A stretch of 64,000 nt of DNA, from the IMG/VR virus record IMGVR_UViG_3300020391_000005, positions 20,833 to 84,832 of that record; one strand, written 5' to 3'. Every line of letters begins with the position of its first letter. Positions within the stretch are counted from its first letter, which is position 1. Both the position numbers and the translations under genes were made by a program. This DNA is from a virus. Below the pieces are notes generated by a model that was given only the letters and a program-made list of their open reading frames with translations, ran no database searches and was not told where the DNA came from. Positions 1 to 64,000 of this stretch are shown here, one piece after another.

Positions 1-2
1 GG

Positions 3-3000
3 TATTTAGACTTAGATTCTGATCAAATTTTTCCTTTTACTCTAGTATCTTCATCAGTTGGAACAGATTTTAGTATTTTTAAGCAAAATCTCACTATTGC
101 AAACCAGCACCTGCCACTAAGTATAACTGGTGAAGCATCTTTAAGAGGTCCATTCGCAGAAACACACGTTGGTGGTATGCCACATCAAAAAACAGAAATA
201 AGCCAGTCAAATAGGCCAGAGGCATATGCAATTTCTGCAGATTCTAGCACCTTAACTATGACACAGGTACCTATTGCTAATCCTAAGTCAATGTTTTTTA
301 GACATCGAAGCGCCACAAGTTTTTCGACTATTTCAAACATAAGGCACACTACCGCTTCGTTTTTCTTAGGAAATTACAGTAACAATTACGAGATTGTTCA
401 AACTGCCGGCAGATTTAACAACAATAGATTTTTTGTAGATCAAGAAGGTTCATTTGTTACAGACGCGCCTGTCGCGTCTCAATATATATCTGGTGTTATT
501 GATTATGCTCGACCAACTAGAACTAGAACAACTCATATCTTTGTCAATAAATTTGGAGCCCCAGGTGGACCAGAGTCTATTTCAGATATTGGCTTAGATC
601 GCGCTTCGGGAGAATTTTCAGTTTATAACTCTTTAAATTATAGAAATCCTGTTGTCAGAGACGTTGTAGATATACTAGCTTCAGAACACACAGAACAATT
701 TGGGTTTAGAGCAGAGCATACAGCCGAAGACGAAGCAAAAGCTACTGCAACAATAGAATTTGTATCCGGTGCTTTACCTCAAAATGATGCTAAATTTGTA
801 ATAACATCAGCACCATCTCTTAGTCTGGATGTTGAGGCACTATCTGTAACATATACATTTAAAAATAGTAGCCCAACAGCATCAAACCAAGAGTTTTCCG
901 GAACTAATCATCAATTGGCAGCGACTAATTTAGCAAATTTAATAACTTCAGTTAATGGTCATCTGGATAGAATAACTGTTAGTAATGATCATGATGGAAA
1001 AATTACATTAACTCAGCACTTTCCTGGTGCTGCAGGTAATGTAGCTATAGTCTCTAATGCAAATAATGTAAACATATCTGGATTTAATAGTGGTAAATCA
1101 ATATTGGGGTCAACTCACAAAACAAATAGAAATCCACAAAGATTTACTGGTTCTTTAGGAAGAGAATTTAATCGAGACAACTTTTTTGTTCAACACCCAA
1201 TTCCACAATCAGAATATCAATATTCTTGGATAACTGCGTCTGTTAACGATAGTGTATATGATTTTTTAAATCGAAATGAAAACATGGGATATGTTCACAA
1301 CTTCGGAATAAAAACATCTAAAATTACTGATACATTTAACGATAACACTACTAGCAAAGCGCCGTCTGTATTCACAACAAATCAGTCTGACGAAAGTAAA
1401 ATAATAACAACAACAACATTTGTAACGGGTGTTTTTGGATCGGATGATTCAGAGTCTGGCCCCACTGACAACCCGGAGGAATTTGGAAAATTTGTTTCCT
1501 CCATGAAGATTAGAAATAATCGCGCAATAGTCGGCAATCCCAATGATGATTTTACTGCTTTTTTTGGCTTCAAGGCTAGAGGAAAAGTATTTACCTATGT
1601 ATCAGGTAGTCCATGGTCATCTATGGCAATACTAACATCATCACAATCTTATAGTATGTTAGGGACTAGTAATTCAGATAAATTTGGATCCTCTGTACAA
1701 CTTTCAAATAATTTCGCGTTTGTTGGAGCACCAGAAAATGATGCACATGGCACCACCAGTGCTGGCGCCATATACATATATTCTGCTTCCGGTGGGACTT
1801 GGAACAATTATCAATTTATCACAGCTTCCACCATCGCCGCCTCCGGAAAATTTGGACAAGAGTATATATCTGCTACTGACGATAAGATGATTACAATTGG
1901 AAAACAGCGTACAGATAATTTATATGGTCAAGTATATGTATTTGACAGGACTGGATCACACTGGGATGAAACACAGGTTATAAATCTTTCATCTAGTCAA
2001 GTTAGACCTACTGCGGCATCTTTCAACGACACGCATCTTTTTGTAAATGGAAAAGATTTAACTGACGAAGAAGGTGATACTTATAGGGTTTATATATATG
2101 CTTCATCATCAGGTGCTGGATATTCTCTAAATCAAACAATAAATAGCAGCGCAAGAGTTATTCCAGCTTGTACTAACACACATTTAGCTGTTGCTCAAGG
2201 TGTGGATAATCTATTTGATACAACTGCATCTGTGGGGGTTTATACGTACAATGGTTCATCGTGGACAATACAGCAAACTGTAACAGGTAGTGATACTGTT
2301 CCGGGAGATGGATTTGTGGCACCGTATCAAACAGATACTGGTCTGCCTCCTTCCTCTCCTACAATCGCAATAAGTGGTAATGTTTTGGTTGTTGGGTCTT
2401 GGATAGACGATATATCTTTAGGTCCAAAAAATTCAACAGAAGCTAAAAATAGTAATTACGGAAGTGTTTATTTGTTTGGCCTACATTCAGATTCTATCTG
2501 GCGACAGGAAAGAAAGTTACAGTTTAATAATTTTACCAATTTTGCAAATGCTAAATCTTTTGGCAGCTCTGTTGATATTTCTTCAAATTATATTGCCGCA
2601 GGTACCTCAAGAGCACACTTAGAAATTAGTAGTGATAATCAAATATCTCATTTTGCTATTTTATCATATGTAACCTCATCTACAGAACAAAGTAGATTAG
2701 ATGAAGGTCCAATAGTCAAAGAGTTATCAACTGATTCAACCAAAAAAATATTAGCTCTTGTGGGTGATAAAGACGTTCCGATGGAAGTGGATCAGATACC
2801 AGATATTTATAAAAACTCACTCGATATTGAACACAGATTTGTATCTAGAGTTATAAATACGAAATCTGAATTCGTAAATATATCATTTGACTATATCAGA
2901 GGATCTTCAAATAGTAACGATTTATCTTACAAATATGGCTTAACGGCTGCACCTAGGGAAAATGATTACTTAGTAGTGCAGTATAAGATCGGTTCTGGTA

Positions 3001-6000
3001 ATTACCAGACTCTTGAAAATATTGCAGGCGGTGCAATATCAGGCTCTACAGATCAAAATAATTTCAGCAGAAAAGTTTATTCGATTCAAAATACAGAAAA
3101 AGATAAAATTACAGTTCGTTTAGTCGCAGGCACTTCAACCACTGGTACTGATGCCAATTGGGGTATAGATAATTTTATACATGAAAAAGCTGCTTATTCT
3201 GTAAAACCATCTAATCAAATTGGCTTTACAAGAGATCTTAGATTTGATAGAACAAGCACAGAATTAGATATAAATTGTGCAGAGCTGAATGTGTTCAACA
3301 CACAAGATATTGGTTCGGCAGGAGAAGGTTTTCAAACCTTAAATACCAGACAGGTTCAATCACCTCATTTAGCTTTTTCTGGCTCAGATGGTACCGACGA
3401 TCCTTTTTCTGTGGCGGCTTGGATTAAGCCTAATATTGTAGATCATTCATCTGTAGAAAGTTCGGTATCTGGCAGTGCAATTGTTACCAATGAGGGGAAC
3501 TATTCTATTCATTATGACTATCAGGGAAAAATAACTTTTAAACTTTTAGGAGATACAACTCAAAAAAAGGTAAATTTTATAAGTACAGTTTTTTATTCAG
3601 ATAAAACACCATTTTTAGCTGTTCAGACAGCAAATAAAGTTTTATCTTCTGGTGATTGGAAAATGGTGACCTGCACATATGATGGATCAAAAGACGCTTC
3701 CGGTTTAAGCATATACGTTAATGGGGTCAAGCAGGCAGTTGAAGTACGAAAAGCTGGTTCATATCAGGGAATGATCGGAGTAGACAACGGAACAGATGCA
3801 AAACTTGGAGCAGGCCTTGTCAACATCGGCTATCACCAGTATATACATGAAACTAATTTTGGATCTGGTTTTCCAGTAGATGATACTGAAAGATACCTTT
3901 CAGATTTCAATATAAGATCTTTGCTGGTACATAATGAAAAACTTTCTCAAGAAAAAGTAACTGAGCTTTACAATCTTAGAAATATAAAGCCATTTGAAAA
4001 TAATGCTAAGGGAGTTTATATACCATTTGAAAATTTTTCATCTTACAGTAATGTTGTCGCACACTGGAGATTTTCGAATCCAACTACAATAACAACAGGT
4101 AGTCAAACATACATAGCGTATGTTGATAAAAAGAATTCTATTGCTTTATTGCATGCAACTAGAACATTGAGAAATGCTTCAGCATCTAATGCTCCCGGTT
4201 TTCGATTCGCAAATGCATTTGGTAAATCTCCAGAGGTATCAAACAAATTTGCTAAATTTGAAACAGAAAGAAATTTAGTGAATGAAATCTCTTCATCTAT
4301 GTCAGACACTAGTGATACATTTCAGTATTTAGGATTAACAATAGGAGAAAATAGTTACCCTTCTTGGAAGCAAATAAGAGCAGGTGAGACACCAATTGGC
4401 AGATATCAAAAATCTAAAAATATAATAACAATATCAACAAGAGATACTGAAGTTTTTCCTAGTCCTATAGTAGATTATAAATATGATATCAATAAAGACC
4501 TTGCAAATCTCCCGCTTGAGTCAACTAGGACTAGTGCCAGAGAAGTGTCTAGTTTTAATGAAATATTAACAACTAATAGATTTAAACCTATAACTATAAC
4601 TTTTCACAGTGAAATACCCACAGAGAGAAATATAAGAGAGGAGATAGATCAAAAAACTCAAGAAAATTTGTGGATCCAAGATTTAACATCTTTAATGTCA
4701 TTTAGTCAAAATTTCTCTGCAAAAGATTCTAGAATAATATCTATAAAATCAACTCTTCAAAATGATTTAACTTCTTTTTCTAATAAGTCATTAACAGATA
4801 AATTAAAAATCAATGATTACAAGCATAATAAATTTAGTGATCCTGAAACCGGCACCTTTTCTAGATTGTCAAGTATCGCAGGATCATTCGAAAGTGTTTT
4901 TGGTGTAGAAATTAACTATGTAGAAACTTTATATCCTAAAGAAGTAAATACGTTTACTGAAAACGCCCGCAGAAGAACTTTATTTGATTTTTTTGGATGG
5001 AGAACATTAAGAAGTGATCGATCTTTAATTCTAACAGGATCAAATGTATATGGTAATTTTATCACTAGATTTGGAGATAATATAGCATTCCCTGAAATAA
5101 GCATAGATAAAAATAATTTTAAAAATACAAATAGCAGTTTTGTTGATGTAGTTGATTTTGAATCTAAGTTTAAGCCTTTAACGTATTCCCATATAACATC
5201 TTCACGATGGCCTTTAGATTCTAGATCAGATTTTACAAAAAAGCCATTAGATATTTCTGTTTCATATTTTAATAAGGGTGATAAGTTTTATAATTCTAAG
5301 CAATCAGGTAGAGATGGTTCTGGTGTATTCCAAAATGATTATAGTATTTTTGGATTAGGTTACAATGGCGTACACGGCACGCCACCTGTTGCTCTAATAT
5401 ATAATAGGCGTATACCACAGGTATCAGGGTCTAGTGTGTATTTATCGGGAGAATCTAGATGGCAAGCAGCAGAACAATCAAACTATGCACCATTTGGAAA
5501 TAGCTATTTGGATCACATAGATAACTTATCTCCACTGGCTCAAGATCACTCATTAGTGCCAGAATATAAGGTGTCTGATTTTGTAGAAGATATAGTGAAT
5601 CAATCAGAAGGTGATTATACAAAAGTTAGTGAAAAGGTAAATTATTTATCAGTAACTGGTGCCGTATATCACACTTCGTCTCAGGAACTATTAGTTGGAT
5701 CTAAATTTTTTAAAACATATGGAACAACTGATTTCATGAAATACTTTGGACTAGTTTCAGAGATGGTGGAAGACAATAATATTGGCTCTGCTTCGCGAAT
5801 AACATTAAGGTGCAAAGCAGCACTAAAATTTACTCCATATAGAGGATTTTACCCTGCAGAAAGAGTGCTACAAATAGGAGAGCTTTTTTCTAGAGGATAT
5901 ATGCCAGATTTTAGTTTTGATGATATTAGAGACACAACACCCGGTAGTGCAGATTTGAAGCAAGTTTCAGATCCTACAAAATTATTAGAAAAGAAAATAA

Positions 6001-8825
6001 GAGCAAATTTACAGCAAACTATAAAGCCTTTCATGGCACCTGGTGTTTTAATGAATTCTATAAAAAGTGGAATTGCTGTTGATTATCCGATTTTTGGATC
6101 TGATTCAAATGATACTGCACTAAATAATTTTAATACAGCCATAAAACAAACAACCACTTCAAAAACCTCTTTTGATAGTAGTTTAAACAATTTAACCATG
6201 TTTACAGGTTCAATTATTAACTCAACTCATGGCATTGGTGGCGTACCTAGACTTAGTGGTTCTGTGACAAGAAGAATTACCTTTGATGACCTACTTGACC
6301 CACAGCGAGTTATTGGAACAAAAATTTATGATAATGAGCCTCATCAGTCTGCAAGCATATATTATGGTGATGGAGCATTAACAAAAGTGTTTGATTATCC
6401 TTTTACTTTTGGAAGGTTGGATGATACTAACAATAAGCAAAAGATATTTGCAGACGACTTTGTGCTGAAAAAATCATTAAACGATACATTAACACCGTAC
6501 AAAATGGCCATCAATAACTTTTGTGCTGAAACTGTAAACTTCTTTTTAGAAGGAGGTAAATTATCAAGTTTTGAATCAGATCAGGTTGTGTCGCCATTTT
6601 TATCTGCTAGCGCTAACTATAAAATGAGAATAACTTTTAAAAATAGTAATTTAAAAATGTATGACAGACATTCAGCCTTCGGACCGCCTGTAGACGAAGG
6701 TGCAGGTCTGACAAAGACAAGGATTACTGGATCTCTTACAACCGCACCTGGGGCTGGCTCTACCGCGGATTTTGGAGATACGCGACCTGCAGGTTTTCTT
6801 GTGGTATCATCGGATTTAACTGGCTCGACAGATGCTAAACTACATGGATTCACAATGACCACACCAGCATCAAACACTGTTTCAGTTAAAGTGTTCAAGT
6901 CAGGATCTTACATGCCTTCATCTAGTGCAGGTGAATACCTTTACATATCATCTGGGTCAGAGGGATTTCAAACATCATCATATGATGTATCTTCTTTTGG
7001 TGATGTTTACGCAAATGGTACGAGTTCATACATTGACCTTGCAAGTATAGAAAGTAAGCAAACCGGAACTGCTGCCAGGGGCCTAGCCTTTAACAGACTG
7101 CTTGAGGTCGCAATTAATCATCATCGATGGCATAGTGGTTCTAAAATAGAAGCTGGTTTCGTAGATGGTAATAATGTTAGGGTTAGGCAGATTTTAACCG
7201 GCACCGCCGGTGATACAACTATAACTCAACATGGTGGCACTAGTTCATTTGGTGTTGCAAGCCCAATGGCAAATTATTTTTCATCATTTCCCTCTTCTTT
7301 TTCATCGGGAATAAACCAGGCGACAACTTTAACAAATGTTACAACCAGCACCATAACTGAAAACGATTCGCATGAATATGCACCATTTGTGCCGCCTTTC
7401 TTAGACAAAGGATCTGACCCATATGTAGAAATAAATTTTACACCAGATAAATCAGAGGAATATACATTGAGCAAAATATTTGACGGTGCACAGTATACCT
7501 ATAGAAACTTTAAAGATACACCTTCAAATCACAATGTAAATACAAACTTTAAAGAAGCTATGAACCTGTCAGCTTCATTTGATTTATCTAATTTTTCCGT
7601 ATATAAAGAAGATGAATCACAGGCTGGTGTAACAACACTTGAACAGAGAAAAAGGTGGGTGATACAAACTAAGTGGGAAACACCAATACTTAATTTTATA
7701 AATGCATCTTCAAGTGCACTAAACTTAAGCAGTAGCACCGTTGATCAAGTTGTAGGATCACCATGGCAAGATAGAACATGGGATAGGTATCTAACAAAAT
7801 CTGTTATTAGTACACCAACCCCGTATATAACTTCTTCAACAGGTATGTGGCATCAATATGGATCAAATCTGGAAAGTGATCAGGAAGGTTACATAATATC
7901 AATAGATAAAGTACCAGGAGTATCTGACAATCATCAACTTGCTAGAATCTTAGGATTCATTCCAGAATCTATGGAGCCAGTTCAAATCAGACCAGGTAAA
8001 ATAGCTGAAAGAAAAGAAATATCAGAAGCGGTTGTCGCAATACCTTTTTATTATAAGAGCGAACTAATACAAGGATCGTCACAAGCGCCGAAACTTTTTA
8101 CTATGAAAGAGTCAAATCTTCAAGCAGCAATTGATTTAAATTCTGGCAAAAAAAGATCATTCGAGGAAGTAGTTCTTGGTCGCAGTAAAGACGATCCAAC
8201 TTCTGGGTATAACATTGAATTAGAAAAGTATTTAAAATTTTACAATACACCTGGACAAGCACCAGAAGAAGTTTTAGCATATCAATTGAGAATGATGGAA
8301 AAATATGTTTTTCCTCCTCAATTTGATTTTTTAAATTATCCTGAAATGTTGCAAAAGCCAATGATGTATATATTTCAGTTTAATGCTGAACTCACTAAGC
8401 AAGACCTAACTAATATTTGGCAAAATTTAGCTCCTCAAACAGCTAGATCTGCAGCAAGGGCTAGAAACTCAGGAATAGATACTAATATAGAAAAATTTGG
8501 AGTTAGAGAAGACGTTCAATATGTATCTCATTTGTTTAATCAAAGAGATATACCGGTTGAAGAACGAGAGCAATTTTTAGAAAAAAATGTTAGATGGGTT
8601 ATATTCAAAGTCAAGCAAAGAGCGGAAGCTGATTTGTCAAAGATAAAGATTAATTCACTTCCAGGCTCCAGAAGAAACCTTGTTGTTGATCCATCAGTGT
8701 CATCCCTAAAGCCATCTGATTATTTAGTAGGAAAGAAGTATAGCTTTAACTGGCCATATGATTACTTTTCTTTAGTAGAACTAATTAAACTTGAGGCAAA
8801 AGTTGATTTCTTGCCTTTTGGATAA
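3..8825 (+). CDS. Giant virion structural protein (baseplate/tail-associated) with FG-GAP-like beta-propeller repeats and a LamG/concanavalin A-like domain; 5' truncated
   Basis: Frame is open from position 3 (YLDLDSDQIFPF...) into the ATG at 177, so the true start is left of the window. FGSSVQLSNNFAFVGAP / GAIYIY / FGSSVDISSNYIAAG repeats; LamG-type FSVAAWIKP...WKMVTCTYDGS...IYVNG; S/T/G-rich. Confidence 0.7.
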   Translation, partial: YLDLDSDQIFPFTLVSSSVGTDFSIFKQNLTIANQHLPLSITGEASLRGPFAETHVGGMPHQKTEISQSNRPEAYAISADSSTLTMTQVPIANPKSMFFRHRSATSFSTISNIRHTTASFFLGNYSNNYEIVQTAGRFNNNRFFVDQEGSFVTDAPVASQYISGVIDYARPTRTRTTHIFVNKFGAPGGPESISDIGLDRASGEFSVYNSLNYRNPVVRDVVDILASEHTEQFGFRAEHTAEDEAKATATIEFVSGALPQNDAKFVITSAPSLSLDVEALSVTYTFKNSSPTASNQEFSGTNHQLAATNLANLITSVNGHLDRITVSNDHDGKITLTQHFPGAAGNVAIVSNANNVNISGFNSGKSILGSTHKTNRNPQRFTGSLGREFNRDNFFVQHPIPQSEYQYSWITASVNDSVYDFLNRNENMGYVHNFGIKTSKITDTFNDNTTSKAPSVFTTNQSDESKIITTTTFVTGVFGSDDSESGPTDNPEEFGKFVSSMKIRNNRAIVGNPNDDFTAFFGFKARGKVFTYVSGSPWSSMAILTSSQSYSMLGTSNSDKFGSSVQLSNNFAFVGAPENDAHGTTSAGAIYIYSASGGTWNNYQFITASTIAASGKFGQEYISATDDKMITIGKQRTDNLYGQVYVFDRTGSHWDETQVINLSSSQVRPTAASFNDTHLFVNGKDLTDEEGDTYRVYIYASSSGAGYSLNQTINSSARVIPACTNTHLAVAQGVDNLFDTTASVGVYTYNGSSWTIQQTVTGSDTVPGDGFVAPYQTDTGLPPSSPTIAISGNVLVVGSWIDDISLGPKNSTEAKNSNYGSVYLFGLHSDSIWRQERKLQFNNFTNFANAKSFGSSVDISSNYIAAGTSRAHLEISSDNQISHFAILSYVTSSTEQSRLDEGPIVKELSTDSTKKILALVGDKDVPMEVDQIPDIYKNSLDIEHRFVSRVINTKSEFVNISFDYIRGSSNSNDLSYKYGLTAAPRENDYLVVQYKIGSGNYQTLENIAGGAISGSTDQNNFSRKVYSIQNTEKDKITVRLVAGTSTTGTDANWGIDNFIHEKAAYSVKPSNQIGFTRDLRFDRTSTELDINCAELNVFNTQDIGSAGEGFQTLNTRQVQSPHLAFSGSDGTDDPFSVAAWIKPNIVDHSSVESSVSGSAIVTNEGNYSIHYDYQGKITFKLLGDTTQKKVNFISTVFYSDKTPFLAVQTANKVLSSGDWKMVTCTYDGSKDASGLSIYVNGVKQAVEVRKAGSYQGMIGVDNGTDAKLGAGLVNIGYHQYIHETNFGSGFPVDDTERYLSDFNIRSLLVHNEKLSQEKVTELYNLRNIKPFENNAKGVYIPFENFSSYSNVVAHWRFSNPTTITTGSQTYIAYVDKKNSIALLHATRTLRNASASNAPGFRFANAFGKSPEVSNKFAKFETERNLVNEISSSMSDTSDTFQYLGLTIGENSYPSWKQIRAGETPIGRYQKSKNIITISTRDTEVFPSPIVDYKYDINKDLANLPLESTRTSAREVSSFNEILTTNRFKPITITFHSEIPTERNIREEIDQKTQENLWIQDLTSLMSFSQNFSAKDSRIISIKSTLQNDLTSFSNKSLTDKLKINDYKHNKFSDPETGTFSRLSSIAGSFESVFGVEINYVETLYPKEVNTFTENARRRTLFDFFGWRTLRSDRSLILTGSNVYGNFITRFGDNIAFPEISIDKNNFKNTNSSFVDVVDFESKFKPLTYSHITSSRWPLDSRSDFTKKPLDISVSYFNKGDKFYNSKQSGRDGSGVFQNDYSIFGLGYNGVHGTPPVALIYNRRIPQVSGSSVYLSGESRWQAAEQSNYAPFGNSYLDHIDNLSPLAQDHSLVPEYKVSDFVEDIVNQSEGDYTKVSEKVNYLSVTGAVYHTSSQELLVGSKFFKTYGTTDFMKYFGLVSEMVEDNNIGSASRITLRCKAALKFTPYRGFYPAERVLQIGELFSRGYMPDFSFDDIRDTTPGSADLKQVSDPTKLLEKKIRANLQQTIKPFMAPGVLMNSIKSGIAVDYPIFGSDSNDTALNNFNTAIKQTTTSKTSFDSSLNNLTMFTGSIINSTHGIGGVPRLSGSVTRRITFDDLLDPQRVIGTKIYDNEPHQSASIYYGDGALTKVFDYPFTFGRLDDTNNKQKIFADDFVLKKSLNDTLTPYKMAINNFCAETVNFFLEGGKLSSFESDQVVSPFLSASANYKMRITFKNSNLKMYDRHSAFGPPVDEGAGLTKTRITGSLTTAPGAGSTADFGDTRPAGFLVVSSDLTGSTDAKLHGFTMTTPASNTVSVKVFKSGSYMPSSSAGEYLYISSGSEGFQTSSYDVSSFGDVYANGTSSYIDLASIESKQTGTAARGLAFNRLLEVAINHHRWHSGSKIEAGFVDGNNVRVRQILTGTAGDTTITQHGGTSSFGVASPMANYFSSFPSSFSSGINQATTLTNVTTSTITENDSHEYAPFVPPFLDKGSDPYVEINFTPDKSEEYTLSKIFDGAQYTYRNFKDTPSNHNVNTNFKEAMNLSASFDLSNFSVYKEDESQAGVTTLEQRKRWVIQTKWETPILNFINASSSALNLSSSTVDQVVGSPWQDRTWDRYLTKSVISTPTPYITSSTGMWHQYGSNLESDQEGYIISIDKVPGVSDNHQLARILGFIPESMEPVQIRPGKIAERKEISEAVVAIPFYYKSELIQGSSQAPKLFTMKESNLQAAIDLNSGKKRSFEEVVLGRSKDDPTSGYNIELEKYLKFYNTPGQAPEEVLAYQLRMMEKYVFPPQFDFLNYPEMLQKPMMYIFQFNAELTKQDLTNIWQNLAPQTARSAARARNSGIDTNIEKFGVREDVQYVSHLFNQRDIPVEEREQFLEKNVRWVIFKVKQRAEADLSKIKINSLPGSRRNLVVDPSVSSLKPSDYLVGKKYSFNWPYDYFSLVELIKLEAKVDFLPFG

Positions 8826-8834
8826 AACAGTAGT

Positions 8835-9662
8835 ATGACTTTTGTAAATAAAAAAGAAGATGTAGTTCAAATATCGCTCACTCAGCATGGTAAAAACCTA
8901 CTATCAAGAGGTGCTTTTAAGCCGGTATTTTATCAATTTTTTGATGATGATGTTATTTATGACCACAAATACGCCGGATGCACCGAAGCGCAAAACGAAA
9001 TAGCAGATAGAATAGAAACAAATATTAGATTATCCAATCAACATGTAGTTGCTAGTATCGAAGACAGATTTGATGACGAAACCGAAAAAATTGAACAGGG
9101 CCAAAGAGATATATTTTTGCCTATTACTAAAATTTTAAATGAAATAGAAAGAGAGAAGCTGCTCTCTTTTCCGATTTCCAATATGTCAACCGGTATTCAA
9201 AATACACCTTCATTTAATTTATCATCATTTGATTGCAAAATACAAAATTCTTCATCTGTGACGCATCTTACTCAATCTGGTTTTCCTGCAAAAATACCGC
9301 AAATAGACTTTAATCCTGTTTATTACTTAGAAAAAAATATAATAAACAAGCAAGATGATGACGGTTCGCTTGTAAGCGAAGAGGAGTTTAGAATAGACTT
9401 TTCAGAAACAAAAATAGAGTTTATTGATAAAACATTTTTAGAATTAAAGCCAGAAGATGTTGTGCTATTGCTAGAAGAAAATAATGTACCATTTACAAAA
9501 GAAAATTTTAAAATAGAAGTATATGAAATTTTTGATGATAATAGTGCATCTATTATAAATGATGTAAATGAAATATTTGAATTGTTTGAAATAGAAGTAG
9601 ATGAATCTGTCAAAGAGATACCAAATGAAAAAAATATAAATAAAAACTTTTTTTCTAAATAG
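8835..9662 (+). CDS. Putative baseplate/tail structural protein, N-terminal paralog of 15687..16670
   Basis: MTFVNKKEDVVQISLTQHGKNLLSRGAFKPVFYQFFDDDVIY aligns with MAFLDNSGDIILDAVLTDAGRQRMARGEFKIVKFALSDEEINY; structural gene context. Confidence 0.55.
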   Translation: MTFVNKKEDVVQISLTQHGKNLLSRGAFKPVFYQFFDDDVIYDHKYAGCTEAQNEIADRIETNIRLSNQHVVASIEDRFDDETEKIEQGQRDIFLPITKILNEIEREKLLSFPISNMSTGIQNTPSFNLSSFDCKIQNSSSVTHLTQSGFPAKIPQIDFNPVYYLEKNIINKQDDDGSLVSEEEFRIDFSETKIEFIDKTFLELKPEDVVLLLEENNVPFTKENFKIEVYEIFDDNSASIINDVNEIFELFEIEVDESVKEIPNEKNINKNFFSK

Positions 9663-9673
9663 GAGTTTAAAAA

Positions 9674-12600
9674 ATGTTATCTGAAAATTTGGGACCTTTT
9701 CCGTATCTAACTGTTAGAAGTGTTATTTTAGATCAGAATGAAACAACTGTAAATGCTGCCATTACAGTTAGAGATGATTCCCCACGTCCGTTTTGGCTTA
9801 ACGAAAGAGAGTTTTCCGCATTTGTAAAAATATATTTGATTATGATTCCTCATACAGAACTCAGAGGCAGAGTGACTGATTTAGGTCCAACTCAGCTTGT
9901 AAATTATAAAACAAGAGCTTTTGCACAGAATAACGGACAAGATGTCTCTGCGGCGCTTAACTGGGATAAAGAATTCTATGATTCTTGTGATCATAGCATC
10001 ATAACATTAACAGAGGCACTTGATAGTGCGAGTGACTCTCTTGTAACAACGTCAGAAATAGATAGAAACGTAGATAATTTAAATGATTTAAATTTTACTG
10101 TAACTATCCCACGTACAAAATATAACTATGAAAACGAACAATTAGTTCAGCTGGACTTATACGCGCTAACACATTTAGATGTAAAGGGCCTAGTAGAACA
10201 CTATAATATGACAAGTAGAAGCTCTACAATATATAACCTTTTAGAAATTGGAGGTAATTTTTCTGTAGAGACTTTGTTAGAGAGACCTTCATCAGGACCA
10301 CTACAGGTTCCTGCTACAAAAGAAATTTTAGCATATCAGGATAATACTATATTTAATGGAATATATCATTTTCATCCGTCATCTTCACCTGGCCCTGGAG
10401 GATATGTTGGATTTATGGAGGGTCCTTCAGACCCTATGCATCCAAATGCTAAAAGGCTTAAAACAATTACAGTTGAGTATAATAAAGTTACAGCTAATTT
10501 TCTGCTAGATGACAGTCTTTTTCTATCGGGATACAATGGGTCAAGACAGGAACTTGAAGCGCTAGATTATTCATTTTTAACACCATATGTAGAAACCAGA
10601 TCAATATATGATTCTGCAGATACAACGCTTGGTTTTCAAACAGGTTTATCAGCTGGTGTTTATGATAATGCAGAGCAACAAAATTTGAGAAAAGAATATT
10701 TTGAAGAGTTAGCAAGAAATTCAGACTTTGAAATTGTATCCAAAACCGCTGGGTGGATTCATACAGCAGAAGATGAGGATGGGAATATTAAGGGATCTCA
10801 CTCTTTATTGTTTGAAATTGATTGGGAAAAAATAGTAAGAGTCAAATCAAAATATGGATTTTTTTTAGACCTTCTTAGAAAAAATCCAATAACTCCCTCT
10901 TCGGGTGTTGGCTTTGTATTAAAAACAGACTTAAGAACACTTCTTAATAAAGTTGATATTAAAGAGATTACCATATATAGAACTAGGGTATCTAATCAGC
11001 CAAGGTCTAACAACCCAGTTGGCACAGCTGACTATGATACTTTTAACTTAAATGAACTACCTAAGAAACTAATATCTACGCGTGATGAGTATAACGAAGA
11101 AGTTAATAAAAATATTTTGATTAAAAAACAAAACGAAAATTGTGTTATTGCACAAATAAATCTTAGTCGTCCATATTATAAAAAAAGGACGATAAGATTA
11201 GAAGATAAAGATATGTTTAAAAACATTAGTTTTGGCAATTATGAATACCATTTTGAAATGCGAATAGAAGATAAGATAAAGGGAATTTTTATGTTGGCTG
11301 CTAGCACCCTCCAAATCTATGCAAAAGAATATAAAAGCTTTCTTAATGCTGCATCAATACCATATATAGAAAGACCATTTTTTGGCGCTGACAGCAGTTT
11401 TATTGAACCTGGTGACACTATCGCTAGAGTAGGAAATTACATTATAAAATCGGAGCAGTACACACCAGCATTTAAGTCGGAGTCAGAAAATACTTTTGAT
11501 TATAATACTCGTAGATTAATAAATCTTTATATCATAATGTCTGCATGGATAGGTCAATATGGAGAAGATGCTGACCTTCAAGCTAGAAATAGATTAGTAC
11601 AATTGTTAGAAAATTCTATAATACCAAAGAAGGGAGGAAATCTTGAATCAGCATATAAGTTTTTAGAAGCATGTCAAAGATTAATTATAGAATATAGAAG
11701 GTTACTTGATAGAGAAAACGTAGAACAAATTGATTCATTCATTCTAAATTCTTCAGTAGATTCTTACGCAAAAATAGGCAAGAAACACCCCACAAAGAGT
11801 CCAGGTAATATTGAAATTATAAAAAAAGTTATACCTGGAACAGTTACTGCTTTTAGAAAGGGTGAGATATTTCTTTCCTATGATATGGATGACGTAAACG
11901 AAGTTCTACAAAGAAGACAAACATATTTGGACTCACCAGTAAATTTAGATGATCCTCTCGGTATCAGAGATCTTTTGCCACCATCACGATATTTAACTCA
12001 ATTAGATTCTGAAAATATTCAAATGTTAGCACAAATTAATACGATGACAGGCGGTGACTTGCAAGCGGGTATGACTGGAATAGATCTTTCTGTATTAGAA
12101 AACACACTAACAACCCCTCCTGAAAATACTTCTATTGATTTGTCTAGAGGAAGCCGACAAATTGATAATGTTTTTGGTGCTGGAGGTGTGACTGTAACAT
12201 TTCCAACTAATGAGTTCTCATTACCTAATGATGCAGATATTAGCCGGCCATTAACAGATACAAAACCACTAGACTTAACCAGTGGACTATCTCAAAATTT
12301 AGAACAAGGATTAACAGACTCTATAACAAGAGAAGACATTACACAAACTTACACTAGAAATAGTGATGCTTTTGCTTCTCAGGCTAACTCAAGAACAGCA
12401 AATAACATTTTAGGAGAAGTTCAAAACGCACTTGGCCAAAGTGATATTTTAGAATCTGGATCACCTGCAAATCGTCGAACTGCGTTACCAAGCACAACAG
12501 ATAGATTATTTGGTCAAAAAGCGTCGAGAATATCTATGGTAGTTAACCGCAATGGTCCATTTTCTGAAACAGTTCCACTAACAGAAGAAGCAATAAATTC

Positions 12601-12895
12601 TGCAGACTCAGATGTTATTGTTTTAGCTGTAAGTGGAGAAGAAGGGCGCTCTTCGGGTCAAAGCTATCTACCAGCTAATAATGTAGCAGCAGTATCAGTT
12701 CAACAAGCAAGGGCTCTTGCCTCTGAGTCTACATCAGATTCTGATTCCAATACTAATCAATCAAATGCTTCTTCGGCGTACTCACCGCCAAGAGCTGCTC
12801 AAAACATCGAAGCGGCTCTCCCTAGAACAAATATTCCAAGGGTTGGTTCAGCTGGAAACAGGAACTTACCCGGACGAGGAGGTTATTCTTTGTGA
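9674..12895 (+). CDS. Large hypothetical virion protein
   Basis: 1073 aa ORF, AGGAG RBS, within the structural cluster; His-containing motif GIYHFH...FMEGP...H; low-complexity C-terminus. Confidence 0.5.
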   Translation: MLSENLGPFPYLTVRSVILDQNETTVNAAITVRDDSPRPFWLNEREFSAFVKIYLIMIPHTELRGRVTDLGPTQLVNYKTRAFAQNNGQDVSAALNWDKEFYDSCDHSIITLTEALDSASDSLVTTSEIDRNVDNLNDLNFTVTIPRTKYNYENEQLVQLDLYALTHLDVKGLVEHYNMTSRSSTIYNLLEIGGNFSVETLLERPSSGPLQVPATKEILAYQDNTIFNGIYHFHPSSSPGPGGYVGFMEGPSDPMHPNAKRLKTITVEYNKVTANFLLDDSLFLSGYNGSRQELEALDYSFLTPYVETRSIYDSADTTLGFQTGLSAGVYDNAEQQNLRKEYFEELARNSDFEIVSKTAGWIHTAEDEDGNIKGSHSLLFEIDWEKIVRVKSKYGFFLDLLRKNPITPSSGVGFVLKTDLRTLLNKVDIKEITIYRTRVSNQPRSNNPVGTADYDTFNLNELPKKLISTRDEYNEEVNKNILIKKQNENCVIAQINLSRPYYKKRTIRLEDKDMFKNISFGNYEYHFEMRIEDKIKGIFMLAASTLQIYAKEYKSFLNAASIPYIERPFFGADSSFIEPGDTIARVGNYIIKSEQYTPAFKSESENTFDYNTRRLINLYIIMSAWIGQYGEDADLQARNRLVQLLENSIIPKKGGNLESAYKFLEACQRLIIEYRRLLDRENVEQIDSFILNSSVDSYAKIGKKHPTKSPGNIEIIKKVIPGTVTAFRKGEIFLSYDMDDVNEVLQRRQTYLDSPVNLDDPLGIRDLLPPSRYLTQLDSENIQMLAQINTMTGGDLQAGMTGIDLSVLENTLTTPPENTSIDLSRGSRQIDNVFGAGGVTVTFPTNEFSLPNDADISRPLTDTKPLDLTSGLSQNLEQGLTDSITREDITQTYTRNSDAFASQANSRTANNILGEVQNALGQSDILESGSPANRRTALPSTTDRLFGQKASRISMVVNRNGPFSETVPLTEEAINSADSDVIVLAVSGEEGRSSGQSYLPANNVAAVSVQQARALASESTSDSDSNTNQSNASSAYSPPRAAQNIEAALPRTNIPRVGSAGNRNLPGRGGYSL

Positions 12896-12929
12896 ATAGT
12901 GCCTATATAAATATAGAGGATTACGATTA

Positions 12930-15620
12930 ATGCCGTTTGAGGAAGAAATATTAAATCCATGTGGCGAACCAGACAACGATAGTGGTACAGACAACAACGA
13001 TGGCGGTGGTGGCGGTACTGGTGGAGAAGTTGATGAATCCACTGATATTATTTTAGAAGAGAAGTTTCTTGTACCAAATCAAACGTTGCAAAACGAAAAT
13101 GGAATTTTAACTTCTGCAGATAGAGAAATAAATTTAATACAACCAAACTTATTTTTTGACACTTCCGGTATGAGTAGACTGTCATTACGTACACAGGATT
13201 ACAGAGAAAAAACAAAATTTCAAATAGCTACAACATCTTCTGCTAGTATAGATCTTTTTAGGGTATGTTTAAACAAACTGTGGTCTTGGACCGGAGTTTC
13301 TGAACAGTGGCTAGAGAATGACACTTTCTTCGGCGAACCTACTACGTACAACCAGCCGAAGGACATTTTTCAATACGAAATATCTAATGAAAGTTTTGAA
13401 AATGGATGGGGCAAATTTTGGCAGAACGATTTAAAAATAGTTTTTAATTCTGAAGATGATAGAGGCAGATTTATAGATATTAATGATTCGACCGGTCAAA
13501 CAAGTTTAAAATTTATAAAGCCATATATGATGACTGAAAATGGTGAACAACAAGGTGTATTTAACGATTATGTTTTTTCTACAGAGCAACCATTTTTCAA
13601 AGAAGAAACCGACAAGATGATGCTATCTCAATTTACTAGTGCCGAAATAAGCGCAGAAGTTGACTATTTTAAAACACTACCAGAAGAAAAACTTGTGTTT
13701 GAGGTTCCAGAAGGAGAAACTGTAGGCGCTTATCAAGTTGAGCCTCTAGAGAGAAGATTAACAAGTTTATATAGATATTACGATAAAACTATTAATGAAG
13801 AAGATTATATATGCTTTGAAGATGGTCACGTTCAAAAATTTACTTGTGATGCTGTAAAGAAATTAAATGAGGCAAATGAATCAGTAGCAAATGTCTTCCC
13901 AGCAAGAGTAAACATATCTATAAATACGCAGCAAGGATCTAGAATATCAACGCTATTAGACACCTATCAAATGGATAAATATGTATTAGAATTTTTGAAT
14001 AGTGATCAAATTGAGGAAAAAGATTTTGTTTTAATTTTAGATGAAACTTTATTCAACAGAGAATATACTCTTAATGGTTTTACATTTGAGGGTGAAAATG
14101 AAAATGATAGAATTGTGAAAGAAGCAAAACAAAGAACTAGTTTAGACTTTCCAGATCCTTTTGGCCCTTCAGGTATATTTTTTAATATTCAAAACACACT
14201 GGAGCCACCAGATGGAGACTTAATTGGTATTGATAGATTAACTTATCCAATACCATTTGAATATGCTTCTAGTAATGAATATGAAATGTTATTGTTTACA
14301 GACACTATTCGATCACAAATATTTAGAAATAAATTTGAATCACTGATAATGACATCTAGAAATATAAGATCCTTTTCAGATATAATGTCTGGTAAAAAAG
14401 CATTTTCAGAAATACTTGGATATAAAATAGAAAAATACAATATTGGAAAAGAAGTTGAAATAATAGAATCTGATAGACCGGTACAAACATTTTATTTAAT
14501 GGATAGTGATGAAATAACAACTATAAACTTTATAGACACACAAGTGAGACCTGGTTCTAAATATATTTATAGAATTTCAACAATTAATTTTGTTTTAGGG
14601 TCTCAATATTATTATTTTCCAAATCCACAAGATCCAACAAAACCACTAGAGTATACTTACCTTGTGCAAACACTTCCACTTGGTAGAATAGTCGAAGCTC
14701 CGTTTTTTGAAAAAGTAGTGAGATTATCAGAAAAACCACCATTATCGCCTCAAGTGTCTTTTCTACCATTTCAAGGTATTGATAATAAAATGCAAATTTT
14801 AATACAATCTAATTTTGGAGAAAGAAAAGAGATACCGATATCAATTTTACCATCAGATCAGGAAATAATTCAAAAGATGCTAGAATCACAACAGACATCT
14901 ACAGATGGATCTTTAGAATATGCAACAGATTCACTGCCAAAAATGTTTCAAGTGTTTAGACTGTCATCTCCACCTGAATCTTATGAAGATTTTAAACAAT
15001 CAGATTTTATTACAGATGTAACTGTATCTGGTAGGTCTTTTTTATTTTTAGATGAAAATTTTCAACCAAATAAAAATTATTACTATATGTTCAGAGCTTT
15101 TGACGAAGTAGGAGTATCAAACCCTACAGATGTTTACAGAGTTAAAATGATTAGCTATGAAAATGGTATATACATGGATTTAGAACAATATGAAATGCGA
15201 CCAAAAGTAGATCCACTAGAAAATATATTATTTCAAAAGCTTCTTAAAATATCACCATCAAATAGACAAATAGGATTGCAGTTTGGGCCAGATGTAAGTT
15301 CTGTAGACTCTAGAGATTTTGCGTTGTCAGCACCAGATATTGAGTCAATCAAGTTAGGTTTAGTTCAAGAAAACTCTGTTTGGGGTAGAAAATTTAGGTT
15401 CAGAATAACATCACAAATATCAGGAAGAAAGATGGATATTAATGTTAGGTTTAATAAAGTTAAACAGACTATAAGCGATTTAGAACAAAACCCTAGCGAT
15501 CCAACTGATCCGTGTTCAGGTACAGATGCCTTTGATGCGAAGACTCAAAGAGCTTTGTCTAGTGGTACTTTTGATGGTTCTATGGGTTCTGGAGAAGATT
15601 CTGGTGGCGCGTTTTATTAA
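12930..15620 (+). CDS. Hypothetical virion protein with FN3/Ig-like segments
   Basis: 896 aa acidic ORF; FIDTQVRPGSKYIYRI and FLDENFQPNKNYYYMFRAFD resemble fibronectin type III strands; GAGGA RBS. Confidence 0.5.
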   Translation: MPFEEEILNPCGEPDNDSGTDNNDGGGGGTGGEVDESTDIILEEKFLVPNQTLQNENGILTSADREINLIQPNLFFDTSGMSRLSLRTQDYREKTKFQIATTSSASIDLFRVCLNKLWSWTGVSEQWLENDTFFGEPTTYNQPKDIFQYEISNESFENGWGKFWQNDLKIVFNSEDDRGRFIDINDSTGQTSLKFIKPYMMTENGEQQGVFNDYVFSTEQPFFKEETDKMMLSQFTSAEISAEVDYFKTLPEEKLVFEVPEGETVGAYQVEPLERRLTSLYRYYDKTINEEDYICFEDGHVQKFTCDAVKKLNEANESVANVFPARVNISINTQQGSRISTLLDTYQMDKYVLEFLNSDQIEEKDFVLILDETLFNREYTLNGFTFEGENENDRIVKEAKQRTSLDFPDPFGPSGIFFNIQNTLEPPDGDLIGIDRLTYPIPFEYASSNEYEMLLFTDTIRSQIFRNKFESLIMTSRNIRSFSDIMSGKKAFSEILGYKIEKYNIGKEVEIIESDRPVQTFYLMDSDEITTINFIDTQVRPGSKYIYRISTINFVLGSQYYYFPNPQDPTKPLEYTYLVQTLPLGRIVEAPFFEKVVRLSEKPPLSPQVSFLPFQGIDNKMQILIQSNFGERKEIPISILPSDQEIIQKMLESQQTSTDGSLEYATDSLPKMFQVFRLSSPPESYEDFKQSDFITDVTVSGRSFLFLDENFQPNKNYYYMFRAFDEVGVSNPTDVYRVKMISYENGIYMDLEQYEMRPKVDPLENILFQKLLKISPSNRQIGLQFGPDVSSVDSRDFALSAPDIESIKLGLVQENSVWGRKFRFRITSQISGRKMDINVRFNKVKQTISDLEQNPSDPTDPCSGTDAFDAKTQRALSSGTFDGSMGSGEDSGGAFY

Positions 15621-15686
15621 TATAAAAAAGAATTAATGAAACGAAAATACTATTTATTATTGATTTAAATACATAAGGAGCAAAAC

Positions 15687-16670
15687 ATGGCTTTTCTAGA
15701 CAACTCAGGAGACATAATCTTAGATGCAGTTCTAACCGATGCAGGTCGACAAAGAATGGCAAGAGGTGAATTTAAGATTGTTAAGTTTGCGTTAAGTGAC
15801 GAAGAAATAAATTATACAACATACAATTCAAATCACCCCAGCGGTTCAGCTTTTTCAGACTTAGAAATAATGCAAACACCAGTATTAGAAGCGTTCACTA
15901 ATAACACTTCTTTAATGAAAACCAAACTAATATCAATAAATAGAAATAATATTTTATATCTACCTCTCTTGAGACTTAACAACTTACGTCCTGGAACAAA
16001 AACTTTTGGTACTTTCAATGGCTTTTATTTATTAGCTGACGAAGCAACACGGAACGCTGTAGGTGCAACCAACCCTTCTGATGGGGTTATAGACGGTACA
16101 GGTAATAATACCTTTAATAACCTAAAGCGTTATATTTCAATAGAGCAAGGTATAGAGTCTGGTGGAGAGCCACCTAGAACAACAGATATGCCGGACGACT
16201 TAGTAGAAACAGCTTTTTTGATAAGAATAGATCACAGACTATTAAGGCTAAAAGGATACAACGGAGTGGGTTATGATACAAAAACAAACTCTTTTGTTGA
16301 TGATGATGCAATAGCTTCTTACTATATAGGGCTAGATGATAGTTCAATCGAATTGCCTGAAATTCGTAGAGCTGACTTTGTAGATGGAAATGGAGCGGAG
16401 AACACTTCAGCAACTTCACTAGAGATGTTTAACGGTCCGATTGGTACGACTGTAAGGTTAGCTTTGGAAACCTCAATAAATGTAAAACAATCAACAGCCC
16501 TATTTAATGAACTAGGAACAACACCCAGCCCAGGAACTCTAGATTTAAATAACGATGGTGCAAATGAAATTGCAACGCATTCATTTATTGATACTGTGCT
16601 AAACGTTGTGGGAGTCACAACAGGATATTCGATAGATATACCAATAAGAATTATAAAAAAGTTAACATAA
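15687..16670 (+). CDS. Putative baseplate/tail structural protein
   Basis: AGGAG RBS, late-type motif at 15649; N-terminal LDAVLTDAGRQRMARG...FALSDEEINY. Confidence 0.55.
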   Translation: MAFLDNSGDIILDAVLTDAGRQRMARGEFKIVKFALSDEEINYTTYNSNHPSGSAFSDLEIMQTPVLEAFTNNTSLMKTKLISINRNNILYLPLLRLNNLRPGTKTFGTFNGFYLLADEATRNAVGATNPSDGVIDGTGNNTFNNLKRYISIEQGIESGGEPPRTTDMPDDLVETAFLIRIDHRLLRLKGYNGVGYDTKTNSFVDDDAIASYYIGLDDSSIELPEIRRADFVDGNGAENTSATSLEMFNGPIGTTVRLALETSINVKQSTALFNELGTTPSPGTLDLNNDGANEIATHSFIDTVLNVVGVTTGYSIDIPIRIIKKLT

Positions 16671-16684
16671 ACTAGGAGATTACA

Positions 16685-17755
16685 ATGTCAGCAGGTACAT
16701 TTTTTAAAACATTTAGCAACTCGGATAAGACAACAACAAGAACACTTTTGCATGAATCAATACCGATTACAGGAACTTTAGTATCAGGAACTTATGCCGT
16801 ATCATCAGATAGAAACGTAAACACTAAAACTTACTCACATGGAATGTTTCAATCCCAGTACGATTATCCATTTTTAAGTTCATCTGCAAATCACCTATTT
16901 GATGTTACTGTCGGTGTATCATCAGTGACAGGTGCAGGGGCAGGTCTAGACTCTTTATCAGGCTCAATAACAAATCAGCGGTCTAAGAAAGTAAATGTGT
17001 ATTCGCAAATGGCACAGGTATTGGCAGGGTATGACACTTCTGGTAATGTTAGGTCTTTTGATGCAGATGGAGATTATTCTTCCGCCGGCGGCCATGAAAA
17101 TGCTATATTTATTAATTTTTCTAGACTTCTTGTAAAAGATGAAATTAAAAAAGGATCTTTTTCGATGGTAATATCGCAGGAATTTGGTCTAGGGAACCCT
17201 GTTACAGCATCGGCAAGTTTGAGAACCATTACAGATGCTGGTTCAGCGACATCCTATAAAGTAAACTCACCAGCCGGCGAATACGGAATTTTGAAGAGTG
17301 GATCTGCCAATGTAGGTTTAATTTATTATCAGGCAGGAGTAGCAGTTTTAACATCGTCAATATTTATTCCGGAAGCGGCCGGCGTAGATCCTCAAATATC
17401 AACCGCAGGAGGTATGCAAGCTACACTAAAAGCATCAACCATTGATACTGCTTGTGATGGAATAAGGAACAGAATATCTAACATATCTTTCAACAATACA
17501 ACAGAGCTTAACTCTTCAATTTATTTTTGTAGAGCAAATCACAATGAATTTAATTACAGTTCTAATCCGACATATCTAGATGGATCATCAATAAGAGTTA
17601 AGGGTAATGACCGCCTAGCGCCACCTAGATCGTATGTCACTACAGTTGGGCTATATTCAGCTGATAATGAATTGTTGGCAGTTGCGAAATTATCTGAGCC
17701 CTTGAGAAAAGATCCAACTAACGAATTAACATTGAGGGTCCGCTTGGATTATTAA
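16685..17755 (+). CDS. Putative baseplate/tail-collar structural protein
   Basis: C-terminal FNYSSNPTY...YVTTVGLYSADNELLAVAKLSEPLRKD...VRLDY, shared with the next gene. Confidence 0.55.
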   Translation: MSAGTFFKTFSNSDKTTTRTLLHESIPITGTLVSGTYAVSSDRNVNTKTYSHGMFQSQYDYPFLSSSANHLFDVTVGVSSVTGAGAGLDSLSGSITNQRSKKVNVYSQMAQVLAGYDTSGNVRSFDADGDYSSAGGHENAIFINFSRLLVKDEIKKGSFSMVISQEFGLGNPVTASASLRTITDAGSATSYKVNSPAGEYGILKSGSANVGLIYYQAGVAVLTSSIFIPEAAGVDPQISTAGGMQATLKASTIDTACDGIRNRISNISFNNTTELNSSIYFCRANHNEFNYSSNPTYLDGSSIRVKGNDRLAPPRSYVTTVGLYSADNELLAVAKLSEPLRKDPTNELTLRVRLDY

Positions 17756-17756
17756 A

Positions 17757-18977
17757 ATGACATTCAAGAAGTTTTATAAGGATGATATTTTTTACAATAC
17801 GATTGTAACGCATCCTGAGTTTGAATTCTTTGTACACAATCAAAAAGTCTATATTAATAGAGAATCTGAAGTAAATGGTGACTTTTCCAACAAAGTCAAC
17901 CATGTAACACAAGGTCACATCTCTTTACACGAAATAAATGTTAATAGACCAAGTAATAGCCTTGTTACGCCGTTTATTACAAAAGACGGTACTCGAACAG
18001 CTTTCAGAACAGTAACGACATCTAATTTTCAAGACTCATCACAATTTAGCTTTGGAGATACAATAACCGGTAAGTATCCTTTATCATCTAGTATAGGAAG
18101 AATTTTTGTCCCCGCAGGTCAAGAATCTACATCAATTAGTGGATACCCAGGACCTAATCCAGCAGAAGTTGCAGCCGCGGCAAATAAAAAATATATTAGA
18201 GCCTTAAAAAATCCTATAGAACTTAGCGGAGAAATTAATTCAGAATTTAAATATGAAAACCTAGGAACTAAGCAAGTTAATATTATTTCAATACCTTCAA
18301 TATTTTATGGGTCTTCTGTGAAAAGAGGATCATTGCAGCTTGATTTTTATGTAACAGGGACACTAACGGCACAATTAAAAGATGATAAAAAAGATGGAAG
18401 ATTGATGCAAACATATGGAACTAATTCCGGCTCATGCGCAGGAATAGTTTTATACGATTATGGAACGTGTGTCTTAACAGGATCTTGGTCTTTACATGAT
18501 TCTCACGTTGATAATTATTTTGACGCATCATCTACGGTACCACCTTCTTGGTTGAGTTTTGGATCTGGCATAATAGAGCCAGGACTAGATTCAACTAAAT
18601 CAGGTCAAGTTGCTAGTGCTAATTCTGCATACTTAGTTAAATTAGATGGCACAAACAAAATTCCGACTGTAACGATGCTGGCACATGCTAATAAGATGGA
18701 ACTTAATTACTCTACAAATCCCACTTTTGTAGATTACGATAATCAACTAACAGCTAGTATTGACTCTATATCATATAATGAAAAACCTGGATTAATCAAA
18801 AATATTACAAAAACAAAATATGGAAATCATATAGAAGATTTTCAAAATACAACGTACATATCAAAGATAGGAATTTATGATGAATATAAAAATCTAATAG
18901 CCATAGCACATCTTGCTAATCCTGTTAAAAAAACAGAAGTTCAAGATTATTTATTTAAACTTAAATTGGATTTCTAA
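17757..18977 (+). CDS. Putative baseplate/tail-collar structural protein, paralog of 16685..17755
   Basis: C-terminal LNYSTNPTF...YISKIGIYDEYKNLIAIAHLANPVKK...KLDF. Confidence 0.55.
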   Translation: MTFKKFYKDDIFYNTIVTHPEFEFFVHNQKVYINRESEVNGDFSNKVNHVTQGHISLHEINVNRPSNSLVTPFITKDGTRTAFRTVTTSNFQDSSQFSFGDTITGKYPLSSSIGRIFVPAGQESTSISGYPGPNPAEVAAAANKKYIRALKNPIELSGEINSEFKYENLGTKQVNIISIPSIFYGSSVKRGSLQLDFYVTGTLTAQLKDDKKDGRLMQTYGTNSGSCAGIVLYDYGTCVLTGSWSLHDSHVDNYFDASSTVPPSWLSFGSGIIEPGLDSTKSGQVASANSAYLVKLDGTNKIPTVTMLAHANKMELNYSTNPTFVDYDNQLTASIDSISYNEKPGLIKNITKTKYGNHIEDFQNTTYISKIGIYDEYKNLIAIAHLANPVKKTEVQDYLFKLKLDF

Positions 18978-18989
18978 TAAAATATATTT

Positions 18990-19538
18990 ATGATTAAAAA
19001 ACAAACTGTACTTGGACTTGACATATCAACTTCTATCACAGGTGCCACGGTAATACAAGAGGGTAAAATTTTAAAAACAGAGTTTTGGGATACTAGAAAT
19101 AAAAACAAGTTTCCTACTTTTTATGAAAAAGCAAAATTTATTAAACAAAAAATCTTGACAGTAAAAGGTAATCATAATATAAACAGTATATATATTGAAC
19201 AATCTTTACATTCTTTTAGGTCAGGCTTTTCTTCTGCTCAGACATTATCAACATTATCTAGGTTTAATGGTGTTGTATCGTGGTTCTGTTATGAGTTGTT
19301 CGGTATTCAGCCTGAAATGATCGCCGCCACCTCCGCTCGTAAACAAGCAGGCGTGGCTATCAAACGCGGTGATAATGCAAAAGAAAAGGTTCTACAATTT
19401 ATTATTGACAAATACCCTGATATTGATATACAATATACAAAGCATGGAAATCCAAAACCAGGCACATTAGATATGTGCGATAGTATTGTAATCGCGTTAG
19501 CAGGAGATAAACTTGTCAGAGAAGCTCAAACTACTTAA
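18990..19538 (+). CDS. ruvC: RuvC-like Holliday junction resolvase
   Basis: RNase H-fold acidic motifs VLGLDISTSITG, IYIEQ, DMCDSIVIA. Confidence 0.8.
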   Translation: MIKKQTVLGLDISTSITGATVIQEGKILKTEFWDTRNKNKFPTFYEKAKFIKQKILTVKGNHNINSIYIEQSLHSFRSGFSSAQTLSTLSRFNGVVSWFCYELFGIQPEMIAATSARKQAGVAIKRGDNAKEKVLQFIIDKYPDIDIQYTKHGNPKPGTLDMCDSIVIALAGDKLVREAQTT

Positions 19539-20430
19539 GAAAGCCTTAGGCCGTTGTTGGTCTAATGATGACGAGCATCAGTTTCACTGCCCAAAGTGTA
19601 ATCACCACAAACTAAAATTATCAGTCAACATAGAAAAGGATGTGTTCAAGTGTTGGATATGTGATTACTCTGGCACAAAGATATCTCCGCTTATCCGCAG
19701 GTATGCACCAGCTTACTATGCAGACTGGCGTAGTCTTGCAGGTGAAGTGGACCTGTCAAAATATGACACTATCTTCGCAGAACATGTACCAGAGCCGCCA
19801 CAGATCATTGACTTACCAGAAAACTTTCAAACACTAACAGGCAAAAAGACAAGACTTAAGCGCCGCGCTTTGGAATATCTTTACTTCCGAGGGTTTACAG
19901 ACAGAGACATACTAACTTGGAAAATCGGCTTTTGTGACTATGGAGAGTATCATGATAGGATTATCATCCCGAGCTTTGATGATGATGGTAACGTTAACTT
20001 CTTTGTGGCCAGATCATATACGGACGACTGGATGAAATACAAGAACCCAAGAGTCAGCAAAGATATTATCTTCAATGACCTAAACATCGACTGGGACGAT
20101 GATGTAATCTTGGCCGAAGGTGTGTTCGATGCAATGAAGTGTAAGAACGCTGTACCCTTACTTGGGTCGACCTTGCGAGAGAACTCAAGGCTATTCCAAA
20201 AGATATGTGAACGCAAACCAGATGTATACTTGGCCCTAGACGAAGATGTCAAAGGAAAAGAGTTCGGGATAGCAAAGAAACTAAGAGAATATGGTATAAA
20301 GGTTATGTCTATTGATGTCAGCGGCTATTCAGACATCGGAGAGATGCCACAAGAGGTGGTAGAACAGAGAAAACAAAATGCGGATATTGTATCCGATTTA
20401 GACTATTTACATTATAAATTAGATTTTTAG
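19513..20430 (+). CDS. DNA primase (zinc finger + TOPRIM)
   Basis: CPKC...CWIC zinc finger; RIIIP...ARS; TOPRIM LAEGVFDA and ALDED; TTG start after AGGAG. Confidence 0.85.
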   Translation: MSEKLKLLKKALGRCWSNDDEHQFHCPKCNHHKLKLSVNIEKDVFKCWICDYSGTKISPLIRRYAPAYYADWRSLAGEVDLSKYDTIFAEHVPEPPQIIDLPENFQTLTGKKTRLKRRALEYLYFRGFTDRDILTWKIGFCDYGEYHDRIIIPSFDDDGNVNFFVARSYTDDWMKYKNPRVSKDIIFNDLNIDWDDDVILAEGVFDAMKCKNAVPLLGSTLRENSRLFQKICERKPDVYLALDEDVKGKEFGIAKKLREYGIKVMSIDVSGYSDIGEMPQEVVEQRKQNADIVSDLDYLHYKLDF

Positions 20431-20440
20431 GAGCACAATA

Positions 20441-20638
20441 ATGAAAAAATCAGAACTTAGAAAAATAATCGCAGAAGAAGTAAAGACAGTTATCAACGAA
20501 GATATTGGTAAATTATTTGATTTGTCTACCAAAGCAGGAGACAATGCTGCGAAGAACCCACCGCTTGCCATAGGCCAGTTAGTACAGGTGCTTCAAGGTG
20601 TTTTACAAGAACTATCAACACTAAAAGGAGCACAATAA
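20441..20638 (+). CDS. Small hypothetical protein with MKKSELRKIIAEE leader
   Basis: 65 aa; RBS AGGAGCACAATAATG; late-type motif ACTATTTAC at 20402. Confidence 0.7.
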   Translation: MKKSELRKIIAEEVKTVINEDIGKLFDLSTKAGDNAAKNPPLAIGQLVQVLQGVLQELSTLKGAQ

Positions 20639-20808
20639 TGGAACTTACTAAAAGAAGACTAAAAGAAATCATCGCAGAAGAGATGAACCACTTAGCAGAA
20701 ACAGGTGACCTCAACATGATCACCGAAGCAGAAAAGAAAGCATTCGCTATCATTCTTGAAAAGCTTACGCCAAAACAACTGGAAGATCTCGGCCTTAAGA
20801 GGCTGTAA
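20638..20808 (+). CDS. Small hypothetical protein, 56 aa (not in ORF track): MELTKRRLKEIIAEEMNHLAETGDLNMITEAEKKAFAIILEKLTPKQLEDLGLKRL
   Basis: Hand-translated; TAATG stop/start overlaps at both ends; same AGGAGCACAATAATG RBS as the preceding gene. Confidence 0.75.
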   Translation: MELTKRRLKEIIAEEMNHLAETGDLNMITEAEKKAFAIILEKLTPKQLEDLGLKRL

Positions 20809-21131
20809 TGATATCTTTAACAGAATTAGCAGCACAAAAGATTATAGAGATTTTTGATTCTCTAGATAATAAACCTGTTGGAATCCAAGCAGGTGTTAAA
20901 GGCGGTGGATGTTCCGGTTTTAGTTATTATCTAGATTATGTACATGAGCATAGGGAAGATTTTAAAATGTTTGATTCTAACGGCGTCAAAGTTTATATGG
21001 ACCATAAAAGTTTTTTATATCTAATGGGCACTGAAATAGATTTTGAAGATGGTCTTTCTGGTGCCGGATTTAAATTTGTTAACCCTAACGCAAAAAGAAC
21101 TTGCGGATGCGGAGAAAGTTTTAGTATTTAG
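20808..21131 (+). CDS. iscA: A-type Fe-S cluster carrier protein (IscA/ErpA/HesB family)
   Basis: ISLTE.A, GVKGGGCSGFSY, L.GTEIDF, FKFVNPNAKRTCGCGESF with all three conserved Cys. Confidence 0.93.
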   Translation: MISLTELAAQKIIEIFDSLDNKPVGIQAGVKGGGCSGFSYYLDYVHEHREDFKMFDSNGVKVYMDHKSFLYLMGTEIDFEDGLSGAGFKFVNPNAKRTCGCGESFSI

Positions 21132-21132
21132 C

Positions 21133-21161
21133 TTGACATACCTAAAATATTTTGATAAACT
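21133..21161 (+). promoter_or_regulatory. Sigma70-type (early/middle) promoter
   Basis: TTGACA-17 nt-TAAACT with extended TGn, 30 nt upstream of the nuclease gene. Confidence 0.7.
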
Positions 21162-21191
21162 TATATTACAATAACCATTTACGGAGAATAA

Positions 21192-24100
21192 ATGAAGTTT
21201 GCTCATATTGCGGATACCCATATCCGAAATTTAAAATACCATTTTGAATACAGAGAAGTATTTAAACAATTATATCAATCATTAAAAAAAGAAAAAGTAG
21301 ACTACATTATCCACTGCGGTGATATCGCCCACACAAAGACGCAGATATCACCAGAGTTTGTTGATATGTGTAGAGACTTTTTTGAGAACCTTGCAGATAT
21401 AGCTCCGACTTACATCATCTTAGGTAATCATGATGGTAATCTACGCAATGGTTCAAGACAAGATGCTTTGTCCCCCATTGCAAAAGCTATTAATAATCCA
21501 AATCTTATATTGTTAAAGAACGCTGGAGAGGTAAAGATTAATGATAAGTTTTGCTTAAATGTTTTATCAGTATTTGACGAAGATAATTGGGTAGAGCCAT
21601 CTGATTATAATGTAATTAATATTGCTTTATATCATGGAGCTATTGACAAATCAAAGACAGATAGTAACTGGACTCTAGGAGGAGATCACAGTATTGAAAT
21701 CTTCGAAGAGTTTGACTTTGGTTTTTTAGGAGACATCCATAAAACTCAGCAGTTAGATAAAGAAGCGCGCATTTGGTATGCAGGGTCAACAGTGCAGCAA
21801 AACTTTGGAGAAACTTTAGACAAAGGTTATTTACTTTGGGATATTGAAAGTAAAGACGAGTTTAGTACAAAGCTCATCACTTTTGACAATCCAAAGCCCT
21901 TTGTGACACTTACTTTGAGTGAGAAGGGTAACCTTCCTAGAGCGAAGCCACCAGAAGGAGCTAGGCTTCGTATTGTATCTGAAAGTAACGTATCTTTAGA
22001 TAAGGTGCGCAAAGCTGTGGATGTTGCAAAGTTTAGATATAATCCAGAGTCAGTGACTTATTTAAACAGAGCAGCCGGTAAACAAATCAAAGTTGCCGCG
22101 CCCGAAGGTATAAAAAAGCAAGACTTACGAGACTTAAAGACACAAGAAACTTTGATGGCTGAATATTTGAAAGAATATGAAGCAACTGAAGAGGTGCTTG
22201 AAAGGGTTTATCAATTAAACAAAGACTTTAATAAGCAAATAGAAGAGAACGAAGATGTCATGAGAAATGTTAACTGGTCTTTACAAAGTTTAGAGTGGGA
22301 TAGTTTATTCAACTATGCAGAGGGCAACTTCATAGATTTTACAAAACTAGAAGGGATTGTAGGTATTTTTGGAAAAAACTACTCAGGTAAGTCTTCTATT
22401 GTAGATACTTTATTATATTCTATGTACAATTCTACTTCCAAATCTATTCGCAAAAATTTGAATATTATTAATCAAAATAAAGATGAGTGTGTTGCAACAG
22501 CAACAATTAAAATTGATGGAACAAATTATATTATTGAGCGTAAATCCAATAAATATACAAAGAGATTGAAGGGTGTTGAAACTCAAGAAGCAACAACCGA
22601 TCTAGAATTTTATTCGCAGGATCCTATCGGTAATCATGTAAGTTTAAATGGCACTTCAAGACAAGATACGGATAAAAATGTAAGAAAATATTTCGGAACA
22701 CTTCAGGATTTTTTAGCAACCTCTATGGCATCTCAATTAGATTCTTTATCATTTATCAATGAAGGTTCTACTAAGAGAAAAGAATTTCTTGCAAAATTTT
22801 TAGATTTAGAGATCTTTGATAAAAAATTTAAAATGGCTAAAGAAGCATCTGCGGATATTAAAGCATCTTTAAAACGCCTGGAGGGTATTGATTTTGATAC
22901 AAACATTAAATCAATAAAATCAGAAATAACAAGAGGAGAACTTGCTATTGAAAAAAATAAGGCTTTTTGTGCAATTTTAAAAAAAGAACTGGCTGATCTA
23001 ATATACCAAATTAAAAATCTACAAGATAAAATAGATTCTGTACCGGCAGAAATTATTGATCCCGTTATAACGGCTAAGAATATTGCTAAAAAAGAAAAAG
23101 CTATTTTAGAAATAAACTCAAAAAAAATAGAAGCACAAAAAAGTCTTAGTGAAGATAAGGTCAAGTATGAAAAAATAGAAATTTTTCTAAAAGATTTTGA
23201 AATTGAAAAATATACAGAGAAAAAAGAATCGTTTACTAAAGCTAAAGAGGAACTAGATAATCTAATTTTACTTTTAAAAAACTTGTCTGAACAAAAAGCT
23301 TTACTTGTTACTGAGCAGAATAAAGTATGTGACAGTTGTGTTCCATTAGTTGGTGAAACTGTTGAACAGAAGTCTCATCAAATATCTTTAGTCTCTAAGC
23401 AGATTAATGAGATCGGAAAAGTATTCTCATATGAAGAACAAATTAAAATTAATGATTATATAAAAAAATATAAATCGTTAATTGAAAAAAGAGATAATCT
23501 TGCAAATTCAATAGCCACTAACAATCTTATTGTTGAGCGCGCCGATAGTCTATTATTTAAGGAGCAAATTCATTTAGACGATCTAAGAGGCAAGGCTACA
23601 GAATACGAAGACAACAAAGAAGCGATCGAAAATTTAAAGCAACTTATGTCAAATAAAGACAAGTTGAACAATCAAGTAAAAGATAAAGAACTTGACCTAA
23701 ATTCTTGTAATCAAAAGATTATGCATCTTCATAAAAAGCATGGATCTTCAGAGCAGAAGCTTCTTCATATGCAACAACAATATAAAGAATTCCAAGAATT
23801 AGAACAAGATTTTGCTGCATACCATCTTTTTATGGTCTGTTGTCATCCCAACGGCGTTTCATATGAAATTATTAAGGAAAGATTGCCTTTCATTAATCAG
23901 GAAATTTCTAAGATACTGACCAATATTGTAGAGTTTGAAGTGTTTATTTCTAACAACGAAGATAAATTAGATATCTTTATCAAGCATCCCAGCCATGACC
24001 CTAGACCACTGGAGATGGGATCCGGAGCAGAAAAGACTATAGCTAGTATGGCAATTAGGCTGGCGTTTTTAACAGTGTCCAGTTTACCAAAGTCTGACCT

Positions 24101-24290
24101 ATTTATACTTGACGAGCCAGGAACTGCTCTTGATGAAGAAAATATGGAAGGTTTTGTGCGTATCTTAGACATGGTTAAAGGTTACTTCAAAACTGTTCTC
24201 CTTATCTCGCACTTAGATAGTCTAAAAGACTGTGTAGATATGCAAATAAACATCGAGAAAATAAATGGCTATGCGCATGTAAATATATAG
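21192..24290 (+). CDS. Fused Mre11/SbcD nuclease - Rad50/SbcC ATPase (T4 gp47-gp46-like)
   Basis: Phosphoesterase motifs ADTH, GD, GNHD, HG, GDIH, YAGS; Walker A GKNYSGKSS; coiled coil with CDSC hook; signature SGAE; Walker B FILDEPGTALD; ISH. Confidence 0.92.
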   Translation: MKFAHIADTHIRNLKYHFEYREVFKQLYQSLKKEKVDYIIHCGDIAHTKTQISPEFVDMCRDFFENLADIAPTYIILGNHDGNLRNGSRQDALSPIAKAINNPNLILLKNAGEVKINDKFCLNVLSVFDEDNWVEPSDYNVINIALYHGAIDKSKTDSNWTLGGDHSIEIFEEFDFGFLGDIHKTQQLDKEARIWYAGSTVQQNFGETLDKGYLLWDIESKDEFSTKLITFDNPKPFVTLTLSEKGNLPRAKPPEGARLRIVSESNVSLDKVRKAVDVAKFRYNPESVTYLNRAAGKQIKVAAPEGIKKQDLRDLKTQETLMAEYLKEYEATEEVLERVYQLNKDFNKQIEENEDVMRNVNWSLQSLEWDSLFNYAEGNFIDFTKLEGIVGIFGKNYSGKSSIVDTLLYSMYNSTSKSIRKNLNIINQNKDECVATATIKIDGTNYIIERKSNKYTKRLKGVETQEATTDLEFYSQDPIGNHVSLNGTSRQDTDKNVRKYFGTLQDFLATSMASQLDSLSFINEGSTKRKEFLAKFLDLEIFDKKFKMAKEASADIKASLKRLEGIDFDTNIKSIKSEITRGELAIEKNKAFCAILKKELADLIYQIKNLQDKIDSVPAEIIDPVITAKNIAKKEKAILEINSKKIEAQKSLSEDKVKYEKIEIFLKDFEIEKYTEKKESFTKAKEELDNLILLLKNLSEQKALLVTEQNKVCDSCVPLVGETVEQKSHQISLVSKQINEIGKVFSYEEQIKINDYIKKYKSLIEKRDNLANSIATNNLIVERADSLLFKEQIHLDDLRGKATEYEDNKEAIENLKQLMSNKDKLNNQVKDKELDLNSCNQKIMHLHKKHGSSEQKLLHMQQQYKEFQELEQDFAAYHLFMVCCHPNGVSYEIIKERLPFINQEISKILTNIVEFEVFISNNEDKLDIFIKHPSHDPRPLEMGSGAEKTIASMAIRLAFLTVSSLPKSDLFILDEPGTALDEENMEGFVRILDMVKGYFKTVLLISHLDSLKDCVDMQINIEKINGYAHVNI

Positions 24291-24298
24291 GAGGATTT

Positions 24299-24499
24299 AT
24301 GGTGGCACGTTTAAAAGCAATTGCAGATAAATATACAGAAAGATTTATATCAAGAAAATTTTTAGCATGGATCACAGCTACAACTTTATGCGGAATTGGA
24401 ATGGTTACAAGCGGTGATTGGGTTGCTGTGACTTTAGCATACATTGGATCTCAAGCTTTGGTAGATCTTGCTGTACAATGGAAGCATGGTCCAAAATGA
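24299..24499 (+). CDS. Small two-TM membrane protein, holin-like
   Basis: 66 aa; SRKF followed by two hydrophobic segments; AGGAGG RBS. Confidence 0.5.
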   Translation: MVARLKAIADKYTERFISRKFLAWITATTLCGIGMVTSGDWVAVTLAYIGSQALVDLAVQWKHGPK

Positions 24500-24885
24500 T
24501 TTTTAAAATTAAAATAGCTTGGGAGTGCATTAAGAAAAACTGGAAAATAGCAATTCTCTCCATATGGTCAGTTTTAGTATGGTTTCTTTCACGAAGGTCG
24601 TCGTCAGCTGCTATTGAAGCTATGAAAGCAAATAAAAAATCTTATGAAGATCAAATAAAATCTTTAAAAGAGCAACATAAAATTGAAGTTAAAAAAAGAG
24701 AAGAACTTCGCTTAAAATATGAAGAAACTCTTGTTAAGATAGAAGAGAAGTATAAAAAGAAAAAACAAGAACTTTCAAGAATTGAAAAAAATAAAGTCAA
24801 AGAGATTGTAGAAAAAGCAAAGGATAACCCTGATGAGATTGATAAAAAGATACAAGAGTTGTTTGGTTTTACTTCTGACGCTTAG
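24496..24885 (+). CDS. N-terminally anchored coiled-coil membrane protein (i-spanin-like)
   Basis: Likely start ATG 24496 (ATGA overlap with upstream stop); WKIAILSIWSVLVWFL TM then K/E-rich coiled coil. Confidence 0.45.
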   Translation: MIFKIKIAWECIKKNWKIAILSIWSVLVWFLSRRSSSAAIEAMKANKKSYEDQIKSLKEQHKIEVKKREELRLKYEETLVKIEEKYKKKKQELSRIEKNKVKEIVEKAKDNPDEIDKKIQELFGFTSDA

Positions 24886-25267
24886 TCTAGCATCAACAAC
24901 TTTTGCATCTCCTGGAAAATATGTTCGCCTAAAAGAGGGTGAAAAAATACCATGGCAAGGCTGGTGCTTTGATGGTCAAGCCGTAGCTGAACTAGTAGCG
25001 AGTAAAGAACTTGCAGAACAAAAGTGTGAACTGCACACAATGCAGGAGTTAGACCAACAAAAAGCACGATTTGACTTACAGATTGGCGAGCTTCTTGCAT
25101 CAATGGAATATGAAGTTCAAACAAGAGATGTTACAATTCAAGCTTTACAAGAAGAGAATTTAAAAATTGAACAAGCTTTAATACACGATACTAAGTATGG
25201 ATGGATCGCCCCCACCGCGCTTGGATTTATCGCCGGCGCCTTAACTATATTTTTGGTAACATTGTGA
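24833..25267 (+). CDS. Exported coiled-coil protein with C-terminal TM anchor (possible spanin partner)
   Basis: Signal-like LVLLLTLSLASTTFA-SP; coiled coil; C-terminal IAPTALGFIAGALTIFLVTL; overlaps the previous gene. Confidence 0.45.
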   Translation: MRLIKRYKSCLVLLLTLSLASTTFASPGKYVRLKEGEKIPWQGWCFDGQAVAELVASKELAEQKCELHTMQELDQQKARFDLQIGELLASMEYEVQTRDVTIQALQEENLKIEQALIHDTKYGWIAPTALGFIAGALTIFLVTL

Positions 25268-25635
25268 AGAAAAAAGATTTAAATGAAATAGCAAAGATTG
25301 AAAAGGCAATAAGAGAAAAGTATGGAGAGGAGACGATACAAAATCCAAAAAAAGATTGGGATCCTGAAAAAGAAAAAAAATACTTAGAAAACCTTAGATC
25401 ATTTTACTCGGAAACATCTAGAAAAAAAGAAACAACTCAAGTTAACGGATTTTTAGTAAGGAAAAGTAAAACTAAAACTGATATTAAAAGAACGTGCCCT
25501 GTATGCGGAGCTTACTCTTTTTCCTCTCAAGATGATTTATATATGACTAAGTTTAGCTGTTGCTTCAAATGTTACATACAGTATGTTGAGGATCGAGAGG
25601 ATAGATGGAAATCGGGCTGGAGACCAAACAGCTGA
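25264..25635 (+). CDS. Hypothetical zinc-finger protein
   Basis: Probable GTG start overlapping upstream TGA; CPVC...CCFKC. Confidence 0.6.
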   Translation: MKKKDLNEIAKIEKAIREKYGEETIQNPKKDWDPEKEKKYLENLRSFYSETSRKKETTQVNGFLVRKSKTKTDIKRTCPVCGAYSFSSQDDLYMTKFSCCFKCYIQYVEDREDRWKSGWRPNS

Positions 25636-25675
25636 CTATTTATATTAGTACACTATTTTAAGAGGAAACAAAAAC

Positions 25676-26161
25676 ATGGCAACTACTTTAGAAATTATTA
25701 ATGGCATATCACAAGTATTGGCAAATAGTTATGACGGCGCTCACGACGAATCAGGAGAGCTTGTGACTATAGGTCTCAGAAGAGAAGAGGGAAACCCCTT
25801 GGTGGACCATCGTATTATGGATGGTTTTTCAGCTTGTGTTAAAGGCGGCCGCTTACACATCAAATATCATGCTGAAATACCACTTAAAGAGACACATACA
25901 AATGATTTTGAGGGTGAAATGGAGCAGATGGTAGAAAAAGTAAAATCATTTATTCAAAAAGAATATAAAAAAGTTACAAAACAAGCGCTTTCACTGTCAG
26001 ACCCAAGTGAAGTAGATGTGTTGGTAGAGTATCTGTCGCGTGTTAGAACAAGCGTTAAAGTACGCAAGTGTTACAAAATTGGTTCGATGCCTGTCGAGCC
26101 TGAAGTTGAAACAGACCCTCAATACGAAAAATTTGTAACGCTTAGCGGTTTAAAATCTTAA
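25676..26161 (+). CDS. Hypothetical protein upstream of terminase
   Basis: 161 aa, GAGGA RBS, late-type motif at 25635. Confidence 0.6.
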   Translation: MATTLEIINGISQVLANSYDGAHDESGELVTIGLRREEGNPLVDHRIMDGFSACVKGGRLHIKYHAEIPLKETHTNDFEGEMEQMVEKVKSFIQKEYKKVTKQALSLSDPSEVDVLVEYLSRVRTSVKVRKCYKIGSMPVEPEVETDPQYEKFVTLSGLKS

Positions 26162-26170
26162 GAGAAGCCA

Positions 26171-27757
26171 GTGCCAATAAAACTTACAAAGCAAGAAATA
26201 ATGAGAGAAATAGTTAAGTGTGGCAAGAACCCTGACTATTTTATTTATACGTATGCTAAAATTACACACCCCATAAAAGGCTTGATACCTTTTCACCTAT
26301 ATCCATTTCAAAAACAATTGATAGAAGATTTCGAAGACAATCGATTCAATGTAATATTAAAAGCTAGGCAACTTGGCATATCTACTGTAACAGCTGCATA
26401 TGTAGCTTGGATGATGTTATTTCGTAGAGAAAAAAATGTGCTAGTTATTGCAACTAAATTTAACACTGCTGCAAATCTGGTAAAAAAAGTAAAAGCCATT
26501 ATAAAAAATCTACCAGACTGGTTAAAAATCTCTACAGTTGAGATCGATAATAGAACATCATTCGTTTTAGACAATGGGTCACAGATAAAGGCATCTTCAA
26601 CTTCTGGGGATGCAGGACGTTCCGAAGCTCTATCTCTTCTTGTTATTGATGAGGCAGCGCATGTTGAGGGATTGGAGGACTTATGGATGGGCCTGTATCC
26701 TACATTGTCAACTGGTGGTCGCTGTATTGCTTTGTCTACTCCAAACGGTGTTGGAAACTGGTTTCACAAGACATATTCCGAAGCAGAGAATAAAATAAAT
26801 GATTTTTTCCCTACAAAATTACCATGGGATGTACACCCTGATAGAAATTACGACTGGTTTGAAAAAGAAACTAAAAACATGTCCAAGAGAGAGATAGCTC
26901 AAGAGCTTAAGTGTAATTTTAATATGTCTGGAGAAACAGTATTTGCTTCGGAAAATATTCAATCATATTTAAATATGGTTTGTGAACCAAAACATAGAAC
27001 AGGCTTTGATAGAAATCTTTGGATCTGGGAGGAACGAAAGCAAGAAAATACGTATTTAGTTTCTGCAGATGTCGCACGAGGAGATGGAAAAGATTATTCA
27101 GTCTGTCATGTTTTAAAATTAGAAACTATGGAGATAGTTGCAGAATATCAAGGAAAAGTTACACCCGATATATTTTCTAGAGTATTAAACGATGTTGGTA
27201 GAGAGTATGGAGACGCTCTCTTGGTTGTAGAAAATAATTCTGTTGGGTTTGCGGTTTTAGAAAAATTAAAAGAATTACAATATCCAAACTTATATCACTC
27301 GATAAAGTCAACTCATGAATTTGTAGAGGAATATCAAGCAGATCAAATGTCAAATGCAGTATCTGGGTTTTCGACAACTTCTAAAACTCGTCCTCTAATC
27401 GTAGCGAAGATGGAAGAATTCATTAGAAACAATCTAATTAAAATATATTCTTCAAGGCTTCTTATGGAGATGGAGACTTTTGTATGGAATAACGGCCGCG
27501 CTGAGGCGATGAGATCATACAATGATGATTTAATAATGTCTTGCGCCGTCGCCTGTTGGGTTAGGGATACTGCTTTGTCAAAAAACCATAAAGATCTAGA
27601 ATACAATAAAGCCTTTATTGGAGCGATAACAATGAGTTCAAACCAACTAGATACTAGAATAAAAGGTATGACTGGAACTAGAAAACTAAAAATGTCTGAA
27701 GAAATCAATAAACATGCAAAAGCAACAACTGACTTCCCTTGGTTGTTTAAAGGATAA
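26171..27757 (+). CDS. terL: Terminase large subunit (T4 gp17-like)
   Basis: LKARQLGIST (Walker A), LLVIDEAAH (Walker B), STPNG, nuclease ADVARGDGKDYS and NDDLIM. Confidence 0.95.
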   Translation: MPIKLTKQEIMREIVKCGKNPDYFIYTYAKITHPIKGLIPFHLYPFQKQLIEDFEDNRFNVILKARQLGISTVTAAYVAWMMLFRREKNVLVIATKFNTAANLVKKVKAIIKNLPDWLKISTVEIDNRTSFVLDNGSQIKASSTSGDAGRSEALSLLVIDEAAHVEGLEDLWMGLYPTLSTGGRCIALSTPNGVGNWFHKTYSEAENKINDFFPTKLPWDVHPDRNYDWFEKETKNMSKREIAQELKCNFNMSGETVFASENIQSYLNMVCEPKHRTGFDRNLWIWEERKQENTYLVSADVARGDGKDYSVCHVLKLETMEIVAEYQGKVTPDIFSRVLNDVGREYGDALLVVENNSVGFAVLEKLKELQYPNLYHSIKSTHEFVEEYQADQMSNAVSGFSTTSKTRPLIVAKMEEFIRNNLIKIYSSRLLMEMETFVWNNGRAEAMRSYNDDLIMSCAVACWVRDTALSKNHKDLEYNKAFIGAITMSSNQLDTRIKGMTGTRKLKMSEEINKHAKATTDFPWLFKG

Positions 27758-27762
27758 TAAAA

Positions 27763-29814
27763 ATGGCAACTGGAAAGAAAAATAAAAACAATACAAGAAA
27801 TCCTCAAAGTCTACTGTTTAGAAGACTAACAAGGCTTTTATCGGGCCCCATCACTCAATATAGAACACAAAATAATCACAGGTTACGAAGAATAGACCTA
27901 GACAGGTACGCTAATAATTTCACTTCAGCGTCTGGAAAAGATTTTAAAAAAACTGCGTATAATCCATATGACAATCTTACTGCAGCCTATATGCAAGGCC
28001 AAGTTAGAGTTGAAAGATATGTAGATTTTGATCAGATGGAATACACCCCTGAGATTGCATCGGCATTAGATATATACGCGGATGAAATGACAACTCATTC
28101 GTCTTTGACACCGATGTTAAAAGTAGATTGTGATAATCAGGAAATAAAAGCTATTTTAGAATCATTGTATGAAAGTGTTTTAAATGTTCAACATAATTTA
28201 TTTTCGTGGTGTAGAACAATGTGTAAATACGGAGATTTTTTTCTTTATTTAGATATTGATGATAGTTTGGGAATTACATCTGCGATTGGTCTCCCAGCAA
28301 CAGAAATAGAAAGGCTAGAAGGAGAAGACAAAAAAAACCCTAATTACGTACAGTTTCAGTGGAACTCAGCAGGTCTTACGTTTGAGAACTGGCAAGTAGG
28401 TCACTTTAGGATTTTGGGTCAAGATAAATTCAATCCTTATGGTACATCTGTTCTAGATCCAGCAAGAAGAATATGGCGTCAGTTAACCCTACTTGAAGAC
28501 GCGATGATGGCATATAGAATTGTAAGATCACCAGAAAGAAGAGCATTCTACATTGATGTTGGAAATATTCCTCCGCAAGATGTGGAGCAATATATGCAAA
28601 AGGTGATGACAACTATGAAGAGAAATCAAGTAGTTGATGCTCAAACTGGCAGAGTTGACTTGAGATATAACCCGCTATCAATTGAAGAAGATTATTTCAT
28701 ACCGGTGCGTGGCCAAAGCGCAACTAAAATTGAACCAGTAGCTGGGGGTAAATATACCGGAGACATTGATGATGTTAAATATCTTAGAGATAAATTGTTC
28801 TCTGCCTTAAAGGTTCCAGCAGCATATATTTCTTCTGATTCTGACAAAGCATCGGAAGATAAAACTACCTTAGCTCAAAAAGATATTCGCTTTGCAAGAA
28901 CTATTCAAAGGCTTCAAAGATCTGTTATTACTGAACTAGAAAAAATTGGAATTATTCACCTTTACACACTGGGATATAGAGATGAAGATTTAGTTTCATT
29001 CACTTGTCACCTGAACAATCCCTCCAAGATTGCGGAAATGCAGGAACTCGAACACTGGAAAACTAGATTTGAAATTGTCGGTGGTGCTACTGAAGGATTC
29101 TTTTCAAAGCAGTGGCTTGCGAAAAAACTATTTGGATTGTCAGATGAAGAATTTGTTCAGTGTAGAAGACAATTGTTTTACGACAAGAAATTTGATGCTA
29201 TGTTAGAGACTGCCGGCGAAGCAGCACAAGCTGAAATGACTGCTGGGTTAGATGCTGGCCCAGATACACTTGATACAGGCACCACTCCAGGCGGCGATCT
29301 TGGAGAGCCAGGTGGCACCGGTGCAGTAGGCGCAGAACCTGATTTGGCCGCGGCAGGAGCTGACGCTGGCGCTCCCGGAGAGCCCGGAACAGGCACTCCG
29401 CCCGCTACACCTGATACAGGAGCCGGAGGCACACCCGCTGATGGTGGTCTCTTAACAGCACCACCGGGAAACAAAAGAGATGAAATATCAAAAATAACTT
29501 ATAAAGATGGAAGCACTTCAACGCCTAAATCACATGGCAAGTATAAGCCAGTAGGTAACAAAGACGGGCGCAAATCTCGAGGCCCTAGGCTAAAAAATAT
29601 GAAAAGAGCAGCATCTCCAGAATTTGGTACAATGAGGAGTTTGTTTGCTGGTTCTGGTGAACTATCACAATTAGTAAGAGGTACAAGTACTTATGCTACT
29701 GAAAATACTATTTATAAAGTAGAGGAAAAAAAGATCTTAAAAAATCAAAAAGAATTAGATTCTTTATTTGAAAGCTTGAAAGCAAGGAATAAAAAAGATG
29801 AGACTAAAACATAA
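27763..29814 (+). CDS. Portal protein (T4 gp20-like) with long G/A/P-rich C-terminal extension
   Basis: PEIASALDIYADE, LLEDAMMAYRIVRSPERRAFYIDVGNIP, EEDYFIPVRG, DDVKYLRDKLFSALKVP. Confidence 0.93.
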   Translation: MATGKKNKNNTRNPQSLLFRRLTRLLSGPITQYRTQNNHRLRRIDLDRYANNFTSASGKDFKKTAYNPYDNLTAAYMQGQVRVERYVDFDQMEYTPEIASALDIYADEMTTHSSLTPMLKVDCDNQEIKAILESLYESVLNVQHNLFSWCRTMCKYGDFFLYLDIDDSLGITSAIGLPATEIERLEGEDKKNPNYVQFQWNSAGLTFENWQVGHFRILGQDKFNPYGTSVLDPARRIWRQLTLLEDAMMAYRIVRSPERRAFYIDVGNIPPQDVEQYMQKVMTTMKRNQVVDAQTGRVDLRYNPLSIEEDYFIPVRGQSATKIEPVAGGKYTGDIDDVKYLRDKLFSALKVPAAYISSDSDKASEDKTTLAQKDIRFARTIQRLQRSVITELEKIGIIHLYTLGYRDEDLVSFTCHLNNPSKIAEMQELEHWKTRFEIVGGATEGFFSKQWLAKKLFGLSDEEFVQCRRQLFYDKKFDAMLETAGEAAQAEMTAGLDAGPDTLDTGTTPGGDLGEPGGTGAVGAEPDLAAAGADAGAPGEPGTGTPPATPDTGAGGTPADGGLLTAPPGNKRDEISKITYKDGSTSTPKSHGKYKPVGNKDGRKSRGPRLKNMKRAASPEFGTMRSLFAGSGELSQLVRGTSTYATENTIYKVEEKKILKNQKELDSLFESLKARNKKDETKT

Positions 29815-30619
29815 TAAGAAAAGAAACACTGCATTTGTTTATGAGGCATTAGTTAGGGAACTAACTGAGTCAGTTGTCAAGAATAATAAAAACAAGCAAA
29901 ACAAAATAGTTTCAATCTTAAAAGATCACTTTAAAAAAGGATCTATGTTGAATGAGGAATTAAATCTTTACAAATCAATATATGAAACAAGAGAAATAGA
30001 AAAAAATATAGCAGAAAAAATAGTTGTAGAAGTAAAACAAAAGCACGATAGCATTAGCAAAAAACATTTATTTCAAGAGCAATCTGCTCTTATAAATAAG
30101 ATAAATAGAATACTTTCTAATAAGGTCTATAATAATTTTGTTCCAAATTACAAAACAATAGCATCTGTTTATTCTATTTTTCAAGATGCCCTTCCTGTTA
30201 AGGATAGAGTCTTATTAGAAGAAAATATAGTAGAACAAATGTCTTCATCTGTTGAGCAGAAGCAAGAAATTCAACAGCCAATAGATTCTATTGTCTACGG
30301 TACATTTGTAAATAAATTTAATGAAGAATATTCAGAAATTCTTAGTGAAAATCAAAAGCAACTTTTATGTCATTATATATCGTCTTTTGCAGATGAAGGT
30401 CTAGAGATGAAGCTTTATCTAAACGAAGAAATAGGAAGATTAAAAAATAAACTTACTGAATCTATAAAAGGACAGTCATTGGGAGATGTTATGAAAGAAA
30501 AAGTAACAAAAGTATATAGTATTCTCGATAATACTAAAACTTCTGAAATCTCTACTGATACGATAGAAATCGTGTTAAAAACACAAGATTTAGTGGAAGA
30601 ACTAGATAATGACGATTAA
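29798..30619 (+). CDS. Hypothetical head-module protein
   Basis: 273 aa, basic KHNKKRNT N-terminus, helical; late-type motif at 29707. Confidence 0.6.
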   Translation: MRLKHNKKRNTAFVYEALVRELTESVVKNNKNKQNKIVSILKDHFKKGSMLNEELNLYKSIYETREIEKNIAEKIVVEVKQKHDSISKKHLFQEQSALINKINRILSNKVYNNFVPNYKTIASVYSIFQDALPVKDRVLLEENIVEQMSSSVEQKQEIQQPIDSIVYGTFVNKFNEEYSEILSENQKQLLCHYISSFADEGLEMKLYLNEEIGRLKNKLTESIKGQSLGDVMKEKVTKVYSILDNTKTSEISTDTIEIVLKTQDLVEELDNDD

Positions 30620-31151
30620 GGCAAGTATAAAATTAGATCCTAGAATTAAACTAAAGGCTAGAAGAAGTTTAAGTGGTGACATAATGATATTAGATCATGA
30701 AGATATAGATATAGTCTTGATGAACGAAAAGAAGAAATGTGTCGCCTTTCAAAAAGAATCTTCAATCGAAAAAACATATGATGCTCAAAATCGCATGTTT
30801 GAGTTTTTGGCAAAAAAAGGGCTGATAAATAGGGAAACTGTTCAGGGTGGTAACGTATTTGGCTCAATAGAAGCAAATTTTCAAGAGTCAAAAATTCCCG
30901 GCGTTGATACTATTCAAGCTTTACTGTTTGGCATAAACGAATATATAACAGGTGAAAAGCCATTCTTTAAACAATCAATACAATATGATGATGAAAGATT
31001 GGATGCCATGCTTCGCCCGTCACCAGAAGACTCCACTGAACTGGGTGATGTACCACAATCTGATAGAAAAGGTAGCATGCATAAACAAGTTGGTCCATAT
31101 GGGTTTGAATACAACTACTCTCTCTTGCGAGAGGATGAAAGTGAGGATTAA
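30609..31151 (+). CDS. Hypothetical head-module protein
   Basis: 180 aa ORF overlapping both neighbours. Confidence 0.6.
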   Translation: MTIKASIKLDPRIKLKARRSLSGDIMILDHEDIDIVLMNEKKKCVAFQKESSIEKTYDAQNRMFEFLAKKGLINRETVQGGNVFGSIEANFQESKIPGVDTIQALLFGINEYITGEKPFFKQSIQYDDERLDAMLRPSPEDSTELGDVPQSDRKGSMHKQVGPYGFEYNYSLLREDESED

Positions 31152-31474
31152 TGACATTTATCTGGTTTTGTCTTATTTCATATGGCCTAACACAAATAAT
31201 CGTATACGGAAAAATATTCGACCCAATTCGTCCAACAAAAGGAAAGTTAGGGCAATTGCTTGAGTGTCCAATGTGTACTGGCTTTTGGGTGGGTGTATTT
31301 TTATGGTTCGTAAACGATTACACACAACTATTTACTTTTGATAAATCTATGATCACAGGTATGCTACTTGGTTTTGCAGGTTCTGCCGCAGCCTATATTG
31401 GTAATATGATATTTGGCGACTATGGATTTAGAATAGAACAGAAAATTGTAAGTGATAGGAGTAAAAATGAATAA
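31151..31474 (+). CDS. Membrane protein with CxxC (DUF1360-like)
   Basis: Three hydrophobic segments and LGQLLECPMCTGFWVG. Confidence 0.6.
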   Translation: MTFIWFCLISYGLTQIIVYGKIFDPIRPTKGKLGQLLECPMCTGFWVGVFLWFVNDYTQLFTFDKSMITGMLLGFAGSAAAYIGNMIFGDYGFRIEQKIVSDRSKNE

Positions 31475-31532
31475 GTTAGTGAGCAAAAAAAGAATATTGA
31501 GACCTGTTCGTCGCTGCAAAGCTGGCTGCTGA
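31467..31532 (+). CDS. 21-aa basic leader peptide MNKLVSKKRILRPVRRCKAGC, in frame with the protease across one TGA
   Basis: Hand-translated; AGGAG RBS 6 nt upstream; TGA at 31530-31532 followed by a GC hairpin. Confidence 0.55.
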   Translation: MNKLVSKKRILRPVRRCKAGC

Positions 31533-31565
31533 CTGATGCGGGTGATCCCCGCAATGAGGAAAGTT

Positions 31566-32174
31566 ATGAAACTTATAAGAGAATATTATGAATTATGCGA
31601 TGGAGGCATATGCCAAGACCTTTTAACAGAGGCTGAAAAAAGAGAGGTATCAGAAGGAGCTATTTATCTTTCTGGCGTTGTACAAAAATGTAACACTGAA
31701 AATGCTAATGGTAGAATATACGAGAAAAAAACTTTGTTTAGAGAGGTTGAAAAATATAAAAAGCTTGTATCAGAAAGGAGAGCATTGGGGGAGCTAGATC
31801 ATCCAGATAATTCTGTTATATCTTTAGATCGTGTCTCCCATATGGTAACAGCGATCTGGTGTGAGGGCGATGAAGTCCGTGCAAAAATAAAAGTTTTGCA
31901 AGAGCTTCCGTGCGGTAAAATTTTAGCAGGTCTTATAAACGAGGGTGTTAAATGCGGAATATCATCTAGAGGTACAGGATCTGTGAGAGAGCAAAACGGA
32001 ATCACAATGGTCGAAGATGACTTCCAACTTATTTGTTTTGATATGGTCTCAGACCCTTCTACTCCTGGCGCTTTTATGTTAAAAGAGGCAAAACAAATAG
32101 CGCAAAACGCAACTAAAATAAATTCAGCCACAAATATGGTCGATAATATTATCAATAAGTTTGGAGTGAAATGA
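31566..32174 (+). CDS. Prohead core protease (T4 gp21-like)
   Basis: NANGRIY, ALGELDHP, VSH, GISSRGTGS, FDMVSDPSTPGA; ATG 31566 has a GAGGA RBS (ORF track starts at 31536). Confidence 0.92.
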   Translation: MKLIREYYELCDGGICQDLLTEAEKREVSEGAIYLSGVVQKCNTENANGRIYEKKTLFREVEKYKKLVSERRALGELDHPDNSVISLDRVSHMVTAIWCEGDEVRAKIKVLQELPCGKILAGLINEGVKCGISSRGTGSVREQNGITMVEDDFQLICFDMVSDPSTPGAFMLKEAKQIAQNATKINSATNMVDNIINKFGVK

Positions 32175-32584
32175 AAAAGTCAGAATTAAAAAGTATCGTA
32201 AAAGAATGTATAAAAGAAATTTTATTTGACGAGGGAGTGTTATCAAATCTGGTAGCTGAAGTTGCGGTTGGTATAACTAGGGCCCAAGGTATGGTTTTAG
32301 AAAACCAACACACTGAGCAAGCCATAGCTAATAAAGAATCTGATCTTGTCAGAGAACATCAAAGAAAACAAAAATTAATGGAAACAAAGAAGAAAATGTT
32401 AGATGCAATATCCGATTCTAAAATGCAGAATGTTTTTGAAGGAACAACGCCGTTAAGAGAGGCAGGTACACCTAATCAGGCATCACCTCATTCACCATTA
32501 GCGAACAGAGATCCTTCGGATTCAGGTGTAGATATATCTGGTCTTTTTAATATGGCCGGACACAAATGGAATACTCTAAAGTGA
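32171..32584 (+). CDS. Hypothetical head protein with MKKSELKSIVKE leader
   Basis: 137 aa; N-terminus resembles 20441..20638. Confidence 0.6.
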   Translation: MKKSELKSIVKECIKEILFDEGVLSNLVAEVAVGITRAQGMVLENQHTEQAIANKESDLVREHQRKQKLMETKKKMLDAISDSKMQNVFEGTTPLREAGTPNQASPHSPLANRDPSDSGVDISGLFNMAGHKWNTLK

Positions 32585-32594
32585 AGGAGATACA

Positions 32595-32831
32595 ATGAGT
32601 AGAGGTAAACCATGTCACGTTGAAATAGTGATACATGATCAGAATCAAGTAGAGAGGATGATCAAAAAATTTACAAGAAAATGTAAAAAGCAAGGTCTTT
32701 TTGATGAATTAAAAAACAGGAGATATTTTAAAAAGAAATCTCTTAAAATGAAAGAAAAAAGGGAAAATAAAAAGAGGTTGTCCCAAAAATCAACCCAAAA
32801 ATATAAAGATAAGTTTAATAAATTAGATTAG
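32595..32831 (+). CDS. rpsU: Ribosomal protein bS21, phage-encoded
   Basis: 78 aa, very basic; VEI...VERMIKKFTRKCKKQGLFDELKNRRYFKKKS fits the bS21 pattern (E.ALRRFKR...G...E.R.R.FYEKPS); AGGAG RBS. Confidence 0.85.
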   Translation: MSRGKPCHVEIVIHDQNQVERMIKKFTRKCKKQGLFDELKNRRYFKKKSLKMKEKRENKKRLSQKSTQKYKDKFNKLD

Positions 32832-32843
32832 GAGAATAAAAAA

Positions 32844-33284
32844 ATGGCAGGATTTAATAACACGCCCCCACCATCAGAGTTTCACAGATACAGTAGCTGG
32901 GGCCGAACGCGCAGACCAAAGAACATTGCTGGGCCAGACGGGACAAAAGTGGTCTCTGTAGCTAATCTCACAGCATGTAAAAACATTACAGATTTGATTG
33001 CTGATATTAATAAAGCAAAACCGTCAAGTGGAGTGTACAGCACGCAAAATCAGCGATTTTTGCATGTAACAACCACCAACGGTGGCCAAGTAGATGAAAT
33101 TTACGTTTATCATTATGCTTCAGCGGTTTGGTCACAACTAGTTTATTCCGGACACGATCAAAATAATGCCAGCATTACTGTTCCTGGTAATACTTGTAAG
33201 GTAATTGAAATCGCTGGTGCTGATTTGGTTGCGTTCAAACTATCAGACAGTACTGATGTATACGCTGCTTGTTCCACCTTCTAA
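32844..33284 (+). CDS. Hypothetical protein, beta-rich, possible head accessory
   Basis: 146 aa, AGGAG RBS, head module. Confidence 0.55.
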   Translation: MAGFNNTPPPSEFHRYSSWGRTRRPKNIAGPDGTKVVSVANLTACKNITDLIADINKAKPSSGVYSTQNQRFLHVTTTNGGQVDEIYVYHYASAVWSQLVYSGHDQNNASITVPGNTCKVIEIAGADLVAFKLSDSTDVYAACSTF

Positions 33285-33387
33285 AGCCTCAAAAATTTTT
33301 CCTTCCCTTTACAGGCTCTTAGCACTATTTACTTAGAGGCAAACCCTTTTGTCTGTATACGTACATTTTGTTAGGAGTTAAAAAACA

Positions 33388-34578
33388 ATGTCAGATTTAC
33401 TCGAAAAAGCCATTATTGATGCAAAGGCTTTGAAAGAAGCAGCACTCAAAAATGCAGAGCAGCTTGTTATCGAAAAGTATTCTCAAGAAATAAAACAAGC
33501 TATGACTAGAATCCTCGAAGAAGAAGATGAAAATTTAACAGAAGCCCCAGAAGATGACCCAATGGCTGACCTGTTTGGTGATGATGCACAAACACCGACA
33601 CCAGGCCCCGAAGATCCAAACGCAGAAAATCCAGCTACAGACAATAAAATAGATTCCGAAGATATAAGAGCAGAAATTCCAGACTCATTCAGAACAGATG
33701 AAGAAGAACTTATAAGTATACAACTTGATTCTTTAGAAGATGATTTTGATTTTGATGACACCGGCGCTTTCGCAAGCGGAGATGAACTAGGCGATGACGA
33801 TATTGGAATAGATTTAACTGATGATGAAGTAAGTTCAGATGTAGAAGCAACGCCAGACATAGATACAACCCCAGACACTGAAGCAGGTTTAGGAATAGAC
33901 GTTGCAGGAATTGAGCCAGCAGCTTTGGAAGAAATGATAAAAGATGCAATTGAGGGTGCTATTGGAGAACAATTAGAACAAGAAGAAATAGAATCAGACG
34001 AACTTGCTGAAAGAGTTAGAGTAGAAGGCATGCCACAAAAATCCGGCTGGGCTGGTACTCCAGAATCTATTATGCAAGAATATGAAGCGTTACTATTAGC
34101 CACAGAGCAGGACACCGAAGTTAAGGAACAGAATGCCGAACTTCGAAAAATAGTATCAAATTTACAAAAAGAAAATAAAAAGTTAACATCCGCTGCTAGA
34201 AAATTAGTAGAACGGAACAAGAAATATGAATCAGCATTTGATACTTTGCAAGAAAAGTTAGAAACCATGAATGTTTCCAACGCAAAGTTGCTGTACATAA
34301 ACCAGGCTCTAGAAAATGCCTCCTTGAATGAGCGACAAAAGAGAAAAATTGTCGAAGCCATTTCAAAAGCCGAAACTGTACAAGAAGCAAAGATAGTTTT
34401 TAATACGATTACTGAAACTGTCTCCACTACTTTGGACGCAAAGAAGGAGATGACGTTAAATGAAATGGTATCTAGAAAATCTTCACTACTTGTCGCGGCT
34501 CGTAAAGAGCAACCCACAAAGGATGCCAATCCTATGTATACAAGATTACAGAAATTGGCAGGAATAAAGACAACATAA
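33388..34578 (+). CDS. Prohead scaffolding/core protein (gp22-like)
   Basis: Highly acidic middle, coiled-coil C-terminus ending RLQKLAGI, directly upstream of the capsid gene; late-type motif at 33324. Confidence 0.8.
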   Translation: MSDLLEKAIIDAKALKEAALKNAEQLVIEKYSQEIKQAMTRILEEEDENLTEAPEDDPMADLFGDDAQTPTPGPEDPNAENPATDNKIDSEDIRAEIPDSFRTDEEELISIQLDSLEDDFDFDDTGAFASGDELGDDDIGIDLTDDEVSSDVEATPDIDTTPDTEAGLGIDVAGIEPAALEEMIKDAIEGAIGEQLEQEEIESDELAERVRVEGMPQKSGWAGTPESIMQEYEALLLATEQDTEVKEQNAELRKIVSNLQKENKKLTSAARKLVERNKKYESAFDTLQEKLETMNVSNAKLLYINQALENASLNERQKRKIVEAISKAETVQEAKIVFNTITETVSTTLDAKKEMTLNEMVSRKSSLLVAARKEQPTKDANPMYTRLQKLAGIKTT

Positions 34579-34612
34579 TTCTAAAATTTATAGAAAAGGA
34601 GGTGAATTTATA

Positions 34613-36421
34613 ATGTCTATTTTACAAAAATTAACAGAAGGCGTTCAGAACCGTAATATGGAAGCTGAAGGAAACGCTCTTCTTCAAAAGTGGGAAGCAA
34701 CTGGATTGCTTGAAGGTCTTAATGAAGGCCACAACAAGCAGGGAATGGCAGTTCTTCTCGAAAACCAGGCAAAAGAACTTCTTCGCGAAGCATCCGCAAT
34801 GGGTAGCGGCGATGTTGAAGGTTTTGCGTCTGTAGCATTCCCAATCGTTCGCCGTGTTTTCGGCGGCTTGATTGCAAATGATCTTGTATCGGTACAGCCA
34901 ATGAGCTTACCATCAGGACTTATTTTCTTTCTTGACTTTCTTAAGAGCCCAGACGTCCGTCCTAACCAGCCTGGTTCCGACCAGTCTGTATATGGCGGAA
35001 ACGTCATCGGTAGCCAAATAACCGGTGGTGTCGATCTCGGTAGCGAGACAAAAGTTGAACCAGGTCAGTTCTATGATCTTGATACTGGCTTTTCTCACGC
35101 CACAGGTTCAGCTGTTGCTGCAAAAGACGCCAACAGCTACTCTGGAGGTCTTCAAGTAGATACAGTTCAAGTACAAAACAAGCTTGTTTCTGAACTTACA
35201 GAAGCAGAAAAGAAGCTAATTCGTTTTGATGCGGACTTGCTTGAAAACAATTCTGCAGATAAGATTGTAATCCTTGACTGTGATATTACAAAGCTTGATA
35301 ACTTTAACAGAGATGCCGCAACTGCAGTTCATGCAGGTTCTGGTACGTCTATTAAGTTTGTTGATGACTCGGTTGGCGATAACGTTATCACCGACGCCGG
35401 CGCAAATGTACGTCAAGTTCGAAGGCTTACTCAAGTTGTTGATAATGCAACGTTACGTATTGTACTCGTTGATCTCAGCGGTGCAGACATTGGACCAAGC
35501 GCCGGACAAACATGGGCCGCAGACGATGCCGTTGGTATCTTGGCATATCCATTTACCGATGATCGTGAAGCTGTAACGAACGGTCTTGGTGCAATCAACC
35601 TTGATACTACCGCAACAGGCTTTGGCATACCGCTTGAAAAGGCGCAAGACATGGCTGAAATCGATATTAAGGTCGATTCAATCGCCGTGACCGCACAGAC
35701 CAAGAAGTTGAAGGCTAAGTGGACTCCTGAGTTGGGACAAGACCTTAATGCTTATCACAATTTGGATGCTGAGGTTGAGCTTACAGGTATTCTTTCAGAG
35801 CAAATCGCTCTAGAAATTGATCGTGAGCTTCTTGGTGATCTTGTTCAGGGTGCAAAGGCTGGTACACGTTACTGGAGCCGCGCCCCGGGTCTTTTCGTTG
35901 ACTCACAAGGTAGAGAACTTGGTGCTTCTTCGGCAGCTCCTGACTTCACCGGTACAGTTAGCGAGTGGTATGAGACTCTCATTGAAACAATCAATGACGT
36001 AAGCGCTCAGATCCACAGAAAGACACTTCGTGGCGGTGCAAACTTTGTTGTTTGCTCTCCAGAGATTGCTAACATCCTTGAGTTCACAAGTGGTTTCCGC
36101 GCAAGCGTTACTGCTGATCAGGACCGAGGCACCATCGGCGCTATCCGCGCTGGTAGCTTGAGTAAGAAGTTTGACGTTTACGTTGATCCTTACTTCTTGC
36201 GTAACGTTATCCTCGTAGGTCGTAAGGGTAGCTCGTTCCTTGAGAGCGGCTTTGTATATGCTCCTTATGTACCATTGCAGGTAACACCTACCATTTTCGG
36301 TACGGAAGACTTCGTACCACGTAAGGGCGTTATGACCCGTTACGCTAAGAAGATGGTACGACCTGATATGTACGGTCTTGTTATTTGTCGTGGTCTCCTC
36401 GGTGAGGAAGGCTCTAAGTAA
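34613..36421 (+). CDS. Major capsid protein (T4 gp23-like)
   Basis: AVLLENQ, FPIVRRVFGGLIANDLVSVQPMSLPSGLIFFLDF, KLKAKWTPELGQDLNAYH, EIDRE, YAPYVPL, PRKGVMTRYA; AAGGAGGTGA RBS. Confidence 0.96.
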   Translation: MSILQKLTEGVQNRNMEAEGNALLQKWEATGLLEGLNEGHNKQGMAVLLENQAKELLREASAMGSGDVEGFASVAFPIVRRVFGGLIANDLVSVQPMSLPSGLIFFLDFLKSPDVRPNQPGSDQSVYGGNVIGSQITGGVDLGSETKVEPGQFYDLDTGFSHATGSAVAAKDANSYSGGLQVDTVQVQNKLVSELTEAEKKLIRFDADLLENNSADKIVILDCDITKLDNFNRDAATAVHAGSGTSIKFVDDSVGDNVITDAGANVRQVRRLTQVVDNATLRIVLVDLSGADIGPSAGQTWAADDAVGILAYPFTDDREAVTNGLGAINLDTTATGFGIPLEKAQDMAEIDIKVDSIAVTAQTKKLKAKWTPELGQDLNAYHNLDAEVELTGILSEQIALEIDRELLGDLVQGAKAGTRYWSRAPGLFVDSQGRELGASSAAPDFTGTVSEWYETLIETINDVSAQIHRKTLRGGANFVVCSPEIANILEFTSGFRASVTADQDRGTIGAIRAGSLSKKFDVYVDPYFLRNVILVGRKGSSFLESGFVYAPYVPLQVTPTIFGTEDFVPRKGVMTRYAKKMVRPDMYGLVICRGLLGEEGSK

Positions 36422-36447
36422 TAAAACTTAGCAACAGCCAAAAGATT

Positions 36448-36485
36448 AAGCCTCATCATTAATTTGGTGGGGCTTTTCTTTTTTC
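36448..36485 (+). terminator. Intrinsic terminator after the capsid gene
   Basis: AAGCCTCATCA-ttaatt-TGGTGGGGCTT followed by TTCTTTTTTC. Confidence 0.75.
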
Positions 36486-36511
36486 TGAAAGCTATTTATT
36501 ATAACTTGGAA

Positions 36512-36617
36512 TAACCTCCTGGGTCGTAAAGCCACTGGCCCTTGAAGAGATACAACAGAGGTGGCTGGTTGTGTTTCGTGGAAGTTCGAGGTTAACGTTA
36601 ACCACATAATAAGGAGG
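36512..36617 (+). ncRNA. Candidate structured RNA (three-way junction, kissing loops, anti-SD) in the 5' leader of 36627..37211
   Basis: P1 TAACCTC/GAGGTTA; P2 GGGTCG/TGGCCC; P3 GAGATACAAC/GTTGTGTTTC; loops AGCCAC and GTGGCT are complementary; folded by hand. Confidence 0.6.
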
Positions 36618-36626
36618 AAATAAATT

Positions 36627-37211
36627 ATGGGTAGTAGAAGATTAGGTAGAAGGAGATTATTCTCTTTAGATAAAGCAGGTCAGGAAGTAGACCTCGGTGC
36701 CGGAGAAGGAATTAAAGACGCTATTGTGTCAACAACACAAAAAAGAGAAGGTCATCAAATAATCACAGAAATTGCATTAGACCTTGGTACGTCGAAGGCT
36801 GAAATAAAAACCTCAGGTACCGGAGGCAACGGCGCGAGGAAGCCTTTCGGTGTTGCTGACAAGGAGGCTAGTATAGGACAGTTAACAGTAGCAAAGGTTG
36901 GGGTAGTCAATGAAGTGAGAGTTCAGGTCTTAGAAGCCATAGTCGGTGGTACCACCACATTTGATCTTGAGAGCGCCAACGATGGAGTTGGTAAATCAGG
37001 CGCTGTCGGGGCCCTAGGTACGGGCAACACTGCTCAACTCGACGCTATAACAAACACTGTCGGTGTAGACATATCAAAATTGTTTGACGCTAACGAGCTA
37101 GCAGATAAATTTCTTTATGTTTGCCAGGGTGAAGACGACAACGCTGCAGCACTCACAGCTGGAAAGCTTCTTATTACGATCTATGGGGCTGCGGTCCCAG
37201 CGGATCTGTAA
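36627..37211 (+). CDS. Putative capsid accessory/decoration protein
   Basis: 194 aa, Arg-rich N-terminal arm, beta-rich, ends LTAGKLLITIYG; follows the capsid gene; AAGGAGG RBS. Confidence 0.55.
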   Translation: MGSRRLGRRRLFSLDKAGQEVDLGAGEGIKDAIVSTTQKREGHQIITEIALDLGTSKAEIKTSGTGGNGARKPFGVADKEASIGQLTVAKVGVVNEVRVQVLEAIVGGTTTFDLESANDGVGKSGAVGALGTGNTAQLDAITNTVGVDISKLFDANELADKFLYVCQGEDDNAAALTAGKLLITIYGAAVPADL

Positions 37212-37224
37212 GGAGGAGTGAATC

Positions 37225-37335
37225 ATGTCTAGAGCAAGAAGAGCGAAAGCGAGAAAATCTACCTCTAAAAAGGCACCACCAAAAAAGGTGAAGAAGGCCG
37301 AAAAGCCAAAGGCTGAAGAGGTCAAAGAAGAGTAA
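37225..37335 (+). CDS. 36-aa basic K/A/R-rich peptide (not in ORF track): MSRARRAKARKSTSKKAPPKKVKKAEKPKAEEVKEE
   Basis: Hand-translated; AAGGAGGAG RBS; ends just before a terminator. Confidence 0.65.
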   Translation: MSRARRAKARKSTSKKAPPKKVKKAEKPKAEEVKEE

Positions 37336-37344
37336 AACCTTCAC

Positions 37345-37373
37345 GCCCCCCTGCAAAGGGGGGCTTTTTATTT
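37345..37373 (+). terminator. Intrinsic terminator
   Basis: GCCCCCCT-GCAA-AGGGGGGC, 8-bp stem with GNRA loop, then TTTTTATTT. Confidence 0.88.
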
Positions 37374-37389
37374 CACGAAAGGAAAAACA

Positions 37390-37671
37390 ATGGGAAAGAA
37401 AAAGAAAGCAATCTTAAAAAATAAGAGAATTGGAAATTTAGGCAAGTATGCAGCAAAGTTTTCAGCATTAATAAAAACAACCACAGAAATTATAGAAGAT
37501 AAAGTAGAAGAAGTTTTAGACAAGGTGGAAGAAACTTTGGACAAGACTCAAGAAATTATAGATTCTGCAAAGGAAGAGCCAAAGGTTGAGAAACCAAAGA
37601 CCACAACGAAAAAGAAAACTACCCCTACAACACGTAGAAAGCGAACCACTAAAACTAAAACAGACACCTAG
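37390..37671 (+). CDS. Small protein with basic termini and acidic helical core
   Basis: 93 aa; MGKKKKAILKNKR and K/T-rich tail; AAGGA RBS. Confidence 0.6.
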   Translation: MGKKKKAILKNKRIGNLGKYAAKFSALIKTTTEIIEDKVEEVLDKVEETLDKTQEIIDSAKEEPKVEKPKTTTKKKTTPTTRRKRTTKTKTDT

Positions 37672-37732
37672 GTGAAATGCTATCTTGAACAACTAGTTAT
37701 AATGAATAGCTATAACTTGTGAGGGTCTATGC

Positions 37733-38992
37733 ATGTCAGCACCAATTTTAACACCGGCAAGTACTTTGTCTGCGATTGTCTTACCTATAACAGGCACGTT
37801 ATCAAATGTAAATGATACATTGCCATATAAAATTTATTCAGATACATCTTCGCCTTTGTTTTCATCAGCTTTTGTGAGTGGTGCTGTTGACCAAGTTTCA
37901 TATGTATTTAAGAAACTTGGAGGCGATATATTAGATGTTGAGCTAACAGAAGGTAATGTTTATACTGCATATGAAGAATCGGTATTAGAATACTCTTACC
38001 TTGTAAATGTCCACCAAGCATCTAATATTTTATCTGATGCACTAGGAAATACTACAGGGTCTTTTGATTCAAAGGGTAACATTCAAGCTGGATCTTTATC
38101 TTCATCTTTAGGTGGTGAACATGTAGCTTTAAAATATCCAAAATTTGATTATAGTATGACAAGGAGAATTTCAGATGGTATTGGTTCTGAAGTTGGTTTA
38201 AATGGTTCTGTTCAGTTTTCTGCTTCGTTTGATATTGTTAGAAATCAGCAAGATTATGATTTGCAAGAAATTGTATCTACATCCACAGCATATTCCGGAT
38301 CGGTCGCCGGGAAAAAGATTTTAATAAAAAAGGTTTTTTATAAAACGCCTCACGCGATGTGGAGGTTCTATGGCTACTATGGAGGCTTAAATGTGGTTGG
38401 GAATCTACACAACTATGGTCAATTTTCAGATGATTCTACATTTCAACTTGTTCCTACATGGCAAAACAAGCAACAAGCTTTGGCTTTTGAAGATGCAATA
38501 TATACAAGGATGTCTCACTTTTCTTATGAGTTAAGGAACAATAAATTAAGATTATTTCCAATACCATTGCATGGCACACCAGAATCAATGTGGGTTGAAT
38601 TTTCGATACCGACTGATATTTGGGATAATACTGAAACAGAAACTGATGGTATTAATAACATGAATACTTTGCCACTGGGTAATTTGCCTTTTGAAAATAT
38701 AAACGCAATAGGAAAGCAATGGATTCGTAGGTTTGCATTATCACTTTGTAAAGAAATGCTAGGACAGGTAAGGTCTAAATTTGGAAACATACCAATACCA
38801 GGAGATCAAGTAACTCTTAATGGAACTGCCCTTTTATCAGAAGCAAAAGCAGAACAAGATAAGCTAAGAGAGGAGCTTAAAACCACCTTAGCAGAATTAA
38901 CTTACGCTAAACTAGCGGAAAAAGATGCAACAATGTTAGATAATACAGAAAAGGTATTAGATAAAGTGCCAAATTATATTTTCGTGGGGTAG
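37733..38992 (+). CDS. Neck/head-tail adaptor (T4 gp13-like)
   Basis: KLGGDILDVEL, WIRRFALSLCKEMLGQVRSKFGNIPIPG..VTLNGTALLSEA. Confidence 0.8.
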   Translation: MSAPILTPASTLSAIVLPITGTLSNVNDTLPYKIYSDTSSPLFSSAFVSGAVDQVSYVFKKLGGDILDVELTEGNVYTAYEESVLEYSYLVNVHQASNILSDALGNTTGSFDSKGNIQAGSLSSSLGGEHVALKYPKFDYSMTRRISDGIGSEVGLNGSVQFSASFDIVRNQQDYDLQEIVSTSTAYSGSVAGKKILIKKVFYKTPHAMWRFYGYYGGLNVVGNLHNYGQFSDDSTFQLVPTWQNKQQALAFEDAIYTRMSHFSYELRNNKLRLFPIPLHGTPESMWVEFSIPTDIWDNTETETDGINNMNTLPLGNLPFENINAIGKQWIRRFALSLCKEMLGQVRSKFGNIPIPGDQVTLNGTALLSEAKAEQDKLREELKTTLAELTYAKLAEKDATMLDNTEKVLDKVPNYIFVG

Positions 38993-38997
38993 TGTGA

Positions 38998-39486
38998 ATG
39001 TCAGATGATAATAAATGGGAACAACCAGCACAGCCACCTCCACCTCTTTTTACTGGAAAAAAAGAGAAAGACTTTGTTAAACAAGTAAATGACGAAGTTA
39101 TAGAGAGAGTTGTCGGTCAGACTATAGCTTACTATCCAGTTAGTTTGGAACATACTAATTTTCATCCGATATACGGCGAGGCAATAGAAAAAAGTTTTTT
39201 AAATCCGATTAGAGTTTATGCAATGGTTAAGTATGAATCGCAAAATACTACAACAACGCCATTAGGCGTAGATAGAGTGGAAAAAATAAGTGTTTTCTTT
39301 CATAAAAGAAGGCTATCAGAAGATCAAGATCTTTTTGTTAGAGAGGGAGATTTTGTTCAATATGGAGAACACTTTTATGAAATTCTTAGTTTGGTAGAAC
39401 CAAAATGGCTTTTCGGTCAAGTAGAGTCAAGGTTTGAAATTGCTGCATCATGTATTAGGGCTAGAGAGGGCTTATTTAATGTCTAA
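38998..39486 (+). CDS. Neck/head closure protein (gp14-like)
   Basis: Follows gp13-like gene; IYGEAIEKSF, REGDFVQYG..FYEI. Confidence 0.7.
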   Translation: MSDDNKWEQPAQPPPPLFTGKKEKDFVKQVNDEVIERVVGQTIAYYPVSLEHTNFHPIYGEAIEKSFLNPIRVYAMVKYESQNTTTTPLGVDRVEKISVFFHKRRLSEDQDLFVREGDFVQYGEHFYEILSLVEPKWLFGQVESRFEIAASCIRAREGLFNV

Positions 39487-40723
39487 AAAAATAACAGATC
39501 AAGAATCATCACTAAGAAAAGTACATTTTGAGCCGTCGACGTTGGAAACTATAGATAAATCCATGCTTAATTATATAGAAGGTTTAGATCTCTTTACTAA
39601 CACTAATACTGGATGGCGGAAGGTGCCGATAATTTGGGGCTCTGCAGAGAGATCATATCAAGCAAAAAAACACAGTGAAGTTAGAGATACTCAAGGTATG
39701 TTAATTTTACCTATCATAACAATAAGAAGAATGTCAGTTGAAAAAGATATGGCGAGTAAAGGTGTTTTTCATGGAACAATTCCAGATTTCAAAGATCAGC
39801 AGGGAGGTACATTAGCTGTCTCCAGAGTTATATACCAAGAAAAAACCTCAAAATTTGCAGATGCGGATGCTCTTAGATTACATAACCAATCTAATTACCC
39901 TAGACCTAACGCAAAGATTGTATATAGAACAGTGTCTGTACCAATGCCAGTTAATGTTACGGTTATGTATGAGATAACTGTTAGGACAGAATATCAGCAA
40001 CAGCTAAATCAACTAGTTCTTCCTTTTATAACTAACCCTGGAACGATAAACTACATTAGATTGTTTGAAGGTGATCATCGATTTGAAGGTTTTATCCAGG
40101 GCAATTTTTCATCAAATGATAATTTATCAGATTTTTCATCCGACGAAAGAAAATTTGAATTAAAAATTCCCATAAAAGTGATAGGATATCTTGTAGGCCA
40201 AAGTGATAATAGAGACAAGCCTCATTATGCTATTAGAGAAAATGCTGTGGAAGTAAAAATACCAAGAGAAAGAATCTCTTTGAACGAAATACCAGAACAT
40301 GAGTATGGAGCTTATTACGGACTCTCAGGTGTACCTGGTAACATTATTCATCCTGGTTTTCCAACCCCTTTTATTTTATCTAACGTTCCAGCGGTCGGCG
40401 CTGGTTCAAGCACGGGAGGCGGAGGCGGTGGAGGCTCTTCTACCTCTGGCAATATCATTACAACAGAAAACTTTAGCGAAACTTTATCTAATAATATGGT
40501 AATCCGTGAAGTTTTGAAGTTAGACGGTGCTGCCCCACCAGACCCTAGGCAATACACTGTTACTGCAGCGACTGTAAGAGCAAACACTGAGTCCGTATAT
40601 GTAAACGGCATGATTCAAGCAGTTGGTGCATCTAACGATTATACTATAAGTGGGAATATTATAACTTTTACATATGATATAATAGATAAAGATTCTATTT
40701 ATGTAACCTACATAAAAGGTTAG
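39479..40723 (+). CDS. Tail terminator/sheath stabiliser (gp15-like) with added C-terminal beta domain
   Basis: KVPIIWGSAER, ILPIITIRR, PVNVTVMYEIT; Gly linker then YVNGMIQ...DYTISGN.ITF domain; probable ATG 39479. Confidence 0.7.
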   Translation: MSKKITDQESSLRKVHFEPSTLETIDKSMLNYIEGLDLFTNTNTGWRKVPIIWGSAERSYQAKKHSEVRDTQGMLILPIITIRRMSVEKDMASKGVFHGTIPDFKDQQGGTLAVSRVIYQEKTSKFADADALRLHNQSNYPRPNAKIVYRTVSVPMPVNVTVMYEITVRTEYQQQLNQLVLPFITNPGTINYIRLFEGDHRFEGFIQGNFSSNDNLSDFSSDERKFELKIPIKVIGYLVGQSDNRDKPHYAIRENAVEVKIPRERISLNEIPEHEYGAYYGLSGVPGNIIHPGFPTPFILSNVPAVGAGSSTGGGGGGGSSTSGNIITTENFSETLSNNMVIREVLKLDGAAPPDPRQYTVTAATVRANTESVYVNGMIQAVGASNDYTISGNIITFTYDIIDKDSIYVTYIKG

Positions 40724-40747
40724 TGACAAAAAAGAAAGGAAAAAACA

Positions 40748-41095
40748 ATGTCATCAGAAAATACAACAGAAGAATTACTAAATGAAAATAATGAAGAGAG
40801 TCAAGAAACATTTGACCCTTCTGAAATAGTAGAGGTTCCTTGGGAACAGGTAGAAAAGCTTTACAACCAAAGAAATGCTGTAATACAATTTGAAAAAGAT
40901 GTTTCAGACTTTATATTACAGTCAGAAAAGCAAAAAAATAGATTATTAAGTCAATTATCAGAAGCAGAAAGAGGCTTATATTCCACAGCAACAGAGCTTC
41001 AACAGGAAATGAGTTTAAGTTCAGATCTTACTTATGAATTAAAAATGCCAGCTTCTCCTGGAGAAAAGGCATACTTTATAAGAAAAGACTCGTAA
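40748..41095 (+). CDS. Hypothetical acidic coiled-coil protein
   Basis: 115 aa, AAGGA RBS. Confidence 0.6.
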   Translation: MSSENTTEELLNENNEESQETFDPSEIVEVPWEQVEKLYNQRNAVIQFEKDVSDFILQSEKQKNRLLSQLSEAERGLYSTATELQQEMSLSSDLTYELKMPASPGEKAYFIRKDS

Positions 41096-41158
41096 ATCTC
41101 AATACTTTTGAACTAGTTATGGTATCTATATATATAATATTTATTAGGGTGAGATGAT

Positions 41159-41395
41159 ATGGAGAACCAAAAAAATTTAAATACTTACGCTACTAGTGAC
41201 ATCGGCATCGCAGCTTACTTACAACTTAAAAAATTTAAATTATTACAATGCAAGCGTTTAGTATCGGGTAAATTTTATTTTTGTTTTGAAGACGAAAATA
41301 TAGAGTGTCCCACAATAGCATTGGAATATTTAGATTCAGACTTTTGTCGGTTTGACAATAATGTTCGAAACCTTAAAAAAATATTATTTTCATAA
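41159..41395 (+). CDS. Small hypothetical protein (DUF5659-like)
   Basis: YATSDIGIAAYL...FYFCFED pattern, recalled rather than searched. Confidence 0.5.
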   Translation: MENQKNLNTYATSDIGIAAYLQLKKFKLLQCKRLVSGKFYFCFEDENIECPTIALEYLDSDFCRFDNNVRNLKKILFS

Positions 41396-41535
41396 TTTTA
41401 TATTCTATTTAAAGAAGACAGTTTTTTTCTTTTATTAAAATCCCCTATTTTATAATATTACATTACCTTTATTCCATTCAAATTTGTTTATTAATATAAT
41501 ATTGAATATTGAACATATTTAGGAGGTAATAAAAT

Positions 41536-44367
41536 ATGGCTAATTCAAAACTAAGAAATTTTCAGCTCGAAAAGTTGACCGATTTTAACAAAGTTGATTC
41601 AGCAGCTGTCAACTTGACGGGCTCTTCTGCACACAGTTCTGCAATCGCTGACGAAGATGTGTTACTAATCCAAGCAAACGCCGGTGGCGGTGCAAAAAAA
41701 GTAACGGCAGCGATACTTCAGAATTATTTTTCAAAAGTAGATATCTCTGAAAGTCAAGACGACGCAGATCAGAGAATCATTTTCGCAAACGCAGGATCAG
41801 GAGATTTAAACTCTGATGCTTCTGCAGGTTCTGTCCTTGAGTTCGCTCATGGTGATGAACCATTTACCTTTAACGCGTCTTCGGGCTTGTTGAAGGTACC
41901 AGCTCTTCAAAATAGAAGTGGCTCTTTTACAGTTTCTTCAGCAGGTGCTCTAGTTGCATCAACAGCAAGAGTTTCTGACCTTTCAAGCGGCCGCGTTGTA
42001 CTCGCTGGCAGCTCCGGTGAAATTGAAGATAGTGCAAATCTTTTGTTCGATGGGACAGTGTTAACACTTTCGGCATCATCTGGAACAGTCCTACGAAATA
42101 ACGGATCTGAGTTTACTGTAACGGCTGCCGGTGCACTCGTAGCTGCAACCGCAAAAATTTCAGATCTTACTTCTGGTCGCGTAACATTTGCTGGTACTAG
42201 TGGTGAACTTGAAGATAGTTCTAATCTTACATTTGATGGTACAGATTTGACAGTAGCTAGTGCTAAGGTATCTGATTTAACGTCTGGTAGAATCGTACTA
42301 GCAGGCACATCTGGTGCTCTTGAAGATAGTAACAAACTAACATTTGATGGTTCAACATTAGTAGTGACTGGCGCTGTGGCAAACAGTGGAGGAACATTTT
42401 CAGTTACATCTGGCGGCGCTCTTGTAGCTGCTAGTGCCAAAGTATCTGATCTATCATCTGGCAGGGTTGTTCTTGCTGGTGGCTCTGGTGAGCTTGAGGA
42501 TAGCAGTAACTTAACCTTTAATGGTTCGCAGTTAGCAGTAACTGGTATCATTTCGGGCTCTAGTCATCTTCACATCAATGGCGCAGCTGTGATTGCATCT
42601 TCTGCATCCGTTGGAGAAACATTAGGTGTCACTGGTATTGCTACCTTTAGTTCTGCTATAGATGCTAATAGCACTGCAGACATTGCTGACACCCTTACAT
42701 TAAGCAAGGGTTCCGGAACAGCATTGAGCGTAAGCTCCGGCGGCGGTGCAGTATTTTTAGGCACTGTCTCTGGCTCTAGCACACTACAAATTGGTGGCCA
42801 GGGTACTTTTGGAGATGTACTTACAGCTAATGGCGCAGGTAACGGTCTTGTTGTGGCTAACAATGCGGACATTAACGGCGATCTTGATGCTGCCGGTACA
42901 GTACAACTTGGTACAAGCGGTGGTTCCGCCGACACAACTGTACGTGGTGATCTTGCAGTTGGTGAAAATCTTACTGTAACTGGTAATTTTACCGTTAATG
43001 GTACAAGCACTGTTGTTGATAGTACAATCACAACGTTGAAAGACCCATTGATTGTTTTAGGTTCTGGCAACACAAGCAATATAAGAGACTTAGGTCTTAT
43101 TCTTGAGCAGTCTGGATCAAGCACAAATCTAGGTTTCTTCTATGATAGAGATCAGTCAGAGTTTGCAGCAAAGTCAGGCTTAAGTGAGGACGGCACAACT
43201 AATGGTGACATTAGTGGCGGTTCATATGCGGATCTTCATATTGGGGCACTTGATGCAGATTCAGCTTCAACAATCGCTTCTTTGAAAGTTGAAGACTTAA
43301 CTTCTGGTCGAATTGTTCTCGCCGGTACCGGTGGTGAAATAGAAGACAGTAACAAGCTTACTTTTGATGGATCAACATTAATTGTAACTGGTGCCGTAGC
43401 TAATAGTGGCGGAACCTTCTCGGTTACGTCTGGCGGCGCACTTGTAGCTGCTAGCGCTAAGGTTTCTGATTTGACATCTGGTAGAGTGGTTCTTGCAGGT
43501 GGCTCTGGTGAACTTGAAGATAGTTCTAATCTTACTTTTAATGGTTCACAGTTGGCTGTAACTGGTATTATTTCTGGTTCTAGTCACCTTCATATTAATG
43601 GTGCAGCAGTAATTGCATCTTCTGCATCCATTGGTCAGACGCTAGCTGTTACAGGTATTTCTACATTTACCGGTGATATAGACGCTAATAGTGCTGCAGA
43701 CATTGCTGGTACTCTTACATTAAGTAAGGGCTCAGGCACAGCATTAAGTGTAAGTGCTGGCGGTGCTTCGGCACTTCAGGCAACAACTGTGACAACACTT
43801 TCTGGTTCTTCAACACTTCAAATTGGTGGTGTTTCGACATTGGGAGGTGATGTAGATCTTACCGCAACCGGTGGAGCAACAGGTGATCCAGATCTTTCTG
43901 TTGCAGGTTATGCTAAATTTGCAGGATCGGTTGAGCTTGATGGTACCATTCAGCCTGACGGCGCTGGAGAGACCGGTATTGATGTATCTGCAGACGCTAT
44001 ATACTACAGAGATTCTGACGCGTCAATGAAGAGAGACACAGTGGCAAATATCGCAACTGCTCAGGCAGGCGCTGGTATTACAGCTACAAATGGTGTGTTT
44101 AGTATTGACCAGAGAGAAGAATTATTCTTATCTTCATCTGTTGCAGTAACAAGTGGAACTACAATTCAGATTTCAGTATCTGGCTCGAGTCACTTAAGTA
44201 ACTCTTTGGATGTATTCCTTAACGGTATGCGTCTGGTACAGAGTGGATCTTCAGGTCCTGCAGCCACAACATTTGATTACACTTTCAGTGGTGCAACGGT
44301 TACGCTTTCAAATGGTGTATCGATGGACAATGATGACATAGTAGTAGTTAAGTACATCGTATCCTAA
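41536..44367 (+). CDS. Fibre/whisker-like structural protein with internal repeats
   Basis: 943 aa G/S/T/A-rich; six DL(S/T)SGR.V.AG..GE.EDS..LTF.G repeats; GNFTVNGTSTVVDST...KDPLIVL fibre motif; AGGAGGT RBS. Confidence 0.75.
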   Translation: MANSKLRNFQLEKLTDFNKVDSAAVNLTGSSAHSSAIADEDVLLIQANAGGGAKKVTAAILQNYFSKVDISESQDDADQRIIFANAGSGDLNSDASAGSVLEFAHGDEPFTFNASSGLLKVPALQNRSGSFTVSSAGALVASTARVSDLSSGRVVLAGSSGEIEDSANLLFDGTVLTLSASSGTVLRNNGSEFTVTAAGALVAATAKISDLTSGRVTFAGTSGELEDSSNLTFDGTDLTVASAKVSDLTSGRIVLAGTSGALEDSNKLTFDGSTLVVTGAVANSGGTFSVTSGGALVAASAKVSDLSSGRVVLAGGSGELEDSSNLTFNGSQLAVTGIISGSSHLHINGAAVIASSASVGETLGVTGIATFSSAIDANSTADIADTLTLSKGSGTALSVSSGGGAVFLGTVSGSSTLQIGGQGTFGDVLTANGAGNGLVVANNADINGDLDAAGTVQLGTSGGSADTTVRGDLAVGENLTVTGNFTVNGTSTVVDSTITTLKDPLIVLGSGNTSNIRDLGLILEQSGSSTNLGFFYDRDQSEFAAKSGLSEDGTTNGDISGGSYADLHIGALDADSASTIASLKVEDLTSGRIVLAGTGGEIEDSNKLTFDGSTLIVTGAVANSGGTFSVTSGGALVAASAKVSDLTSGRVVLAGGSGELEDSSNLTFNGSQLAVTGIISGSSHLHINGAAVIASSASIGQTLAVTGISTFTGDIDANSAADIAGTLTLSKGSGTALSVSAGGASALQATTVTTLSGSSTLQIGGVSTLGGDVDLTATGGATGDPDLSVAGYAKFAGSVELDGTIQPDGAGETGIDVSADAIYYRDSDASMKRDTVANIATAQAGAGITATNGVFSIDQREELFLSSSVAVTSGTTIQISVSGSSHLSNSLDVFLNGMRLVQSGSSGPAATTFDYTFSGATVTLSNGVSMDNDDIVVVKYIVS
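42265..43755 (+). repeat. ~157-codon internal duplication (42265-42735 and 43285-43755, offset 1020 nt)
   Basis: Near-identical peptide from KVSDLTSGRIVLAG to SKGSGTALSVS in both copies, with many synonymous differences. Confidence 0.85.
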
Positions 44368-44397
44368 TCTTAATAATCCTACCAACTTTCTCACCAC

Positions 44398-44428
44398 AGC
44401 CCGGTTTTTCCGGGCTTTTCTTTTTCTT
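44398..44428 (+). terminator. Intrinsic terminator after the fibre gene
   Basis: AGCCCGG-TTTTT-CCGGGCT followed by TTTCTTTTTCTT. Confidence 0.85.
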
Positions 44429-44450
44429 AATGCCATTGGAGTAAAGAAAA

Positions 44451-44459
44451 ACTATTTAT
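44451..44459 (+). promoter_or_regulatory. Putative late promoter ACTATTTAT (representative copy)
   Basis: Same or near-identical motif at 15649, 20402, 25635, 29707, 33324, 36491, 41404; ACTAGTTAT at 37692 and 41112; minus-strand copies at 59959-59967 and 61031-61039. Confidence 0.7.
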
Positions 44460-44502
44460 TAAGTAAAATAACATTTATTTGATTCTTTAAGGAGATATTA
44501 AC

Positions 44503-47292
44503 ATGGCAGCTAGAAAATATAAGTTTGTCTCACCCGGCGTTTTTCTAAGGGAGATAGATAACTCACAACTTCCTAAGATTGCACCTGCAGTCGGTCCGGT
44601 TATAATCGGTAGAACAAGAAAGGGCCCATCCTTTCGACCAACAACAGTTCAATCATTTGCAGATTTTGTAGAAGTATTTGGTAATCCGATTCCGGGCGGT
44701 CAAGGTAGCGACGTTTGGAGAGAGGGCAATGGATATTTGGCACCTTCATACGCAGGTTATGCTGCAAAAGCTTATTTAGCATCAGACATAGATTCTCCTG
44801 TCACCGTTGTAAGGTTACTAGGTGTAAAAGGCGATAACGCTCCGACCGACGCCGGCGCACCAGGATGGACTACGGTCAACGCACATGGTCTTTTTGTTTT
44901 TGCATCAGGCGCGCTAAATGGAACGAAACATAAGTTGGCGGCAATATTTTATTCAGAAACTGGTACAGATTTTCAACTTAAAGGTACCGGAATGCATAAA
45001 TCTGCACTTACTTCGTCTGGGAGATTGATTAACGACACCAGCAACGGCGAATTCACATTGCACATATCCCACAGTGATGGTCGTACTTTGGATACTCTAG
45101 TAAATTTTACAGCTGGAAGCAAGAATTATATAAGAGATGTTTTAAACACAAATCCGGTGCAGACTAATTCAGATATTAGTTATGTTACAACCTCATCAAT
45201 AGCAGATAAATATTGGTTGGGTGAAACTTTTGAAGATATTGTGCCTAGCGGTGATTTGGTGGGATACACAATACCTCTTCGATCTGAAACGTTTGATTTT
45301 GGAGATTTTACGCTTGAAGCAACTGCAGCCAGAACTGGATGGGTTATTTCTCAAGACACCGGAGTTAATACACAGTACATAGCAGACAAGCAAACTAAGC
45401 TTTTTAGAGTAATAGCTTTAGCTGAAGGTGAAGAGATGTCAAAAGATTTTGTTGTTGACATTGAAGATATTAGAGTTCCTCAGGATGGAGATGTTGATCC
45501 TTATGGGTCATTTACGGTGTCAGTTCGTAGAAGATACGGAAACAATCTAGAAGTAGTAGAGAGTTTTCCAGGATGCAATCTAAATCCAAATTCTTCTAAT
45601 TACGTTGCTAGACAAGTTGGAAGCCAATTTGTAAAATGGAGTGCCACAGAAAAAAGAAATAAAGTCTATGGAGACTATCAAAATCAATCAAAGTATATAA
45701 GATTGGATATGGATTCATCAGTCGATGCAGGCTTAATTTCACCAAATTTAGTTCCGTTCGGTTTTCTTGGACCAATCATACCAAAAAGTGAAACCATTAC
45801 TTTATCTGGTGGGTCTAAGGCTACAAATGGTGTGTTTTTAAAAACTCAAACTATTGCTAGTAATGGAGCAGCAGATGCAACAGCTTCATTTACAGTTGAA
45901 TGGCCAGCACTAAAACAAACAATAAGTGGTTCAACGCGTGGAGTCGACTATTTCGGAGCAGCAGTTTACAAGGTCAGTAACAATACGTTGTCTAGTGAAA
46001 TAGACCCAGGATATATTGACTACATTAGAACATTACCAGATAGTGCTCTTAGAACTGCTCAAAACACAGGTGAAGCAGACGGCAATACTAAACATGCGTT
46101 TGTTTTCTCTTTAGATGAAATTAGGATTTTAGGATCAAACTTAACTGATTCTACCAACGCTAATGTTACAGCGTCATTTTATTTGTCAGGTTCTCGGAAA
46201 GATGGACTCTCTTTTACGCATCTGCAGGCTGCAAGTAATGGTATTGATACCATGCTTGAATTAGGGTTTGATAAATTTAGAATGCCTTTAGTTGGGGGAT
46301 TCGATGGTGTTGATGTTACAAAGCCGGATCCATTTGCAAATTCAATAACTAAAGATAAGACATCAGACACATCATATGCTGTTGCATCGATTGAAAGAGC
46401 CATAGACTTGATTAAGGATCCAGAAACACTAGAACATAATATTGCAGTTATGCCAGGTATCACCACCGAAGCATTAACAACTAAACTTGTGCAAACATGC
46501 GAAGCGCGCGCAGATTCATTGGCTATTATTGATCTACCAGATGTTTATCTGCCACCACATGAAAAAAAGTGCAAGGATTATTCACTAAGAATACCTAGTA
46601 CTCCCGATCAAGTTGCGAAAAACTTAAAAAAGAGACAACTAAATTCATCTTATGGTGCAACTTATTATCCATGGGTAAAAATTAGAGATGATAGAAATGC
46701 ATCAGATCTTTGGGTACCACCTTCTGTTGTTGCTTTGGGCGTAATGGCTTATACAGAACAACGAGATGAAGTTTGGTTTGCGCCCGCGGGATTCAATAGA
46801 GGCGGATTAAATGAAGGTAATGCTGGACTTCCGGTCTTACAAGTTTCAGAACAGCTTTTATCAAAACAAAGAGATACTTTGTATGAAGCCAACATTAACC
46901 CTATTGCATCTTTTGTAACCGAAGGTCTTGTAATATTTGGCCAAAAGACACTACAAAGCACTCAATCAGCACTCGATAGGATTAATGTAAGAAGGTTGTT
47001 AATATTTATTAAAAAGAGAGTTTCTAGAATAGCAAACTCATTACTTTTTGATCAGAATGTACCAGCTACTTGGAACAGATTTTTAGGTCAAGTAAACCCA
47101 TTTTTGCAAAGTGTACAAACAAGACTCGGTTTGTCAGATTTTAAAGTTATACTAGATAATTCAACGACGACACCAGATCTTGTTGATAGAAATGTTTTGT
47201 ACGCAAAGATATTTTTGAAGCCTGCGAGAGCTATTGAGTTTATTGCGGTGGATTTTGTTATAACAAATACAGGTGCTTCTTTTGACGATTAA
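44503..47292 (+). CDS. Tail sheath protein (gp18-like)
   Basis: FVSPGVFLREID, YYPWV, VPPS, WFAPAGFNRG, LYEANINPI, GQKTLQ, ALDRINVRRLL, KPARAIEFI. Confidence 0.95.
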   Translation: MAARKYKFVSPGVFLREIDNSQLPKIAPAVGPVIIGRTRKGPSFRPTTVQSFADFVEVFGNPIPGGQGSDVWREGNGYLAPSYAGYAAKAYLASDIDSPVTVVRLLGVKGDNAPTDAGAPGWTTVNAHGLFVFASGALNGTKHKLAAIFYSETGTDFQLKGTGMHKSALTSSGRLINDTSNGEFTLHISHSDGRTLDTLVNFTAGSKNYIRDVLNTNPVQTNSDISYVTTSSIADKYWLGETFEDIVPSGDLVGYTIPLRSETFDFGDFTLEATAARTGWVISQDTGVNTQYIADKQTKLFRVIALAEGEEMSKDFVVDIEDIRVPQDGDVDPYGSFTVSVRRRYGNNLEVVESFPGCNLNPNSSNYVARQVGSQFVKWSATEKRNKVYGDYQNQSKYIRLDMDSSVDAGLISPNLVPFGFLGPIIPKSETITLSGGSKATNGVFLKTQTIASNGAADATASFTVEWPALKQTISGSTRGVDYFGAAVYKVSNNTLSSEIDPGYIDYIRTLPDSALRTAQNTGEADGNTKHAFVFSLDEIRILGSNLTDSTNANVTASFYLSGSRKDGLSFTHLQAASNGIDTMLELGFDKFRMPLVGGFDGVDVTKPDPFANSITKDKTSDTSYAVASIERAIDLIKDPETLEHNIAVMPGITTEALTTKLVQTCEARADSLAIIDLPDVYLPPHEKKCKDYSLRIPSTPDQVAKNLKKRQLNSSYGATYYPWVKIRDDRNASDLWVPPSVVALGVMAYTEQRDEVWFAPAGFNRGGLNEGNAGLPVLQVSEQLLSKQRDTLYEANINPIASFVTEGLVIFGQKTLQSTQSALDRINVRRLLIFIKKRVSRIANSLLFDQNVPATWNRFLGQVNPFLQSVQTRLGLSDFKVILDNSTTTPDLVDRNVLYAKIFLKPARAIEFIAVDFVITNTGASFDD

Positions 47293-47342
47293 GTTAAAAA
47301 AAGTATTTAAAAAGATATATACTTATAGGAGATAAATAAATA

Positions 47343-47924
47343 ATGAGTTTTTGGAGTCAAAAGAGCTTAGAGCCAAAAAGACAATTTAGATGGTTACTTT
47401 ACATCGCAGGTATGCCACAGTTTATAGTTAAGAATGTCAAAAAACCACAGTTCAGTGTGGCTGCGACACCTCATGACTTTATAAACTATAAATTTCATTT
47501 TCCAGGTAGAGTGGAGTGGCAAGATATTCAAGTTACAATAGTTGACCCGGTTCAGCCAGATTCCACAGCTAGCTTATTCAATATATTGACAGCAGCAGGT
47601 TATGTATTACCAGATAAGTATACATCACAGCCAAATGAACCTAGAACTATTTCTAAAGAAAAATTTGTCGATGCCCTTGGTGGACAAATACAGCTTGTTC
47701 AATTTGGTGCAAATACTGGTGCTCAAGAAGAGAATGTGTTAGAACGGTGGGTTTTAAATAATCCATTTTTAACAAGCGTTGATTTTGGAAACTTAGATTA
47801 TTCATCTGATGACCTAGTTAATATTTCAATGACAATAAAATATGATTGGGCCAATCTAGAGCTTCCTGAAATAACTCCTGGAAAAGTATGGACTCTAAAC
47901 CCAACAAGCGAAACAGTAGAATAA
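47343..47924 (+). CDS. Tail tube protein (gp19-like)
   Basis: EPKRQFRW, FPGRVEWQDIQVTIVDP, FGNLDYSSDDLVNISMTIKYDWA; follows sheath. Confidence 0.88.
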   Translation: MSFWSQKSLEPKRQFRWLLYIAGMPQFIVKNVKKPQFSVAATPHDFINYKFHFPGRVEWQDIQVTIVDPVQPDSTASLFNILTAAGYVLPDKYTSQPNEPRTISKEKFVDALGGQIQLVQFGANTGAQEENVLERWVLNNPFLTSVDFGNLDYSSDDLVNISMTIKYDWANLELPEITPGKVWTLNPTSETVE

Positions 47925-47938
47925 GAAAAGAGGTATAA

Positions 47939-48787
47939 ATGTCAAGAAATTCTAGTCGAACAAAGGTTGCACCAAAACCGGAGCAACCTCAATTCAGACC
48001 ACCAACCCCACAGAATCCATTTGGTATTGATCTTGTGGCTGCAACTGAAACTGTATCTTTGCCATCGCAAGGATTGTACTATACTTCAGAATCTACACTT
48101 TTTGAAAAAGATTCTGTTGAAATAAAACATATGACCGCCCGCGAAGAGGATATTTTAGCAAATCAAAAATTTATTGTAGATGGCAGTTTATTTGATCGCT
48201 TGTTAAAAAGTATTCTTGTAGACAAGTCAATAAATCCTAGTGATTTTACTGCGGGAGATAAAAATGCAGTTTTAATAGCTGCTAGAATAACTGGTTACGG
48301 TAACGACTACAAAACTCAAAGGGTATGTGAAAGCTGCGGCGCAAAAAATGAAGTATGCTTTGATTTAACAAAACAAAAAGTTATTCATGATCTACCGCAA
48401 GGTGTAACATTTGATGACTTTAGTAAAACGTTTGTTTTTGAAACACCAAAAACAAATTTGAAAGTAAACGTTAAAATTCTAACTGGTCAAGATGAAGAGT
48501 TTTTAAGAAAACAAAATGAAAAAGCCGAATCATTAGGTATTTCTAACAACTCTACAGTAAATTTATTTAGAAGAGCAGTTGTTAGCGTTAATGATATATC
48601 AGACCCTGCAGCTTTGAATCAACTCTTTGAAGCTTTGCCGGCAATAGATTCTAGAAAAATAAGAACTGTTATAAATAATATTACCCCGGTTGTTTCCACT
48701 AGACAGCCAATCGTTTGCGTTTCTTGCGGAGAAGAGACGGAAAGCGAGGTGCCCTTCTCGTTGGGCTTCTTTTGGCCTGACGTCTGA
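47939..48787 (+). CDS. Baseplate hub assembly / tail assembly chaperone (gp26-like)
   Basis: VSLPSQG..Y, MTAREEDIL, D...VLIAARITGYG, two CxxC pairs, ends FFWPDV. Confidence 0.75.
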   Translation: MSRNSSRTKVAPKPEQPQFRPPTPQNPFGIDLVAATETVSLPSQGLYYTSESTLFEKDSVEIKHMTAREEDILANQKFIVDGSLFDRLLKSILVDKSINPSDFTAGDKNAVLIAARITGYGNDYKTQRVCESCGAKNEVCFDLTKQKVIHDLPQGVTFDDFSKTFVFETPKTNLKVNVKILTGQDEEFLRKQNEKAESLGISNNSTVNLFRRAVVSVNDISDPAALNQLFEALPAIDSRKIRTVINNITPVVSTRQPIVCVSCGEETESEVPFSLGFFWPDV

Positions 48788-48938
48788 GTATACTAGGAAC
48801 GTAACATACGAAGAAATAATATTTTTACAACACTATGGTAATTTTACATTTACAGAGGCATATAACCTTCCAATAGCACTAAGATCTTGGTTTGTAGAGA
48901 AGAACTTAGAAATACTAGAAGAAAGAAACAAGAAATAA
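48771..48938 (+). CDS. +1 frame extension of the tail chaperone, probably reached by programmed frameshift
   Basis: No ATG or RBS; FGLTSEY...EAYNLPIALRSWF; overlaps the chaperone end at TTC TTT TGG. Confidence 0.6.
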   Translation, partial: FGLTSEYTRNVTYEEIIFLQHYGNFTFTEAYNLPIALRSWFVEKNLEILEERNKK

Positions 48939-48994
48939 CTCAGTTTCGGAATATTTACTAAGATACCAGTTTATTTAATGGGAGAAATTTAATA

Positions 48995-50659
48995 ATGGCA
49001 AACGGTGTTGGTATGATGGGTCCTAAAGACTTAATAGCCTTGATTAAGAAACTTGACCCAACTCAGCAGGGTGAAGTAAAACAGGCTCTAGGTATTACAG
49101 GCTTAACTGGAGGCGTCACGCTCGATCCTTTAGGGGGTATTACCAGGTCTTCAGATGAGCTTAATCAAAGATATCAGACTCAGCAAGAACTATTAAAACA
49201 AGTTGGTACAGCTGCAAAAGGTCTCAGAGGTGAGTTAAGTGAGCTTGAGGCATTTTCAAAAGACTTAACAAATACCACTGGTGCCGCGAACGAAGCAATT
49301 CGAGGCTTGGGTTCAAGTATGCAGTCTTTAACGTTTTTCACATCAGAAAACGTTATTGAATTTGGAAAACAAGCTATAGTCTTAAATAAATTAGGCGTTT
49401 CATATACTGACTTCGGCCAAATATTAGACACAGCGGCGATGGCTTTTGGCGCAAATGCTTCTGAGCTTACAAAATTAGGAAACCAATTGGGAACTTTGGT
49501 GTCAGCTTTTCCTGGTCAAGCATCTACAATTGCTAGAAATTTTCAAAAAGCTCAAAGTAGCTTAGCCTACAATTCAGGTAAGATTATGGATGTATTCAAA
49601 AAATTGCAAGCCACATCTTCAGCAACAGGAGTTAGTTTTGACAAGTTAACAAGTGCGTTTGGAGATTCTATGGATACTTTTCAAGGATCCTCTCAGAAAG
49701 CAGGTACTCTAAACGCAATCTTGGGTAAAAATGTGTTTAATTCTATTGATTTATTAGGAAAATCAGAAGAGGAAAGAGTGGAGACGGTAATATCCGGCTT
49801 GCGAAGAAATATGGGTGGTAGTGTTAATCAGTTAGGTAAATTTCAGCTTAAAGCAATAGCTCAAGGTTTGGGATTAGGAGTAGAAGACACTAGAAGATTA
49901 CTTTCAGGAGAAACTACTGTTGATAAAGCTCTTGCTTCAAAAGAGACGTCAGATCCTAGAGTACGCGCACAACAACTTGCAACACAAGCTCTTAATCAAA
50001 ATACTTCTAGCTTACAAGACCTTGAAGGAGTATTTAAAGAAACACTACCAGAGCTTCAACTCGCACTGCTTGGTGTAAATAAATCAATAAGAGAGGGTAT
50101 TTTAAACGCAGCTACGGGCGTCCTGGGTCTAAACAGTACAGAAATTCAAACACAATCGGATATTTTCGATAGAGCTATGCAAGCACTTGGAACTATGACT
50201 GAAGCTGATTTTAGTCTCAAAGTTCTTCAAGATAGAATGAATATGACTGCTGCTGATCTTAGGGAATTAAAGAGGCCCCAGGGAGGCAGTATTACAGAAG
50301 TCGAAAAACTTGGGACAGGAGTTGCAAAAAAAGTTTTCGATGCAGTTAAAAATAAGGATCTTATGGCTTTGACCGACGCATTCGGCGTTGATGAAGATGA
50401 TTCGCGCCGAATAAAACTACAAGAGGAAATTGCTAAAAGAAAAGAAGAGCTTCGCCAAAGACGGCGCGCCAGTAGTGAAGATATTGATTTAGGTAGTGGC
50501 ACTGGCGGCGGGGGCGGCGGAAGCTCAAGTGGATTCGCAGATCGTTTTCTAAATTGGTTAGGCTCTAATACAGTAAAAATAAAATTAGAATCTGATGGAT
50601 CCGGAATTGTTTTTAGATCAGATTTACAAGAAGCCATCAAAAAAGCAAAGAGAGGCTAA
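48995..50659 (+). CDS. Tape-measure-like protein
   Basis: 554 aa A/G/L/Q-rich helical protein directly after the chaperone pair and before baseplate genes. Confidence 0.7.
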   Translation: MANGVGMMGPKDLIALIKKLDPTQQGEVKQALGITGLTGGVTLDPLGGITRSSDELNQRYQTQQELLKQVGTAAKGLRGELSELEAFSKDLTNTTGAANEAIRGLGSSMQSLTFFTSENVIEFGKQAIVLNKLGVSYTDFGQILDTAAMAFGANASELTKLGNQLGTLVSAFPGQASTIARNFQKAQSSLAYNSGKIMDVFKKLQATSSATGVSFDKLTSAFGDSMDTFQGSSQKAGTLNAILGKNVFNSIDLLGKSEEERVETVISGLRRNMGGSVNQLGKFQLKAIAQGLGLGVEDTRRLLSGETTVDKALASKETSDPRVRAQQLATQALNQNTSSLQDLEGVFKETLPELQLALLGVNKSIREGILNAATGVLGLNSTEIQTQSDIFDRAMQALGTMTEADFSLKVLQDRMNMTAADLRELKRPQGGSITEVEKLGTGVAKKVFDAVKNKDLMALTDAFGVDEDDSRRIKLQEEIAKRKEELRQRRRASSEDIDLGSGTGGGGGGSSSGFADRFLNWLGSNTVKIKLESDGSGIVFRSDLQEAIKKAKRG

Positions 50660-50682
50660 AAAATTAAAAGAGGATTAAACTT

Positions 50683-51372
50683 ATGGTATCATTTATAGAC
50701 ATAGCAAAAGGAAGCGACCACTTAGTTAAATTTTTACATGTCGCGACAAATACAAGAGTCGAATTTCCAGCTTTTATCAACGACTATTCAGATACTTATG
50801 CAGTGAATTGGGGCACTGAAAACATTTTTGGTCGAATGGATCCAATAAAACCATACCAGGGCACAACAAGAAGTATAACATTGGGTTTCGACATTGTTGC
50901 ACCTAGTTTGAGTCAAGCTAAAAAAAATATGTTTAATTATAGTAAACTTGTGCAGATGTTATATCCTGTTTATAGTACGCCACTAAACGGTGGAATGGAA
51001 GGCAGAGGTAGAGTTATACTAGCACCCCCTCTAATGAGGGTGCAATTTTTAAACCTAATAAAGAACAATTCGTCCACCAATCAGGAGCAGGGTTTACTGG
51101 GATGTATAAGTGGATTTTCATTTTCTCCTAATACAGAGGCTGGATATTATACTCAGGAGAACGAGTTGTTACCAAAAGTTTTTTCATTGTCGTTTGTTTT
51201 CGACCCTCAGCACGAAGAATCTTTGGGCTTTCAGGGTAATACCTTTATAACTCCTAACTTTCCTTACGGAAGATCCGAAACAGCGGACCCTTCTTCAAAC
51301 TCAATAGGCTCTACAAATGCGGATGTAACACAGGCAAATCTTAACTCTACATTAAACTCAGGAGATTCATGA
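50683..51372 (+). CDS. Baseplate/tail tube initiator-like protein
   Basis: FPAFINDYSDTY..NW....FGRMDPI..YQGTTRSITLGF, APPLMRVQF. Confidence 0.65.
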   Translation: MVSFIDIAKGSDHLVKFLHVATNTRVEFPAFINDYSDTYAVNWGTENIFGRMDPIKPYQGTTRSITLGFDIVAPSLSQAKKNMFNYSKLVQMLYPVYSTPLNGGMEGRGRVILAPPLMRVQFLNLIKNNSSTNQEQGLLGCISGFSFSPNTEAGYYTQENELLPKVFSLSFVFDPQHEESLGFQGNTFITPNFPYGRSETADPSSNSIGSTNADVTQANLNSTLNSGDS

Positions 51373-51716
51373 TGTTAGATAGAAACGAAAAAAGAGAAAT
51401 TGTTGTCAACAGTCATAAGATGTACAAAACACTCGCTAAAAATAGAGGAATACGTAATTTCAGACACTATACCAGGATGAAATTAAGCAATATAACTCCG
51501 TCTGATATATCAGAAATGACAATTATTGATCATATATATAAAACTGGTGATTCCTTAGCAAAAATCTCTTTTGAATACTACGGCGATACAAGATATTGGT
51601 GGGTTCTTGCAGCATTTAATAAAAAACCCATTGACAATTTGATAAACTTAGGAGAGGTTATACATGTTCCACTTCCACTAGAGGATATTATGTATTTTTT
51701 AACAAGAGATGAATAA
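51369..51716 (+). CDS. LysM-like baseplate wedge protein (gp53/tail X-like)
   Basis: HIYKTGDSLAKISFEYYGDTRYWWVLAAFN...GEVIHVP. Confidence 0.8.
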   Translation: MMLDRNEKREIVVNSHKMYKTLAKNRGIRNFRHYTRMKLSNITPSDISEMTIIDHIYKTGDSLAKISFEYYGDTRYWWVLAAFNKKPIDNLINLGEVIHVPLPLEDIMYFLTRDE

Positions 51717-54015
51717 AAAAGATATAAAGTTCAGTGAGCAAGGTTACTTGATTTACGAAAAATTTATTAAAAACAAAGGGATTAGAACACGATCTAAAGA
51801 TTCCAAAAGTGATATAAATTTGGAAGCTTTAAAAGATAGTATTACTGTACATAAAGTTATAGGTCAATATACGCCTGTAGATTTTATTTCTAAAGTAACT
51901 AAAAAAAATAAATTAAACACTTATAAAAATCTGTTTGATTTGGAAACACATAAATTAACATCTTTAGTACCATACGTTAAGCTATTCAAAGTGGAAAATA
52001 ACAAAAATATACCCTTTTATTTTCCTACTGCCGCAGAAAAAACCACAATTCAAAGTATTTTACAGCAAGGGTCTGGTATCAACGCATCAGCAATTCAATC
52101 TTTTGATATGAAGTTCACTGGACAAGATCCCTTTACTCTTGATAAGCAAATTGAGTGCTCTTTAGTGATATTTGTTGATACATTAGAAAATATATTTAAA
52201 GAGCCACCAGCCGGCTTTGCAACACTTGCAGACATTTTTACTATTTCCAGAACTAAGTATAAATCGCTAAAAGAAAGCATGTCAAAAGAGGTCTCTTCAC
52301 AGCAGATAAATAGAGCATCTAGTCATGAAATATTAGCATCTGTTGGTTATCATGTAGATTCAAAATCAACTATTTTTAGTAGGAAAGAAAGACAAGCAGT
52401 AGAGAACACAGTAACGACCGTTAGGTTAACAATAACAAATCACAACATCAGTTTAAACCAAGATGGAACGGCTACAATAAGCATAGATTTCATAGGCAGG
52501 CTTAGTGGCCTGTTAAATGATTCTTTTTATAATGTTTTAGCAAACGAGGCCGATTTACTAGCTTTAAGCGATTTTCAAGACGAAAAGGAGGACATACTAC
52601 TAGAGCCGGATGAGGCTATAAGAAAAGAAAAAAGAGAGGCACTAGATAAGAGAATTAGGCAATCCGTAAGAACAAGATTTAGAAAAGTTTTAGAATATCT
52701 TGAAGTGGGTGGAAAGGTCGCAGATATAGCATATGAAAACACTAGAATTCACAATTTATCATTATCAAATAGCGATATTAAAGAATATTTGGATTTTGTA
52801 ACTACTGCAAAAAAATCTTCAGTAGCTACTCAATCTTCAAATCCTAAACCTGCCGCAGATAAAATAGATGAAAATTCAGACAGCCCTGATGATAAAGAGG
52901 CAGCAAGTAAAACTAAAAGTAAAATTGAGTCTAAAGCTTTTATAGCCAATACTAAATCTATAGACTACATTTTTCTAGGAGATTTTTTGGAGTCTCTTAT
53001 TGTTATAACAAAGAATACTATCGAAGAGGCTATAAACGACGTTGAAAAGGACAGAAAATTAACAAATTCATTAAAAACAAGCAAAAAGCTAAAACCCCTA
53101 ACAGAATCTTTAGAAAGTTTAAAAACAACAAAACTTTTATTAGGTAATTTTGTCTACCCCGTAGGTAAAGAAGAATCAATAACTGTAAATGCTGCAGATA
53201 TACCATTATCACTAAGAGTTATTCAGGATTATGTATTCGAGAACATTGAACAACAACATAAAATTAGGCATACGCTTGGAAATTTATTTACAGATGTTGT
53301 TACTAAAATATTACCAAGGGCCCTCAAGCAGCACACTTATATTGATGCGCCTGAGATTGATGATGTAACATACAAATCTATTATATTGACAGGTGATAAA
53401 GTAAAGGATTTGGAGTTTGGTGTTGATGTAGATATAAAAAATCTGCCCGATTTTGTAAAGCAGAAAAGTAGAAAAAGATCAGCAGATGACGATATTGATT
53501 ATCTTGTAATGTATGCAGAAATTTCTAAAAAAATGCCATCTGGCTTAGATGGCAATTTAAGAAAAGATGCATCAAATGGTATATATCATTTTAATTTGGG
53601 CAAAGATAGGGGTATGTTAAAGTCCATAAATTTTTCTCAAATAAACCAACAGTTTAGAAGAGAGGCTCTAATGATGGAGTCTGTTAGTTTATATGATGAG
53701 CTTAAGATGCCGTATAGTGCATCGATTACCATGTTTGGTAATGGATTGTTTCTACCCGGATCGGTCGTTTACATAAATCCTTCAAGTGTAGGTTTTGGAG
53801 ACCCTAGAAACAAAAGGTCGGCCTCAGCCAGACTTGGTCTAGGTGGATATTATACAGTGATTTCAGTACAGACTACGTTTAATAGTGGACAATTAAATAC
53901 GACCTTGCAAGCTGAGTATTTATCTTGGGCTGATGCAGATACTACTAGAATGTCAGAGACAATAGATTCACTCAGACTGCAGGCACTTGCAACTATTGAT
54001 AGAGGAGAAAGATAG
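51709..54015 (+). CDS. Baseplate hub-like protein
   Basis: C-terminal YSASITMFGNGLFLPGSVVYI...LGGYYTVISV, typical of hub/late-control-D-like proteins; position after the LysM gene. Confidence 0.55.
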   Translation: MNKKDIKFSEQGYLIYEKFIKNKGIRTRSKDSKSDINLEALKDSITVHKVIGQYTPVDFISKVTKKNKLNTYKNLFDLETHKLTSLVPYVKLFKVENNKNIPFYFPTAAEKTTIQSILQQGSGINASAIQSFDMKFTGQDPFTLDKQIECSLVIFVDTLENIFKEPPAGFATLADIFTISRTKYKSLKESMSKEVSSQQINRASSHEILASVGYHVDSKSTIFSRKERQAVENTVTTVRLTITNHNISLNQDGTATISIDFIGRLSGLLNDSFYNVLANEADLLALSDFQDEKEDILLEPDEAIRKEKREALDKRIRQSVRTRFRKVLEYLEVGGKVADIAYENTRIHNLSLSNSDIKEYLDFVTTAKKSSVATQSSNPKPAADKIDENSDSPDDKEAASKTKSKIESKAFIANTKSIDYIFLGDFLESLIVITKNTIEEAINDVEKDRKLTNSLKTSKKLKPLTESLESLKTTKLLLGNFVYPVGKEESITVNAADIPLSLRVIQDYVFENIEQQHKIRHTLGNLFTDVVTKILPRALKQHTYIDAPEIDDVTYKSIILTGDKVKDLEFGVDVDIKNLPDFVKQKSRKRSADDDIDYLVMYAEISKKMPSGLDGNLRKDASNGIYHFNLGKDRGMLKSINFSQINQQFRREALMMESVSLYDELKMPYSASITMFGNGLFLPGSVVYINPSSVGFGDPRNKRSASARLGLGGYYTVISVQTTFNSGQLNTTLQAEYLSWADADTTRMSETIDSLRLQALATIDRGER

Positions 54016-54016
54016 A

Positions 54017-55183
54017 GTGGCTATAGAATACGGTGGCGGTGCTACAAGCGGTACGCGGGATAATTTTCTTCAAAGAAAAAAATATAAAGAATCAGTTTCG
54101 ATTCCTGGTGTTATGATGTTGGATACTTGGTATGAAAAGCCAAATTATGGTTTATTGACAAAAAATTATGAACCCACTATACTTAGTACTGATGAATTAA
54201 CATTTGAAAGATTTAACAAAGGCGGCTCAAGTAATTTGTTACCATTTGGAATATACACTTCTCCAACTGCTAGGTGTGCTACATTTGTTGTTCAAGCGTT
54301 TAATGATTTTAGAAATGAATATATCGAAAGAGAGAATACTTCTTTATTATCTTATCCAAAATTTATAGAATCATTAATCCCAGCAAAAGGGTACGTGAAT
54401 TTTGACTCTGCCTATCAGCTTTACATATCTACATTAATAGAAAAAGTACTGCCATCTTTGTTAGAAAAAGTTACAGGCATTGAAAACTTTGACTTTTATT
54501 TTGATGAAATTATTGAATCTAACATATCAAAATTTCCCATAACTAGAAGTGGGTTTCTCTTATCGAATAAGTGCCCTATAAATGTTTCAGGTTTGTGCGT
54601 TGAGTTGGCTAGTGTCTCATATTCAGATGACAAAAGCAAAGGGGAAATGATAGCATCAAAAGATTTCCAGTGTTACGCAGAATTAGCAAATGAATATGGG
54701 TTTTATGTAGACAAAAATACGCCATGGAGAATAATAGCCAATCTAGAGTCAGAAAAAATGAAAGAATATATATCATTTACTAGAGAAGATACAAGCACTG
54801 AAATTATATTAAATAAAACATTTAGAACAAAAACTCACTACGATGATATTTCCAGCTTTTATTTTTTTTACAATTCAATTCTATCAAGATTAAAAAAATT
54901 AAAACCTATTAATCTGGGAAGACCCATGTCAGAACTTAAAGCTATTGAAAAAACTTTAAAAATTAGGATGATAGAGGTTGGCTGCAATATGAATAATTAT
55001 CAAGAAAATTTACAAACTGTTCTTGACTTACACAATACTTATAGTGTATACTATCCTAGTAACACATTAAAGCCAGCATCTGCAAAAATAGGTAAAATAT
55101 GTTCCGAACAACTAAAAAATATATATGAAAAAAAAGAAAGTACTAGTAGTAATAACACCACAACACTAAAAAATTATTTATGA
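54017..55183 (+). CDS. Hypothetical protein
   Basis: Probable GTG start at 54017 after GAGGAG; YGFYVDKNTPWRIIANL. Confidence 0.6.
   Translation: MAIEYGGGATSGTRDNFLQRKKYKESVSIPGVMMLDTWYEKPNYGLLTKNYEPTILSTDELTFERFNKGGSSNLLPFGIYTSPTARCATFVVQAFNDFRNEYIERENTSLLSYPKFIESLIPAKGYVNFDSAYQLYISTLIEKVLPSLLEKVTGIENFDFYFDEIIESNISKFPITRSGFLLSNKCPINVSGLCVELASVSYSDDKSKGEMIASKDFQCYAELANEYGFYVDKNTPWRIIANLESEKMKEYISFTREDTSTEIILNKTFRTKTHYDDISSFYFFYNSILSRLKKLKPINLGRPMSELKAIEKTLKIRMIEVGCNMNNYQENLQTVLDLHNTYSVYYPSNTLKPASAKIGKICSEQLKNIYEKKESTSSNNTTTLKNYL
55023..55052 (+). promoter_or_regulatory. Possible sigma70-type promoter opening the replication block
   Basis: TTGACT-18 nt-TATACT inside the preceding gene, ~130 nt upstream of the PolA-like gene. 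Confidence 0.45.
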
Positions 55184-56310
55184 TATTACAAACATTAGAT
55201 ATTGAAAATAACTGCACCGGCGTTTTCCATGATAATAAAATTATTTTAGATAACTATCAAGATATTTTACAAAATTACAATTTGGCATGGAGGCATACGC
55301 CAATGTTAAATGATGAAAAGTATAAATATTTATTTCTTCTACTAAAACAAGAAGAATTATCACATTTTTGTCATGATTCGGAACTGTTTAAAAAGTGTAA
55401 AATAAAGATGTTAGCACATCAGAAAGCAGCCACAGCAGCTAAAATTAATTTTCAAGAGTCTTGTTTTTTTGACTTGATACCAGAACATCAACTTTTAAAA
55501 TGGTTTCAGATTCGTAAAGATGCTTTATTAAATTTATATAATACTAAGTCATTTGATGAAGATTATAATATACTGCATAAAATTCACGTACTCACAACAA
55601 ATATATCTAGGCAAAACATTATTTTTAATAAAGCCATTGGGAGAGTTGTGTATAATATGTTCGGTTCAGCAACCGGAAGGTTGACAACAAACAAGGGATC
55701 TGTTCCTGTGCTAACATTAAAAAAGGAGCAAAGAAATTTACTTGAACCAAGCAATGATGCGTTTGTAGAACTCGACCTAAATGCAGCTGAGATTAGAATG
55801 CTTATGGCACTGTCTGGCAAAGAACAGCCTCAAGGAGATATTCACAATCATTTACAAAACAAGATTTTTGGTCAAAATCTTTCACGCTCGAGTTTTAAAG
55901 AAAAACTCTTCGCATGGTTATACAATCCCGTATCTAAAGATCTAGATTTTGACAGCTTCTTTTCTCGGAAAACATTTAAAAATTTTTATGATTTAAAGAA
56001 TCATATATTAAAGACTCCTTTTGGTCGTAAGTTGCAAGTAGAAGAAAGAAAGGCTCAAAATTATTTACTTCAATCAACGACTTCAGATCAGGTTCTCGAA
56101 AACGCATATAAAATTCAAAAAATGCTTAAGCATAAGAAGTCTAAAATTGCATTTACACTTCACGATTCAATTATTCTTGACATGTCGTTAAAAGATGCTA
56201 TAATGTTAAAAGATATAAAAAACCAGTTTGAGTATACTCGATGGGGTATGTTTCCAAGCACCTGCAAAATAGGCAAAACTTTTGGAACTTTGAAGGAAAT
56301 TAAAATTTGA
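55180..56310 (+). CDS. Short family A DNA polymerase-like protein (polymerase core only)
   Basis: TGRLTT, motif A ELDLNAAEIRMLMALS, DIH, motif B-like KEKLFAWLY, TPFGR, AQNYLLQST, motif C LHDSIILD. Confidence 0.8.
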   Translation: MILQTLDIENNCTGVFHDNKIILDNYQDILQNYNLAWRHTPMLNDEKYKYLFLLLKQEELSHFCHDSELFKKCKIKMLAHQKAATAAKINFQESCFFDLIPEHQLLKWFQIRKDALLNLYNTKSFDEDYNILHKIHVLTTNISRQNIIFNKAIGRVVYNMFGSATGRLTTNKGSVPVLTLKKEQRNLLEPSNDAFVELDLNAAEIRMLMALSGKEQPQGDIHNHLQNKIFGQNLSRSSFKEKLFAWLYNPVSKDLDFDSFFSRKTFKNFYDLKNHILKTPFGRKLQVEERKAQNYLLQSTTSDQVLENAYKIQKMLKHKKSKIAFTLHDSIILDMSLKDAIMLKDIKNQFEYTRWGMFPSTCKIGKTFGTLKEIKI

Positions 56311-57164
56311 AAACAGTATTAGGAATAGGAACAGCAGGTTCCAACATAGTGAAACAATTTTCAAAGTATAAAATGTATAAAATTTATACTGTTTGCGCCG
56401 AAAATACTAAAACAACAAAATACAATTTCAAAATACCAGAACTTGACGGTCCAGAAGAGTACGAAATTATGGATACGAAAAAATTAGAAAAATGGCTTTC
56501 TACAATCGATAGAAATTGCACTGTTTTTTTGTGCGGAGCTTCAAATTCTTCAGGTCTAACTTTGAAAGCATTGCACTCTCTCTACAAAAAAGGTGTTAAA
56601 TTAGATATTGTATACTTTATGCCAGAGATAGAAGTGTTATCAGAAGAAAAAACATTGAATGAAAGAGCAGTTAGAAATATATTACAAAATTATGCAAGAA
56701 GTGGCTTATTTGAAAAAATATGTCTTGTATCCAATCTTAATTTAGAGCATCTAGTTGGCTCAGCCAGTGTATATGATTATTACGAAAAAATAAATAATGT
56801 TTTTACAAGTACATATTATATGTTGGATGTGTTTAAAAATACAAAACCGATTACATCTACATTTAAGAGGCCGAAAGAATCATGCCGAATAACAACAATT
56901 GGAATATCTTCCTTAGATGAAGAAGATAAATTATTTTTTCCTTTTAAGCAAGAAGTCGATGTAGTATACTACTACGGTATTGAAGAAGAAAAATTAAAAA
57001 CAGAGGAAAATTTGTTTAGAACAATTACAAACAGAGTAAAATCAAAAATCACAGAAGAAAAAAAAGTCTCATTTGGGATCTATCCAACACAATACGAAAA
57101 CGATTATATCTATGCAGAGTACTTTTCTCCAAAAATACAAGAAATAATTGTTGACTCAGAATAA
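56307..57164 (+). CDS. Divergent tubulin/FtsZ-superfamily protein
   Basis: N-terminal VLGIGTAGSNIV (GxGxxGxN loop); signature loop degenerate (CGASNSSG); later VSN and INN match FtsZ-fold positions; TTG start. Confidence 0.6.
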   Translation: MKTVLGIGTAGSNIVKQFSKYKMYKIYTVCAENTKTTKYNFKIPELDGPEEYEIMDTKKLEKWLSTIDRNCTVFLCGASNSSGLTLKALHSLYKKGVKLDIVYFMPEIEVLSEEKTLNERAVRNILQNYARSGLFEKICLVSNLNLEHLVGSASVYDYYEKINNVFTSTYYMLDVFKNTKPITSTFKRPKESCRITTIGISSLDEEDKLFFPFKQEVDVVYYYGIEEEKLKTEENLFRTITNRVKSKITEEKKVSFGIYPTQYENDYIYAEYFSPKIQEIIVDSE

Positions 57165-57179
57165 AAAATAAGATATTAT
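57151..57179 (+). promoter_or_regulatory. Sigma70-type promoter for SSB/RecA
   Basis: TTGACT-17 nt-TATTAT. Confidence 0.65.
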
Positions 57180-57263
57180 ATAAAGAGTTGGTCAGGATAT
57201 TTGCTGACCTGCTATAGCCAAGAGTGTGCAAAAAAAACAACAAACCAATAGGAGGTATTAAAA

Positions 57264-58016
57264 ATGGCACTTAATTTAGACGCAATGAAAGCGAAGTTAG
57301 ATAAACTTAACGGAAAAGGTGACGGAGGAAAAAAGAACTTTTGGAGACCCGAGGACGGTGAAAGTAATATTCGTATTGTTTCCACGCCAGACGGCGATCC
57401 GTTCAAGGAAAAGTTTTTCCACTATGGAATCGGTGGACAATCCTTTTTGTGTCCCAAAAGAAATTTCGGAGATGATTGCCCAGCCTGCAACTTTGCAAAT
57501 AAACTTTGGAACGAGGGCACTGAAGAAAGTAAAAGGCAAGCAAAAGAAATGTTTGCAAAGCAAAGATTCTTTTCTCCTGTTCTCGTTCGTGGAGAAGAGT
57601 CTGAAGGTATTAGAGTATGGGGTTATGGCAAAATGGCCTATGAAAAACTTCTTACAATTGTACTTGACCCTGACTATGGAGACATTACAGATCCGGAAAC
57701 TGGAAATGATCTTAAATTAATGTACGGTAAGTTACCAGGTGCAAGTTTCCCGAGGACAGATATTAGACCTCGCCCAAGAAAAACTGTCCTTTGTGATGAG
57801 GCTGTTGGCGGCGATGATCGCTGCGCAGAATTACTTGAAACCATCCCAAATTTTGATGAGATTTTTGAGAGAAAAACAACAGAGGAAGTTCAGTCAATCA
57901 TGGATCAACACCTAGCCGGTGATTCTGGGAGACCAGAGGTCGAAAAGTTTGGTACAAGTTCAGACAACACGTCTGATTCAGTAGAAGCCGCTTTTAATGA
58001 TTTGTTGAATCAATAG
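57264..58016 (+). CDS. Single-stranded DNA-binding protein (T4 gp32-like)
   Basis: FWRP..G...IRI, HY...CPKRNFGDDCPAC zinc site, DITDPETGND, acidic tail AFNDLLNQ; AGGAGGT RBS. Confidence 0.85.
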   Translation: MALNLDAMKAKLDKLNGKGDGGKKNFWRPEDGESNIRIVSTPDGDPFKEKFFHYGIGGQSFLCPKRNFGDDCPACNFANKLWNEGTEESKRQAKEMFAKQRFFSPVLVRGEESEGIRVWGYGKMAYEKLLTIVLDPDYGDITDPETGNDLKLMYGKLPGASFPRTDIRPRPRKTVLCDEAVGGDDRCAELLETIPNFDEIFERKTTEEVQSIMDQHLAGDSGRPEVEKFGTSSDNTSDSVEAAFNDLLNQ

Positions 58017-58026
58017 GTAAATAACA

Positions 58027-59148
58027 ATGGCAAAAATTTCAAAATTAAAAAAAGGTGCCCTAGATATAGCATCTATTAGGGGCATTATAAATAAAAAAGC
58101 AGGGAGAGAAGTAGCACACTCTCTACAAGACAATAACCCAACACAAGTTAATGAGTGGATTCCTACTGGTTCGAGATGGTTAGATTCAATTGTTTGCAAA
58201 GGTAAATTAGCCGGCATTCCAGTTGGTAAAATTTCAGAAATTGCAGGATTAGAAGCTACAGGTAAATCTTTTATGGCTGCTAAAGTTGCAGCTAACGCAC
58301 AGGCAATGGGGGTAGACGTGGTTTATTTTGATTCCGAATCGGCTATTGACCCATCTTTTCTTGACCGCGCTGGTTGCGATCTTGAAAAATTAATGTATGT
58401 TCAGGCAGAGTCTGTAGAATTCGTGCTTGAAACAATTGAAGAATTATTATCAACTGGCAATAAATGGTTATTTATTTGGGATTCCCTAGCGTTAACCCCT
58501 TCAATCTCAGATATTGAAGGAGATTTTAACCCTCAATCTTCTATGGCAGTAAAACCTCGCATCTTAGCTAAAGGTTTGTCAAAATTAACTATACCAATTG
58601 CTGATGCTGATGCAACGCTCTTAGTTCTAAATCAGTTAAAAACTAATCTGGGTGCTCGAACTCCAGCGCAAGCCATGACAACACCATATGTAACTCCTGG
58701 TGGTAAAGCGCTTCCATATGCTTACTCTCTACGTATTTGGCTAACTGCAAGAAAAGCAAAAGCCAGCTTTATTTTAGACGATAATGGTTATCGAATTGGA
58801 TCAGAAGTAAAAGTAAAGCTAGAAAAATCTAGATTTGGTACCGCAGGTAGAACTTGTAATTTTAAAATACTGTGGGGTGATGAGTCTGTTGGGGTGCAAG
58901 ATGAAGAAAGTTGGTTTGACGCTATTCAAATTTCTGAAAGACTCAAACAATCTGGAGCTTGGTTTTCAATCGTTCACAAAGATGGCACTGAAACAAAATT
59001 TCAAAGAAAACAGTGGTTAGACAAACTATGTGATGATAAATTTAGAGATACTGTATTGACTATTATGGATGAAGATGTAATTATGAAATTCAGCAATAGA
59101 GAAGGAAATGCAGCAGATTTCTATGATGATGAGGAAAACAAAGAATAA
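58027..59148 (+). CDS. recA: RecA/UvsX recombinase
   Basis: IPTGSRWLD, GIPVGKISEIAGLEATGKS, YFDSESAID, IWDSLA, LNQLK, TPGGKALPYAYSLRI. Confidence 0.93.
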   Translation: MAKISKLKKGALDIASIRGIINKKAGREVAHSLQDNNPTQVNEWIPTGSRWLDSIVCKGKLAGIPVGKISEIAGLEATGKSFMAAKVAANAQAMGVDVVYFDSESAIDPSFLDRAGCDLEKLMYVQAESVEFVLETIEELLSTGNKWLFIWDSLALTPSISDIEGDFNPQSSMAVKPRILAKGLSKLTIPIADADATLLVLNQLKTNLGARTPAQAMTTPYVTPGGKALPYAYSLRIWLTARKAKASFILDDNGYRIGSEVKVKLEKSRFGTAGRTCNFKILWGDESVGVQDEESWFDAIQISERLKQSGAWFSIVHKDGTETKFQRKQWLDKLCDDKFRDTVLTIMDEDVIMKFSNREGNAADFYDDEENKE

Positions 59149-59913
59149 TTAAGAAATTGACCCATCTTTGATTGGAATAGCAATTTTTATAGGATACCCT
59201 TCATACCCAGATGCCTGCCTATATGGAGCAAGTCTTCTAACAGCACTGTAAACACTATCGTCCATTAGCTTGCCAAGATCATCTTTTAAAGACTTTAAAT
59301 TATTTTTTCGGTTAGCGTCGTTAAAATCATAATGGTCTATAAAAACAAACATATTTCCAGCCCTTTGGACAGTTGCAGCACCCAAAAATCTAGAAAGTGA
59401 ATTGAATATTTCAGGTTCAAATACTCCAGTTTTTTGACTGAGTGGTGTTTCTCCTCTTGCTTTCATTTTGGCAAGTTCTCTACGTGAATATTGTTTATAG
59501 TCTTTGCCTAACTGTTGTTTGGATAGATTTCTCCAAACTTGATAGGTGATTGTTCTTTTTCTTCGGGTTCTGTGAGCCCCTAAATATAGAGCAGTTTTTC
59601 TAAGTGCTTCAATCTCTTTTGATGAAAGAAAACTAGCCTGTAAAGTGCTTTCATTTCCAGCTAAAAATCTTGCAAATCCTCTCATATGAATTGGGCCTGG
59701 AGCTTTTATAAAATCCATAAGGCCATCAATAGCATCTTTAGCGCTACCAACTACTCCGGTCATTGCACCACCAAATTTACCAAGAACGTTTCCTATGGCA
59801 TCTCCTGCTTTATCGAGAAATCCTTTTTTATCGTCAGAAGTTTCCTCATTCAATAATTTTTGTTCTCTTTCAAATTTTCTCCAGTTTTCCATGATTTTTT
59901 TCATTTTTGACAT
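59149..59913 (-). CDS. Hypothetical protein with MKKIMENWR leader and DxYDFN motif; paralog of 60032..60982
   Basis: 254 aa; minus-strand late-type motif at 59959-59967; AAGGA RBS. Confidence 0.75.
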   Translation of the reverse strand: MSKMKKIMENWRKFEREQKLLNEETSDDKKGFLDKAGDAIGNVLGKFGGAMTGVVGSAKDAIDGLMDFIKAPGPIHMRGFARFLAGNESTLQASFLSSKEIEALRKTALYLGAHRTRRKRTITYQVWRNLSKQQLGKDYKQYSRRELAKMKARGETPLSQKTGVFEPEIFNSLSRFLGAATVQRAGNMFVFIDHYDFNDANRKNNLKSLKDDLGKLMDDSVYSAVRRLAPYRQASGYEGYPIKIAIPIKDGSIS

Positions 59914-60031
59914 AGTAAGGTCCTTGTTTTAAAAACACCACCAAAGTAATGGCACAAAATAAATAGTATAAAAGTATCCAAAATCGAAACAATATTTATA
60001 TACTTAGGTAAACTGGGAGTATAAAAATAGA

Positions 60032-60982
60032 TTAAGGAGTTGTTGCATAACTAGCGTTATTTTTTTGATAGCCCGAGGATATTTGAAAATCTTTTTGCTG
60101 ACTATCAAGCGCGGCTAATGAATTTGTAGTAGCATCACTTAATTTAAAGGTTATTTGAACTTTAAACCCTTTGTAACCAGTCGCGGTCTGTCTATATGGA
60201 GCCATTCTTCTTATCGCTTGGTACATATCATCACCTCCATGCATTGATGGAGTCAGTGCGTTCTTAATATCAAACCAAAGTTCATCAAAATTTTCTTTAG
60301 CTTTAGCATTATTGAAGTCATAAAAATCTGAAATTGTTACATTTCCCGATCTATCGACGGTATATCTGGCATTCCCTAAAAATCTTTGAAATGAATTAAA
60401 AACCTCGCTTGAAAAGATACTTTTTTTCTGTGGAATGTTCATAGTCTTCCTTTTCCGATCTTTTTTTCTTTTTAATCTGGAATATACTTTAAATCCCTCT
60501 GGGTCATTTCTTCTAGAAAGATTCATCCAATGTCCATATGATATTCTTTTTGAGCCACCTAATCTAAGTCTTGAATCAACTTTTTTTGCATTGAACGCCT
60601 TAAATTCTTTGCTTGTTAAGCCCTCTACAGAGCCCAGCATTATTACAGATCTTTCTAAGGCTTCAATTTCTCTTTTTGTAAGATTTTTTTCTGTAAAAAC
60701 TGTTTCAGACCCCAGTAGAAATTTAGCAAAAGCCCTCATGTGTACTGGCATTTTAAAATCTAATGCTTTTTTTTCGATTTGTTTTAGAATTTTATCTTTT
60801 GTGCCAATGAGAGCAGCTTCAGAACTTTTGGCCAAAGTTGTTTCTGCTTCTCCGTACCCACCTAGTAATTTACCTAAAAAGTCGCCGGCTTTATCTAAAA
60901 AAGATTTTTCTTCCTTTTCTGTAATTAAATTAGAAGATTTAAAGCCTCTCCAGTTTTCCATAATTTTTTTCATTTCTGACAT
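60032..60982 (-). CDS. Hypothetical protein with MKKIMENWR leader and DxYDFN motif; paralog of 59149..59913
   Basis: 316 aa; shares FLDKAGD, HMR.FA.FL.G.E, FNS..RFLG.A, D.YDFN.A, RR.APYRQ; late-type motif at 61031-61039. Confidence 0.75.
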   Translation of the reverse strand: MSEMKKIMENWRGFKSSNLITEKEEKSFLDKAGDFLGKLLGGYGEAETTLAKSSEAALIGTKDKILKQIEKKALDFKMPVHMRAFAKFLLGSETVFTEKNLTKREIEALERSVIMLGSVEGLTSKEFKAFNAKKVDSRLRLGGSKRISYGHWMNLSRRNDPEGFKVYSRLKRKKDRKRKTMNIPQKKSIFSSEVFNSFQRFLGNARYTVDRSGNVTISDFYDFNNAKAKENFDELWFDIKNALTPSMHGGDDMYQAIRRMAPYRQTATGYKGFKVQITFKLSDATTNSLAALDSQQKDFQISSGYQKNNASYATTP

Positions 60983-60992
60983 AATAAAAGCC

Positions 60993-61021
60993 TTGCTTTT
61001 TCACTAATCTAGTGGTAATAT
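60993..61021 (+). promoter_or_regulatory. Possible sigma70-type promoter
   Basis: TTGCTT-17 nt-TAATAT with extended TGn, upstream of 61055. Confidence 0.5.
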
Positions 61022-61054
61022 AGTTATATAGTAAATAGAAAAAAAGAGGCAAAA

Positions 61055-61612
61055 ATGAAAAAAACATTTATTATTTTACTTTTAGCAATCACTCCAATAT
61101 TATTTATGATGGGGTGTAACAAGGAAATTAGCAGCTATGTAAATCATCTAACCTACAAAGAAAAACTTAACCCAGTTGAGAAAATGTTTGTCTATACCTC
61201 GTTTAACTCTATGTGGGTAATAGGATATCCTTTATTTCCAGAAGCTGCAGAAATACTGAAGCACTATTTGCATGGCGATGGTACAGAAAAGGTTATTTCA
61301 AATTCTTATATAAAAACGAGTCCCTTCATAAAAAATCTAATAAAAGAGAAAGGTGTAGGAACTCATGTGATACGATTTAAACAACACAGAGACTGGAGGC
61401 TGTCATATGCCTTAAACCCCTTTCGTTTGCAAGTTAAAGAAGATGGAGAAGTAAACATTTATCAATGGATTCATTTTCCAGAAAATAAGAAGATAGCAGT
61501 TAGATTAAATATTTTTGGCAGAGAACTAAGAGTAAACGATGCTTTAATACACAAACTTAACCCAAAGGCTTTTATGTTGAAAGTCGAACCGTGGAATCAT
61601 AAAAAAGGCTAA
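61055..61612 (+). CDS. Putative lipoprotein
   Basis: MKKTFIILLLAITPILFMMG-C signal II/lipobox-like; LKHYLHGDG motif. Confidence 0.6.
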   Translation: MKKTFIILLLAITPILFMMGCNKEISSYVNHLTYKEKLNPVEKMFVYTSFNSMWVIGYPLFPEAAEILKHYLHGDGTEKVISNSYIKTSPFIKNLIKEKGVGTHVIRFKQHRDWRLSYALNPFRLQVKEDGEVNIYQWIHFPENKKIAVRLNIFGRELRVNDALIHKLNPKAFMLKVEPWNHKKG

Positions 61613-61616
61613 AACA

Positions 61617-62579
61617 ATGAAAAGACTAATGATAGTAGACGCATATAATCAGTTTATCCGTGGATATATAGTAGACCCTAGTAAGAACCCAAATGGCTCT
61701 CCTATAGGCGGTATTCGTACCTTTATCAATATTTTTAATAAGCTAACAAGAGAGGTCAAACCAGACCTTCTTGTTCTTGTGTGGGATGGCAAAGGTGGAA
61801 GCAAGAAGCGTAGAGCCATGAACAAATCTTACAAGGGCGGTCGTAAACCACCCAGAACTAACTGGTCGCAGGTTGGAATGGCCGACGAGGAGATCATGGA
61901 CAATAAAGTGTGGCAGCAGATGAGGGTTATTGAATACTTTAATCAAACACCTGTCATTCAGTTCATGGAGCCCCTAGTAGAGGCAGATGACGTTATCTCT
62001 TATGTTAAAAACAGTCCGATTTTTAATGAATGGCAAAAAGTGATTGTATCAGCAGATAAAGATTTCATTCAACTTCTTGATGATAAGACAGTCTTGCATA
62101 GACCTATTCAAAAAGAGTACCTGAATAAAAACAGTGTCGTTGATAAATTTGGTATTCACCCCACTAACTTTGCCCTAGCCAGAGCAATCGTTGGAGATTC
62201 TTCCGACAACCTACCTGGTGTACCCAGAGTTGGCATGGAAACTGTTGCAAAACGATTTTCTTTTCTCAAAGAAGAAAATACATACTACTTATCTGATGTT
62301 ATAACTGAATGTGAAAAGCCAGACAATAAGCAAAAAGTATATACAAATATTTTAGATAATAAGGAGTTAATAGAAAATAATTATGATATTATGCAGTTAT
62401 CTTCGCCCATGCTATCTATTCAAGCCAAACAAGGGATTGACGATACGTTTGAGCAATATAAGCCCCACTACAATCAGACGGAAATAAGAAAACTAATGCT
62501 TCAGGACGGAGTACTTACTGTGACAACCACAGATCTGGAACAAAGATTTAATAATATTATCACTTCCTTTTCTGGATGA
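61617..62579 (+). CDS. 5'-3' exonuclease / flap endonuclease (PolI 5' nuclease, T4 RNase H-like)
   Basis: MIVDAYN, VWDG, YKGGR, EADDVI, VSADKDFIQL, GDSSDNLPGVPRVG. Confidence 0.93.
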   Translation: MKRLMIVDAYNQFIRGYIVDPSKNPNGSPIGGIRTFINIFNKLTREVKPDLLVLVWDGKGGSKKRRAMNKSYKGGRKPPRTNWSQVGMADEEIMDNKVWQQMRVIEYFNQTPVIQFMEPLVEADDVISYVKNSPIFNEWQKVIVSADKDFIQLLDDKTVLHRPIQKEYLNKNSVVDKFGIHPTNFALARAIVGDSSDNLPGVPRVGMETVAKRFSFLKEENTYYLSDVITECEKPDNKQKVYTNILDNKELIENNYDIMQLSSPMLSIQAKQGIDDTFEQYKPHYNQTEIRKLMLQDGVLTVTTTDLEQRFNNIITSFSG

Positions 62580-62616
62580 TTTGTGATATAGTCATATAAA
62601 TATAAAAGGAACTTTA

Positions 62617-64000
62617 ATGGAGCAAGAAAAGAAAAGCTTCTCTAAGTTTGGAAAATCATTTCAAGAAGATTTGTGTCACCTTATTTTAACCGATAGGACT
62701 TTTGCTGACCAAATGTTTGAAGTATTAGATCTAAATTTTTTGGAGTTAAAACATTTACGAATCTTTATAAAAAAGATCAAGGAGTATCGAGAAAAATATG
62801 GAGTCCATCCCACATCTAACATTATGTTGTCCATCATACGATCAGGTTTGGAAGGAGAAGCCGAATCTGTCAAGACGAGAATCAGAGATTACTATGCTAG
62901 AGTGCTGGCCAATGGTGAACTTCCGGACGGCTCTGAATTCATTAAAGATACTGCTCTTGACTTCTGTAAAAAACAAAAACTTAAAGAAGCTCTAATTAAA
63001 TCTGTTGAACTTATCAAATCTTCTTCTTTTGATGAGGTATCGAAAGTAATAGACAACGCTCTAAAATTAGGTTCAGATAATACATTAGGATATGACTACC
63101 TTGCAGACTTTGAAGCTCGTTTCATTAAAAAATTTCGCAACCCAATCACTACAGGTTGGCAAGACGTTGATGACATTTCTAAAGGAGGTCTTGGTAAAGG
63201 GGAACTTGGTGTTGTTGTTGCTCCTACTGGTGCGGGTAAATCAATGGTGTTGGTCCACCTCGGTGCCCAAGCTCTCAAAGCGGGAAAAAATGTTCTTCAT
63301 TACACTCTTGAGCTTGGAGACACTGTGGTGGGGAGCCGTTATGATGCTGCTATCACGGGTGTTGAGCTAAAAAATCTATCTGTTTTTAAAGAAAAAATAT
63401 ATGATGAGATAAGAGACATCGACGGTAAATTAATTATTAAAGAATATCCTACAAGAAGCGCCAATATCCAAACAATTAAGAATCACATTGAGAAGCTAAA
63501 AAGGCGAAATTTTATCCCAGATATGATCATTGTAGACTACGGAGACCTAATCCGACCAGAAAATAGTAGAAAAGATGAGAAAAGGCACCAACTAGAAACT
63601 ATTTACGAAGAGCTTAGAGGAATAGCTCAAATTTGTGAATGTCCACTCTGGACTGCATCACAAACTAACAGATCTGGGTTGAACGCAGAAGTGATCACAA
63701 TGGAGTCAATCTCCGAGGCGTTCAATAAATGTTTTGTAGCAGACTTTATCTTCACGGTGTCGAGAACCGTAGAAGACAAAAACACTAATCAGGGTCGCAT
63801 TTTTGTTGCTAAAAACAGAAACGGCCCAGATGGACTCGTGTATCCAATATTTATGGATACCAGCAATGTTAAAATAAAGGTTTTACCAAAAACAGGTGAG
63901 ACCGCAAATGATATTATTCATAAATCTTCTGCTCAACGATTAGCAAATCTTAAGGAGAAGTATAAGGTTTTTAAAAAAGAAAAGAAAGAAGGAGGAAACA
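62617..64000 (+). CDS. Replicative helicase (DnaB / T4 gp41-like), 3' truncated; absent from ORF track
   Basis: Hand-translated from ATG 62617 (MEQEKKSFSKFGKSFQ...): GGLGKGELGVVVAPTGAGKS, YTLEL, IVDYGDL, WTASQTNR, KNRNGPDG; no stop before the window end; AAGGA RBS and TGnTATAGT upstream. Confidence 0.93.
   Translation, partial: MEQEKKSFSKFGKSFQEDLCHLILTDRTFADQMFEVLDLNFLELKHLRIFIKKIKEYREKYGVHPTSNIMLSIIRSGLEGEAESVKTRIRDYYARVLANGELPDGSEFIKDTALDFCKKQKLKEALIKSVELIKSSSFDEVSKVIDNALKLGSDNTLGYDYLADFEARFIKKFRNPITTGWQDVDDISKGGLGKGELGVVVAPTGAGKSMVLVHLGAQALKAGKNVLHYTLELGDTVVGSRYDAAITGVELKNLSVFKEKIYDEIRDIDGKLIIKEYPTRSANIQTIKNHIEKLKRRNFIPDMIIVDYGDLIRPENSRKDEKRHQLETIYEELRGIAQICECPLWTASQTNRSGLNAEVITMESISEAFNKCFVADFIFTVSRTVEDKNTNQGRIFVAKNRNGPDGLVYPIFMDTSNVKIKVLPKTGETANDIIHKSSAQRLANLKEKYKVFKKEKKEGGN

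What the first reader, a model, noticed from the sequence alone, without database searches (positions are those of the whole stretch)
36491..36629. Candidate new structured RNA after the capsid gene: three-way junction, kissing loops and anti-SD switch
Seen: after the capsid terminator and a late-type motif (36491) there is a ~125 nt leader that is GC-richer than other intergenic DNA. It folds into P1 TAACCTC(36512-18)/GAGGTTA(36588-94), P2 GGGTCG(36521-26)/TGGCCC(36536-41) and P3 GAGATACAAC(36547-56)/GTTGTGTTTC(36568-77). The G-U pairs favour RNA-level structure. The P2 loop AGCCAC(36530-35) is complementary to the P3 loop GTGGCT(36561-66). CCTCCT(36515-20) is the exact complement of the SD AGGAGG(36612-17), and the palindrome GGTTAACGTTAACC(36590-603) competes for the 3' strand of P1, giving two exclusive folds (SD free or blocked). 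Known: three-way junctions with loop-loop pairing occur in purine riboswitches and phi29 pRNA. Inference: a phage translational switch (ligand- or capsid-protein-responsive) or a pRNA-like head RNA.
Basis: partly seen in the sequence, partly recalled or inferred. Interest (0 to 1): 0.85.

Follow-up and report, generated by a model that had tools for sequence, protein, structure and literature searches.

The report
Kissing-loop leader RNA after capsid gene
Uncultured marine T4-like phages keep a folded RNA of about 110 bases in front of the gene after the capsid gene; two of its hairpin loops have co-evolved to pair, and it can probably hide or expose that gene's ribosome-binding site.

Summary
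All the motifs sit at the stated coordinates.

The stretch belongs to a conserved RNA family. I found 126 distinct copies in IMG/VR marine phage contigs, with one copy in this genome.

In 100 non-redundant copies, 96.4% of cells are paired, against 85% after shuffling and 28-52% when partners are slid.
- P2 and P3 covary strongly.
- The loop-loop pairing was not part of the search model, yet it covaries: pair 49-85 is CG 89 / GC 11, and pair 50-84 is AU 86 / GC 12 / CG 2, with none unpaired.

The conserved P1 lies 10 nt upstream.

A UCUCC stretch can pair with the ribosome-binding site (SD) in 99 of 100 copies.

Two folds are nearly equal in energy: a three-way junction with the SD free, and a cloverleaf with the SD blocked. 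The difference is -0.5 ± 2.5 kcal/mol. The junction fold forms first in 96 of 100 copies.

The best reading is a translational control leader that works like the MS2 maturation-gene leader. The trigger is unknown.

No Rfam match was found. This scan noted the same family twice before on other genomes. A 2023 bulk catalogue may list it, but I could not check that.

The parts
36448..36485 (+). Intrinsic terminator of the capsid gene (stem-loop plus T run)
   Evidence: Terminator-like site at 36448-36475 with a T-rich tail. Equivalent hairpins precede the element in relatives.
36492..36498 (+). Promoter-like motif CTATTTA; the transcript start is inferred about 4-7 nt downstream
   Evidence: CTA-N-TTA is present in 100 of 100 copies, but the seed sequences were selected for this motif. 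Of 14 + strand copies in the window, at least 8 lie 37-135 nt upstream of a start codon. The motif is not enriched overall: 22 found against 20.6 expected. The start site itself is inferred, not shown.
36502..36512 (+). P1, 5' strand (the family-conserved closing helix of the three-way junction)
   Evidence: RNAalifold on the MAFFT alignment. Pair counts for columns 14-20 with 113-119 give 95.6% paired. Window pairing comes from the constrained fold.
36515..36520 (+). Anti-SD (upstream complementary sequence) in junction J1/2
   Evidence: The J1/2 duplex with the SD region averages -9.95 kcal/mol, against -5.3 for shuffled J1/2. GGAG lies wholly inside the duplex in 99 of 100 copies.
36521..36541 (+). 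P2 hairpin (stem 36521-25 with 36537-41, 11-nt loop)
   Evidence: 99.3% of cells paired; 3 of 4 pairs show changes on both sides.
36530..36536 (+). L2 strand of the loop-loop (kissing) helix
   Evidence: Columns 46-52 with 82-88 are 99.6% paired. Two pairs show compensatory double changes, and none of the 100 copies breaks either pair. This helix was not in the covariance model.
36547..36577 (+). P3 hairpin (stem 36547-56 with 36568-77)
   Evidence: 6 of 7 modelled pairs show changes on both sides. RNAalifold predicts the same helix.
36560..36566 (+). L3 strand of the loop-loop helix
   Evidence: as for L2.
36584..36594 (+). P1, 3' strand; overlaps the 5' arm of P4
   Evidence: G117, U118 and U119 pair either with C16, A15 and R14, or with Y144, A142 and A141.
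36590..36603 (+). P4, a perfect 14-nt palindrome (anti-P1 hairpin or duplex-forming element)
   Evidence: 97 of 100 copies carry a perfect palindrome of at least 10 nt, and its centre is always self-complementary. It occurs once per genome in 4 of 4 complete relatives. The isolated hairpin has a free energy near 0; the self-duplex is about -15 kcal/mol.
36612..36617 (+). Shine-Dalgarno sequence of the downstream gene
36627..37211 (+). Regulated gene: 194-aa protein of unknown function with a basic N-terminus
   Evidence: ORF list. No Pfam, PHROG or PDB match. 53 unnamed homologues.
37345..37374 (+). Terminator that ends the transcription unit
   Evidence: Terminator-like site at 37345-37364 with a T tail.

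Best explanation
This is a cis-acting 5' leader RNA that sets how much of the gene after the major capsid gene is translated. Transcription probably starts just after the CTATTTA motif, so the RNA begins with P1.

Fold 1 (ribosome-binding site free). As the RNA is made, P1, P2 and P3 form a three-way junction, and the loops of P2 and P3 pair over 7 bases. At this stage the ribosome-binding site has not yet been transcribed, or is free.

Fold 2 (ribosome-binding site blocked). Once the SD emerges, a second fold of about equal stability becomes possible. The conserved UCUCC stretch between P1 and P2 pairs with the SD. This closes a cloverleaf of P2, P3 and P4. P4 takes over the last bases of P1.

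The balance, or the speed of exchange, between the two folds would set translation.

What is shown and what is inferred:
- Shown by comparison: the helices, the loop-loop pairing, the conserved anti-SD, and the mutually exclusive partners of three bases.
- Inferred: the transcription start, that the two folds exchange in vivo, and what drives the exchange.

My preferred driver is a timing (kinetic) mechanism as in the MS2 maturation gene. It could also be modulated by a protein. That this is a real structured RNA I put at about 0.95. The confidence below is for the translational-control reading.
For: Family size: 126 distinct copies among 161 nhmmer hits in 344 sources. The covariance-model search found one hit in each of 100 non-redundant sources.

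Structure:
- RNAalifold on a plain MAFFT alignment finds P1, P2 and P3 on its own; 8 of 20 pairs show compensatory changes.
- 96.4% of cells are paired, against 85.1% shuffled (0 of 500 shuffles reach it) and 28-52% for slid partners.
- The kissing helix was not in the model. Pair 49-85 is CG 89 / GC 11, and pair 50-84 is AU 86 / GC 12 / CG 2, with 0 unpaired.

Anti-SD: J1/2 against the SD region gives a median of 8 pairs and a mean of -9.95 kcal/mol, against -5.3 for shuffled J1/2 (z = -2.6). The other junctions give -0.2 and -1.5 kcal/mol.

Two folds:
- The SD-free fold averages -30.7 kcal/mol and the SD-blocked fold -31.2. The difference is -0.5 ± 2.5 in 97 copies.
- When the transcript is folded up to just before the SD, the minimum-energy fold has P1 in 96 of 100 copies and P4 in 0 of 100. 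With the full leader, the SD pairs with J1/2 in 60 of 100 and P1 stays in 40 of 100.
- G117, U118 and U119 have two conserved, mutually exclusive partners.

Context:
- No terminator-like site lies between the RNA and its start codon.
- Relatives without the element keep the same motif and SD in a 60-75-nt leader.
- No conserved ORF lies in the leader.
Against: - No compensatory double change links the anti-SD to the SD. The SD is constrained by the ribosome anyway, and a pyrimidine run pairs easily with a purine run.
- One copy (L009) has a central mismatch, seen by eye.
- P1 and the anti-SD:SD helix cross each other. They could coexist as a pseudoknot, which nearest-neighbour folding cannot score, so the two-state picture may be too simple.
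- P4 alone is not a stable hairpin (free energy near 0). Its always self-complementary centre is not explained by this model.
- There is no expression evidence. Metatranscriptome contigs cover 36389-36539 and 36595-36745, but they cannot show a start site and may be DNA carry-over.
- The pair counts for nested helices come from an alignment fitted to the model.
Confidence: 0.6

Rival explanations
1. Autogenous protein operator. The kissing-loop domain is the binding site for a phage protein, most simply the gene's own product through its basic N-terminus. Free protein would lock the SD-blocked fold and so couple synthesis to assembly.
For: - All 12 capsid-linked loci that carry the RNA encode a downstream protein starting MG-x-RR or MGKRLGRQR. 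None of the 63 evaluable loci without the RNA starts MG(N/S)RR.
- In 100 copies, R4 is present in 98.
- The leader and the first ~18 codons stay together while the protein body is swapped among at least three unrelated types.
- Loop and junction bases that no helix explains are nearly invariant: G42, G76, A81 and G104.
Against: - The link between N-terminus and RNA may be shared ancestry or a recombination boundary.
- Relatives without the RNA also have basic N-termini (MGTKR...).
- No RNA-binding domain was found.
Confidence: 0.25
2. Small-molecule riboswitch. The three-way junction with docked loops would be an aptamer, and P1, P4 and the anti-SD would be its expression platform.
For: - The architecture resembles purine-type aptamers: a three-way junction, loop-loop docking, and conserved junction bases.
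- P1 competes with a downstream helix.
Against: - The regulated gene is a virion-module protein with no metabolic link.
- The junction sequences vary between subgroups.
- There is no Rfam match.
- Relatives do without the element.
Confidence: 0.1
3. mRNA stability or processing element. A 5' end buried in P1 and a compact kissing-loop domain would protect the late mRNA from 5'-end-dependent decay, or mark a processing site. The SD would play no switching role.
For: - The inferred transcript start falls at the first base of P1.
- P1 forms in 96 of 100 prefix folds.
Against: This does not explain the conserved anti-SD, or the conserved competition between P1 and P4.
Confidence: 0.15
4. Self-associating RNA. 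L2 and L3 would pair between molecules, as in phi29 pRNA, and the palindromic P4 would form a symmetric duplex. The resulting dimers or rings would have a role in assembly or in sensing concentration.
For: - Covariation cannot tell pairing within a molecule from pairing between molecules.
- The P4 centre is self-complementary in all three variants (TGCA 78, TCGA 16, ACGT 3). A hairpin loop does not need this; a duplex does.
- The P4 hairpin has a free energy near 0, against about -15 kcal/mol for the self-duplex.
- P2 (4-5 pairs) and P3 (10-11 pairs) are unequal in length.
Against: - It is an mRNA leader, not a free RNA.
- The phage has a T4-type head module.
- No pRNA model matched.
- Two diverged copies lack P4 but keep the loops.
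Confidence: 0.08
5. DNA-level element. The conserved stretch, or at least the palindrome, would be a protein-binding site or a recombination module boundary, not an RNA structure.
For: - The palindrome is perfect and unique in each genome.
- Gene bodies downstream are swapped.
Against: - Compensatory changes occur in P2, P3 and the loops.
- The one-sided changes are G-U compatible on the + strand only: U-A to U-G in P1, and G-C 63 / G-U 36 at the outer P4 pair.
- The half-site spacing differs by 2 bp between palindrome classes.
Confidence: 0.05

Closest known systems
5' untranslated leader of the maturation (A) protein gene of Levivirus phages such as MS2 (review PMC4615214, passages read)
   Same: - An upstream complementary sequence pairs with the SD over a long distance and closes a cloverleaf of three arms.
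- A different structure forms first during synthesis and delays this inhibitory fold.
- It controls a virion protein gene of a phage.
   Different: - MS2 is an RNA genome end; this is an mRNA leader of a large DNA phage.
- MS2 has no loop-loop pairing and no palindrome.
- In MS2 the transient hairpin hides the upstream complementary sequence itself. Here P1 competes with P4 and crosses the SD helix.
- There is no sequence or model similarity.
Purine riboswitch aptamer (architecture recalled, not from a call)
   Same: A three-way junction whose two distal loops dock on each other. P1 is linked to an SD-sequestering platform.
   Different: - Here the loops form 7 standard pairs, and the arms are unequal in length.
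- No ligand is known, and the junction sequence is different.
- No Rfam model matched at gathering or relaxed thresholds.
phi29 packaging RNA (pRNA; PMC4201828, title and abstract seen in the listing)
   Same: A phage RNA with a three-way junction and two mutually complementary loops, next to head genes.
   Different: - pRNA is a free transcript whose loops pair between molecules on the portal of phi29-like phages.
- Here the RNA runs straight into an ORF in a T4-type phage, and no pRNA model matched.
T4 gene 32 autoregulatory leader pseudoknot (as described in PMC10690425, passage read)
   Same: A pseudoknotted 5' leader in a T4-type phage that is used for translational control of the downstream gene.
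   Different: - In T4 the effector is the gene's own single-strand-binding protein.
- Here no protein partner is shown, and both the gene and the RNA fold are unrelated.

Membership tests
Any Rfam 15 family | Covariance-model score at or above the family's gathering threshold | tested here: not met
   0 matches in the whole window and 0 in 18 homologous loci. With relaxed thresholds on 36400-36700, the best match scored 23.4 bits against a cut-off of 65 and lay on the terminator.
Levivirus maturation-gene leader (works-like test) | An upstream complementary sequence pairs with the SD and closes a multi-arm fold | tested here: met
   GGAG lies inside the J1/2 duplex in 99 of 100 copies. The SD pairs with J1/2 in 60 of 100 minimum-energy folds.
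Levivirus maturation-gene leader (works-like test) | A mutually exclusive structure forms first during synthesis | tested here: inconclusive
   Prefix folds contain P1 in 96 of 100 copies. This is equilibrium folding of prefixes, not kinetics, and P1 with the SD helix could form a pseudoknot.
Levivirus maturation-gene leader (membership) | Lies at the 5' end of a positive-strand RNA phage genome and is homologous in sequence | tested here: not met
   The host record is a DNA phage with Gp23-type capsid, T4-type portal and S77 protease.
phi29 pRNA | Free-standing small RNA with its own terminator | tested here: not met
   No terminator-like site lies between the RNA (ends 36603) and its start codon at 36627. 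The only + strand sites before the strong terminator at 37345 are the capsid terminator and a weak one at 36946 inside the ORF.
phi29 pRNA | Loops pair between molecules to form rings on the portal | not testable with these tools
   Covariation cannot distinguish pairing within a molecule from pairing between molecules.
Purine riboswitch | Conserved junction core and a match to the family model | tested here: not met
   No match.
Purine riboswitch | Ligand binding in the junction | not testable with these tools
   Needs probing or binding assays.
Catalogue of candidate structured RNAs from IMG/VR (PMC10690425) | Listed as one of the 8495 DNAVirus_X models | not testable with these tools
   The models are in supplementary files, which are closed. 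The main text names no such motif.

The most novel reading that the evidence does not exclude
The leader is a self-pairing RNA. Reciprocal L2-L3 kissing between two molecules, together with a symmetric duplex of the palindromic P4, would build a two-fold dimer or a larger assembly. Translation of the post-capsid gene, or a step in head assembly, would then depend on the concentration of the RNA itself. That would make it a small, mRNA-borne relative in kind of pRNA and of the RNA-only complexes reported for large phage-associated RNAs.
Probability: 0.08. Interest if true: 0.85.

Novelty: new variant of a known kind. Interest (0 to 1): 0.6.

Why it matters
- **A rare level of support.** This is a structured RNA from uncultured viruses in which a tertiary contact (loop-loop pairing) is backed by compensatory changes, not only the hairpins.
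- **Where it sits.** It lies in the head-gene module of ~185-195-kb marine T4-like phages that recur in ocean metagenomes. Near-identical DNA stood in runs of several marine studies.
- **What it would show if confirmed.** Large DNA phages would be using the folding-pathway logic known from the MS2 maturation gene to dose a virion protein.
- **Practical use.** It would give a compact, well-defined model for probing alternative folds and kissing-loop geometry.
- **An open lead.** The unexplained, always-perfect palindrome is a concrete, testable pointer to either RNA dimerisation or a protein partner.

Tried and rejected
- **Single-sequence folding.** Not significant on either strand (z = -1.19 and -1.79).
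- **Cultured phage records.** No DNA or protein match to the leader or to the 194-aa gene.
Rejected as a family feature, because relatives cannot form it.
- **An inner extension of P1 (columns 24-27 with 107-110).** Column make-up does not fit. A clear extra helix exists only in two diverged copies, L022 and L060, seen by eye.
- **Anti-SD and SD covariation.** I looked by eye and found no double changes, so no claim is made.
- **'Capsid cement' label from earlier notes.**
  - Pfam and PHROGs scans of 36 homologues found nothing.
  - Pfam scans of 9 proteins at the same genomic position found nothing.
  - The PDB profile search found nothing.
  - The Atlas gave only a sub-threshold lead of 0.77 to Phage_cement_2.
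  - I leave the function unknown.
- **Prokaryote genomes.** All 48 pattern matches were chance. The loci have 46-70% GC, and the three Rheinheimera matches lie in a conserved coding region.
- **Small ORF in the leader.** The median longest ATG-ORF is 22 aa, and 10 of 100 copies reach 30 aa. Rejected.
- **Metatranscriptome contigs.**
  - They gave no start site.
  - The parts of the stretch without cover mean nothing.
  - Runs with small shares were not used for habitat claims.
- **Literature.** Three searches found no description of this motif.
- **First broad pattern scan.** It was mostly chance matches.

Full report
**What is in the window**

The window is part of an 84.8-kb IMG/VR virus record, estimated 47% complete. 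It carries a T4-type head module:
- portal (PF07230);
- prohead protease (PF03420);
- a ribosomal protein bS21 gene;
- a Gp23-type major capsid gene at 34613-36421 (PF07068, E = 4.5e-73).

The capsid gene ends with a terminator-like hairpin and T run at 36448-36485. A CTATTTA motif follows at 36492. The next ORF starts at 36627 and encodes 194 aa with no Pfam, PHROG or PDB match. On the + strand the only terminator-like sites after the capsid terminator are a weak one at 36946 inside the ORF and a strong one at 37345. The finding is therefore the 5' leader of that ORF.

Folded alone, the stretch is not better than shuffles (z = -1.19).

**Relatives**

- The cultured-phage collection has no match to the leader or to the 194-aa protein.
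- The nearest cultured capsids are below 60% identity: Flavobacterium phage immuto 46% over 66% of the query, then Microcystis Mel-JY01 and Rhodothermus RM378.
- In IMG/VR, 597 of 599 candidate stretches encode capsid relatives, and the best 80 were kept.
- Three motif scans added more loci.
- A profile search of all 344 sources gave 161 hits, which are 126 distinct copies of the leader.
- The window's genome has one copy.
- Complete relatives are 185-195 kb, one with direct terminal repeats.
- I found no true copy in one genome per prokaryote species; the 48 pattern matches there were chance.

**Structure**

RNAalifold on a plain MAFFT alignment of 26 copies predicts P1, P2 and P3. Of its 20 pairs, 8 show compensatory changes.

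A covariance model built from that alignment found exactly one hit in each of 100 non-redundant sources. The window scored 92.5 bits.

On this 100-sequence alignment:
- 96.4% of cells are standard pairs, against 85.1% in shuffles (0 of 500 reach it) and 28-52% when partners are slid.
- P2 has 3 of 4 pairs with changes on both sides, and P3 has 6 of 7.

The loop-loop helix (7 pairs) was not in the model, so it is an independent test:
- Pair 49-85 is CG 89 / GC 11.
- Pair 50-84 is AU 86 / GC 12 / CG 2.
- None of the 100 copies is unpaired at either pair.
- At least three variant loop pairs exist besides the common one.

The nested-helix counts lean towards the model, because the alignment was fitted to it. 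and the pseudoknot do not share that bias.

No conserved ORF lies in the leader.

The conserved P1 pairs the bases just after the promoter-like motif with those just before the palindrome. In the window this is 36502-36512 with 36584-36594. Changes in P1 are mostly U-A to U-G. Those keep pairing only in + strand RNA.

**The switch**

- *Anti-SD.* The junction between P1 and P2 carries a conserved UCUCC. Its best duplex with the SD region has a median of 8 pairs and a mean of -9.95 kcal/mol, against -5.3 for shuffled junctions. It includes the whole GGAG in 99 of 100 copies. The other two junctions give -0.2 and -1.5 kcal/mol.
- *Equal energies.* Constrained folds give -30.7 kcal/mol for the junction fold (SD free) and -31.2 for the cloverleaf (SD paired, with P2 and P3 forced and P4 free to form). 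The difference is -0.5 ± 2.5 in 97 copies.
- *Order of folding.* Folding the RNA only up to the SD gives P1 in 96 of 100 copies and P4 in none. With the full leader, the SD is paired to the junction in 60 of 100.
- *Shared bases.* Three bases have two conserved partners. G117 pairs with C16 (CG 99) or with Y144 (GC 63, GU 36). U118 and U119 behave likewise.

This is the layout of the MS2 maturation-gene leader. There, an upstream complementary sequence closes a cloverleaf over the SD, and a transient structure delays it (PMC4615214, passages read). I took this comparison from two earlier reports of this scan and tested it.

The comparison has limits:
- P1 and the SD helix cross, and could coexist as a pseudoknot.
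- Prefix folding is not kinetics.
- No double change links the anti-SD and the SD.

**Promoter and leader length**

CTATTTA is not enriched in the window overall (22 found against 20.6 expected). However, at least 8 of its 14 + strand copies lie 37-135 nt upstream of start codons. The usual distance is 37-63 nt; here it is 135.

Relatives without the element keep the motif and the SD in leaders of 60-75 nt. The best model score among 68 such loci was 27.5 bits. The element therefore looks like an insertion of about 90 nt into an ordinary late leader. The transcript start is inferred, not shown.

Metatranscriptome contigs match 36389-36539 and 36595-36745 exactly, but cannot show a start and may be DNA.

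**The unexplained palindrome**

- 97 of 100 copies have a perfect palindrome of 10-16 nt.
- Its centre is TGCA in 78 copies, TCGA in 16 and ACGT in 3, so it is always self-complementary.
- It occurs once per genome in 4 of 4 complete relatives.
- As an isolated hairpin its free energy is near 0. As a self-duplex it is about -15 kcal/mol.

A hairpin loop has no need to be self-complementary. Either two RNAs pair here, or a symmetric protein reads it, or the DNA matters. Two diverged copies (L022 and L060) lack P4 but keep everything else.

**The gene**

- 53 homologues were found, none named.
- The Atlas shows only viral hypothetical clusters.
- Of 80 capsid-linked loci, 75 could be evaluated, and 12 carry the RNA. 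All 12 products start MG-x-RR or MGKRLGRQR. None of the other 63 starts MG(N/S)RR.
- The leader and about 18 codons are joined to at least three unrelated protein bodies. One locus without the RNA (L011) has a body like the window's.

This may point to a protein-RNA partnership, or only to a recombination boundary.

**Novelty**

- No Rfam match was found.
- Three literature searches found no description.
- PMC10690425 predicted 8495 candidate RNAs from IMG/VR intergenic regions (passages read).
- This scan reported the same family twice before on other genomes.

**Verdict**

This is a real, well-supported new RNA family that works by a known principle. Its trigger is unknown, and its palindrome is an unexplained feature.

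Noticed in passing
window 32595-32831 (+): A 78-aa ORF inside the head-gene module matches ribosomal protein bS21 (PF01165, E = 1.6e-9, 37.8 bits against a cut-off of 27). Late genes here have strong SD sites.
   Followed up: partly
window 15650, 20403, 25636, 33325, 36492, 40695, 41405, 44452 (+): CTATTTA(T/C) lies 37-135 nt upstream of at least 8 start codons on the + strand. It is a probable late promoter element that differs from the T4 late consensus. It is not enriched in the window overall.
   Followed up: partly
L009, L010, L031, L022, L026, L011 compared with window 36627-37211: The leader RNA and the first ~18 codons are conserved, but they are joined to at least three unrelated protein bodies (149-291 aa). 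L011 has a body like the window's protein, but it has a different N-terminus and no RNA. This looks like modular exchange at a fixed boundary.
   Followed up: partly
L022:4890-5017 and L060:2936-3065: A diverged form of the RNA (about 45 bits) lacks the P4 palindrome. It has an extra inner helix that extends P1, which differs by compensatory changes between the two copies, and a third kissing-loop variant.
   Followed up: partly
window 177-8825 (+): A 2882-aa ORF whose only Pfam match is one FG-GAP repeat. Its function was not examined.
   Followed up: no
window 37212-37389: The 178-nt gap after the 194-aa gene is 46% GC and ends in a strong terminator at 37345-37364.
   Followed up: no
window 36611, loose end in run X20: A metatranscriptome contig from a relative carries the GGTTACGTAACC form of the palindrome just before the SD. 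Locus L312 has the same variant.
   Followed up: no
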